Below are positions 1 through 64,000 of a stretch of DNA of 64,000 nt, piece after piece. The notes below the pieces were generated by a model, which was not told the DNA's origin, ran no database searches, and saw only the letters and a list, made by a program, of their open reading frames with translations. The stretch is from Podarcis gaigeae (taxonomy: Eukaryota), in NCBI GenBank assembly GCA_964106915.2, contig OZ066918.1; one strand, written 5' to 3'. A program made the translations under genes and the position numbers. How positions within the stretch are numbered: position 1 is the first letter of the stretch; every line of letters starts with the position of its first letter.

Positions 1-3000
1 TTCAATTGTACAGTTCTATAGTAGCATTACCTTAAGTCCCCTGTGGCTGGAAGATGCTGCCCACAGAAAGGAACAAACTATTTAGTATGCCTGCAAGAAG
101 CAAATCTGCAGCTTGACTTCTATCACTTCAATTTGTAATGCTCATTTTATTTTTTTGTAGTGGTCTGTATAACTGCATTGGTAATTTAATTTTTGGGAGG
201 AGATATCGCAGAAACCATAGTTCAGAGATGCTGGACTTTTTTAAAAAAAGAAAAACATCTTAATTTACTGTATTAGTTGATCTTCAATGGCTGTTCAATG
301 TGGTTTGTGCATGAATCATTCCAGATTGTAAGTGGGCCTCCCTAAATAACTGCAAATGCTTTACTGAGCGAATGACATACTCACAATGCAGCTTCAAAGT
401 ATTGGGAAAGGAAGTGAAGCACCAAACCAAATACTCCACTCATATTAGATTTTTGTTACTGTGATGGAGTCCAGATTTTGCTTTTGTAAGCTATGGCCAG
501 TATTTTTGCTGGCCTAATAACCAACCCAGGTGTCATGTAATACTACTGATCTATATCAGGAATGGTGAATATTTTTTATATCATCATACACACATACTCA
601 TAGAAGGGTCTAGATGAAAGTTTCCTACCCCTGTTCTATATGTGGGGAAACCCATCATTATAAGCTACTGAAAATAAACCAGCATATCTAAAGACCATAG
701 CCTTAAGGGCCAGTATTTGTTTTCTGTGGAGAATTGCTTTCTGTTCAGTCACACTGGCAGTGACCTTCCAAGATCTGTCTTTCCAACCCAGCCACCCGCT
801 AAGATACTTTAAACTGGAGGTGTGTAGGACCTAACTTGGGACCGTCCACATGTAAAGCATGACAAAGCAATAATCTCTTCATTTTAGGATTTTTTTCAGA
901 TCTTCCTGTTTTCCGAAACATTTTCAAGCACTCAAGAACATCTATCAAGTCTAGAGTCTTGTACCTTAGAGATCAGACATGGGGACAGTGAATGCAAATC
1001 ATATTTGTGTTATGCCACAAAAGTAAATCTGTGTACAGATAATTGTGTAGTACGGTCTCCACTAAATGATTATGGAGGTTAAACTGTGAATACAGTTGCA
1101 GAAAAGCTTGAGGAATGAAACAAAACTCCGTTGTTTTTCTTCCATAGTTTCACTGAACTATGAAGTAGTAACTAGCATCAATATAAATGTAGAAGTGAAT
1201 GTTATCAGTGATAAAAAATGACTAGGCTAACTTCCAACAGTTTCCGCAAGCATATTATACAACTTTTTAAGTTGTCACTTTATTCCTCTCACATTCTAAC
1301 TCTCAGTTTACCAGCAGGACCATCTCACATGCTTTCCTCATTAATAGGCCAACAAACAAGTAACAAAACTGCATGACTAGCTTTCAAGTACTACTTGTAA
1401 AAGAGGCTTTATACAAGAATGTGTACTAGGCAAACACATTTATCACACAGTGATTCATTTTTCCTTCCACAGAATTAAAATCAACTTTGAAAGCTGGGAA
1501 ACAACAAAATGAAGCAGGGTCTAATTTGAAAACTGCATTGATGTTTAATAAGTGTCAAGACTTTAATTTATAAAGTTACAAGTACGTAGCATAGTTCATG
1601 GCACAAAATCATAAGCATATATTTTAATTATGTATGTATTTATAGTCTGCTTTCGTAAATGTTTATCAAGGCAACATACAACATGCAAAAGGAAAATTAA
1701 TTCAGTAAAGCATCAATAAAACACCACTAAAACACCAGTAAATATTAGGTTATAAGAATTTTTTTTTTGTAGTAAACATCTATCTAAACAGTTTTCATAC
1801 AGCATTTATCTCCCTTGACTGGCCTATCTGAAGTTAGATGAATTTGAAAACATTCCATTATTTCCAAATAGTAAAAATACAGTATTACAAGTCTGTTGAG
1901 CTTAATAGGACCACAGATTGAATGCTACAGACCCGATGTAAGAGCACCTTTATTAAAGCTGCTGTTGGCAGAACAGAACACAATTATACACAGAATTGAG
2001 AAGATTTTTCTCCAAGAGGTGATAACTGTGTTCTACCAGTTTGAGTTTTGAACTTAAGTATGATGTAAATTAAGTAACCAAATGTACTGCATCTATATGC
2101 ATAAAGGCAACACACCTAAGCATAATTCTGCAAGTGTTAATATTTTATCCATAATTATCAAGCTTTAAGACTATATTAAAGTAACTATTATGTTTGGGTC
2201 AAAATGTCTTCTTTCAAATGGAGAAACTCTTATTAACATGAGAATGCTAAAACAAAGAAACAGGCAACACATTAAGAGTGGACTAGGGAATTCTATGTAG
2301 GATTTTGGAGATTGCTTAGGTAACAATCTCCTCCCCACAGAATCCTATTGGGGGCGGGCTCTCCCGACCCTCCAGAGCAGATTTAAAGAAGATACAGAGA
2401 GTACCATCCCTGTTGCACCAGTGGGAGTGTTTGCACTGCTAGTAGAATGGGGTGATTGAATCTGACCCTAAGGCTGCAACCCTAGAGTTTTCTATTTGAG
2501 GGGAAGCTCCATTTAGTTCAGTGGCACTTATACTTCTGGGTTGATGTTCACAGGATTGCACTGAAGGGACAGATTACTTAACTTTTTGCCTTTTATATAT
2601 CCTTTTAACTGTCTGCCCCTACTAGGTGCAGATTTTCCATCATCAATCAAGTACATGGAAATAGCCTCTTCAATATTTCCACACATTTCTTTCTTCTGTT
2701 GCACTGGTTAGTATTACTGTATCTGTCAAAGATTTGGGAAATCATGCTATCAGTAAAAGTGACAAGAGCCAGGTCAATACCCTTCCTGCAAACAGAGACT
2801 ATTTATTCTTTCTCCTCATCTTATCTCTTCCGTCTGCCATCACTCTAAAAATAACTTTAGTGTAAATATTGCTGGTGCTTGGGACACTTTTGTGCATCCT
2901 GACCAATCATCTGATTTGAGAACCAAGGGATTAGGAAATCTGGGCACACAATGCAATTATCAGACTTTCCTGCCCCCCCCCCCCCGGCATCCAGACAACT

Positions 3001-6000
3001 CTAATGCAGGCAGGATAGAACTTTACATGCCATTTCCAAAGTACCGTACTTCCCAAAACAACAGTGCAACCGAAACTATGTATTGGGCTTATTCTCCCTT
3101 GTGGCTTCAAAGTCAATAGCTCCAATGTTAGAAGCCGCAGGCACACGCACACATGCACACAGTTGTTTCACTATGACACACTGTGTACACATGACAGTGT
3201 TAAGGAGATTGCATGCAATGCCCTTTGTCTTAAAAGCATGACTTTTTAAACACTGGAACAAAGATAAAAGAAGCTGCATGCATTTTCCAAAGCACTGTCC
3301 AGTGCTAAGCACCATCTCCACTGCAAACCAAGACAGGATAGTTAGTGGGTGGTGGCAGTGTGAGGGGAAAGGAGCCAAGTGAATGAGAAGCATGAGGGTG
3401 AGTGACGTTTACTTAAGATCCTTAAGAGGTTGCCACCCACAACTGCCATTAATTCAGCTAGCTGGAACCAATGTAAGTTGGAGCCCAACATCAACTGATG
3501 GCCAAAGATTCACCATCCTGCTTTAGTATGTAAGGCTCAGCTGAAAGCTCCTATGTAGAATTGGGATGTGAGTGGAGGGAAAGGGAATCCCCTGAAAAGA
3601 ATTTGGAAGTGGAGAAAGTACAACTTCTGCCTGGAGTTATTCATAGCAGCTGACATTTTTACTAAAATCCCTCAGAGTGATGCAATATTGCTTGGTGGGA
3701 TGGGACTGATGGCACTAGGATCATTTCAGGACAGTAAAAGCAAATCTTGCACCCCAAGGATTTAATCTTCTCTTCAAATATTGTCAAAATGCCTCCATTT
3801 TGTTGCACAGAAAGGTTAAAGCCTAATACTTTTGTGGACTATGTACTGCCACATTAACTTTCTCACTGTCCCCTCCCTCTTGCCTATTTTTCAGCTAACA
3901 GAAACATGGATTGTGCCTAATGAAGTTTAATCTAATCTCATTGCTGCTTGCCTTCCAGCAGGCAGCTAAGATTTACAATTATCTATGCTCTGGTCACATT
4001 CCATTTATACAACATATACATGGGGCTGTCTTTAAGCAATGCATCTGGTTCAAAATTAAGTAGTTAGGCTTCCAATGAGGATGGGCAAAAAGAAAGTAGA
4101 AGAAGCTTGCCAGTCTCAACATGACTGCCAATAGCTTCCAATCTATTTAAGATGACAATTCAAAAACATATTTTAATCTTTTTCAGGCAAGCCTCCCTAT
4201 GAAGAAAATTCCATAATCAAAATGCTACAATGGAAAAAGCACTATCACCTTACCACCCATCCTACCATTCTAATGCTATTCTGCTGTCTCTAATGTTGCT
4301 ATTTTGGTCACATACCAAAGAGCCAATCAGTACAAATGCTCCCTAGTGGTTCTTTATAACCACTGCAAAACTTTATTGCCTAATAATTATGTACTCTACA
4401 TATGCATGCACACAAACCAGATTTAGACCCAATGCTACTTTGGCTGTTCCAATAAGATTGACACCCTGCCATTTGATCAAATAATGTTCACAGTGGCTTA
4501 CAATTGACTGAAATAATCAACACCCACTCATCTGTATTAGTTCCCCAACAGTAGATGAAACTAGGCCATACTTTCCTACAGTTTTGCTGTCCCTGAGCAA
4601 CCAAGAGTTGTTCAGTATACTTTGTGACAAGGAGGTAGCTGCTCCTTTACTGGCTGATGGATTCAGACTGGTCTCCCCTTACTATGATAGGAGGAAGAGG
4701 GTGAATCTTCCCAGTGGCCTTTGGCCCCTGTGCAAAAGGCAGAGTTGGAGTACATAGCTTTGCTGACCCAGGACAAATGTCTTCATAACAAACAGAATAA
4801 ATTATACTAATGCTTTTTTAAAGATGGCTTAGATTCACAGGTAACATATCTACAGATAAATTAATATTTTAAACCAACAACCAAGAAATTTATATAGTGT
4901 TAATCCCATATTCTTGGCTGTATTAGAATACAAACCTCACATTATTTCCACCTACATCTTGAGAGCAGAACTGCAATACACTTGGCATGATACAAATGTG
5001 TGCACTTTGTGACTACTATGCTATACAGTGTAATTCGAGGAATTAAAAAGAACAACCTGTTTGTTTGACTAAGTTGTGAGCAGAGGGAAATAGTGCTGGA
5101 AGCAGTAATGTCAACATCACAATATGCTAATAAAGCATTCTATGCAACTCAGAATTTTGCATACGGATGCCTCCTTAGGTTGCTTCAGTATCATTGACCT
5201 GCAGGGTGTTTTGTGTCACCTTAAAGACTAACAGTTGCATTGTCACATGAGCTTTCATACATCATAGCCCCTTTGTCAGATGCAATATTTATCTGCTTTG
5301 TATCTTCTGTCATTTCCAACCAACACAGCAGCCACTGTCTACTGAACAGCCTATTCATAATGCTTTCTTCAGAAATAAAAACATGTCAATATAAAGCTTT
5401 TCAGTCTGGAGAAAGGAAATGGCTGAAAATTCTGTAACCCGAGGCAAACATTTGTTGCTATCCAATGTTCAAGCATGTAATATGATCACCAAGAGCAAGT
5501 CTTGCTTTTATTATAATGGGTTCCTTACCATTAGAACTCAATTAGAAGCCCCAGAGGAATATTTCTCTTCCTACTGATAAAAAACATATGCATAAAAATT
5601 GCCTTAATGAAAGTTTGAAACATTTGTTCACTTCAATTCAGGAAATAGTGTGTAAGATGACATCACATAACAATAAAATGACAAGAAAGATCAAACATCT
5701 AAGCTTCCAGAAGTCTGTTTTAGTTTAATATAACTGCTACTTTTTCAAATTATAGTGAATTTAATTTGGATTCTTACCCAGATCAAGTTTGAAATCACCA
5801 AAATACAGTGTAGCTTTTGAAAACGAATTCTGCAAAAGTTTCCACATATATCAGTTAGTGAACTGCTTTGGGTAGCAGTCTCAGTGCCCTTCTCCCTAGT
5901 TACGAATGTCACAACTTTCAGCTTGTTTTATTGGGTTTCCTTTATTAGCTTTTATGAATTATATCAAATTTACTACTTTAAATTCAACTGAAGTTATCTT

Positions 6001-8172
6001 ATTCTTTTAAAAAGTCAAAATAAACACAACAGGGCCACAACATTTTGATTGATGGATTACTGACAACCCTGGATCCCCAATACACATCCAATCCATATTC
6101 CTCTTTGGAATATCTAGACCAGAAGTAGGAAATCCTTTTGGCTGGGGGAGCAGACCTTTACTTTCCCCCACCTTGTGGGTCAACTTTGACAGGTGAGTGG
6201 GGTGACCCATGGGGGTGGGGTCTGCTTTGCCAATACATTCCCTGTGGGGAATTCAACTCCACGCCCAGTTCATTACCTGATACCACTCAGTGATGTTAAC
6301 TGATTGGCAGGTCAGTGTTCTTTGGTGGAAATGGGACTCATAGGTCTACTAGGACATCCAAGGGCAGAGGTGTCCCATACCAATATAGACAGACCTCAAA
6401 CCTGCCCAGTGCTAACATAATGGCATTCTTTATAAAGAAATTAAAAGCACTATACTATTTATACAGTTATAAGATGAATAGTTATAGAGATACCTTTATG
6501 CAGCCTTGATAGAGTTAATTGTATCCTGTTATAAAATCATGGGTGCTAACATTGGTAGCACTCAGAGCCCAGCCATTAATCAATGGCTTTAAATAATTAT
6601 CTACTCTTAGCATAACTTGGATATCACCTCTTATTAGTCAGTAAATCAAATCCCATAAAATAATAGTTTACAGAATGCCTTTTTTTTTTTTACTCAACAA
6701 AATGCCGGTTTTTAAAAAATAGGCTCAATTATGGCTTATAATGTAAAATGTTTTTATATATATTCTGTTCTGAAAGTATATTAAATGCTATCAATATGTT
6801 GAAAACCATATTCTACCCATTCTGCTTATTGTTGCTGAATTCCACAAGTCTCCTAGAAATCGTTTACAGAGATTAGAGGCCAGTCTAAGGCACAAAACTA
6901 AAAATGGATAATTAAGTGGAGAATAGCAACAGACAGCTGGAAGGAAAAATTAACTACTGTTTTAACAAATGCTTAACTGTACAACTGATGGTCATTTCCA
7001 CATCTTGGGAAACAGAAACTGACAGATGGCAGAAATCTATAAAGTTTATTCATAGTTCCTTATTCAATTCAGAGATAAATATGCAGCATGAAAAAGAAAC
7101 TGAAATCTGAGCAAATAAAACTACAAAATGGCTTTAGGAAATCCCAAACCATGGCACTAGGAGACTGCTCAGAAAATAGTGTCCTAGAAGTGCTATATTC
7201 AAGACAAAACTGGAATCATGCGTTTTTTCTACCATAAAAATATATTTTAGCAAAAATATATACATGAACAGCTAATACGCCCTTTTGGTACCTTGCTTCC
7301 TCCTCTTAAAATAAACGTTTGAGGTTAACAAGAATTAACTCATACCTTGGAGAAAATGACTTGCCTTATAAAGGGATGGGTGGATACATTCTACATACAC
7401 ACTCCATGTACTGAAGTGTGAAAGAAAGCCTCCAGATTACTCATGAGGTATACACCCAGCTCATAAGTGACTAATGAAAGATGGCAAGAATCAGCATGTA
7501 CACCATACTTCCTTGATTTGAAGAATTAAAAATTATTAACCCTGGATAATATCAACTGTACTATTATGTATACTGATATGCCATCTTGGGCTTCTTTGGG
7601 AAGAAAGGTGGGATGTAAACTAATAAGATTTCTGTGCTTGTGTATAACAGAGGAAGTTAGTTGCTTTTGTTTTCAACTCATTGCAGGAATTGAGAATGTT
7701 GTGTCTGATGTGCAATAATAGATAAGCGTAGCTAGTCTTTTCTACTGTTATGAATCTTAATCCCATACTGAATCCAAGATTTCTGTGCTGCTCAGGAAGA
7801 TGAAAGCATACTCCATGAGTAAAGCAAGGAATTGGATGATTAAAATATCAAACGTACAGCCTTAAACAATTATGGTACTTTTCACTAAAGTTGAAGAGAA
7901 TAGCACTGCATGTGCAAAACTTCCAGAAGCTAACATGATGCAATATGTTCAGGAGATTGGCATCTATAACTGTATGAATGAGTCATACAAGACACACTTT
8001 AAAGCATGTTCCACAGAAATGCTGTATCAGGATGTGCAATATATGGTGTTCTGGGAGTTGCTAAATCACAACTCCCATCATCCCCAGCTACTAACCATAC
8101 TGACAATGGCTACTGGGAGATGGAGTCTTACAATATCTGGAAGACCACAGGTTTCCCACCCTGTCCTTGTGC

Positions 8173-8211
<39 letters not shown>

Positions 8212-9233
8212 TTCTACCCAACCCATCTGGCTGGGTTTCCCCAACCACTCTGGGTGGCTTCCAACAGAAGGTTAAAAATACATCAAAACATCAAACATTA
8301 AAAACTTCCCTAAACAGGGCTATATCTCTCCACCATAATTTTTTTAAGTGAAAGTGAATTTTTGGTAGTATTTTATGTTCCTCTTTTAATGCTAATGAAA
8401 AGCTAAAACAAAGATTTAGCTTTGGGTATTCCAACACTTACACTTTGGCTTTCTATGCAAATGCAGTTAAGGTGGCTAAATACAAAAACAAAACAATATA
8501 ATCAGGTAGAATCTAATGAAACCAGCAGAGAGCAAATGAACTACTGTATTCAAAAAGTCTCAGTTAAAAAATGCCTACTGAAAGCAACAGTTTTCAAGGC
8601 ATGTTTGAAAGCAGGTAATGAAGAGACATATAAATGTCCCAGGAGAAATTATTCCATAACCTGGGTGCAACCATCGAAAAGGCCTCTCTCATTCCAACTA
8701 GCTGCACCTGTGTCAGCAGAAGGACAGCAAACCTCAAGCTGATTTGTCCAGTCCAGGCTGTCAGGGCATTTAAGGCCCAATCAACCTCTTGAATTGAGCC
8801 TGGAAAGAAACCAAATGCTGTTAAGTTGGTACAACCAAATTCCTGGTGACTCCAGATAACAGTTTCGCAGCAGTATTCTGAACCAATTGAACTGTGTTCA
8901 AGAGGAGCCCCTTGTAGGATACTTTACATAATACAACCTGGGAGTGACTAAGCCATGAACAAATGAGACTTGATCTGATTTCTCAATGAAAGGGTGCAAG
9001 ATAGTAGACCAGATAGTTATGTCACAGGCACCTGCATAAATAGGGCAGATCCAGGAACCACTCCCAAATCTATGAGCCTGATGCTGGGAGTGCAACCTGG
9101 CATATAACAGATTAAATATTTATTGCAAGAACAGTAGTACTACCAACCAAATGAGAGGTTCAGGGGAATCAACAGGATCACAGTCCTCCATCTCCCAGGA
9201 CAGGTCACCCAACAGGGTGAACAAGGCAATCTC

Positions 9234-10010
9234 TTTTTTTAAATGATATTTTGGCAATTTAAAATACACATCAACAATTCCTTTTACATTGACATATGTC
9301 TTCCACATTATTTTTCTATGCATATTTGCATACTTTAAATAATAATTATTGACTTCCCTCTACCTCTTAACAGCTTCTTCTCACTTTATTTCATTTTCTT
9401 TTGTACCATGTCAAAATCCTAACAAACTTTTCTTTACAGCAAAAGCCTCCAAAGGCGATAACCACCATGGTGTATTTGGTTCTAATAACTTTTTGGTATC
9501 ATTCCCAGACTGAGTATTTTCTAATTATATGCTCGAGGAAACCTCTATGTGCTTTCACTCTGTTATAGCCCAAATACCCCTGCCAGCTGAATCTATTATC
9601 CCACCCCTCTATGTCCAATATATTTGTGTTTTTCAAAATCATCCATTCCGTTGTCGAGCAACGACATGCAGCTTCATAGTATAATTTGAGGTCCGGCAAT
9701 GCAAAGCCCCCTCTGTCCCTTTTCTCCGTCAAAAGTTTATACTTTTTGCCTTGCCATATGAACTTTGCTAGTTCTTTCTGCCACTATTTAAAGCAGCTTG
9801 TCCTGCTTATTATAGGGATCATTTGGAATAAGAATAGCATTTTTGGCAGCACTGACATCTTGATAGTCAAGATTCTTCCCCATAACAATAGATTTAGTCT
9901 ACTCCAAATTCCCAGGTCTTTTTTGATCTCCATCCATACTTCCGCATAATTATTGATATATAGATATATATTTTTTGTAGAGATCCAAATTCCTAGATAT
10001 TTGATCTTTT
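9234..10010 (-). mobile_element. 5'-truncated L1-clade LINE with 16-bp TSD
   Basis: ORF2 remnants KYLGIWI, KMSVLPKMLFLFQMIP, RGGFALPDLKLYYEAA. TGAACAAGGCAATCTC is duplicated exactly at 9218-9233 and 10011-10026; short A-tail at 9234-9240 on the minus strand. Confidence 0.9.
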
Positions 10011-11155
10011 TGAACAAGGCAATCTCAGCCCCACACCAAAATGAAGAGTACAGTACTGAAATACTATCATATGAAGAGCCCTGGTGACTCAGACCATAGA
10101 CCCATCTAGTCCAGTAACCTATTCTCACCGCAACAACAAGATGCCTGGAGGAAGTTTCAAAGCAGAATTTGAGCACACTCTTCCCCACTTTCAAATGCCA
10201 ACAACTGGTACACAGAGGTATACTACCTCCTACATAATGAAACTATAGAATTGGCTCTTATAAGATGTAGTGACAACCAGTAAGCTGGATGTCCTTAAAA
10301 GACAATTCGTAAAATTAGTACCATGCACTAAAGAATGAGATGCCTGAAAATTGTATTATTGCTTCCTCTAAGTGTGTTTTTCCTGAAAACACTTAATACT
10401 TGTTCTACCAATCTCTAATATGCAAACCTCTCAATTCTGCTCTCTGATGAGCTCATGCTTTAAAATGCTGTTTTGCATATATTCACATATATTCCCCCAA
10501 CCACCATAAATCAGCAATTCAAAACCAAAGGCATAGTACTGTATCTATGAGGAATGGGATTCTTCCTTTTAGGAGTTACTTTATAAAGATCTTGCTAAGC
10601 CTAAGCCAACTGTTTAGAAAGCAGCTTGTCATCTAGAGAAAGGAAGGTTGAAGTGATAAGCAGCACTTGCAGAAGTCATACAAAAACAATGTTATATGAA
10701 AAACACACACAAAATTGAGTATTTCCCCCCTAGCAATGTACTTTGATGAAAGAAACTAATTTCATGCTTTCATAACAAACTGCATCTAGTAAGGCCTGCA
10801 TTTTGACAGTGGTGAAATGAAGAGAATCCAGCATATATACATGCAAGAAACTCTTCTTTTTTTATAAATGAAATTCAAAACCAGTCATAGTTGAAAAACC
10901 AGCCAACAAGAACAACTTTGCAATACCAAAGAGGGAAAAAAGGGTGGATCAATGATCCAATACTTTTCCATCTCATATTTCTATTATTCTAAACTGCGAC
11001 AATTCATAGAATCAAAGAACTGTAGAGCTGGAAGGCTGGCATGATCAAAAGAAAAACCATGTTTGCCCTAAGATGTAAACAACAGAACAACCAAAATCAT
11101 TCTAAGGATAATGAAATCTTTATGATAAAATGAGATGTTCCTAAGTTACAGGTTA

Positions 11156-11380
<225 letters not shown>

Positions 11381-12449
11381 TTAAACTACCAGTAACTCAA
11401 AAACTGTATCAAAACCTCAGAGTAGACAACAGTTTGGCTTTTTCCAACACCTTTCTTCCTTGCTTTATGATCCAAAGGGATAAAAGGCACACAATTGCGG
11501 CAGTTATGTCACGTGAGAACTTTGATGCTGCCAGCAAACCAACAGAAAAAAAGAGTTTTTGACCTTAATTTTTAGATGCAGTATACAATAATCCAATGTC
11601 AAGTAGAACAACTTCTTTCAAGTCTATCTCTCTAGCTTTAAAAGCCAAAGAATCATTTGATCGCAAATTTCTTGCTCATAATAACCATACCATAGTACAT
11701 GGCAAGGCCCCAAAGATGCTACTAGATAAAGTACATTGATGGTCTACAGCCATCAGTTGTGGCCGTCTTGGGGCTGGAAAAAACACACCAGCACAATATT
11801 TTTGATGGTGTAGCAAAACATCTGGTGGAGAATACTTGTGCCAAACAACGAAAGGGCAGACAGCAGTATTCAAATCCTACTACTCCAATACTACTTATTG
11901 AGCAACAAGGATTATAGGCACCATTTCAGGACAAGCTTCCTTTCGCTTGATGAAACAGCTTCAGGACTCCAACACTGTGAAGACTGCACATCCTCCTTCA
12001 TGTTTTGGGTAAAATAAAATAAAAAGACTCCTTATTCAATGGGCGTTGGGAGCCAGTTTCGCCTGTTGGAGAGAAGAGGAAAGTGAGAAAGACCGTCCCG
12101 CCTTGACAACTCACGAACTCTCCGGTCCCTCCCCGAAAGACACTTAACCAATCCCCACAACAATTCAAAGTCAATCATGGATTTTGCTTTAAGGCGTGAG
12201 GGAGGGGCTCCACCGGAGTTTTTGAGGGATAAAGTGGAGCTACTCCACAAAGCAGGGGGCGTGTGAAATAAATCTCCCCCCTCCCCGCTTCACTTCTGTG
12301 TGGAAAAGAAAAGCCATAGGAGTCTGGGCTGAAGGAGACCTCCCCCCCTCCGGAGAATTAGTACCAACGGTCGTAACGACAACAAGCCCCACTTTTTTTA
12401 GTATTGGGGGGGGGTAGGAAGTGGGAAAGGAAAAGCGCTGCGAATAAAG

Positions 12450-13200
12450 GAGCCCACGACCCACAGGGAAGCTCATTTCAGCCTCTCACCCGGCCCGAGA
12501 CGGATCCGGCGTCTTCGTCTTCGCCGCCGCCTTCTGTGTTCCCACTTCCTCTGTGGGGGCGGGGCAGAGAAATAAGCCTCCTTATGCCGATTTCCTCTCC
12601 TCCTCCCCCCGCCTCCAACCACCACCCGAGCCCGGCTGCGCTTCGCTTCTCTCCCTCGCTCCCAACTACAGTCACGCACGCGCACTCTCCTCAGCCACTC
12701 TCGACCGAGAGCCTGGTAGAAAAGCCACTCCCAACTCGCTCTCCTCCCGCTCCACTCTCAACCGCCTCGCTTTGGCACTAAACTACGCATGCGCGGTTCC
12801 ACTCCAGTTCCGCCAGATGCCTCTTTCCCGGACTCGCGCTATGACTCCCCCCGCCTCTCTCTCATGTACGTAGCCGGGTTTCAAAGAAACGGGGGCGGAG
12901 GAAGGTGGAGAGGGAGGAGCTTAAAAGAGAAGGGCGGCCGCCTGAGGTAGACTTCCTTCCGGTTTCGCCTCCCACCGACCCCCTCTCCTGTCCCATGCGC
13001 GTGACGCCTAGGAAACCCGCCCGTCAGCGACGGAGAGCCAATAGGAGCGCGCCGAGTTCTTTGGCGGGTAAGTGGCGCAGCGTCGACCGTTTTGAGGAGG
13101 GGGAGAGATTACGGCACTTTGGGGAAAAAGGAACGGTTAAAAGGGGCAACTTTCTTTTGTGCTGGTTTAGTGGTTTTTGGCGATTACTTTGTGCTCGTTT
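12450..13200. promoter_or_regulatory. CpG island, candidate bidirectional SLK/STN1 promoter
   Basis: GC- and CpG-rich block between divergent genes. Motifs: ACTACA 12665, NRF1-like ACGCATGCGCG 12785-12795, GC box 12891-12900, ETS/GABPA ACTTCCTTCCGG 12951-12962, TGACG 13002, CCAAT 13038. Outward-facing donors at 12489 (-) and 13068 (+, CGG|GTAAGT). Confidence 0.8.
12490..12700 (-). other. SLK: Putative non-coding first exon of SLK (5' boundary approximate)
   Basis: Minus-strand donor CGG|GTGAGA at 12489 inside the CpG island. Matching acceptor ctctttttttctgttggtttgctggcag ends at 11528, so the coding exon would begin at 11527. Confidence 0.5.
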
Positions 13201-16200
13201 GTAGGGGAAAGGAAAAAGGCTAGGCTTCCTGTTCCCTCCATGTATGGCTGTGTTTGTGGAGTGTCTGGACAGGGGAATTTAGGCACAGGATAGTTATTGA
13301 TCGTTATGTCCATATAGGATCAGGGGCAACGTGTGTCATGAGTGCCACTCGCTGGGGAGCAATAGCGGGAGAAGGCTCTTTCCCTCATGCCCTGAGGGCC
13401 CTCCATAGATGTCCCGTTGGTATTGTGGAAAACCAGGGGGTGGACTAGATACGTGATTGGTCTAGCAGAGTTATTGTGCTCATAAAAACACAAATTGTTT
13501 ATGGAATTCACTGCCGCAAGATATGGTTGCGGTCCTTGGCTTTAAAATGAAAGTAGTTTTTTTAAAAGGATAAAAAATAAACAATGGGCAATGCTTCAGG
13601 AACAGTACACTTTTGAATACGAAATCCTGAGCCCAGATAAAAAGGTAAGCTGTTGCAAGGCATGGAAGCTGTGGATATTCCATAGAAATGGGCTGCTGGC
13701 CGACAACATGGATTTAAGGTCTTATCAGGGCTCTTATCCTCTCAAGCTGTCCGTACTGTATCAGAATATAGTTTGACAGGCTAAGCAAACTTTACTGCAA
13801 TAAGTTAGTCTATCCTAAATAAAAACGTTTGCTTCTTGTTCATTTAATGGAGCTAAACTGTAATAGTTTAATGCACAAGGCACCCATTACGACCTACACA
13901 GAAATTAATTCCACAGTTTCATATTAGAAGGCAATAGTGTAGCCTTTTTTCACAGTGTTCCAGGAGTTAGTGTACTCTTTTCAAATAGCTTTACTTTCTC
14001 CCTTCTGGTGTTGTGTATGGTTCACACAGTCTGGCCTTGTGGGCTCCAAAATCCATTTTGGGGCCGCATCTGTATTATGCTAACTAAAATATCCTCAAAT
14101 AGTGTGCAAGTTCTCCATAACCCTTCATCAGAGTAGGTGGTAAAATCCTCAATGGTGGGAGGAGTGAGAGAGAAAAGGGTTGGTGGGTCAAGCCATTCAT
14201 GTATGTATCTAATAAGAGTACTAAGATGAAGTGTAGGAAGAGGTGACAGATTGCAAATGATTCTCTTAGTTGATATGGAGGTTTTAGGTTGCACCAAGGT
14301 CTCCTAGGAAGGAGAAACACCTAATGGCTGATTTTCCCCTCTCTGGAAATACAACAGCCAGTTGTTACTCAGTTTTGTCTCCATGCTTAGGTAAAGCACA
14401 CAGGTCAATAGTTGTTGTGAACCACTTTGATGTTTTCTTTGTGAATTAGTTATATATAAATATTTTTATAAAGTTGAGAGCCAGACTATAAAGAAACTAG
14501 GCAGTCCTTGTCAAAACAGGTAGAGATTACTTTTAGATGGTGTGCTGGTTAGGCAAAAGTCAGAACAGCAAAAGAATTAAAACAAATCTGCATAAAATAT
14601 ATACTGTATTCAGATACAGTATTTCCCTTTCCTACTACCCTTCACCCACAGGAGGACCCACTATCATCCACACAATATGCAGAAGACAGGCACAACAGAT
14701 AACACCAAACCTTGATGGGCAACCAAGAACCTATTTTCCAGCAGGAACAAGGTGGCTTCGACCTATATGGGGTTTTTACTTGTAGTACATGTCACTTGGT
14801 AAATGAATACCCCCCCCCCCCAGTTTAGCTAAATTGTTTCCTTTAAATCTTGGTTGCCCAAATGAAAGGGCTCCCTAACCCTCCAGTGAAAGTGCCAGAG
14901 AACCACTTGCAATATAATGATTTATGAAGTTTGACCAATTATACCACTGCTGTTGTAATAAGGGCTTTGATTGGTTGGCTGAACCAGGTGAGGGTAGCTA
15001 ATAGTCTTAAACCCTGAGTAAGTTAGGAACTTGTCTATCACCTGCATGTGAAGACAAGTTCCTGTGGATTGAGCAGACAAGACCAATAGCGGGTCCAGCA
15101 GTCAAGAAGGCGGTTTCACAGTTGCATACTTAGACCTTGAAAATACCATTTTCTCTAACTTTAATATAGATATTACCAGTAATATAGGATCAAGTCATTG
15201 CTATTATATTATGTTATAAAACAAGAGTTGGTAATAAACAACTATTTTCCTGTGTTCCCGATAGCAATTCTCTAAATATTTGAAAAGCAGAATCTTTTCC
15301 ATTACAGCATTGCATTGAAAAGAAATGTTTTATTGTGTTATCAGAATCATGTCTGAGCAGAGATTTTATCAGCTAAGCTGATTATCCTGTGTTCCAAAAC
15401 ACAAAATGCAACCCCTGAAATACCGCCCCTGGAATTTGGAATTCATAGAGTGGACCACCTTCAAATAAGGCTAGTTGTCCAGACTCTTTTACCTGTTATT
15501 CCTATATTTTTAAGTTATTGATTACATACAAAAATAGGTTATAAAGGATATAAAGTTTCTAGATTATAAAGTATATAAAGGTTATAATGTATAAAGCATG
15601 TTAATATAAGGTTATATGAATAATAAAATAATCATAAATATTATTTAATAATTCCCTAATATTTTCATTTTCTTGAAAATCCTATAGGTGAAAACTTTAG
15701 AGGCAAATCTGTTCCTTCAGTCAAGATAGTCATGCTTTCCCATGAAAAAGTCAGCCTACCACTATTTCTTCTGGCAACCAATCTCATCTTTGTCCTGGAA
15801 TGCAAGCAGTTAACTTCTTTCTGTTCTTGGAGGTATCTATTTGGAGGCAGTAAAACACAAAACTGACCTTGTTGTTCCTGTCTGTCTCTGTTTTGAGAGA
15901 CTTATGAGAAAATTAAGGTTTGACATATGTACACAGTCCATAGTTCATCATAGAGTTTTTCTCACATCCACTTGCGCCAGCAAGGTTATCACTATTTATT
16001 AACTGGACTTGATGGGGTATGTGACAGTTCTCACGTCCTTAAACCTTTGTATTTTCACAGACTAAAGAACTAGATTAAATATGTTTTCCATTTATCCTTC
16101 TGTTTCTGTTGTTTCCTATTCATTCCAATCTTTTTCATATCTTTCCGTTTACCTGCTAAGCTCTTCTATCTTTGGTGTTCACTATTATACTTCCCCCATG

Positions 16201-16404
16201 ATGGTGACAAAAAGTTGGATTCAAATTGACTGCTGTTATACAAGTGCTTTACCTTTTGTTTAAGGCAGGGATTAGAAACTTGTCTTCCAGAGGTTGCTGA
16301 AGTACATTGGCTAATATGACTGGATCTGATGGAAGATGGAATCAAGTAACAGCTGTGGCTGCTCCCCTGCAATGTCACTTCTGGAGGGGGGAAACATGTT
16401 CATA

Positions 16405-18445
16405 GGGTGAGGTGGCTCGGTTTTCTGATGACACCAAATTATTTAGGGTGATAAAACAAAAAAGGATATTGAAGATTTCCCAAAAGATATCTTCAAAGTG
16501 GGGAATGGGCATTAAAATTTGAAATGTGCAAGTGAAAGCAAGTGAAGTGATGCATGTTAGGACAAATATACACTGTTGGGTTCAAAAATAGCAGTAACTG
16601 ATAGCTCAATGAAAACATTGGCCCACTGTGTGGCAGCTATGAAAAGGACAATTTCCATATGGGGAATTGATAGGAAAGGAATAAAAAATAAAACTGCTAA
16701 AAATAATAAACTGCTTTTATTAAAATATATTGTGAGATTGCTCTAGGATTACAGTACAGTGGTGCCCCGCAAGACGAATGCCTCGCTAAACGAAAAACCC
16801 GCAAGACGAAAGGGTTTTCCGATTTTTTAGCGGCTTCGCAAGACGAATTTCCCTATGGGCTTGCTTCACAAGATGAAAGCCCATAGGGAAATCTCCGGGG
16901 ACAGCGGGGAAGCGCAGCGCGCCTTCTCTGTTCCCGCACCTGTCCTGAAGGCTTGCGGTGGGAGGTCAGGGAACAGAGGAGAAGGCGCGCAGCGCTTCTC
17001 CTCTGTTCCCGGGGTTTGCGGTGGGAGGAGGGTTTTTCCTCCCCACCGCCAACATTCAGAACAGCATTCTGAATGTTGGCGGTGGGGAGGAAAGCCCTCC
17101 TCCCACCGCAAGCCTTCAGGACAGGTGTGGGAACAGAGGGGAAGGTGCGCAGCGCTTCTCCTCTGTTCCCGGACCTGTCTTGAAGACTTGCGGTGGGAGG
17201 AAGGTTTCCCTCCCCACCGCCAACATTCAGAAGGCTGTTCTGAAGGCTGGCGGTGGGAAGAAAAGCCCTTCTCCCCCGCCAGCCTTCAGAAGAGTTCCCC
17301 GCAGGGCTCTCCAAGCTGCGGATAGCAGCCTGCTGCCCCTATCCGCAGCTTGGAGAGCCCTGTGGGGAAGTCCTGCAGGGCCCCCCAAGCTGCGAATGTC
17401 TGCCCCGTGTGAGGGGCGCTCTGAAGAAGAGCGCCCCTCGTGTGGGGCAGCAGGCTGCTATCCGCAGTTTGGAGAGCCCTGCGGGGAAGTCCTGCAGGGC
17501 TCCCCAAGCTGCAGATGTCTGCCCCGCTTCAGAGTGCCCCGCGCGCCGGGCAGCAGGCTGCTTTCCGCAGCCTAGGCAGCCCTGCGGGAACTCTTCTGAA
17601 GGCTGGCGGCGGGAGAAGGGCTTTTCTTCCCATCGCCAGCCTTCAGAAGGCTGTTCTGAAGGCTGGCGGTGGGGAGAAAAGTCCTTCTCCCCCCCGTCAG
17701 CCTTCAGAGGAGGTCCGGGGACAGACTGTCCCCGGACCTGGTCTGAAGGCGGTCTCCCTAGGAACGCATTAATTGATTTTCAATGCATTCCTATGGGAAA
17801 CCGTGCTTCGCAAGACGAAAAACTCGCAAGAAGAAAAAACTTGCGGAACGAATTAATTTCGTCTTGCGAGGCACCACTGTATACCATTCTGGTCTCTGCA
17901 CCTCAAAGAAGATACTGTACAGCTATGGATATATAAGGGCAATCAAAGTGATCAAAGCATACAGCAACTCCCTTATGAGGAAAGATAACACCATTGGGGA
18001 CTTTTTATGTTAGTAAAAACTGATATATATGTATGTGCATGGTGTGGAGAAAGTAGGGTAGAGAGAAGTTTTTATCCTGTTCTGTATCTGCATTATAGCA
18101 GAAGCTGAATGGTGGAAGAGTCAGGGCAGACAAAAGGAAGAATTTCACCAGGGCATAAACTATGGAATTAGCTCTCGCAATGTGATGGAACCCAGTTTGG
18201 TTGGCTTGAAAGGCAGATTCATGGAGGATAAAGCTATTGTTGGCTACAAGCCAAGATGACCGTGCTTTACCACCGTTGGAGGCAGTATGCCTTTGAATAC
18301 CAGTTGATAGGAATCACAAGTGGAGAGTACTGTTGCATTTAGGCCCTGATTGTAGGCTTCCCATAGGTATCTGGCTGGATACTGTGATAACAGGAGACTG
18401 GACTAGATTAACCTTTGAGTCTGATCCATCTGGGTTCATAATTTT
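16405..18445 (+). mobile_element. Decayed CR1 LINE 3' part, interrupted by a MITE
   Basis: RT motif relic F(S)DDTKL at 16421-16441. CR1-type sequence continues on both sides of the insertion (tctggtctctgcacctcaaagaagat) to a CR1-like 3' end near 18440. Confidence 0.75.
16757..17879. mobile_element. Non-autonomous Tc1/mariner (pogo/Tigger-like) element, 1123 bp, with internal palindromic repeats
   Basis: TA TSD at 16755-16756 and 17880-17881; 22-bp TIR CAGTGGTGCC(C/T)CGCAAGACGAA with 1 mismatch; subterminal CGCAAGACGAA repeats at both ends; no transposase. Confidence 0.92.
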
Positions 18446-20773
18446 TTTTGTATTTTACTATCTGCCCTTTCGCTTATTCTCCCCATTTTTTTGTCCCAAC
18501 TTGCTTCCTCATTTCACTCTGATTCTTTTATTTTCCTTGCACCTTTTATTCTATCTCTCTCCTATACGTAATCTGTTCACATCTTCCCTTTCCTAATATA
18601 TACACAAGGCTAATTCATCAACCATGCTCAGTAGGTGGAAAGACAGTTCGATCTATACACCACATTCATATTCTTTTAGTTTTCTTTTAGCAAATTGGTT
18701 TCTTAACCTAGAGTTATGTATTTATGCATTGCACTGTGATTTTCTGACTATGCAGAACTGTTCTCTATTAATCTAGTCATAAGACTGTTAATCATACAAA
18801 GTTCTCAAAGCTTTAGTGGATTTAAGGCTACTTTATTATCCCTTTGTCCTCAATAATGCCTAATTGCTGCTGCTAATACATGCATAGTAGGATCTATGTA
18901 GGTCATTATTGAATTCCTCCCCTTGCTGAAAGAGTCAAGCTGCACAGACCTTATAAGTTGCAAGCTTTCTCACTCAGCAAGAGGAACAGCCCCCTGGTGA
19001 ACAGCCCTTGTCAGATACTTCCAGCCCAGTTAAAAATTCAGAAAATAAAGATGGAAAATGTGTAGGAAGAACCACTGTTTCTCTTAATGCATCTAACTTT
19101 TTGGTATTAAACTGCAAAATCAAATATGTGCCACAATTTCTACCCACTCCATACACTTTTCCTGCCTAACTCTTAGATAGCAAATCTGATTTGTTGTTAA
19201 GGTGCAACAAGTCTCCTTATTGTCTGATGTTATAGCAGCCTAGCACAGCTACTGTTCCTAGTTTGTGGTTAGTAGTAATTGAATGGTAGCACTTTTGACT
19301 GTTTTCATGACTGCAAGTCTATGTTATGGTTGGCCTCTTATCACCAACATCACCATCACCATCATTCTTTTTGGAAGTAAACCTAAAGGCAAAACAATCC
19401 ATTTGTTTTAGAAACTTATGTGCTTTGTAGAGTCACAGCTAATGCTTCATTGATCAAAATGCATAGTTCAATGTAGATAGAACCATAATCAGACATTAGC
19501 AACTGCATTTTCTTTGCTTTCATTCACTTATGACAGTGAATTTACAGATGACATGAACTATGGAAATAGTGTTTCAAGGTTGCTAAATATTTTCTTTAAA
19601 AATAAATGTCACATTGTGGTGGTCTATGGCTTTAAACAGCAAAGTTTCACATTGATTTGCGTTGCAAAATGATCCTCATTTTTACATTGTGTTTAAAATT
19701 AATTATTGGGAAAATTTATTTTGGTTTTAAGTGCAAGAAGCCTCATACAGTTCAAGGCAGGTAGAAATAACATTTTTAAAAAACATAATGTAGCCAACCG
19801 AGTCATACTCCAAGTAGACCAATTGAAATTAAAGAACTTGACTAAATTCCATTGATAAAAATGGAACTACTCTTGAGTATGCCTCAGTTGTATGCAACCC
19901 ATTCATTCAACAACAGTGTTTCTACCGTTCATATCCTGTGTAAATTCATTGCTGAGATTTGACAGGTAATATGTTTATACAGTATACCACTGTCATCTCA
20001 AGTATTCACTCAAAATTTCAAACAAAGTAAGATCTAAAGACTGTGAAGATGGAATGGGGGAAATGATACTCCCAGATCTGCATTTCATATATGTTTCTTT
20101 TGATATCTTCAAATATAAACAAGTAGCAAATCTTTTGTTTGAAAAGAAAACAAGCACAAGCCATGCCTGCTTTTCCAGCGGGTCACAGCAGGATTGCGCA
20201 ACGCATTGAGTACATGCCAGGGATGAAACTAATTAAGGGAAAACACTGGAGATAATGAAACTAGTCATTGTGTAATAACTGACGTTGTATTCCTGATTGT
20301 TACTAATAGTGTAATTTTGTCAGCAAGGAAGATGGCAACTATAAATTGATGAAAAGTTTTGGACAGTGGGGTACAAAGCATTCTGTGACCGGCCTGTAGT
20401 CCTTGCCTAAATTCTGCCTCTTGTGATAAGCTTATTTGAGGTAACATTGCAGGTTGCTTGATCCTCATTGCTGATCTCGGACTACATCTCTGTTTTCCTG
20501 TATCCAGAAGGAATGAACTCAAGCATTTGTTGCTTTCCTTTTAGCAGAGGCAAGGTGCTACATAAAATGCATGGAGCAGTTAGCACTCTTTCTAATCCTG
20601 TCATACCATCAACAATTAAAATCTTAAAACTAGGCATTATAATAAAAACTAATCAAGCTAGCATAATGTTTATGTTACACACATTTCCCCCCACAGACTT
20701 GCAAACATTTGGTCAGATGCTCTGCCTGTCTTGGGTTGATACATGGTCTTGGAGCCACGTCATTCACTTCTGA

Positions 20774-20906
20774 ATGTTCACCGCAGCCACAGAATCAGAA
20801 GAAGAGGTCCCTTCATTGTTATGGGGACTGGATCCTATCTTTTCAGCTTTTGCAAGACTGTACATTAAAGACGTACAAGAAATGAAAGAATCAAAACAGG
20901 TTCCAG
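20774..20906 (+). CDS. STN1: STN1 (CST complex subunit, OBFC1) coding exon 1
   Basis: [44 protein letters not shown](G), with the hallmark PSLLWGLDP. Acceptor ccccccacag ends at 20696; donor G|GTGAGT at 20907; 133 coding nt. Confidence 0.95.
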
Positions 20907-21595
20907 GTGAGTTATGAGATTGCTATGATATGTATAACATCACTGGTTTTAATGAAAAGCCTAGCATTACTGTGCTATGGACTGACAATCTGGCTCCAGA
21001 TAAAAACTTTTCTCTCCCTTCTGTGTCTGAAAGAAGCTCTGAGGTTAGATAAAACAGCGAAAGAAAATGAGATAATCTGTATATTCCAAGTTCCTCAATA
21101 AATCCAATCCTTGCTTGAGTTTCCTAGCCTTGATCTGCCACCTTACCTTGCCCAGCAGGAAAAGGAATAGAATGGTGAATGCAATGTGTACCACCATCAA
21201 GAGGAGTTTCCCTTCTCTTATGGATATGCTTGAATCTGCCTCCACCCCATCCCATGTAGCATGAAGCCATTGGATTGGGGAAAGAAGAGGGGAGAAATTC
21301 AGTCCCTGGAATTATCAGTATGTCATTGGGAGGGAGTGACCCATCAGGCTTATCTCTCAAAGTGGCTATACTAGTACAACTAGCTGCAGACAGGAGGGAG
21401 AGGTCGTGATAAAGGCGCTGAGGGAGTGTCAGAAGGATCCCAACAGCCTGGATGAGCTTGCAGCCGGTGACTCGGAGCTGCGCCTCAGTCTATATCCCTA
21501 GTATCATAACCATACTCACACTGTACTTCAACCAGAGCTCTCTTCAACCGCTCTGAGCCCGGCCTTGGCTGGGGAGGGCGGGGTATAAATAAAAA

Positions 21596-21596
<1 letters not shown>

Positions 21597-21637
<41 letters not shown>
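21597..21637. repeat. (TTA)n microsatellite, L2-type tail
   Basis: Follows accgctctgagcc...gggcgggtataaat. Similar runs at 8174-8211 and 27799-27836. Confidence 0.9.
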
Positions 21638-21638
<1 letters not shown>

Positions 21639-22611
21639 CACTAATTGTCAGCTCATCTCTCACATGATTATTACCAGGGCAGCTTGACCAGACAAACTGC
21701 CCTGGCTGGAAACAGCTATAATTTTTTACCATTATTTTTGCTTAGTCTGATCCAATTTAAGACTCATCAACTATTCCTTTATGCGAGAATGTAAGATTTT
21801 CATGGATAATAAAAAGCAACTAAAAGATCAGTCCCAAGCTACCCTGAAAGAGATAAATAGGCAATATTTGTTAAATGGAACCGGAAATCAAGACAGAGCA
21901 TATTGCTTCCAAAAATGCTTAAGGGAAAAGGTGTGGTGAATTGTGATATGCAGAAACCAAAGAATTTAACAAAAGGCTATTTAGGAAATGCCTTTTCTTT
22001 TAAAAGATGTTGAATTAAAAGCCATGGCTGAATATTCCTCAGCATGTTCCTTACAGACCTTACCTACCCTCATTTATTAAAACTGACATTTCTTCTTTGC
22101 TTGGCAAACTCCAGTTTCCCTTAGTAAACTCTTCATCTGTTTCACCCTTTGGTAGTTAAAATCTCCATGCTGGTTCCTGAGACTCCTACAGCATCATTGC
22201 TCAGCCTACTGGTTGCAAAGTCTGAGAAAGTGGGGCATGGGCTTTTTAAATAAACTGAAAATAATTACTGGTACTGCCTTTAATCATTAACTGGCATGAT
22301 GAATACATCTTACAACTTGTTGCTTTGTTGACATATTATAATGTTGTATTGACACTTTTGGCCAAATGTCAGAATGCCACTCCCAACCTAGTGGGGGGCA
22401 AATTTGTCACACACCCCTTTCCTAAGAAGCCTTGAGTGGTTTTTCCTGGAAGAGGCGTTAGGGAAGGTGCATGGGGCTTTCTAGCCCTATAGCAAACAGG
22501 CGGGCATTAGAATTTATAAGCCAGGCATCACCTCAGTCTATTCTCCTTCTTTACTTCGCTGAAATAAGACTATGTACCTTATGTATCAATAATGATCTCC
22601 TCCTTTCATAG

Positions 22612-22707
22612 GTATATTCTTTTACAACAGGCATCCAGTAAGGCAGGTGGATATTCTTGGAACTGTGGTTCTGATCAAAGAACGAGATGCCTGTTATACT
22701 TATGGAG
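22612..22707 (+). CDS. STN1: STN1 coding exon 2
   Basis: (G)IFFYNRHPVRQVDILGTVVLIKERDACYTYG; acceptor tttcatag, donor GTAAGA; 96 nt, phase 1-1. Confidence 0.95.
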
Positions 22708-24639
22708 GTAAGAAATTCTTATTCCTGCTAGCTCTTAAATTTCTCCATTCTCGTTAGCCTTTACTGCCTTCTTAAATTAAGTTTGCTTTTATATATGGTA
22801 CAGCAACAACAACAACCAGCTGGAGGTTTCTGATCAGTCTGCAAGGGGAGAACCCCATGCAACCCAGTCTGGAAGAGACCAAGGTATATAAGACCAAGGT
22901 TGAGGGAAGGTCTGATTGCTTCACTAAATGGCAAAATGGGGGAACCAGATGAGAGTTGGCAGAAAGTACCCCTGGCCACTGCTGCATCCTGTAAGACGCT
23001 TTAGGAATGCCCCAAGCTGTGAAACTGTTCCTTCAGGGGGAATGTTCTCTTTCATTGACAACTTCCACAGCCTTGACCGGGACAGATGGTGGTAATGAGA
23101 GAGATAGATGGGGTTCCAAGAGCATGCTGACAATGGTATAGCCTTTTGAATGTCCCAGCGCAGAGAGTGAGATGCTAGGTGCATAATTTTCTGTTCCTGG
23201 TAAGAAATGCTGGTGTAGGTCTTAGCATGGTTGCCTGGTACGGTTCTTTGGTACAAAGAGGCTATGCTTTCCTCAGCCACCCCTCCCTTCACTGCCAACT
23301 CTTTCCAAGCTCACACCAGTGAACTTAGGAGGACTACCCTCCTTGCGTCCATGGTTGTCTTTCTCCTCATGTTCAAACTGTTCCCAGTTTCATTCTTGGG
23401 CATCTTGCCAAGCTGCCCCTCCCTGACCTTCTCTCAGCTGCAGTCAGGCTGACTTGCCCAAAATAAATTGTAACTTCCATTTGCATTTCCAGTTCAAAAG
23501 CAAGGCTCTGCCAGCTGGGGATCTAATTGGCTAGTATTGCATCAGCTGGATCACATGCTTGACTTTAGAGAGGCATGATGCACTCCTTTTTGAGAAGCAA
23601 AGCTGCATAAAGGAAGAAATGTGGATTGTTGTCTTGTTTCTGCACTGAAAAACGGGAATTTGTTTACACTTACGTAGTTAAAAGGGGCTGCTTGTTTTAT
23701 ACTCTCTTAAACTCCCTTAAGTAAGGCCAGTGATCCCTCAGACTGAGTATCCTGTTGCTGAAAGGACTTAGAAGTAAAATGACAAGCATGTAGGTCAATA
23801 ATGCGAGAAGTCTCCCAAATGTGGCAGAGGGGCTTGGATAGAAATTACGAATGACCAGCTCCTTGTGAATATCTGGTACCAAAAGTTGACAACTCACTGT
23901 GAGGCTATCTAAGGCCTTTTCTGTCTTCATTCATCCTCCCTTTGTGATCTCGGTTCAAGCTGCAGCTAATACCAGAAGTTGTGCTGTCCCTGGTCAACAG
24001 TGTATGTATCAAATAGCAAGCATTCTTGCCCTTATATCAATTTCAGGAGACAAATGTTAGATGTTTCAGGAAAGGTCATTTACACAGCAAATGCATTTCT
24101 GCAGACGATGGTATAGAAAGGGTTGGGAGTGAGGAAGGCACTGTTAAAAATAAAAACCTGCCTCTTTATATATCTTTAAGATAGATTGCCAATAGTGTTA
24201 ATCCAACATAGGGATAGGGAAGGTAGCCTGTCCAGTCTCTACAACAGTAGCCCATGGAACAGTTGTTTTCCTCTTTCCTTCACACCCCCATAACCCAGCT
24301 TAGTCCCAGAAAGTGTGTCTGTCTGTCTTTGACCCTCTTCTCCATCCTTTCACTATCCAAAGTATTCCCTCAACACCACTAGGAAAAAAATTGCTGTAGG
24401 GGAGAATTTCAGAAAATGAGCTATTCTGTGTTTTTGACTTTTGCCTAGTTTGTCAGTCACATTTAGTCTGTTGATTTGCTGCAACAGGAAATTGGCACAG
24501 GTAAAATGGATGGGAGAGCTTTGAGAAAGATTTTGCTTCTCTGGTACAAACAAAAAGGCTGTTGCTAAGCAAAAATGTTTGTGGTGTGTGTTCTATAAAC
24601 TCCCACCAAACTGATTAAAATTGCTATCCTATTGTCTAG

Positions 24640-24711
24640 TGGATGACGGCACAGGAGTTATAAGCTGCACCTGCTGGAAAAACCCTTTGGCACAGCAGAA
24701 ATCTTTGTCAG
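24640..24711 (+). CDS. STN1: STN1 coding exon 3
   Basis: (V)DDGTGVISCTCWKNPLAQQKSLS, containing the OB-fold DDxTG motif; acceptor ttgtctag, donor GTAACT; 72 nt. Confidence 0.95.
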
Positions 24712-26624
24712 GTAACTTTCCACTTCGTATCTGCTTTCCTTTTAGCTTTTTCAGAATATATTCTATACTTTATTAGTGAGGGTTATTTTCAGGTGTTTGC
24801 ACCATTTCCCTGTTCATTTTTATATTGTTTTACAGTGACTTGATAAAAGAGCAGTGCTGAGGTCCATTCATTCATAACAGATGGGTCTGTTGTTTCAGTT
24901 CAGGAGACTTGGCTTGAAAAGCCTTCTTACTGTAGTTCCCAATGCAACTTTTCCATTTTGTTTAAAGTGATGTTTTCCAATTAGAGCTAAATTAAAGGTT
25001 TCCGATAGGAGCTAAATGATCTGAGATCTGTTAGCTTGTTGAATTCAAGATAGCCTCTTAACATTTTGCATATATTTTGATTTGCAGAGATACTATTTTC
25101 TCTTACACATCTTATATCCTGTTCTGAACAGTTTATTTTAAAAATGTGAATGTCTCATGTTTCCCATGTTTCAGTGCAGATGACTTTTTCTTCTTACCCA
25201 CAGATACCTGCCACATAACATAGCCAGACTTCTGTTCCTTCCTCTTTGCTTCCCACCTCCCTATTTCAGTGGATTGAAGAGTAAACAGGCCACAATTAAA
25301 AAAAAAATGCACTAGGATATAATCAGCTAGAGACTTCATCTTAGGAATCAGCTGTTTTTAACTCAGTTGCTGGCCTTTGTTTGTTTTATTCTTGGTTCAC
25401 TCCCTACTGTCAATTATACAGTCATTACTACTGCATAATTAAAAATAGGCAGTAGTATATTGCTTTCAGGGTGCAGAGAATAATGTTAAATAAATGTTCC
25501 AGGCCTTTTGTGGTCTATTGATTCTCTAAAAGTAGCTGGAGAAAAGCTTTATTAATAATATAGTTGAGGTCAGATTGTCAACACTAAATTCAAATGATAA
25601 CTAAGAACTCTGAAACCTGAAGCTCTGCTCAATTCTTGACGCATCTTAAAGACAGACAAGCTCATTATGGCATAATTAAATAATTTTTAAGGTGCCACAA
25701 GACTCTTAGTTGTGTTTGATGTCACAGTTGAACATGGCTATCTGTCTCGAAAAAGCTACTCAGTTATGCCAGGAAAAACTGATAATATTTAATGAAGAAG
25801 TCTTTTCTGTATTGGCTTAGCTCTAAACTATAAGAAGAATTCAAGTCCTGAAAAGGAACACAGAATATTTAATAGCCTGCTTTTTCTGAGAATTTGTTCA
25901 CAGCAGACAACTTTTCCAGATGGCTGCAATTAAAGTTTATGCTGCCCTGGATCAAAAACTTACTGGTAGCCAATAAACTTGAAGTTCTGTCAAAGTGCAT
26001 TTGTATCTTGGCAGGCTCAAAGAGGCAGCTTTTGTTTTACTTCTAATGATATTAAGTTTCCTTTTTATTAAGAGTGAGGTTTGCTGGTGAGGTTTGCTTT
26101 TTATTTTGAACTTGGGTTTACTTTTTATTCAATTTTGAACTTCAGAAGATTAGCACTGTTTATCTGTTGTAGGCTAAGCCACAGTCTGATGGCACTTTAA
26201 AAATTAAGTGTTTTGTGGCATGAGCAAAGTTATATTCATCAGGTGCATTTAATGTTTAAGGACAGTATTGGATATTAAATATACATGGTTTCTCTGTGAG
26301 GAAGGAGATACATTATTACAGCTAGTAAAATTAAAAGGAACATTTCCTGCATTCATCTGTCAGCTGCAGTGAACAAGATAGATTTGAAAATACTGCCAGC
26401 TATATTAAATACTTATTATTCATATTGCATACATGCATTTGGTAGAAATACTCCAGTTTTGGAACACACCATCACAGCAAACATAACACACGTTTGTACT
26501 TTTAAAAGAGGTTAACATTTCAGGAAGCAAGCCTGACAAAAATACTGCTTTCTACTTTTATTTGAATAATGAATATATATATTAATCATGTCTCATTCTA
26601 TTGAGTCATAGTCTTAGTCAAGAG

Positions 26625-26764
26625 GAGCTTTCCCCAGCCTGGTGCCTTCCAGGTATTGTTGGACTACAACTCCCATCAGCCCCAGTCAGCATGGCCAGAA
26701 TTAAGGAATCATTGAAGTTGTAGTCCCAACAACATTTAGAGGGCACCAGGTTTGGGAAGGCTGG
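26625..26764. mobile_element. Palindromic hAT-type MITE copy
   Basis: Inverted arms ccagcctggtgccttccag...ggactacaactccc / aagttgtagtcc...agagggcaccaggtttggg. Confidence 0.7.
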
Positions 26765-27042
26765 TCAAGCAGAATTTCAGTGTTTCCTTTTATTTTTCCC
26801 CATCTCTCCAATGCTGTGTTTTCTTCCATTAATTGTGCTGTTTAATGTTATATCTACACAACTAATTTTTTGGAAGATGGCAGTTTCTAAGGGGAGAAGA
26901 CAGTGTGTGTTGGCAGCTGTAATGCTGCCTATGAAGTGGTCTTTTAACATACATGGTATATTGGATGACATCCGTCATGATATTTGGGAAAATCTACTTT
27001 GCTTTTCCATTCCAAATGTAGTGAATGTTTCTTTCCCCACAG

Positions 27043-27213
27043 ATTTTAGACCTCATCCTAGTACCTCAAGTGGCCTGGATCTAGCTGAACAAATAAGAAA
27101 GCTCGAAGTAGCAGTTTGCCAAAAAACGAGACTGGAAATTGGTGATACTGTCAGAGTCCGTGGTTGCATTCAGATCTTCAGACAGCAGCGAGAAATCAAG
27201 GCCTCCATGTACT
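27043..27213 (+). CDS. STN1: STN1 coding exon 4
   Basis: (D)FRPHPSTSSGLDLAEQIRKLEVAVCQKTRLEIGDTVRVRGCIQIFRQQREIKASMY; acceptor ttccccacag, donor GTGAGT; 171 nt. Confidence 0.95.
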
Positions 27214-27414
27214 GTGAGTAGTTACTCATTCAGCAGTATGCATTTTTATCCTGACCTTTAAAACTCCCATAATTGTAACCTGTGTCACTTACAGTTTATT
27301 TAAGCTGCGCCCAGGCTTTTTTCCTGTCGCATCAAGGCCACTTTGTGTCTCTGATTCATACGCCTTGTTGAGAGCTGCTGTGTATGACTCTGTGCAGCAT
27401 ATGGATGTTGTGTT

Positions 27415-27797
27415 TTATAAAGCTGGGCTTCTCAGCTTGCTAAAAGCCATCCTCCAAACCTAGTTCCAGACACTCAAATGCAGAAGTAGTTCGGCCTCTC
27501 CCTGTCCTTCTATAGAACAACAAACCTGCTAAATCCAGCTCCGAGGTCTTCTGTCAGTTCCCCTCACTGTGAGAAGTGAAGTTAAAGGGAACCAGGCAGA
27601 TTGCCTTCTCAGTAGTTGCCCCTGCCCTGTGGAACACCCTTCCGTCAGATGTCAAAGAGAGAAACAATCATATGGCTTTTCATAGACATCTGAAGGCAAG
27701 CAATGTTTAATGTTTTGTTGTGTTCCTTTATATTTTGTTGGAAGCTGCCCAGAGTTACTGGGGCAACCCAGACAGATGGGATGGATACAAGAAATAA

Positions 27798-27836
<39 letters not shown>
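27415..27836 (+). mobile_element. L2 LINE 3' fragment with (ATT)n tail
   Basis: ggaaccaggcagattgccttctcagtagttgcccctgccctgtggaac...gctgcccagag...aaataaa(tta)n. A related minus-strand piece lies at about 8174-8320. Confidence 0.7.
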
Positions 27837-27839
<3 letters not shown>

Positions 27840-27963
27840 ATCAGATAAAACAACCATTATCTTGGAAGGTGGGCTGTAAATAACAAATAAATAAATGAAA
27901 TGCAACTAGCGGCTCACGTTTGAATCTGTTTGCCTTTTTTGTGCCTTCCTTATTTCTTTTCAG

Positions 27964-28078
27964 ATAAAGTTGATGACCCTATGTGTGAAGTTCTGATTTC
28001 AAGGATGCTGGAACTCCCCAATCTATACAGAGATATTTATGATCAGCCATTCCAGTTGCAAGAAGAGGAGGCACAAAG
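27964..28078 (+). CDS. STN1: STN1 coding exon 5
   Basis: (Y)KVDDPMCEVLISRMLELPNLYRDIYDQPFQLQEEEAQ; acceptor ttttcag, donor AG|GTCAGT; 115 nt. Confidence 0.95.
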
Positions 28079-28806
28079 GTCAGTGAGAGCTCTAGTTAGG
28101 AGATGCTGGTGATTCAGGAGTGTAGGCTTTGCATCAAGAGTAGGATATAAAACAGAGTTACTGGTTTTCTATGAAAACTGAATTTGTATGGTGGGGCAAG
28201 TACAAAGGCAGGAACAAAAAGAAGACGGAAGGACGATACGTCTAGAATAGGTAGAGCCATAGAATGAGACAGCCAGATTCATGTATGGAAGAATCCCCCA
28301 CTTATGTGGGGATTCCGTTCTAAGCTGCCATGTGCGTCACTGGGATGCGCACAAGTAGGGCTTGCACCATTCCGTCCCTGCCCACTTTCAGCATTGTTGT
28401 CAGTGTGTGTGTTAGCAGGAGTGCCCGTACTAATCGCACACAAGTGGAGAGATTGCTGTAGTAACCCTAGTGTCACACCACAGCACAGGATAGATGCCAC
28501 ACAGTAAGATCTAGTGCAAACGCCACTCCAAACACTTGCACAGTGATCATGCACACATGTCATCCAAATCGTAAAGCTTTGTGTGGATCATAGAAGCCAG
28601 TTACATTTCTGATTTCTGTGAAATTTCTCCTAAACCAGCTCATAAGTCTGGGTTATTGTAGGCTTGATCTTATAGTGACAGTGTGTTCAGCACTGCTGAA
28701 GATTTAGTTGGGTGCCATTTAAACTAGTTAAGTATCTAGTTGTAGGAGGCCTTTTAATTTGGTTAATATTTTCGCTCTCCATTTTAAATTTATTTTCTGC
28801 TGATAG

Positions 28807-28969
28807 CCAAGGTGCAGAGTACATGTTGGGCTCCATCACTGAACTGAGCACAAAACTAAGAGACTTCCTATTGAAGAACAAGATCCAGAGTTTCTATCAG
28901 CAGGAGCTGGAAACTGTGGAGGCTTTAGTATCCCTGGTCAAGGAGGATGGACCAAGAACTGCTGAGCAA
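28807..28969 (+). CDS. STN1: STN1 coding exon 6
   Basis: (S)QGAEYMLGSITELSTKLRDFLLKNKIQSFYQQELETVEALVSLVKEDGPRTAEQ, with conserved QSFYQQELE; acceptor tgatag, donor GTGAGT; 163 nt. Confidence 0.92.
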
Positions 28970-31900
28970 GTGAGTAAAGGTGGCTTTGTAGGGAGCTGAC
29001 TGCATTTGCGGGGTAGCTTAGGTCAATCAAGAATATTTAATGATAATATTAAACTAAACACTGGACTGTGTAATAGCTGCTACTTTGAGAAAACAAAACC
29101 TCCTGCAGTTAATGGCATGGTAGCCTAATAGTATGTTAGTTTGTGTACTGTTTTTGATGGTAATAAAAGTAAGACAGATCAAAACGAAAAAGCTATAAAC
29201 CAAACTAAAGTTTGAGACTTGCCACTGCTTTTAACTTACTACTTTCATAACTGTGTAGGTAGCTATAATGGAGCTTGGGAGGTCTCTTGAAGATAATGGA
29301 TCAGTTGAGTGACAGGACTGGATGGTTCTGAACTTAATCAAGGGTAAGATAAATGAGGCCCAACATATTAAAAAGGTTGGCCCTTCTGTAGAAAATTATA
29401 AAGAGTATGCTGACATCTGCTATGTATTACACTTTCTACTTGTTAGACATTTCAGCCTGTTCAGAGCAAACTGGGTCTGGAGTTTTTTTTTAGGAGATTC
29501 CAAGTCCCAAACTCTAATTGGAATCAGAGTTATACATAAAGCAAGTGCTTGTTTGAGATTTGGACAGTTTTTCAATAGCAAAACATTTCTGTCTGTCTCT
29601 GTGCTTCTGGTTAAATAGGAATTTGTTTATAAAAGATTCTTAGCATGCAGAGAATAGGGTAATGAGCCAGATGCCCACCTGGTGCAAATTTGCACAACTT
29701 CAGTGCTTATAAAGTTATGTATAGCTACATTAGCTGAGAATTTGAGCTGAATATATATATAATTTTAAAATCCTTTCTTTAGCATTACAATTAAAACTGA
29801 ATGTCAGTATGAAAATCTGTCTCTCTTTAACTTCAGCCTTTGCCTCCCCCCCCCCACTTTCAGTACAATGGAAATTGAGGTGATTTCCCCCCCTAGCTTC
29901 CCTTTTGTGTTTAGCTATGTATTTAGTTAAGGATGTGCTTTAAATTCCCAGCACTATAGGAGGATATTTTAATCCTTCCAAAACTGTACAGTAACAACAA
30001 ACCTACCTCCCATTCATAGTGGGTTCTGTGGCCTCCTTCCTGGTGGTTGCTTCCTGGCAACCACCTGTTTTCATAAAAGTAACGCTTGTCATTGAATTTT
30101 AATAAAGCAATAGGCCTGGGTTTGAACAAGAACCCTGCTGTTCTGTGGCAAAGGAATATAATACAAAAAGTGCCAAACAGCAGAGAAAGAATTGGCTTCT
30201 CAAGCCAGCTGCCATAATAAGCAATTCTGGTAAAAGCTGAAGGCTATTCCAAATTATTCTGCTCAGTAGGCTCTGGGTTACTATGGTCACACAAGGCAAT
30301 TCCATTGCTTCAGCTGCATCCAGTCCCCTTCGACTTCCCCCAACTCAGTATATGAAGTAATCATAACAGAGTTAGTAATAATCTATGTCTCCACCCTCCA
30401 AATCCATACCGATTTGTGAACATTTACCTTCATTTTATGTTTGTCTTCAACATAGTGGTTGTGTACTTCTTATCTACAGGACAGAACTTCAGTGTATTCA
30501 TAAATATTTATCTGCACCCCCTGGGATGCTGCAGGCTTGGATGCTTGGAAAAATAGCTCCAGCTTGAAGACGTTTTCAGTTCTGTCATTTCCTGAAGTGT
30601 ATGTCTTTTTTAGTTCTGTCATTTCCTGAATAGAAGTGCATAACCACTTTCTTACCATATTCTATGTGCAATTTCCTGAGATGAGCAGCAGTGGCATTCT
30701 GCAGAGTTTTGTTATGTATTTCCATTCTACTCGGTATCAAATTGCTAGCTGCAGCATATCTTCTGACTTTATCATCTGTAATTTTGACCTTTTCAAATCT
30801 GTAATTTTGACCTTTCACTTTATGTATTCCCTATTATGTTTGTAATTTCAAAGACTGCATGGACACACACTTAGCATGAAGTCTTTTCATGTTTTTGCCC
30901 GTTATCCTGTGCTCAGATATTTCTACAGTCATTACATTTTTTATTACTATTTTTCTTTTGTCAATGGGACCCTGAATTACCCCAAGCCTTAAGTTGGGGA
31001 CCGTCTCAAACAAAATACATTTTAACCTGTGTTCCAGTATATATGCACTTATCTTGATTTTTTAAAAAAATTAACTACAGAGTACTGTACATGCTTCTAA
31101 GTAAACAAGCATAGAATCACACTATTAGATTTCCCCCTCTACGTTTGTCAAGAGGCATAAAGTGGTACAACACATTGCTAGTGAATAGAATAAGGCTACA
31201 GAGGAAGGACCAAATGAAAACTTTAAATTCTGATAATCATTAGGTCAGGTAATAGTCTACATAGTTTCTTCTTTGAGTTTCTGGAATTGGTCTGTTTCTG
31301 TCCTCTAAAAACTTTATTCATGTAGAGGCAGAACTTCTGTCTTTGCCTTGATCTCTTTCATCCTCTGAACTGCATTTGTTGCTGATTGTCTACCTCTTTC
31401 AGCCTCTTTGTTACTCCTTAGATAAGCTTCATGTACCTGAAATAGACTAAGCTGGACTCCTGTTGAGTTTCAAATCCAGCAGACTGGAGTCACACTAATA
31501 CAGCAGATTTATCCCTATTTTTTGCATGTCTACTTTCTTTATATAGTATCAGCTGGGAGACAGCATGCACTCTTGCATGCTAGCACTAACTCACATTAAA
31601 GCAGATTTATGGGGGGTGGGGGCAAGAAGAAATGCTTCACAACTCCTGGCACTTTCCAGTATGTCCCAGCAGTACCCAGCTTCAAAGCTAAGCAAACTTA
31701 ACCAACTAATTATTTGCTGCACAATTTCTCAGATTTTCAACACATATATCAAAATGATTTGACCAAAATATTTTGTAAGTAATGTGTTGCACTTGTAAAG
31801 CCTATTGTGTGACCCATTGCACAGGCAAGGAGGGTATTTGTTTTGTGTTTTGTTAACATGGCTTTCTCTCTGGTTAATACACATTTGGAATTCTGTAACT

Positions 31901-33943
31901 ATTTTTAATTAGCCACCTTTTAAGAAATGAATTAAAAATTCAGAGGTCAGAGGAGGTTTTCGTTTGTTGTTGTTTTTTGTTTTTTTAAAAGGAAAAACCA
32001 TTGAATAAGCCCGAGTCATTTTATTGTCAAGAAAAGATGAATGAAGTGAAGGTTTGGCTTAACTGCAATCTTAAATGCAATCTTCAAATGTTTAGAAAAG
32101 CAATTATTCTGTACTGCCACAGATGAGGAAGTGAGCTTTAAATCACAGGAAAGCAGGCTATAGAATAGAATAGAGAAACTTCCTTGCTAAGCAAGCAGAT
32201 GGGCATTGTATTGAGTTGCTTGGAGAAGCTGCAGAATCCTGTTCATAGAAAGAATTAGAAGTGCTTGTCAACAAACAGGGGAATAAACTGGTATTTCTCT
32301 TACAGGCTGATTGCTCAGGAGTTTCCATGCTCATCAACATTAATTTTGAAGATTAGCAATGCACATCTGAGCTTTCAACTCTGCATTCTGGCACTTAGTT
32401 GCACCAGAGGGGAATAGATGTAGTGTCATAAAGCAAATTGCACTGAAGATAAATGGGTCCCCAAAGATCCTGGACCATTCTAGTGAAGGGAAAGAGCAGT
32501 GATAAAGGTAGTAGAGCTTTGGAGAATCTGAGGAGGAGTGACTGTTGGTAATAAAGTTTATGTAACACATGCATCAGGTTTTCCCTCATGATGGAACCCC
32601 GTGGCACTTAATGTGTGCATTACTTTTATTGGCCTTATGAACATTTATGGTTAAGAATTTCAATGATCCCTGATCAAAAGCCACAGCCCACAAACGATGT
32701 GAAGAGCAAAAGATAGGATTTGTGAACAATCTGTGCTGAAAAGAATTTAGAGCAGCAGCAGATGCTTCTGTACAAGGTAGGAAATGGCAAAGGTTCACAA
32801 GCCATCCCTGTGCCTCTAAAGCAAAATGCAGTATTAGAGGAAACAAGTTGGACTCCTGCACCTAGGGAGGGGGAGGAGGTATGTTGCAAAATTTGGTCTT
32901 CCCAGCAAGTAAACTCATCATGCACTATAGTTTGGTCCAAAGTATCTTCCTGGATTTTATGCAGAGTACAATAGAGTTTCACTTTAAAGATGAAAAAAAA
33001 TGAAACAGAAAACACCTCTATGGCCATAGATAGGCTTCCTTTGTTTTACAATTTCTTTTGTATATGACCTATCTGAATTTCCTACACCCATCCTTGCTGC
33101 AGGTTTACTTCCTGATGCTTTTCCCCTGATCAGATCTCTTTGTAGATCACCGCATATAACAAAGAGGGATGGAAGGGATATAGACTATTCTGAGATCTTT
33201 AGTTAATTGTAAGTAAACATAAAGGAGGACAGACTCCCTTTATATAAGATATATTTGGAGTCCAGAGGCACACCCTCCCCATATCTGAAGCAGGATACTC
33301 CAAACTCAACATATTGGTAGACTTAACAAAATAGGAAAACTTAATCTATGGTCATCCAAATCATAGTGCTTTGGGCTGAGGTGCAAGCAAGCACAGGAGT
33401 GCCAGTGCTGCCTGTAAGGCAAGGAGTAAGGTTAATAAAACATAGGTTTTCTTCGGTAGCTCATTGCTTGTACTTTTCAAGCTGACATCCATTTCTTCTG
33501 CTTTTTCTGTCAGTTTTAAGAAGTTTGCCATTAGCAATTCTCTTTCAGGAGCTATCCAAGCTGAGCCTTCTGTCAGCTCACACAGAGTGTGTTCTTAATT
33601 AGGCCTTATCTCCAGACAGGATTGATGCTCTAGACCAAAACAAGTAATTATCAGACTCTGCTCCTTCCACTTGCAGATCCTTTAGTTCATTTCCCTTTCC
33701 TTATTAAAAATGGATCGGTGTGTCATGAGGTAATTACTTTGGCAGCAGTTCTTTTCAGTAGCTGAGAGTAAGGTTTGTTTCAGCCATTTTAATCTCAACA
33801 GTTTTCTGCTGCAGTTTGAAGGAAAGGACTTCTCTTTTATTCCTTGTGCAGAACCAAATAACCTAAAAGTGCATTTGACTTCCATGCTTCTCCTTCCCCC
33901 TTTATCCAAATATGCCTCTCTTTTTTGTCTTTTTCCTGTTCAG

Positions 33944-34066
33944 ACAGATTTCAAAGCTGGTCCCTGCTCCAAACTGATTAGAGACTCCTTCACGGAAGCA
34001 ATAAAGATGTTGCAAAAAAAGGGAGTTCTTTTCCAGAAATCAAAAAATCCCACGGATATGTATTTT
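33944..34066 (+). CDS. STN1: STN1 coding exon 7
   Basis: TDFKAGPCSKLIRDSFTEAIKMLQKKGVLFQKSKNPTDMYF; long pyrimidine tract plus cag, donor GTAAGT; 123 nt. Confidence 0.93.
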
Positions 34067-35031
34067 GTAAGTATCTCTTTATATGAATGGTGGTCTGTAG
34101 ATAAAGCATGTCCTGTCACATTTATATAAGCTTAATATGTGAAGCATGCCCCTAGCATGCTAACTCTACATACAAATGGGCTGGTCTGTTATGGCAAATG
34201 GGGCACTGCCCCACCAAACTCAGCGTCCCCTCAGCCAGACCCATCTGTCAGCCTTCTTACTTTGACATCCAGTCTGAGGATGCTGTTGGCTGTCACCTTT
34301 CTGACTTTTTTAGTCTCAGAGTTGTCTTTATAGAACTCAGCACGGAAAAGGATGAGGACAAATCTATAATTGATTGGATCTGCCTGTCATTGGCTCTAGA
34401 TCTGCTCACTGTTGACCTTCCTGTATATTACCTTACCAGTTCCAATGGGCATCAGCCACCACTTCAAATGGGCCAGTGATAGGTATTTTACGATGGTCAG
34501 ATGCAGGCGGAATGCTTCTTTACATAAGAATATAAGAGCCCTGCTGGATCAGGCCAAAGGTCCATCTAGTCCAGCATCCTGTTTTCATATTGGCCAACCA
34601 GATGCTTATGGGAAGCGCATAATCAGGACCTGAGTGCAGTAGTGCTTTTCCCATGTGTTTTCTGGAAGCTGAGATTAAATCCAGACACAGGGTGGAATTC
34701 AATGTTGTGCTCTTTCAATCATTCCACATACACAAACATTCTAGCTGAACAGAACAATACCCCCTCCCACTGTGTGCTGTTCTGTGGGTTTTCCTGACAC
34801 CCCCCCCAAGCCAGTTTCAGGGGAAGCCCTCTTGTATAAGTGGAAGTTCTTGCACAGGGCTTCCACTGACAGGGCTGGTTAGGTGACTCCCACTCACAGA
34901 CTATCCAATAGCCCTGAAATGTTTCTTTCTGTTATGAAAATGCAGTGGTCTCTAATTGTAGGCCAGGCTCTCATCTTTGATACATAAATGTACATTGCTT
35001 TGATTTTAAGAATCACTGCTGCATCCTCTAG

Positions 35032-35104
35032 GTGACTGAGCAAGATAAGGAATTGCACAAAGTGACCCTTGAAGTCCTCAGAGCTGATTGTAAGAGGCCA
35101 AAAT
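35032..35104 (+). CDS. STN1: STN1 coding exon 8
   Basis: VTEQDKELHKVTLEVLRADCKRPK; acceptor cctctag, donor GTAAGT; 73 nt. Confidence 0.93.
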
Positions 35105-35889
35105 GTAAGTATGAACAGTTAGATAACCACAAACCTGTACAAGTAAGGAATAATTGTATTTGAGTAAGAAAATTTAATAACAATAAATTATTATTATTAC
35201 TACCACAGTTTGGGCACTTTGGGGCCCAAAGGCTAGCAGCATGCCAGTACAATACAATCAATCAAACAGAAGAAAATCACAACATAGGACAAGGAGAAAA
35301 CCTTCCCACACTAGAGAATTCAAGTGTGCTCTCAAAAACCCTGTATTCCCTTATGGGAAGAAACCTGAACAAAGAAATACTAAAGGAGATTAATCCACCT
35401 AGAATAATTAAGGGTCTCTCATCACCACCACCATCCCATTCTAACTATTCTGAAACATACCCAGTTAGATATGTATTTGCAAAATAACTACCACAGGAAA
35501 GTGGAACTGACTACTGTTGGTTCCAGCACAGAATGGATAACTTGTAATGTTCTAATCCCCCTTCCTGGTTTCTGTAATGAAATAAGATTCATGCTTTTGG
35601 TTCATGCCAGTTCTCATTCAGCATAGTGAACCTTTTGGAAACAATCTGCCAGTTTTGTGGAAATACCTTCAGGTATCGCACCTGCAGAAAGAAATATGGC
35701 ATTGGCGATGGTGGTGGTGTGTTTCTGAGCCAGCACCTGGGCAAGTTATCTCAAAGCTTTTATCCAAAGTCTGCCACCTGCCCATGGCGGCAGCTTCACT
35801 CTTGCTACTGAAATCCAGTCTCCCATCTATATGAATAATAGAACAATTGCCCACCCATTTACCAATTCACTTCTGCTTTACATCTGTAG

Positions 35890-36047
35890 ATGCTGAAAAG
35901 GGCTGCCATCTCAATTACATCCTCAATTGTATTCAGCAGCGCTACAGCCCTTTTGTTTCCAAAGATGTGATCCATTGTCTACTGGACTGGATGGAGACCA
36001 ACAGTGACGTGGTCACTACCATGGAAGGATACTATACTGTCTTTTAA
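35890..36047 (+). CDS. STN1: STN1 last coding exon
   Basis: (Y)AEKGCHLNYILNCIQQRYSPFVSKDVIHCLLDWMETNSDVVTTMEGYYTVF-stop, matching the STN1 C-terminal winged helix end (EKGCH...TME.YYT.F). Spliced CDS is 1104 nt with no internal stop. Confidence 0.95.
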
Positions 36048-36320
36048 GACGAGATACTGTGGACTTCTAGAGCCAAACTGTATACAGTGGGCATGAGTCG
36101 TAAGAATACTTCAATGCCAAAAACTTGGCTGGAATTCTTAGAAGATGCTGTATCATAAAATTCCTATTCATTTAGTTTCTCTCATGTTTCAGAAGTGCTC
36201 AGTCTGCCTCTGGTATTCCAGGTACTAAACACAGGGACCTCTTTAAACAGTTATGTTGTGAATGCCCTCTTGTGGCTGGATGGAAGACAAAACAAACTTT
36301 GCATTCACACCTTATAGTCT

Positions 36321-37066
36321 AATAAACAGGAGCTGCCTAAAAAGGTGAGCAGTCTGAATTGAAGGAAATACTTGAGAAACAGGCATCAGAATAAATTAAC
36401 CGTACCCTTCTCTCCAATAATACCCTTCCACACTCCTAGTCTGATATATATAATTTGTGGTACATTGATTTAGGTCATCTCTTGAGATACAACAAGTGAT
36501 GTGGATTCTGAATCCTTGTTTTAATCAGATTTGTTACTACTCCCAGTTTACTTTTAACCTGGATTCCATGATTATCTCAATAATTACTAAAGGCTATTCA
36601 GGGTGGTATCTGCAGGATGCCCTCCTGCAGAACACAGCAGTTGGTTGCATAAGTCGTGGACGAGGTGATCTTTTAACAATCTGACAGTGCACTGGCATTA
36701 AAAATCAAAGCAGTTTTTCCTTCCATAATATTGAAATGTGCACATGCATCCATGCCTCTTGCAAACTGAGTCAGGTATTAAATATTACTCATTAGTAGAT
36801 GAATGGAGTGACAATCTTGTTTCCTCAAGACTGAAGGAGGGAAGATTCCAGAGGCACTTCTACTTCCATTTGAGCACTATTTCTGGAACTGTCACAGAGA
36901 AGAATTATACCTGACTGCAGTGAGTTACAGAAATTATATATACGTATATTATATCTTGGCTATGCATGTTGTAACTTTGTTTTATATTATTCTAAATCGC
37001 CATAAAACTACTCAACAGTAAAGTATTCCTTGGCCCCAGTAAGACTACATTCATTTTTAAAATAAA
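36321..37066 (+). terminator. Candidate STN1 polyadenylation signals
   Basis: AATAAA at 36321, 36390 and 37061. The distal one follows a TGTA/U-rich stretch. Which is used cannot be determined from sequence. Confidence 0.45.
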
Positions 37067-38509
37067 GATACTTTGTTGAAAACAGACCCTAGGCCCTGTC
37101 TTTCTTCCTTCCTTATTCCATAATGCTGTTGGAATGTCTCTTGATCTACAAATGCCCTTGTTTAGCGCATGCATCCTTTTGGCAGGCGTCCCGCAGATAA
37201 GAGCCCTTTTCCAAGTGGTACTGTCTGGCAAGAGTCTCTCATTTGCTCTGGTGTGCTGTGGTTTTGGCATAAGAAGTCTTTGTGTGTCACTCCAGCTACC
37301 ACATAGACTGCTTTATAAATGCATAACTGTCACGTCCACAAATGTGAAGCAAATTCAGATCTGCTGCCAGATACATCACCAAGGAGGGGGGGAAAGGGGG
37401 GGGCTTTTGTATAAAATTTGAATTTGGTAACTTAGATGTATAGGTGAAAGTCTATAAATAATTACTGTATTTAAACAGAAATATTGCAATTTGCCTAAAA
37501 TTTAGAAATAATTACTATATTAGGGAAAAAGAACAGCTGACTTGTATGCCTGCTGACCATGTGCTGCTAACTGTGAATTGGCAACTTCAAGGCAACTTGT
37601 AAATGAAGGAGGGGGAGGCACAAAATCAGATGAGGGTGGAAAGAATCCCAGCTTAAAACAAGATCTTGTTTCTTCCTTCCAGCTCCCAAACCCCAGGACT
37701 GTTGTACCCAAACCCCAGGGTGTCAACCCCCTGGACTCTAATTGGGTGCCAAATCGCCAGGGTGAAAGCCATCCTTGCATGGTAGAACTGCCACCATACC
37801 CCTGTTGGTCCCCCAACCTGGGCCAGGGGAAACTTAAGCTGTTTCTGGACTTCTTTGGAATTCACAAAGACAGGAGTCAACCTACTTTTCTGCCTTTTGA
37901 ACCCCAAGACTACAAATTACTTAGCAGGGGATTTTTTTTGCTGTAAAATTTTTAAAATCTGCCCTATCCTCTTACCCACATTATCTTGATGCCAGGAGAA
38001 ATGTCTTTTTACATTTTAGTTAGCAATGGTTATGTTTTCTTGATGCCCTATATTTTAAAGTGTCCTTCCAGGGGAACAAATGGGAGTCTTGTGGAATGAA
38101 ATAGATGTATTATCTCATGGCTCCACTAACATAATATCCATAGAGTAGACCTCAAATCTCCTAGCTCAGAACTTCCAAGTTCTGATTTGTTCGTCTTGTA
38201 CTATTGTCTCAGGAAGCATGGCAGAACGGGACCTGCTAGTTTGTGTCTAGCCACAGTGTGGTGCTGTTGAAGCAAACTTGAGCATGAGCTGGAACTTGCA
38301 ACTGTGTCCCTCAAATACTGTACACACATTTATTGAATGGATTAACAAGCTATTAACATTGAATTTGGCCCATGATAATAATAATAATTTTTACAAAAAA
38401 CAACCCAGAGGGGGCACTGCTTGGAGAAGTTATCAAGAAACCAAGCTATGAAATTCAAGGAGGACTAGAAAGAACTAGTAAAGTCACTGTTACTAAAGCA
38501 TATTCAAAC

Positions 38510-38815
38510 AAACATAAGAAGAGCCTGCTGGATCAGGCCAATGGCACATCTAATCCAGCATCCTATTCTCACAGTGGCCAACTAGATGCCCGTGGGAAAC
38601 CCACAAGCAGCACCCAAGCACAAGAGCACGCTCCTCTCCTGCAGTTTCCAGCAACTTTTATTCAGAAGCATTACTGCCTCCCACTGTGGAGGCAGAGCAT
38701 AGCCATCACAGCTAGTAACCATTCATAGCTTTATCCTCCATGAATTTGTCCAAAATCTGAAGGCACCCAAGTTAGTGGCCATTACTGCCTCCTGTGGGAG
38801 TGTGTTTAAATATGT
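38510..38815 (-). mobile_element. CR1 3'-end fragment
   Basis: acataagaagagcctgctggatcaggccaatggc...ccagcatcc. Related pieces at about 10070-10300, 34520-34670, 49200-49640 (minus) and 56470-56815 (plus). Confidence 0.7.
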
Positions 38816-41800
38816 GCAGTGTTGTATTAAGTTGCACTTAAGTTGTATTAAGGCAAGCAGATAAGCCAGGTTCAGAAGCCCAGCTTAGGTTAGTCTCCAA
38901 GGGAGGTACAATGTGACTCGAGTTTCAAGCAATGGCATACAAAAACATGGAGGAAAGGCGTATTATGCCATTTCTCTTCAGGTAGTTTGGACACCTCAAG
39001 AACAGGATGTGAGGCTCAGGGACACTTCTTTTTTGCTTTTACAACACTAGACTACTGCAACACCTCTGAGCCCAGATGCTAAGCCAGCAGGACTTCTGCA
39101 TGCAGGATATATTCAAATTACGTAGCATATTTTTCAGAATGCTTCACAAAGGCTTGGGATTTTATTCACTTAGTTGAAATTTTGAGTCACTTTATCTTAT
39201 GAAGCTCAGCACTTGTTGGAATATCTTAATCATGCAGAAACCATTACTATGGGACAAGTGTGTTCTTGCTGTCCTTACATGGCCTACTGTAGAGTTAGTG
39301 CAGGACTGGGGACTGGGTATGACAAATATCTCCTTATGGCAGTGATCTCTGTTGATTGGGGCTCCCAGTATTAGTGAATCAGAATTTTTCCTAGTCTTTG
39401 AGCTTCTTTCGACTAAATCAAGATTCTTGCATGTCTAGCATTGTGATTGTGGCAGTCATAGATAGCACAGCAGCGGAGTAAGAGGGAAGAAGGAAATGGG
39501 AAATTGTGATTTCTACAGAAGGCATCTCGTGCCAAGGTAGAAAGCATTCTACCAAGGTTATGGATAATGCTATCTCTTATTGCATAGCAGAGCCTAACCT
39601 CCAGTTGTGTATTATCAAATGAATGGGATTAGAGCCTTTTTGTCATAGTGAGTCAGAGTTTCATTTCCTGGCCAGAGTGCATTTTAAATAATGATCTATG
39701 AACATATACACCTTGGCAAGGTATTTGACATGTCCCAGTTCCATTAATGGGTTTAGCAAAAGAAAAAGTTGCTGGCCTCATATGGAAACGATCTGACCGT
39801 TATTGGCTGGTTTGTATAAAAACAGGCACACAAACACACACAAGTTTGAAAATCATTGGTTGACAGGTGCTGTTATCCTGAACGTGTTGTGTTGTGCTGG
39901 TTTTGCTGATACAGAGTGTGTTTATCTGTCCCTTTCACTCCTTCACTCCCTCTGCACAATAAGAAGGCTTCAAAATGTCTGGACAAAAATAGCCACTTTG
40001 AAAGTAGCACAGTGAAGGCCTGGTTGTCCTTGTTTGTTTTCTTTCAGCTATTTCCGGATCAAGTTCTCAATTTACAAGTCAAGAAGTTTCAGGCTGCCAG
40101 CATTGCAAAGACCACCTGAAATATAGAAAGAAGGGGGCACAGGCACACAATAGATGCTTGTGATCAGAATGGAGCTTGGATAAACCAGCACATTCCCTCC
40201 CATGGGTTGCCCTCATTTACAAATGTGTTGTTTTTCTTCCCTTACAATAATATAAGCAGTTTCCTCCTGCAGTGAGCAGTTGAGATGTACCTTAGTGTTT
40301 ACAATTGGAACATGGTGGCTAGCCTTCCTTTCTAAAGCTTTGTGCATTGGATCTCTTGACCGGTTTTCAGTTCACTCATCAATAAGCTCTACCAATATGT
40401 TCAAAGATGGTGGGGGAAAGTTCATTATTACCCTTAATGTATCCTTTAAAAGGAAGCAAGGGACATTTTCTTGATATTGCTCTCTCTACATGAAATTAAT
40501 AGGATAAGAGGAATAAGCCATGGGCATCATCCTCCCAACACGCAAAGATGTCCACACACTAGAGGAACTTTGAAAAAGGGGATAGAGGTGCTCATCTTAC
40601 TGAGCATCACAATAACTATGTAAGGATAATTTTTTTAAAAAAATATTCCCATTTGTTGTTATTCCTCCCCTATTTTACAGATGAAGAGGTCAGATTCATC
40701 AGATTCAATTTTCAAAGAGATGAGATCTCACTGCATTTAAAGTAAGCTCTAGCCTAGCCTTCAAAGCAAATTCTGGGTTTACCTTAGACCCAAGGTTCAT
40801 ATGGGTGTCTTGTTTTTGTTTTGTTAATCTAAGGTAGCCATCTCTTTCTCTGTTCTCATTGGGGGTGGTCAAATTCTTAGGTCTGGTTTGGATATCTGGG
40901 GTTTCCTCTTGATCCATAGTTTGTGATTTTAAAATGTTATAGGAACATGATTTTTTTTTTCAGGGGGGCTGAACATTGTGTAACTATGAAAGTAACCTAA
41001 TTGGTTAAAACAAGGCATCAAGGGAAACTATGAATTATTTTCAGAATCTGGGGTAGATACACATTCCTATGTTTTCATGTGATGGTTCCCTCTATCAAAT
41101 GATCACCTATCTGAGCCCACTGACACTTGAGTTATTGTGATGCACTAACCAATGAGAAGAAACCTCACCTATTCTAAGCATCTTGTGAATATCACATAAA
41201 ACCTAGTGTGAAAATCTATTGTATATGTCCCAGGGTGATCCATAAGACAGCAGCAGCCTCCAGTTTTAGTATAAAGCATTTCCCTCAACCTTTACATTTT
41301 TTTAATGTATACTGTAGTGGTTTGTGACTGCTGTGCTGTGCTTAGCATCTTTCTTCCAATTTTTTGCCTTTTTATCCAGACATATTGCAATTTCTGTACC
41401 CTTTTTATGAGTGCAGGGTGTTACATTGTCGCAAGGTGATTCAAGGTGTGTTTTTCCAGTAAACTGTTATCCAACATACTGCAGCCTCCCTGGATGCCCA
41501 CAGTTCCTGATCGGGGGGGGGGGGGAATGCATAGGAGGAAGGTGTCTTCCCCTGGGCTTGAACTGAAGCTTGGGCACCTGGGAAGTCTATAGAATGTGGA
41601 CCACTGATTATTTTTTGAATTAAAGAAAGGACAATCACAAATATCCCTTTACCACCTCAAAAACATAGGGGTAAAAAACTTGCACCCTACCCACGAGAAT
41701 TTTACAAGCTTTCTCCCCTTAGATACGTTTCAAACACAATTTCTTTTCTAATTGATGAAGAAAAATGTGGGAGAAAATTTTGGTATGAACCCCCTCTTCA

Positions 41801-42689
41801 TTTGCACAACTCTCTGTAGTGCTTTTCACCGAAAGCATTCCAAAGGAGCCATCTACATAAAAATCACTGTCTTGAAGTCTGTTTATGCAGGGCTTGAATA
41901 TAGACCATGTAATCATTTTCTCCCCGCAGAAATTATTCTATGTGTGATTATCACTGTTGCTAGTTGTATATCCTTGTTTGTAATTTGCCATAGTAATTCG
42001 GCTGTTGGCAGTGATACTTGCTACATATTTCCTATGTAGGGTGGGATTCCACCCTACTGCTAATTGCAATGCCATTTTCTGCAAGGCACTTGCACCCAAC
42101 AGCATATGTTACTGATGCTGTCATCCCATGAAGTAAGGACTGCTCATGCCATTATTTGATTTAATGTTGTTATGGTTTGCTTTTTTATTGCTTTGTTTAT
42201 ATTTCATGTTAAATATTTTATTGGGTTACAAAAGTACATACATGGTTTCTATTTTCAGATCATAAAGTCTTTCTACAGATCAGTTATATCCAATGTGAGA
42301 CATGGATGTTTTATACAGTATAAGGGTTTATTTTTCACGTTGTCCCCCATTCTGGGATTGATTTAATGAAGAGTGGGTTTAAAGTCACCTAATTAAATAA
42401 AATTACCGTACATTTGCACTCAGGGAAATGGCTCCCACAAAGTCAGTCTTGAGTTTCCGTATATTCCAAAAGATATTGTAATATTTTAATCTATATGCGT
42501 GACTCCTTCCAGAAACCATGAATGGCAAGATTCCAGAATACAGCGGAGTTCTGTGGCAGTCATTGGGCATGTCTAATTAGCATCAACTGGAACACTTTAC
42601 TTATTTGCACACACAGTATACTCACTGATATGTATCACAGAAGTGCCAAGTGCCCATAAAAGGTAAATATAAAGTTGATAGTGGATGGA

Positions 42690-43020
42690 GTGGAGTTCAA
42701 CATCACAGTACCCAATAGATGCAACCTGACCTGTTATTTGGGTGCTCCTGATAGAATTAGTATGATTGTAGAGCTTGCTGCTGTGAATCATGCACCTTGG
42801 GCATCATTACACTTATTTATCTTTTGTTCCAGGCTAAACATGCCCATCTCCTCCAAACTCTCCTCCTCAGACGCCAAGTCCCTCACCATCTTTGATACCC
42901 TTCTCTGGACATGGCCTAGTTTGTTGGTATCTTCCTTAGACTGGACACAGTTGAGGTGAGGTATGACCAAAGCAGAATAGAGTGGTGCTATTACTTTTGT
43001 TGCTGCAGCTTAAATTGTAG
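42690..43020 (-). mobile_element. CR1 LINE fragment
   Basis: Minus-strand ORF relic [12 protein letters not shown]...[11 protein letters not shown], typical of the CR1 ORF2 C-terminus. Confidence 0.75.
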
Positions 43021-44187
43021 CCAACTGTTTAGCTGTTGCCAGGGACGTTAGGTCTTCAGAAGGATTCAAAGCACAAGTCCATGATATAGATTTGCACAAA
43101 AGTTTTCTTTCCTAAGTTATATACATGCATGTAATCTTAGGTCTACTTTCAGAGTGAAGGGAAAGGGCAGAAGACCTGAAGTGTGCAAAAGACCCAGGGC
43201 TCAGCTCCCCCAGATCACCTCCTAACAGTACCTTAGACTCTTACATAGCATTGCTAGCTCATGTAGAGACAGTAGCTTAGTAAAAGCCCTTGTTCCTTTT
43301 TTCTGAACTTGCTGCTGTGAAGCCAAGTGTCACCAGTCTTACCCTTGTGCACCTGATTATTTTGGGAATTTCTACCTTTTGGAGCTAAAATGGTAAATTT
43401 ATTTTTCTGCTGTTGCGAGTTAATTTCGCCTGCTCAGCACAATATGCAAGAGTTGGCCATCTTTTTGTCATACAGACAACATATTATTCCTTAGCACTTC
43501 AGTCCTAGTAACATTGTGCCCTGCTTGAGATTTTTCTGTTCTCTTGCATGCACAACTCATTATCGACGTCTGAGCTACAGTGGCAGCTGTTCCATTAGGA
43601 TGAATGTGGCACTGCCCCACCAGCCTAAGTCTGCCCTCAGCCAGCCCTCCCCTACCCATCTGCCTGCCTTCTAACTTAACAACCAGTCTAGAGGGTGGCA
43701 TTGCCTGTCAGCTTCCTCCTCCTTGGTCTCAGTGTTGCCCTTGCAGAACTCAACAGGGAGGAGGATAAGACTGAAATTAGATATCACTAGCTCCATTGGC
43801 TCTGGCTCCACCTACTGCTGGCCTCCCTACCTTCTGCCCTACCAGCCCCACTGGGCACCAGCCACCAACAATGATAAAGACAATAAGATTGATTTGGGTG
43901 TGGGTGCGGGTGCAGATGCTATGCCTCCAAGCAAAACATGAAAATCCTAAAGTAGCCTTTTTTCTGTTCTCAACTACAAGACACCGCAGCACTGAAAGTT
44001 ACTTTGGCTATGTTGCAGCCAGCCTGCTACTGAATAGCTCGCAGGTTGATACCAGAATAAAGAGTATATGGCAATTAGAAATTAATCCCTTGTGGTTCTT
44101 CAGAGGGCTGTCTCATTCTGTTGGGCAGCCTCATCTGAAATCCACAAGGAATACATATTGAGATTCCAGTTGCTTTATACAAGGGGT

Positions 44188-44869
44188 GTTGTTGTTTAGT
44201 CGTGTCCGACTCTTTGTGACCCCATGGACCAGAGCATGCCAGGCACTCCTGTCTTCCACTGCCTCCTGCAGCTTGGTCAAACTCATGTTCGTAGCTTCGA
44301 GAACACTGTCTAACCATCTTGTCCTCTCTCGTCCCCTTCTCCTTGTGCCGTCAATCTTTCCCAACATCAGGGGCTTTTCCAGGGAATCTTCTTATAATGT
44401 GGCCAAAGTATTGGAGCCTCAGCTTTGGGATCTTTCCTTCCAGTGAGCACTCAGGGCTGATATCCTTAAGAATGGATAGGTTTGATCTTCTTGCAGTCCA
44501 TGGGACTCTCAAGAGTCTCCTCCAGCACCATAATTCAAAAGCATCAATTCTTCGGCGATCAGCCTTCTTTATGGTCCAGCTCTCACTTCCATACATCACT
44601 ATTGGGAAAACCATAGTTTTAACTATGTGGGCCTTTGTTGGCAAGGTGATGTCTCTGCTTTTTAAGATGCTGTCTAGGTTTGTCATTGCATTTCTCCCAA
44701 GAAGCAGGCGTCTTTTAATTTCACGACTGCTGTCACCATCTGCAGTGATCATGGAACCCAAGAAAGTAAAATCTCTCACTGCCTCCATTTCTTTCCCTTC
44801 TATTTGCCAGGAGGTGATGGGACCAGTGGCCATGATCTTAGTTTTTTTGATGTTGGGCTTCAGACCATA
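44188..44869 (-). mobile_element. BovB (RTE) LINE, 5'-truncated, with 14-bp TSD
   Basis: ORF GLKPNIKKTKIMATGPITSWQIEG...IDAFELWCWRRLLRVPWTARRSNLSILK...GKIDGTRRRGRERTRWLDSV is typical BovB. (CAA)n tail; TTTATACAAGGGGT duplicated at 44174-44187 and 44870-44883; one frameshift near 44390. Confidence 0.95.
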
Positions 44870-45002
44870 TTTATACAAGGGGTAGAGGGGTGCAAATCAA
44901 GCAATGAGCAACTTAAATAGTCCATGTTAGGAATGTGAATTAACATGCAAGTAAAGGTGGAGTTTCAAAGGCTTGTAGGTCTCCTTCCAGCAACACCTGC
45001 AG

Positions 45003-45197
45003 CTAAGCTGGTGCCAAGCATATTGCTCTGCTTTTGTTTGGACCACATTAGCGAGGCTGAGACAGGGGTCTTGTCATTTGAACAGCCCAGGACCTCCATA
45101 CACACTGCACAGCCTTGCACCCCAGGGAGGTCACATCGGTGCTGCTAACTTTGACTTCACCCCTGGAGGCTCTCCGGACAGTTGGATGCCAGCAACA
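45003..45197 (+). mobile_element. Retroposon 3'-end fragment, possibly RTE-type
   Basis: Body resembles a recurrent squamate repeat as recalled, ending ggacagttggatgcc followed by a (CAA)-like tail. Family uncertain. Confidence 0.4.
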
Positions 45198-45449
45198 AGG
45201 GGGGGGGTTGGGGGGCAGTAGCAATGCAGGCCCAACTGCAGACCCTTATTAGGGCTGCTAATCTAACCACGTCTAATTAGGAGTCGGCCCCAAAGAATTC
45301 AATCGGGTTTACTCCCAGGTAAATGGGAGTTGATTGCATCCTAATCTCCCTTCCACTCGCCAGCCCAAGAACAGCAGTCCCCAAAGGGAGCCGGTTGTGC
45401 TGTCTTCTTAGAGAGATCTGTTTCTCGAGGAGATCTCTGCCTTTCTTTT

Positions 45450-46100
45450 CTCGCCCGTCCCCGGGGAACTTCTCCCCACCCCTCAGCGGCTCGCAAAGTC
45501 GTTATTTCTGAAGGGGGCGGAGCTGCCCGGGCTAAGCTTCCTCGGCCGCCCAGCGCCCCCTCGGGGCTTGGGCGTGGAGAGGTGATGGCCCACTCCCCTT
45601 TCGGATCTCCTGTCCGGGGGAAGACCGGGCCCCCTCCTCCCCTCCGCGGGCGGCAAGCAGAGCCCAGCCCTCCTGCCTCCCGACCGGCCGCCCCCTCCTC
45701 CTCCTCCTCCAGCCCCTCGCCTTGTTCGGCGCGGAGTGCAGATCGCGGCAGCAGGAGGCGAAGCCGAGAAGGCAGGGGAAGGGAGCTTCGCGCCCAGCCG
45801 CTCGCTCGCTCGCCTCTCTGCCCCAGCCGGCCCGCCGCCTTCTGCCTGCCTCCTCCTTCCTTCCTTCCCCCGGGGCGGCTGCAGAAGCAGCAGCAGCTGC
45901 ACCAAGGAGCGTTGCCAAGGATCCGCCGCTGTTGGGCACGAAGCGGGGGCCGAAGAGAACCGCGCAGCGGCGACTCGGGTGTAGGGACGAGGGAAAAGGA
46001 GGCAGGCAGGCATATAGACACACGAGCACGCGGGACACCGCGCCGGGGATCCGCACCGGGACTGCAAAACTTGATCCGCCTTTAGGAGGGAGAAGGGGGG
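45450..46100 (+). promoter_or_regulatory. CpG island promoter of SH3PXD2A
   Basis: Strongly GC/CpG-rich, with a GC box (GGGGGCGGAG near 45513) and CCT/GCTC runs, directly upstream of the SH3PXD2A start exon. Confidence 0.85.
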
Positions 46101-46277
46101 ACCGAATAGAGACTCCCTCCCATCCATATAAATGCAGCCTTGGACCAGAAGGAATCCCCTTAGTCCCACCAGAATATAAGAGCCGAGCTCCTTTGAAAGT
46201 GGCCGAAGACCATTTCTGCCCTTTCCTCCCTTCCAGGCGGAGGATCGAGAGCGGTGTGACCAGGCTCTCCAAGATTG

Positions 46278-46281
<4 letters not shown>

Positions 46282-46330
<49 letters not shown>
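46282..46330. repeat. (AT)24 microsatellite
   Basis: Perfect alternating AT run between the CpG island and the SH3PXD2A ATG. Confidence 0.98.
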
Positions 46331-46331
<1 letters not shown>

Positions 46332-46546
46332 TTAAGGACATCTCCTTCTGTTGAAGCTTGGGGAAGTTTTGCTTCTCTTCTGGTGCCAGCAACGAAGAAA
46401 AGAAAAAAAAGGGGGGGAGAGAAGGGAAGGCACCAGCTTCCTAGGAAATCCTTCTTGAGCGCCAAGGAGCCATCCTGAAAGAATAAGCACACTCATCATA
46501 ATACAAGGATACATCTGGACTCTGTTTGCATTTCCTGGGGACGAAG

Positions 46547-46618
46547 ATGCTGTCCTACAGCGTGCTGGATGCTAATGTGGTGGACGTGGAAAAAAGGCGA
46601 AACCCATCCAAACATTAT
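46547..46618 (+). CDS. SH3PXD2A: SH3 and PX domain-containing protein 2A (TKS5), first coding exon
   Basis: MLSYSVLDANVVDVEKRRNPSKHY, the start of the PX domain; 72 nt; Kozak AAGATG; donor TAT|GTGAGT. Synteny with STN1 and SLK agrees. Exon 2 not found in the window. Confidence 0.95.
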
Positions 46619-46710
46619 GTGAGTACACAGATGGGGGCTGAATAATGCTTGCATGGGAGGGGGTGCCATTAATGTCCAATTGTGGCAAGGCTGCATGTCC
46701 TGGCAATGGG

Positions 46711-46811
46711 CAAAACAAAAAAAAATTCCTTCCAGTAGCACCTTAAAGACCAACTAAGTTAGTTCTTGGTATGAGCTTTCGTGTGCATGCACACTTCTTC
46801 AGATACACACT
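46711..46811 (-). mobile_element. Short Penelope-like element terminal fragment with 10-bp TSD
   Basis: TGGCAATGGG is duplicated at 46701-46710 and 46812-46821. The insert carries the reptile Penelope terminal pattern (gtagcaccttaaagaccaac...gagctttcg...cttcttcagat). Confidence 0.8.
46769..46806 (-). ncRNA. Minimal type I hammerhead ribozyme motif of a Penelope-like element
   Basis: Minus strand reads GUAU-CUGAAGA-A-GUGUG-CAUG-CACAC-GAAA-GC-UC-AUAC: complete core, stem I GUAU/AUAC, stem II GUGUG/CACAC, palindromic AGCU in place of stem III. Confidence 0.8.
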
Positions 46812-49800
46812 TGGCAATGGGTGTCATTCTTGAAGCATTTTACAAGGCTGGCTGTTTGGGTTTGCAAAGAGCCAGAGAAATGATTTGGGATAGGGTTTCT
46901 GAGTGTGTGCTGTGCCCCACTGATGAACTTTATGAAGCACCTTTACCACCAAGGAAGAAGGTGAGCATAGGGGTTTTTGCAAGCATTTCAGTTTGGTGCA
47001 ATCGTGTCTTTCGGGTGCAGTGTTGTGTAACATAGCCTATATAAGGAGGACACTGTTTGGAACAGGCTGCGCCTTCCCAGGTGGTCTGAAAAGCACACAG
47101 GATGAGTATATGGGTGTTGATTTGTTTTGTTTTTTAAAGAGCTCCTCTCCTTCAATTTAAAATCAGTTTTGCAGGCTGTTTTAAATAATCCTGCTGCAAA
47201 CAAAGTTCCTCTGCCACATCTTTGCTTGTTTTTGATGAGCATTGGTAGCATGCTAGGATTTGGGTGGAGTGTTTGGTGCAGGACAGACATGAACTAGACT
47301 AGATGATGCTTAACTCCTCTCCAGCCCTGAGTCTATAATGGCAGTCCCAGTTTATTCATGCACAAGAATGTTGCCCTCTGGTCAAATTGGCTGACCATTT
47401 TTTGCCCTTTCCGTGGAGCAGGAGGCACATGTGGTGTTATTTTGAGCCATCTGGGCTTGTCTGACCCAACTTATTATTTTGACCTGGATGCACATTTGGC
47501 AGGGGTGTCCCTCAGTTCCTCATAAACAATCAGTTCTGCTATTCTGGAAGACTGCTTACATTCTCCTGCCCCTGACCTGAGCCTTAGAGGGCTTTTGCAC
47601 ATTGGAGCAAAAGGTAGACTTGCACTTTTCTATCTTCCCATTAATGTAGGGACGTCCACATGATGCCCTCCCCATTGCCCTGAACCTTCCATCCTTTTAA
47701 TACAGGTGTTTTTTTTAAATCCTTGGAAAGTCTGAAATGATCAGGCTGGAGAAACACCTGCATGTAGCGGGGAGAGGTCCAGGAAAACATTGGGATGGGG
47801 GTGAAGTCTTGCGGGTTCACCTATGTTAATGGGGAGACTGGTAGGTGCAAATCCAAGCCCACAGAAAGACAGTGGTTAGGGCATTTCTTCCCAGAGCATT
47901 TTGGAATAGCTGCTTAAGGACCTTGAATTTGTCCTAGGTGGGTGTCCCATTTTCTCTGTTACGCTTTATTGGCAAAATTCGTTGCTTGACTTTCTCATTA
48001 GAGATCCAAGGCAGTGACCGTACATGAACCCTCGGTTTCTTCTCTTTAGCTGAGCCAGCTCAATCAATGTGCAGTGCTGGTTGTGCTCCTGGGCGGTGCA
48101 GGCCAGGACACGGACATAGTCACTGCAGGACAAACCTCAGTGAAAAGATCCGAAGAGGATGAAAATGTTAGTCACTACGACATGGGACTAACTGAGGGCC
48201 ATATATGCTTTCAGATCTATTGGCCCCAATATTTGAAAGTACCAAGGGTGGTAAATCTGTTATCCTTTCCTTGCCAGTAGGTAAGGACTATATATTTTAG
48301 GTTAATTCTCATAGGGTGATATTCTGCTAATCAGTGCAAGGATTTATGGGCAGTAGGACTTTCATGTTTTCCCAACCCTGTGCTCTCTCAACAGCCTCCC
48401 AAAATCTCCTCCAGAGGGTTGGGGGAACCCCTAGAACAGATTTAGGAGACATGCGGGGGGGGGGGGGGAATGCAAGCAGAAATAATTTCATGGATGAAAC
48501 AATTGCCTTAATGCCATGTTGCACTCCACCAATAATATTTTCATGGAACTCCAAACTCTGTTTTGGATGTGGGCGAAGTGTTTTGCTGGAGCTGCATACT
48601 ATTTTGCTGGTGTTCCATACTTACAATTTCCCACCAGCTTTGACTACTGAACACAAGCTGGTAACTGAGACCAGAGAATAGTTTTCCCCCTCCAACTGTT
48701 CACTGACAGGTATCAAGGGAATTTGTTTAATCCTACAGATTTCAACACTAAACTTTGTCATGTTGTCATCATCCGTTTTGAATAGAAGTGAAATAGTAGA
48801 TGAGGCAAGGAGTAATCACAGCCTTGGAGAACGACAAAAAGGCAGGAGTTCTTGCGTCAGCCCTCCTTACCAGTCCTCTAGACCTGACAGCCAAGTCATG
48901 CACAAGAGTGGATATAAAGAGCATTATTAGTATTGGCATCTTTCTCCATATTTCTGCCAAGGACCCTGTGGAAGTAGCCTATCAGATGTGCAGCTTGCTT
49001 TTTGTGAATTCAACCTTAAATGACATTATTTTTCACAAGGTTCAGTTTGCCAAGTTAACCAGGATCTACTTGTAATCTGGTTCATTTTAAAGCTCAGCTT
49101 TGCTCCGGACAGCAAAACGTATTGGGCTGGTATTACCACCAGTGTTTCAGCAGACAGTCTTAAATTGAAAACTGCTGGTGTAAGGGAAGGGCTTTTCTGA
49201 TTATTAGGCTAAAAATATATCTAGCCAAGCATTCTGCTTCACACATTGACTAACCAGAAAACCCACTAACCACACAGCCTGAAGGCCATAGCTGGCTCCT
49301 CCTATTGTGCTTACCCGGTAGACTGCCATTAAATTTGAAGGTTCTATTAGTCTTGGCAAATCGCTGCTGGTAGACTTATTCTCCGTTAATATAGCTGATC
49401 TCTCCTTAAAACAATTGAAGCCAGTGGCTATCACTTGTCTACTCTTTGCTCTAAGAACTAAAATGCATAACATATTCAGCAGTTATGATACAAGATGCAG
49501 TGCCAGCCATAGAAGTGAACGAGGACAAAGGGTGGTATTATGTCATACAGTTGTTCAGTTCTTTGGTAGTTTGTGCCATAGACAGCGAGTATTGTGGGTG
49601 ATATTCACATATCTCGGTGTAAGTATGAGACAGTTCTGTGTCACACTGGGTACTATCAGGTTGTGTTCTTATCTACACTTACCTGGAAGTAAGCATGTTA
49701 ATAGTCAGTTGGACTGACTTTTAAAATGTTTACAGTTTGAGATCCTTCAAGTTCAAAGCAAGTATTTTTCATGTGTAAAACAAGCAAACAACCCTCAGTT

Positions 49801-52800
49801 ATAGAGACTGAGTAACTGAATCTAGATCAGGGGTTGCTAATGCAAACCCTGTGGGTGCTAGTGTGCTCCGCCAGTACCACCGATGGCACCTGCAAAAGAT
49901 TGTAGTAAATGTTCCTTCAGAAATCAGCACTGCACCAGAGACTTATTTGCTCTTCCTGCCCAGTTTGTTTGCATTAGTTCTGCTTCTCCTGTATTGGAGA
50001 CACTCCCTTAAACATGTCCACATCTTATTGGTGCCTTGATTGGACACCCACCATCCCATTTTGAGGAGAGGTGCAAAGAGCTACTCTGTAAGTGATAATG
50101 GTGGATGATGTAGCAGCCATTTGTGTTATGCCATACCCCCATGGCATCATTTTGTGACTGGTGTTCGTGGCACCTTCTCAAATTCCAAAGGTGCCCACTA
50201 GCCAAAAAAGGTCGGTGATGCCTGCTAGACTTGCATGCTATACTTTTATTAAAAAAAACAACAACATTTGAATATTAAAGTCAAATTCTCTTGTTAATAA
50301 ATGCAAATTAGATAGAAATGCTTGATTAAATTACATGCATTTTTCAGTTGTTACCAAATGGTTTTCATAATTTGAATTTTAATTCCAGTGTTTGAGGTCT
50401 GGGTAAAAAAAAAGTGGGACCTAGGGAAATAAGAGTGCAGAATTGTATTCATCTTTTAAATATTTCCGTGTAACCATGAAGGCCAGAAACTTGATCTTTT
50501 AGCAAAATGAAAAGTTTTCAAAATTCCATGAAAGCAGAAAGATTCTGATTTAGTACTTACACAGATTGTTAGACTACTGCCAGTCAGAATAGGATTGTGC
50601 ACTACTAACATGAGATTTGCTGTGCTCTGTTGAAAAATGTTCCTTGCTTCTGCATGAATTAATGAACCCTGCAATGACTTAATTAGGGCTTCTGATCCCC
50701 CCCCCCCCATTCCAACTCTCTGGAGGATGCTCTTTGATTTCCCAGACTCAGGTTGTCTGATATATCAAATCGATATTGGCTGACTGGACTTATCCAAGAG
50801 TGCTTTCATTTGCAATGTTTAACCTGATCTTCCAGATGTGTATTGGGAATGGGTGATCAAAACTCATCCACAGCCTCAGGCCAGATGCATGTACATGTAT
50901 GCCTTTTCCTCCTTTCTGTGCATTAGTGCTGGCTAAGTGAATCCAGCTGCCATTATGATATTGTTCCTTTCAGGCCTTTTTCATGTGCTTTATTCAGTCT
51001 GGTTTTAAATACCTCACTGTTGCAATGTGCAAAGCTTGATTTTTTAATTTTTATTTATTTTTGCCTGTGTGGGGAAAATAAATGGTCTATGGCATTTTTC
51101 ACCCAAGGTTAACATAGCAAAAGGGTTACTTTCATCTTGTTGATTGACAGCTCTTATCTCTCACTTTCTCTTAGATGTTCGAAACCATACAGGGAGGAGC
51201 ATACTTGGTTAAATATTTGCCAGTGTGATTCAGCAATACCTAACAAAACTATACACTGAGCTCCATGATTCCAGGAGATACAGGAGACATCTCCAACCCT
51301 AACATATCCTAAGTATGTGTAACTTAACTGCATTTGTTCACATTCATCCTTTGCCTGTTCTATAGCCACTTACCTCTTTTCTCTCTCCATTGTCAAACTT
51401 TAGATTCTAATCTCTCTGAGACAGGTCTTTTTCGTACTGGACTGGATCCAAAGATCCATTATAAGAACTCTTTTTGTGGAACACGCCTACTCACCGAAGT
51501 GGGGCAGTCTCCCCTAAACTGCTCTGTAAGGATGGAGGTGCAGGAGGCTGCAGCAAGAGGGGGAACTTCAGAAAATTGCCTCCTCTCTTCCTATGAGCCT
51601 CCGACAGATCTCAAATCCTCCCATTCACAGAAGGGGTCCTTCTGTGAATGGATCATGTATCCAGCCTGATGATGGCATTGAATGAAAAAAATAATATACC
51701 TTGAAAAATAAAGTAACAAGTTAACACACAATAGATGTTAACCTAAATATAAACATACACAAGATTTATGCACACATGCTGCTTTCATTTTTGCTGTGCA
51801 TGTGTGAAAGGCTTGTATACTGTAAATATTGGGTTGTATCCTCTGGTGCAGCAGGATTTTCATTTTCTCATGCCCCCCGCCAACTGCTCTGGAGGGTCCA
51901 AAGGAAAAGAATAGGAAGTTCCATTGTACCCATGGAAGTTCCTTCTGCCACTGGAGCTACAGTGTTGGATATGACCCATTGAAATCAATGGGACTTAAAG
52001 TAGTCATGACCTACTTAGGTCCCATTGGCTATCATAAGTCCCACATATTTCAGTGGGTCTGCTCTACTTATGACTTAGTCCGGATTCAGCTCACTGCCAG
52101 TAAATATGAAGCCTGTCTGAAGGAGACGTTGACGCATAGAGAGAACACAAGCTGTGTTCCCCAGCTCAGAACTGCTTCTTCATGTGAATATTATCATTCC
52201 TTCCAAGGCTACCTCTGTCTATTACAGAGAGAAATAAAACTTCTTTTTCTACAAAAAAATTGAAGAAAATTTGGGGACACCCCTTCCCCCCACACTTTAT
52301 TTGGTAATGACATTGAATGTGTGTGCATAGTTCTTAATTAAGGTAAATTTGGTGCTCAACCTTTCTAACTTTTGTTCATATGAATGCATGTTAGTTGCAG
52401 ATATATTGATTGGCCAAGACATTAGATTTTTTGCCCTGGTGTTTTTAAACCATTGTTTTATGGCAACTGAAAACTAAAACCAACTATTTTGTCTCTCTTT
52501 TTCTTCCCTAGCTTAATGACTAAAAGAAATGATACATTTCAATCTCATATCACAACTCTTGAGTGATATCATTTGCAATCTAAAATTGTATTTCCTATTA
52601 GGTAATGATGAAACCGGCTTCAATAATGGCATTTGGTGCTCAGATGTATAGGCTGCCTTGGGAGGAAACAGCTGGCTTTTACACATTGCATAGGCTGTTT
52701 CTTTGTCAACGACCATTTTTATGTCGCTTCCTCTTCACGACCCAGTGTCCATTCAAAAGGAAACAGTTCACAGTTGAAAGCAGGATTGCTGGAAAGCACT

Positions 52801-53011
52801 TAGCAATGCTGTGTTGAATGTGTGTGTAATCAAGTGCTTTGATGTGTCTCCGCAGAGCTGACTTCTTGTTTTTAGCCTCAGGCATCAATTATGTGTGAGC
52901 ATAGGAAGCTGCCTTATAGTGTCAGACCTTGTGTCCATCTAGCTCAATACTGTCAATTGTCAGCAGCTTTTTCCCATGGTAACAGAAACAGGTCTTTCCC
53001 AGCTCAATGGT

Positions 53012-53565
53012 TCATAGAATTATAGGGTTGGAAGGAACCCCAAGGGTCATCTAGCCCAACCCCCTGCAATACAGGGATCTCAACTGTAGCATCCATGACA
53101 GATGACCACCCAACCTCTGTATAAAAACCTCCAAGGAAGGAGAGTCCACCACCTTCCGAGAGAGTCCGTTCCACGGTTGAACAGCTCTTACCATCAAAAA
53201 GTTCTTCCTGATGTTTAGTCAGAATCTCCTTTCTTAAACCTGAAGCCATTGGTTAAGTTCCTAGTCTCTGGAGCTGGAGAAAACTTCCCTGGATCTGGTC
53301 ACTGTACTTCTGTTGATGCAGACTAGAATAGCATTAGCTTTTTTTGCTGCTGCATCACACTGTTGATTCATGTTAAGCTTGTGGTCTACTAACACCTCTA
53401 GATCCTTTTCACATCTACAACTGGCAAACCAGGTGTCCCCATTTTATATTTGTGCAGCTGGTCTTCCTGTCTAAGTGTAGAACCTGGCATTTGTCCCTAT
53501 TGAAATTCATTTTGTTTGCGCCTAGTTCTCCAATTTGTTAAGGTCATTTTGAACCCTGATTCTGT
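53012..53565 (-). mobile_element. CR1 LINE 3' fragment
   Basis: Reverse complement of the CR1 3' end (catagaattatagggttggaaggaacccc...) with upstream ORF2-like relics. Confidence 0.8.
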
Positions 53566-54980
53566 AAGCAGGGATGGAGATCTAAAGCAGAGATGAAGAA
53601 CAACCTCTGGTTGTCTAAGCATCTACATCTCCCTTCATCCCCCACCCCTGGCCATGCTGGCTAGAGCTGTTGGGAAATGGAGTCCCAACAACATCTTGAA
53701 AGTTATAGGTTCTATACCTCTGAACTAGAGAGGTACAACAGGGTGCAGTGGGCTTATCAAGACAAATGTAAGTTGTTACAAGGCTGGAGCTAGGCTGTTC
53801 CCCAAAGAATAACAATTCCTATTAAATGGAAAAAGGATCCTGAAAAAGACCTCAGAGAGTGACACTCACAGTTTCTACAGTCATAAGGCACAATACAGTG
53901 ATAAAGGGAAGTATTTTTTAAATTTCATTTATTTGATTTTTGTTAAAAAGAATGAAGCCTTAAGGCTGCAGTTCTAACCCTACTTACCTGGGAGGAAGCC
54001 CAATTCAGAATGCCTTACCAGGGTGGAAACAATTACACACCATTGCCCCCAAAAGCAGGTTGTGGAGGCGATATGTAGCAAACATAGATTACTATTGTCA
54101 CATAGTTGGATGAGTCAGGTTGGCCAGATGCAAAGGAAGAAAGGGCTGTTGCATCTTTAATGGTTTTGCAAAAAAGGGAGTTTCACCAAGCAGAGCTTGA
54201 ATGACAACCCACACTTGATTAAATTCCCTCTTCTATGCACCTATTGTTAAAATAACTTACTCTTTCTTTCTAATGCAATGATGCCCCCCCCCAAACCCCA
54301 ACTAAAGTTCTGTTCAGATCTGAACTGTAGTTACCAGGGTTTCCTGATCATATTTTATAGAACTCACTTCCTTAGGCTTATAATGGTGATCAGTTAGATA
54401 AGCTATTTATTAAACCATGAACACAGGAATATATCTGAGAGCAAAGATAGTGAAATAAAATCCTTTGTTTAGCTTGTATCAAATGTTTTGTTCAGTGCTT
54501 CAGCTCTCGCTCTAGAAATCTGATACTTCAGAGAATGAATTTTTAAAGAAAAAGCCAAGAATACCCTAGGGGGATATTTCTTTTAAAAATTGGACCTTGA
54601 GTGTCTCTGACATGTGATACATCTCCATTCTTCTACCTGGAAAATGTATAGGGTGAATGTAGATTTTGAACTTGCAGATAAACTTTTAAAAATCATCTTT
54701 GTTGTATACAGAGTTAGAAAGTGGAATTGGTTACAATTATATTGTCTTTCTCTTGGAACATGGGAAACTTTTTTTTTTTTTTTTGGAATGGCAATAATAA
54801 AAGAATGCATTTGTAGTTGCACTCTGCTTAGTGTAAATGTTTAGCTTTAATGTTAAACAAAGTTATAATAAGCCAGAACATTTTTTCCTAAGTGAGTGCT
54901 TCCTTCTAGGCTGGCATGGAGAAATATTATGGTGAAGCACAAACAGCTTGGGAGTAGAGAATGAAACCACTTTTAAATTA

Positions 54981-55198
54981 CAGTGGTACCTTGGGTTACA
55001 TACGCTTCAGGTTACAGACTCCGCTAACCCAAAAATAGTACCTCGTGTTAAGAACTTTGCTTCAGGATGAGAATGGAAATTGCGCCGCGGCAGCAGCGGG
55101 AGGCCCCATTAGCTAAAGTGGTGCTTCAGGTTAAGAAAAGTTTCAGGTTAAGAACGGACCTCCAGAACAAATTAAGTACGTAACCAGAGGTACCACTG
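54981..55198. mobile_element. Tc1/mariner-type MITE (218 bp)
   Basis: TA TSD; TIR CAGTGGTACCT...AGGTACCACTG; internal (CA)GGTTA(A/C) repeats; homologous to 60805-61034. Confidence 0.9.
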
Positions 55199-56957
55199 TA
55201 CACTCTTGTCTCCTGTCCCCTTTTTAAATCTCTGCTGGAGTTTTTCTACCCAAGAGTACTTGCCCCAAACCTGGATCTTGGCATCCAGGGAATTCTTTTT
55301 TATCCCGTTATTTTTCCTTCCACCCACACCCATTTTTCATAATAAATCCAAAACACCTCCAAGTACCATTTACATCAGGATCACTATAAAACAGTTGAGC
55401 ACCCTCTAGCCTGAACCCAGTTCTGTTCAAGGTGTCTCAATACAGCATTTAGTTTTGGTTTGGCAAACTTTTCCCAGGAGGCTTTTGTTAAGCTTTTCCG
55501 TTGCTATAAATAAAGAAAACAGCCTTTAGTGCAAAATGTGGGCAATGTTTAGCACAAGAGGCCTGGGAACACAAAATGGATGACCTCACGTGAGGAGTCT
55601 TCCATTGACAACGACTACGAGCTGAGCTGGTTTCTAAGCCAGGCTTCTGGTAAAAGTAAGGCATGCTGCTTTCGTACAAGCAAGGGAGTCTGAACATCTG
55701 AAAATGTGGCTGTGAAAATGTCGCATAACATTTTCTGGCAAGCCAAAAGATTACAAGTTGTTATCCCTGGGGTAGGGCCAGACCCTGCTGGAGACCATCC
55801 AGGAGTCTGATGTCACTATCAAAGACGTCAGCTACAGTACTTTCCCATGTCATCTCTGTCACTCTTGCCTTCATGCTACTCCTCAGAAGATCTTGAAACA
55901 CGTTGGTGACCGCCAGGCAAAAATAGTTCATCAGGACCAGGCTTTTTTCACATTCTGCGCTGGAACCAAACCTCAGGATCTGCTTTTTTAACCAAGCTCT
56001 AAAACTGCTAGTGTATCAGCACATGCACACACATCAGTTAAACTAACAAGTGAATGTGTCTCTGCTTTCTTCTGCCCCTTTGCTAAGTTAGCTAAGAATT
56101 TCAGTATTGGCGATTTCAGCTGCTATGCATAAAACAAATTTCTAGACGGGGATGGTGACTAAGTCATAGTCAACTTATTTATATACTGTGTTTCACATAA
56201 ATACTGCATTTTTTTAAAAAATACATCTGTGTTCAAAGTGGTTCATGAACAAAACAGAATACTCTAAAGTAGTACAATATGGATGCATATTAAAAGCATA
56301 TCACTGCAACACAATAGAACAAAACCCAGCAATTTAACAGTTCATTTACCATACAGCAAAATATAGTAAAGCATAAAGCTAATTTATCGTCAAACATCCA
56401 AAAATAGCACCAAACCTGGTGACGTTAGCAACCGCCCCCCTACCCAACTCAGTCTTCAAGGCCAGAAACTCTCCTGTAAGGAAAGGTTGCAGCCTTTGGG
56501 ACTTTTTAGTTTAGAGAGTAAGGGAGAGTAAGAGGAGACATCATATAAGTTTATAAACTTATGCATGGCATAGAGAGAATGGATAGAGAAGAGTTTTTCT
56601 TCCTCTCCCTGTTGTTGAGTGTTGGAAGATTTGGGACAGATAAAAAGAAGTACTTCTTCATGCAGTGCATGGTATACTTCTGATTACCAATTGCTAGGAA
56701 CCACAGGAGGAGAGAAGGCTGTTGTGCTCAGGCCCTGCTTCAGGGGTTTCCTACAGGCATTTGGCTGGCTTCTGTGAGAACAGGATGCTGGATTAATGAC
56801 CTGATCCAGCAGGAATACTAAGCAGTTGCCCCAAGCCAACAGTAGGGCAAACACACTTATCTCCCTGCTTTATTGTTGGAGCAAATGTCTAGGTTATTCG
56901 TTTATTTTAAATTGTACAGTATATCCCAGCTTATAGCCCAAAAGCAGCTTAGCTCGC

Positions 56958-56958
<1 letters not shown>

Positions 56959-56993
<35 letters not shown>

Positions 56994-57014
56994 TCCTTCC
57001 TTCCTTCCTTCCTT
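56959..57014. repeat. (CTTT)n(CCTT)n compound microsatellite
   Basis: Directly visible. Confidence 0.95.
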
Positions 57015-57031
57015 ACGTTGTTAACTTGCTT

Positions 57032-57273
57032 AGTGTGGTGTAGTGGTTAAGAGCGGTGGTCTCGTAATCTGGGGAACCGGGTTCTCTTCCCTGCTCCTCC
57101 ACATGCAGCTGCTGGGTGACCTTGGGCCAGTCACACTTCTTTGAAGTCTCTCAGCCTCACTCACCTCACAGAGTGTTTGTTGTGGGGGAGGAAGGGAAAG
57201 GAGATTGTTAGCCGCTTTGAGACTCCTTAGGGTAGTGATAAAGCGGGATATCAAATCCAAACTCCTCTTCTTC
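57032..57273 (+). mobile_element. tRNA-derived SINE with CORE-like domain and L2-type tail (Squam3-like)
   Basis: A box TGGTGTAGTGG, gctgggtgaccttgggccagtcac core, 3' end gccgctttgagactcct...aaagcgggatat followed by (CTT)n. Confidence 0.8.
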
Positions 57274-59587
57274 GTATCCTTCCCTTTTTATCAAGCTACA
57301 TTCTACATTCATATTTTTGCATAATGAACACAGATGTTTACATGTATCATGTGCACATCATTTTCTTGGTCTAGTATCCATCTGTTAAAGAAGGCCCTTG
57401 CTTACAGAATCAAGCTCAATGCAATAATAAATAATGCAGGTAGTCTAGAGAATGCGGCAGTTCTTCTGTGTACCAGAGATGCATCCATAGTCACGTACAT
57501 GTTTCTTTCTCTTAAAAAAAATGTCTTCCATATGAGATCTTGACGCAAAGAAGCAAGGCTGTGACTTACTGATGAATATGCTTTTCTTTGTGCCTTGCGA
57601 GTGATGTACATACAACCAGACTTTCCTCAGGATACCTGACCACCAGAGCCCTTTAGTATGTGGGAGTTTTTGGGGCAGGTGCCAGGGATGTTAGAAAATA
57701 TGAATGTGTCGATTTCCTAGGGTAAAATAAGAGGAGGGGTGGGGAGGGTAGGAAGTTTGTGAGCCCAAGGCTCACTAATGTAACACTAAATCATGGTTTG
57801 GCATTACAAGTCAACTGACAGTGTGAAAGTTTGCAGTACCAATGCAGTATTAAACTTAAATGTGAATTTTGCTCCAGTTCTTCTAATGGCAAAGAACTGA
57901 AATAGACTGACAGAGCAAACCTCTGTATATCACTGTAGAAATAATATGTTTGTGATTGTGCAGGTTTTCTGCAACTTTTGAATTTAATCCTGCACGGTTT
58001 ACTTGTTTGTACAGGCCGTTTAATTGTACAACATGTTAATTCATATTGATATGGCTGTCATTGATACTGAATCAGAGTGTCAGTGCTTATAGCTTTGTCC
58101 TCCTTTTTGTGTCTGTGTTATACTGAGACAGGCTATGAGTTCATCAAATCTAGTGTACCGTTTCATACTCTATCAGCAGCTCTCCAAGGTATCAAGCAGA
58201 GATTTTACCTCTTGCAGGGCTTGCACTTGTCCCATGCCTAGAAAGCAAAGGTCCAAGTGGTTTTCTGCTTGAGCCACTCTTTTCCCAGGGAAATCCACTC
58301 TTTAGTGCTAAATCAGAGCAACCCCAAATTGCTGTTTGCTCCAACTGAGTGCTAAAGCACTGGGACAAGAGGAAGTGTGGTAAGCCTTTACTTGATGCTC
58401 TTTATTAAATGTAAATGCCAGATCTGGGAGATATATGCAGATCCAGATTCCTAAATCTGTACCTAGTCATCACAAAACAAATGTTTGACGGTATGAAAGC
58501 AACACAAAGTAACACCAGCAGAAGTTCACTCACACCCAAATAAAACCGCAACATAAATTTCAAAAGCCAAATTTCCCTGGCAGATCACAACATACCTCTT
58601 AAAAAAGAATTTTCCCACTTTTAACAGCCTCGAGTCCCTGTCGGGGGGAAAGGTGGAGTATAAATAAATATATAACAACAGCAGCAACTAGTATTAAATA
58701 TGTGTATATATGTACTGTGCTTGGCCACTGGGCTATGGACCTCTTTGTTTTTCAACACTTTCAATCCATCTCTGAGAAGCACCTAAGGAGCATCAGATTC
58801 TGGCTACTGTCTGGCTTCTAGTTAGCTGCAGCATCTTATCAGGTTTGGGATTACCCATCCAGCCCCTGGAAAGAACAATATAAACAATAACTCAGTGAAG
58901 TTCCTCTTGCCATTTCTTGAGACAACAGATGGGAATTAGCAGGAGGGGCAGAGGTGATTGCCAGGAGCTACTGTTTACTTTAGCAATTATGATTGCCAAG
59001 TTTCCCCAGGACCGTATAACTCCAAATGTAAAAGTCTATTATGCAGGTTACTCTCCAAGTGCCTGCATGATACCACAGGGAGCATTAAAACATATGAGCA
59101 AGCAGTTGTTGTTAGAATATCCTGCATTTTGAAAGGCAGCCAGAGCCATCTTAACCAGGATCTCAATGTATTCCCACTTATCATTGTTTGTATAGCACTT
59201 TCAATATGCAAAATGTTTTGTAATCTTGCTTGTGTTTGCCCTACAATAGCTTTGTAAGGGAGGTGATGATGGGCAGAGCAATTCTATCCTCTTGTTGCCC
59301 AGAGACTGAAGATATGCTGCTGCTGCTGCTATGCTAACCGAACAGCTGCTGTATCCAATGTGTGCTCAGCTTGGGAGGTGAAAAACAAACAAGCAGTCAA
59401 TCAAGAGGACCTCTGTCTGAATGATTAGTCTGGCTCCTCTATGGGCCATCTAGACTCTGGCAACCCATTTGACTCATCCCACCACCTTCTGTTTTGCCTG
59501 ATAGGCCAGCATCCCAGCAGGACACATTGCAGCAGCCACTACCACCCTGCTTTCACATGCCAAGAGGCCTGTTCTTTGACATTGCAG

Positions 59588-59711
59588 CAGGGGTGCTAAC
59601 CTGTGGCCCTCCAGATGCTGCTGGACTAGAACTCCCATCAGCCCCAGCCAGCATAGCTAATAGTCAAGGGTGCTGGGAATTGTAGTTGAGCAACTGGTTC
59701 TCCACCACTGC
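59588..59711. mobile_element. Palindromic hAT-type MITE copy
   Basis: CAGGGGTG...CACCACTG ends; same body as 26625 and 62256. Confidence 0.7.
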
Positions 59712-60013
59712 AGTACAGAGTGCCAGAGTGAGCAGAGAGAGGATGGGCCAACTCTAAACAGCACAGCAAGCTCCCTGCCTGTCCCCGTCAAGAATTCTTT
59801 CCTGTGAAGTCAGATCCTGCTTGGGTGGAAGGGGAAAGGGATCCCTATCTACCAATCCCTAACAAGAACGGAATAACACATGCCAATCTTTAGTGGAGAG
59901 AAACTGGAGCTGGAGGAAATCCTGAAAAAGAAAGCCACATGTGTGGAGTTGCCAGTCACTTTCCCCAGCAGGGCTCCTGTGCCTTGAAGTCACCAGGTAG
60001 CAGAGTGGCATGT

Positions 60014-60359
60014 GTAAAGGTAAAGGGACCCCTGACCGTTAGGTCCAGTCGTGGACGACTCTGGGGTTGCGGTGCTCATCTTGCTTTACTGGCCGAGGGA
60101 GCCGGTGTACAGCTTCCGGGTCATGTGGCCAGCATGACTAAGCCACTTTCTGGCGAACCAGCGCAGGGCACGCCATTTACCTTCCTGCTGGAGCGGTACC
60201 TATTTATCTACTTGCACTTTGATGTGCTTTCGAACTGCTAGATTGGCAGGAGCTGGGACTGAGCAACGGGAGCTCACCCTGTCACGGGGATTCGAACCGC
60301 CGACCTTCTGATCGGCAAGCCCTAGGCTCTGTGGTTTGACCCACAGCGCCACCCACGTC
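60014..60359 (-). mobile_element. Sauria SINE, near full length
   Basis: tRNA-like head with B box GGTTCGAATCC (minus strand, 60288-60298), characteristic body (tagataaataggtaccgct), (ACCTTT)n tail. Confidence 0.9.
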
Positions 60360-60804
60360 GTTCATTATACCAGCTCCATGCTAAGAACACTTCATGTGTT
60401 GCATAGCTGTCCATCATGGAGCTTGTAAGAGCACAGGGGCTGCCTGGAACAAGTAGGTTAACAACCCTGTAGAGAAACAGCCAGAAAGCAATGTGGTTTC
60501 TGAACTTGTTCTTCATGGAACAATATATGGAGCAGCTCCTGCAACTCTTGCAGCCAATGGAAAGTAAGAATCAGCATGCACACTAGGTGTCTGTGAGAAA
60601 GGGAGAAGTGTGAGCGATACTGCCTGGGTGTTTGTGCCTGGGGAGACTTCAGTGACTGCTTTTCCCTTTGAAGTTGCAATGGAACTTTGTGTGTACAGTT
60701 GTTGCATCCAGAATGTGATGCAAAGCATTAGAGAAAGAGAAAAGGTGTAAATGCTTTACAGCAGACAATCAGGAATTTAGATAAATTGAATCTCTATTTA
60801 TATA

Positions 60805-61034
60805 CAGTAGAACCTTGGGTTACAGACGCTTCAGGTTACAGACTCCGCTAACCCAGAAATAGTACCTCGGGTTAAGAACTTTGCTTCAGGATAAGAACAG
60901 AAATTGTGCAGCGGCAGCGCAGCAGCAGCAGCAGCAGCAGCAGGAGGCCCCATTAGCTAAAGTGGTACCTTATGTTAAGAACAGTTTCAGGTTAAGAACA
61001 GACCTCCAGAACGAATTAACCTGAGGTACCACTG
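60805..61034. mobile_element. Tc1/mariner-type MITE, second copy with internal (CAG)8
   Basis: TA flanks, CAGT...ACTG ends, colinear with 54981-55198. Confidence 0.9.
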
Positions 61035-62097
61035 TATATGGCTGCAGTCGCATAGAGAGGTATTTGCTAGAATGGAAATACTCTGGGCCTGGGAGATTTT
61101 TGGAGAACAAATCCACTGTACTATTTGACCCTCATGTTTTCTGAGCCAATTTTCAACCAAGAGGACTGACTTTTTCATGTTTAATTTTAAGAGAGTTCAA
61201 TGTTCCCAAGAGCCCCTAACACACTTATCTTTTCCGTCTGTGAGTTTTATCTAATTCTCAGTAAAATTCTACTCCTAGAGTTTTAATTTTAAGAGCCAAG
61301 CCAAAGCAATGCTGATAAAGCATCATAACTCTCCTGGCCCATGTTTTCTGTTGGTAGAGATGATGTGAGCCAAGTGCAGAGAAAGTAACTAAAACCGTTT
61401 TGTTTTGATTGAGCTTTTGTGGAGCAGAGAACTTCTTGTTTCAACTGTACTTTCAGATGACATCAATGTCTAGAATGGTGTTTCTAAAAGGCTGCAATTC
61501 CCTTAGTGGTTCTGTCACCTTCAGAGAGAGAGGAGAGTGCATAGGGCTGTTGCAAAGAGCTAAGAAGACTGGGGCGAGGGGGGGCATTGACCTATATGCA
61601 TACAATTTACATATACTAATTCATGTGTACAGATACAGATATAGAATTTAAATGTCCAAGAAAGCAAGACAACTAAATTGATATCCAAATCACACACACC
61701 AATAAATTATTCAGTAAATTGGCACCACTCCCTCGATTGCCTCAGATTGCTTCCTCTTTGAATCAATTAATTTCCTAAGAGATCCTGCTGTAAGTAAATT
61801 CAGTTCCTTTCAATTACCCCCATCCTTCCCCTCGCATTGTATCTAGATAAATTCATATTTGTCTTGTACGTAAATAGCCTTGAGATGGTAGTTTAGAAGG
61901 TGATTAATAAATTGATGATGATAATGTTAAATCAATTTATTTTCCCCAAATTATTGTCCTACCCAATAATCCATATCATCACCTCATTTCTGTTTCCCCT
62001 GAATTCTTCACCTACACAGAAGCATGTGAGGCACTTAGAAAAAGATTCAGGATGTCATTGAGCATATCCCTGGCAATGACCCACCTAAGTGACTAAC

Positions 62098-62497
62098 AGT
62101 GCAATTCTATATATGTTTACTCTAAAATAAGCACCATTGAACTTGGAGGGAATTAGTCCCAGATAAATGCATATAGCACTGCATCCTAAACCAGCTTTTT
62201 AAGGAGTGAGACCCATTGAATACAGTGGGATTTCCTCCTGAGATAACATGTAAAACAGTGGTAGCCAACGTGGCGCCCTTCAGAAGTTGTGAACTACAAC
62301 TCCCATTATCCCTGACTATGCATTGGCCATGCTGGAAAGGACTGGCAGGGGTTGTAGTTCACAACGTCTGGAGGGCACGACATTAGCTACTCTTGATGTA
62401 TAGAATTGTGCTACAAGGATGCAAGCCTAAGCACACTTACCTGGGATTGAGCTCACTGGGATTTCCTTCTGAGTAGACATGCATCGGATTGCACTGC
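62098..62497. repeat. Cluster of about 90-bp palindromic short repeats (tgcaatcct...aggattgca type)
   Basis: Three decayed copies in a row. Similar copies at about 2472-2563, 19790-19900, 45251-45343 and 51955-52090; TWA-like flanks suggest a PIF/Harbinger MITE. Confidence 0.5.
62256..62395. mobile_element. Palindromic hAT-type MITE nested in another short repeat
   Basis: Imperfect TIR CAGTGGTAGCCAACGT / ACATTAGCTACTCTTG; 8-bp flanks ATGTAAAA / ATGTATAG (6 of 8 match). Related copies at about 8050-8162, 26625-26764, 53570-53720, 59588-59711 and 63748-63885. Confidence 0.75.
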
Positions 62498-64000
62498 AAG
62501 TAACCAGGCTGCATCATTTCGGAAGGACCTGTTTCTGATGCACTTGGTTCTTGGACCTTGGAAGAGGATGACTGTAGAGCCAGGGGCTTAGATTCTGTTA
62601 TTTATTTCTGCAGTCTCTTGTGTTTTTTGCAGCTCATGGGAAAGAAAATAGCTGGGGCACTAAAACGCTGGCCGACTGCCTCAGCAAGCAAGGCTCATCT
62701 TTCACGCTCTGTGACAGGCACTTTCGCACTGTGTTCCAGGGAACCAGGGGTTCCTCAGAAGCTTATCGGCGTTCCTCAGAGAGAATCCAAGGAATGGCGG
62801 ACAAGCTTCACTCAACGCTTCATGTGCAATTGTGTGAAAATGTTTGGTGCGTTCTATGCCACGCTGTCAGTTCAAGCAGGACATCAGTGAGGCTGATACC
62901 CTTCCCCCCATGAACTTGACTATGTGCTCTAGGCCCCTAGAATATTTCCCAGAATGCTTTGCAGCAGAATGGGATTTCTCATCAAGGCACTTTCCCAAGA
63001 ACTCCCTCCAAGTACAAAGTCCACAAAACTTTGGACAATTTTTTTTTTGGGAGGGGGGAGGGAACTTGTTTTCAGCAAGAACAACAGGTGCTTGGATATC
63101 CTGCTAAGAACCATGGGTTTGACATATCTGCAAGAGAGCTTCCATTATGAGCTGTAATACCTTGGGTCTTTTATGAAGAATATGATCCAAACTGGTTCCT
63201 CCTTTGTGATGGGCAAATGGTTTGAAATATCCACTCTACAGTGGGGTATAATGGACTACTGTACTGTACAGTCAACTGAGGAGGACTTGTGCAGATCAGA
63301 TGAGTAGGGCAAACTAATCCATGCCACAAGCCCTTTGAAGGTAGGCCCAATAAGGGCTAACTACATAATTTATTTCTAGTGCAAATGCACCTGTTCCCAA
63401 CACAGAGCCAAATGAGATATTGACAGCATTAAATTCATGTTTCTAGTCGGGCTTGTGTCACATATGTTGAAAGAAGGGGTGGTGCCTGATTTCAAAAGCA
63501 AAAAGGGGCTTGCAGGTGAGGAGGACAGAGCCCATCTGCTAGTAATGCACTTCTCTGCAGCCCCTCTCCCCAAATGTTTTTTCTCACAGCTGAGAGCGAA
63601 CTCTGGAGTGTGGAGAGGTGCTCAGTATAACACCCAGTAATGAGCTCCTCTCTTGCAGGTAGCCCTCTAGTGGATTTACCTGGTGGTAGTTCTCCTCCAG
63701 TTAGGGCCTAGTAGTTTGCCATTTTAGGTTTCCCACAGTGTTCCAGAGCAGCTTTTACAAATCTGTTGCTCTCCAGATGTATTCTACTACAACTCCCACC
63801 AACCCCAGCTGCCGTGGTCAATGGTGTAAGGGATTATGGAAGTTGTAGTCTGAAACATCTAGAGTACACCAGGCTGGGGACACTTCGTCAGGGACTCCAG
63901 GGCACTGTGGGAAATTGTAGGCTGCAGTCCTATGAGCATCATTGAACATAGTGGAACATATATGCACAAGCAAATGGATTGCACTGCGAATTTGTTTCAT

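Follow-up and report, generated by a model that had tools for sequence, protein, structure and literature searches.

The 101-bp insert at 46711-46811 of the window, by which we mean the whole 64,000-nucleotide stretch of DNA analysed here, is a promoterless pseudo-LTR (pLTR) copy of a Penelope-like element. It was probably made by reverse transcription running off the 5' end of an element mRNA that was capped and uncut, and it is likely neutral for the host gene in which it lies. It is a further case of the Penelope-like copies that carry minimal hammerhead ribozymes (min-HHRs), and the locus is ordinary. The young family to which it belongs, however, supplies counts across the whole genome that are relevant to what Penelope hammerheads do, a role that has been called unclear (PMC8557442).

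The insert is enclosed by a perfect 10-bp direct repeat, with the left copy of the target-site duplication at 46701-46710 and the right copy at 46812-46821. It begins 92 nt downstream of the GT donor at 46619, which closes a plus-strand host coding exon of 24 codons (46547-46618) whose ATG is at 46547. By the likeness of its 24 amino acids, this is putatively the first coding exon of SH3PXD2A; searches with the 24-aa exon gave no hit in Pfam or PDB, and no PX-domain match near the window is found among the 60 matches listed. Read from the minus strand, and hence antisense to the host exon, the insert comprises a 5' junction (46807-46811), in which 46807-46808 match the element and 46809-46811 are 3 nt of filler, a 38-nt hammerhead (46769-46806), and element sequence 3' of the ribozyme (46711-46768) that terminates 3 nt short of the first ATG of the element's ORF. 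It is without promoter, coding sequence or tail, and of its 98 aligned nucleotides 97 are identical to the downstream pLTR of a complete element. An earlier sequence-only reading had described a 101-bp insert with a perfect 10-bp duplication about 90 bp past the exon 1 donor, of Penelope origin and bearing a ribozyme antisense to the host gene, and on all three points it is borne out.

The same reading had placed a minimal hammerhead on the minus strand, with all core nucleotides, one extra A and a cut between 46773 and 46772, and the sequence agrees. On that strand, the 5' arm of stem I (46806-46803) is followed by the CUGAAGA core (46802-46796), an unpaired, bulged A at 46795 between positions 9 and 10.1, and stem II with its loop (46794-46781), which is closed by the G10.1-C11.1 pair (G46794-C46781). 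Next come the GAAA core (46780-46777), a palindromic AGCU at positions 15.2-16.2 in place of stem III (46777-46774), C17 at 46773, where the cut is predicted (46773^46772), and the 3' arm of the 4-bp stem I (46772-46769). The core elements CUGANGA, GAAA and UH are thus all present, together with stems I and II. This motif is matched once in the window and in none of 100 shuffles, and it is the only family-like ribozyme there, a solo copy. The Infernal-type search that had been proposed as a check was, conversely, negative, as Rfam hammerhead models gave no hits at gathering score in the window, and the single hit near the insert at E≤10 was unrelated (E=5.4); such a miss would be expected for a motif that has no stem III. 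Folded alone, the insert gave no stability signal (z 0.33). As a separate observation, a G-to-A variant at 46773, which changes C17 to U on the ribozyme strand, accounts for about 5-10% of family depth in four sequencing runs and suggests a subfamily.

These features are those described for the min-HHRs of Penelope-like elements (PMC4209133), a class reported from reptiles among other hosts by Cervera and de la Pena (2014) in the same work. Common to both are the type I topology, the lack of a real stem III, the palindromic 15.2-16.2 segment, the 4-bp stem I, the unpaired base between 9 and 10.1, and the G10.1-C11.1 pair, as well as the location in pLTRs, the thousands of solo copies, and the close pairs on opposite strands. 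Every sequence feature of the class is found here, and the assignment of the ribozyme to it accordingly stands, the extra A being a described hallmark of the family (PMC4209133). Stem II differs in that it has 5 bp within a perfect 14-nt palindrome (46781-46794), compared with the 7-8 bp of Schistosoma, and the near identity of the copies resembles the recent invasion of D. virilis by Penelope (PMC4209133). Several inverted family copies pivot at this same palindrome.

The parent of the insert is represented by a complete element in the genome (locus L149), which has two pLTRs 3,010 nt apart with a 921-aa frame between them. The frame encodes a reverse transcriptase domain (RVT_1, PF00078, E 9.7e-12) followed by a GIY-YIG endonuclease domain (PF01541, E 8e-6), both above the Pfam cut-offs. 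A copy extending upstream likewise encodes a GIY-YIG domain, and its protein has matches of at least 95% at 112 scored places. A CX2-5CxxC linker, common to Neptune and Nematis (PMC8557442), is present between reverse transcriptase and endonuclease, and on this sequence feature the element would appear to be a Neptune or a Nematis. The ribozyme occurs in both pLTRs, sense to the element and wholly within the 5' UTR. A close counterpart is Poseidon of Anolis carolinensis, also a reptile EN+ element, in which the ribozyme lies close to where the ORF begins, the tail is optional so that two 3' ends occur, and uncut RNA serves as the template (Frangieh et al. 2024, PMC11167929). In the Anolis element, however, the ORF begins inside stem II and reverse transcription begins within the ORF (PMC11167929), whereas the element described here keeps its ribozyme wholly in the 5' UTR and carries the CX2-5CxxC linker (PMC8557442). 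Non-LTR retrozymes are also non-coding, hammerhead-bearing, pLTR-derived and dispersed as monomers (10.64898/2026.07.22.740005). Assignment of the insert to that class was considered and rejected, since retrozymes are defined by tandem units with at least two ribozymes, and the insert is solo and a direct piece of an autonomous element.

The exact 38-nt ribozyme has 9,021 matches in the genome, 4,512 forward and 4,509 reverse, with none for the reversed control, and 0.38 exact ribozymes would be expected per 64-kb window. Even the full 101 bases of the insert recur exactly at two further places. In a sample of 68 copies covering the ribozyme, the core is intact in 62 and the whole motif is exact in 49, and the intact core at this locus therefore needs no special explanation. 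The insert does not include the TATA region of the element. A role specific to this locus is thus unsupported, as the insert's motif is one of 9,021 exact copies, its intact core is the norm in the family, and the TATA region is missing.

The history of the insertion leads to a similar view. Both of its junctions are spanned by contigs of all four sequencing runs that were compared (two samples of organism A, one of B and one of C). No empty-site joint occurs in the contigs of these four runs, which reveal presence only. Among the runs listed as carrying the insertion, none is recorded as RNA, which has no bearing on expression. Being shared by three organism labels, the insertion is not entirely new. 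Over about 420 letters of right flank, 0-3 differences from the window are counted, in addition to small indels. Runs separated by only 1-3 letters over such a length are so close that a 38-mer can stay unchanged without selection. The motif is present at the locus under three close organism labels, and its 9,021 identical copies speak against deep locus-specific conservation. Two insertions are common to organisms B and C relative to A: one of 9 bp follows 46530, a short way upstream of the ATG, and one of 16 bp follows 46885.

The origin of the short copies can be read from their ends. At the 3' side, 77 of 132 copies end near the 3' end of the insert, 53 have a tail of about 35 nt, and two run into the ORF. 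Two classes of 3' end are to be expected from the two internal reverse-transcription starts of the Anolis element, where initiation at one or the other site sets whether the tail is present (PMC11167929). Of these two classes of 3' end, the one at 46711 is the proximal, and it likely marks a start of reverse transcription. Flanking direct repeats of 9-17 nt are found at 15 of 19 simple short copies, and an inverted fragment lies upstream in 61 of 100 copies by a crude motif scan; the insert has the target duplication only, without tail or inverted partner.

For the 5' ends, 100 unselected copies were collected by a downstream anchor, all within the initial 6.2 Mb of a single contig. The 30 loci initially picked by likeness to the query, a biased choice, are absent from both the 100-copy and the 132-copy sets. 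Within the sample, the ends of 43 copies fall inside 9 nt around the point where stem I begins (p 3e-18 against a uniform distribution). Two reservations apply to this count: copies with a T at one upstream position are dropped, so that short copies are under-represented, and an inverted partner accompanies 26 of the 43, whose rows are therefore not independent. The remaining ends comprise 22 in the 35 nt inside, three in the next 12 nt, and 32 that run on. Genome-wide, seven further upstream bases are kept in only 2,903 of the 9,021 exact ribozymes. The pile-up is not confined to one base and has peaks separated by 2 nt. It is preceded by a TATA box at a distance of 30-33 nt, and the insert's own 5' junction at 46807-46811 falls within it. 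Copies that end at the first base of stem I are preceded by G in 1,203 cases and by A or C in 653, a G share of 0.65 where 0.32 is expected. An untemplated G has been tied to copying of the mRNA cap in L1 (PMC9341517). Many 5' junctions, however, re-copy pieces of the element that end in G, and part of the G excess can come from such template jumps.

We infer from these observations that the pile-up, including the junction of the insert itself, is likely the transcription start of the element, and that the extra G would be a copied mRNA cap. The short copies are then likely run-off cDNAs from the capped, uncut 5' end of the element mRNA: the element's reverse transcriptase would start about 100 nt into this message and run off its 5' end, leaving a copy of about 101 bp. 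Retention of the ribozyme in nearly all short copies would likewise follow from its being the first 38 nt of the message, rather than from host selection. A promoter within the pLTR is already known (PMC2377424, PMC3846280, PMC6765202), and solo motifs have been ascribed to truncated elements, their length being left unexplained (PMC4209133). A literature search, largely of openly accessible papers, found no report of the start site combined with the extra G.

Two other origins would leave the insert an equally neutral passenger and account differently for the pile-up. Short copies might derive from a spliced message with its 3' splice site just before stem I, as in the Penelope of D. virilis, where an intron ends at the 5' end of helix I (PMC4209133). 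Indeed, a pyrimidine run ending in CAG lies directly above stem I and resembles a splice acceptor. Yet junction words of at least 7 nt from an element donor were found in none of 88 edge-ending copies, 40 of which are rows chosen by likeness to the query, and words of 5-6 nt gave single hits only. In addition, the extra G is also found on many copies whose end lies a single base within the putative acceptor, and a spliced origin is consequently improbable. Alternatively, the pile-up could mark a stall or template-switch hotspot of the reverse transcriptase on a longer RNA, a process to which the many junctions that re-copy ribozyme pieces and the frequent inverted upstream fragments would be well suited. 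A stall at a helix should nonetheless produce ends at the 3' base of that helix, yet few are seen there (the 22 of 100 spread over 35 nt), and 32 of 100 copies read straight through. As a stall would also leave the TATA spacing and the G excess unexplained, we consider it as improbable as splicing, and run-off from a capped 5' end is retained as the preferred origin.

Whether the ribozyme cuts is a separate matter, on which the copies themselves offer some evidence. Copies whose first base is precisely the predicted cut site number only 28, while two adjacent control positions give 20 and 18 (p 0.08; the third pattern is one base shorter at its 3' end), and 10,691 anchored copies are available for comparison. 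The rarity of these ends implies that templates are overwhelmingly uncut. By eye, host-like sequence lies upstream of about 10 of the 28 cut-site ends, compared with about 2 of 20 and about 5 of 18 at the controls, and a small class of copies from cleaved templates is possible. In the Anolis system, similarly, unprocessed RNA was the main template in vitro and cleavage was dispensable there (PMC11167929). A nearest-neighbour folding model, which ignores tertiary contacts and protein, gives stem I a pairing probability in context of at most 0.008 and stem II about 0.75-0.8. For two copies, it predicts -28 kcal/mol for a duplex of the stem II palindrome against -11 kcal/mol for the double hammerhead, so that in the model pairing between two RNAs through the 14-nt palindrome competes with the active dimer. 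In the parent element, a read-through RNA would carry two hammerheads at a spacing of 3,010 nt and so provide a natural dimer pair, which the lone copy does not have. Elsewhere in the genome, at L058:3800-4100, a partial tandem of two short copies lies about 190 nt apart, the first entering the start of the ORF, and this arrangement would constitute a natural cis dimer for cleavage.

The remaining explanation, advanced by the sequence-only reading, is that the insert regulates its host gene by cutting antisense RNA that runs toward exon 1 and the promoter, after pairing in trans with another copy. The core is intact and antisense to the exon, thousands of possible partner copies exist in the genome, the insertion is kept under three organism labels, and amniotes are known to have domesticated hammerheads in some introns (PMC6155905). 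The need of a lone copy for a partner, which that reading had anticipated, agrees with the published record, in which min-HHR monomers are inactive and dimers weak (PMC4209133). The same record weighs against regulation, as the Anolis ribozyme depends on the protein of its element for cleavage and RNA-seq did not reveal its cut ends (PMC11167929), and eight of nine Xenopus dimers were not cleaved (10.64898/2026.07.22.740005). Here, the predicted stem II duplex is favoured over the active dimer by about 17 kcal/mol and stem I is scarcely formed in the same model, intact cores are usual in the family, and the flanks are too similar for an unchanged 38-mer to require selection. The hammerheads of RECK, CTCL and DTNB are also of type I and lie in vertebrate introns, and are conserved across birds, mammals or reptiles (PMC6155905); unlike them, the insert carries a minimal motif that is antisense to the exon and comes from a young family in which the identical copies number more than 9,000. 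Regulation of the host gene by cleavage is therefore very improbable, and the base rates above make it likely that the insert is neutral for it.

For the element itself, a start of transcription at the pile-up would place the ribozyme at +1, where it would control capping and translation and not template release. A tentative extension, which we think rather less likely than not to be correct, is that the hammerhead's first bases are where the message begins, that cleavage removes a capped leader of about 35 nt as a self-decapping switch, and that only uncut, capped RNA is copied. If so, this switch would account for the many solo minimal hammerheads in animal genomes and would give the ribozyme a testable role.

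Some minor features of the locus may be added. Some 220 nt before the ATG, a long (TA)n run occupies 46281-46330. A GC- and CpG-rich segment at 45450-46060, upstream of the exon, is likely the host promoter region. On the plus strand, the insert contains a candidate cryptic splice acceptor (46786-46803), with its AG at 46801-46802, about 180 nt past the donor, and pyrimidines at 11 of the 15 preceding bases. Such an acceptor would be a more ordinary path to an effect on the host gene than cleavage.
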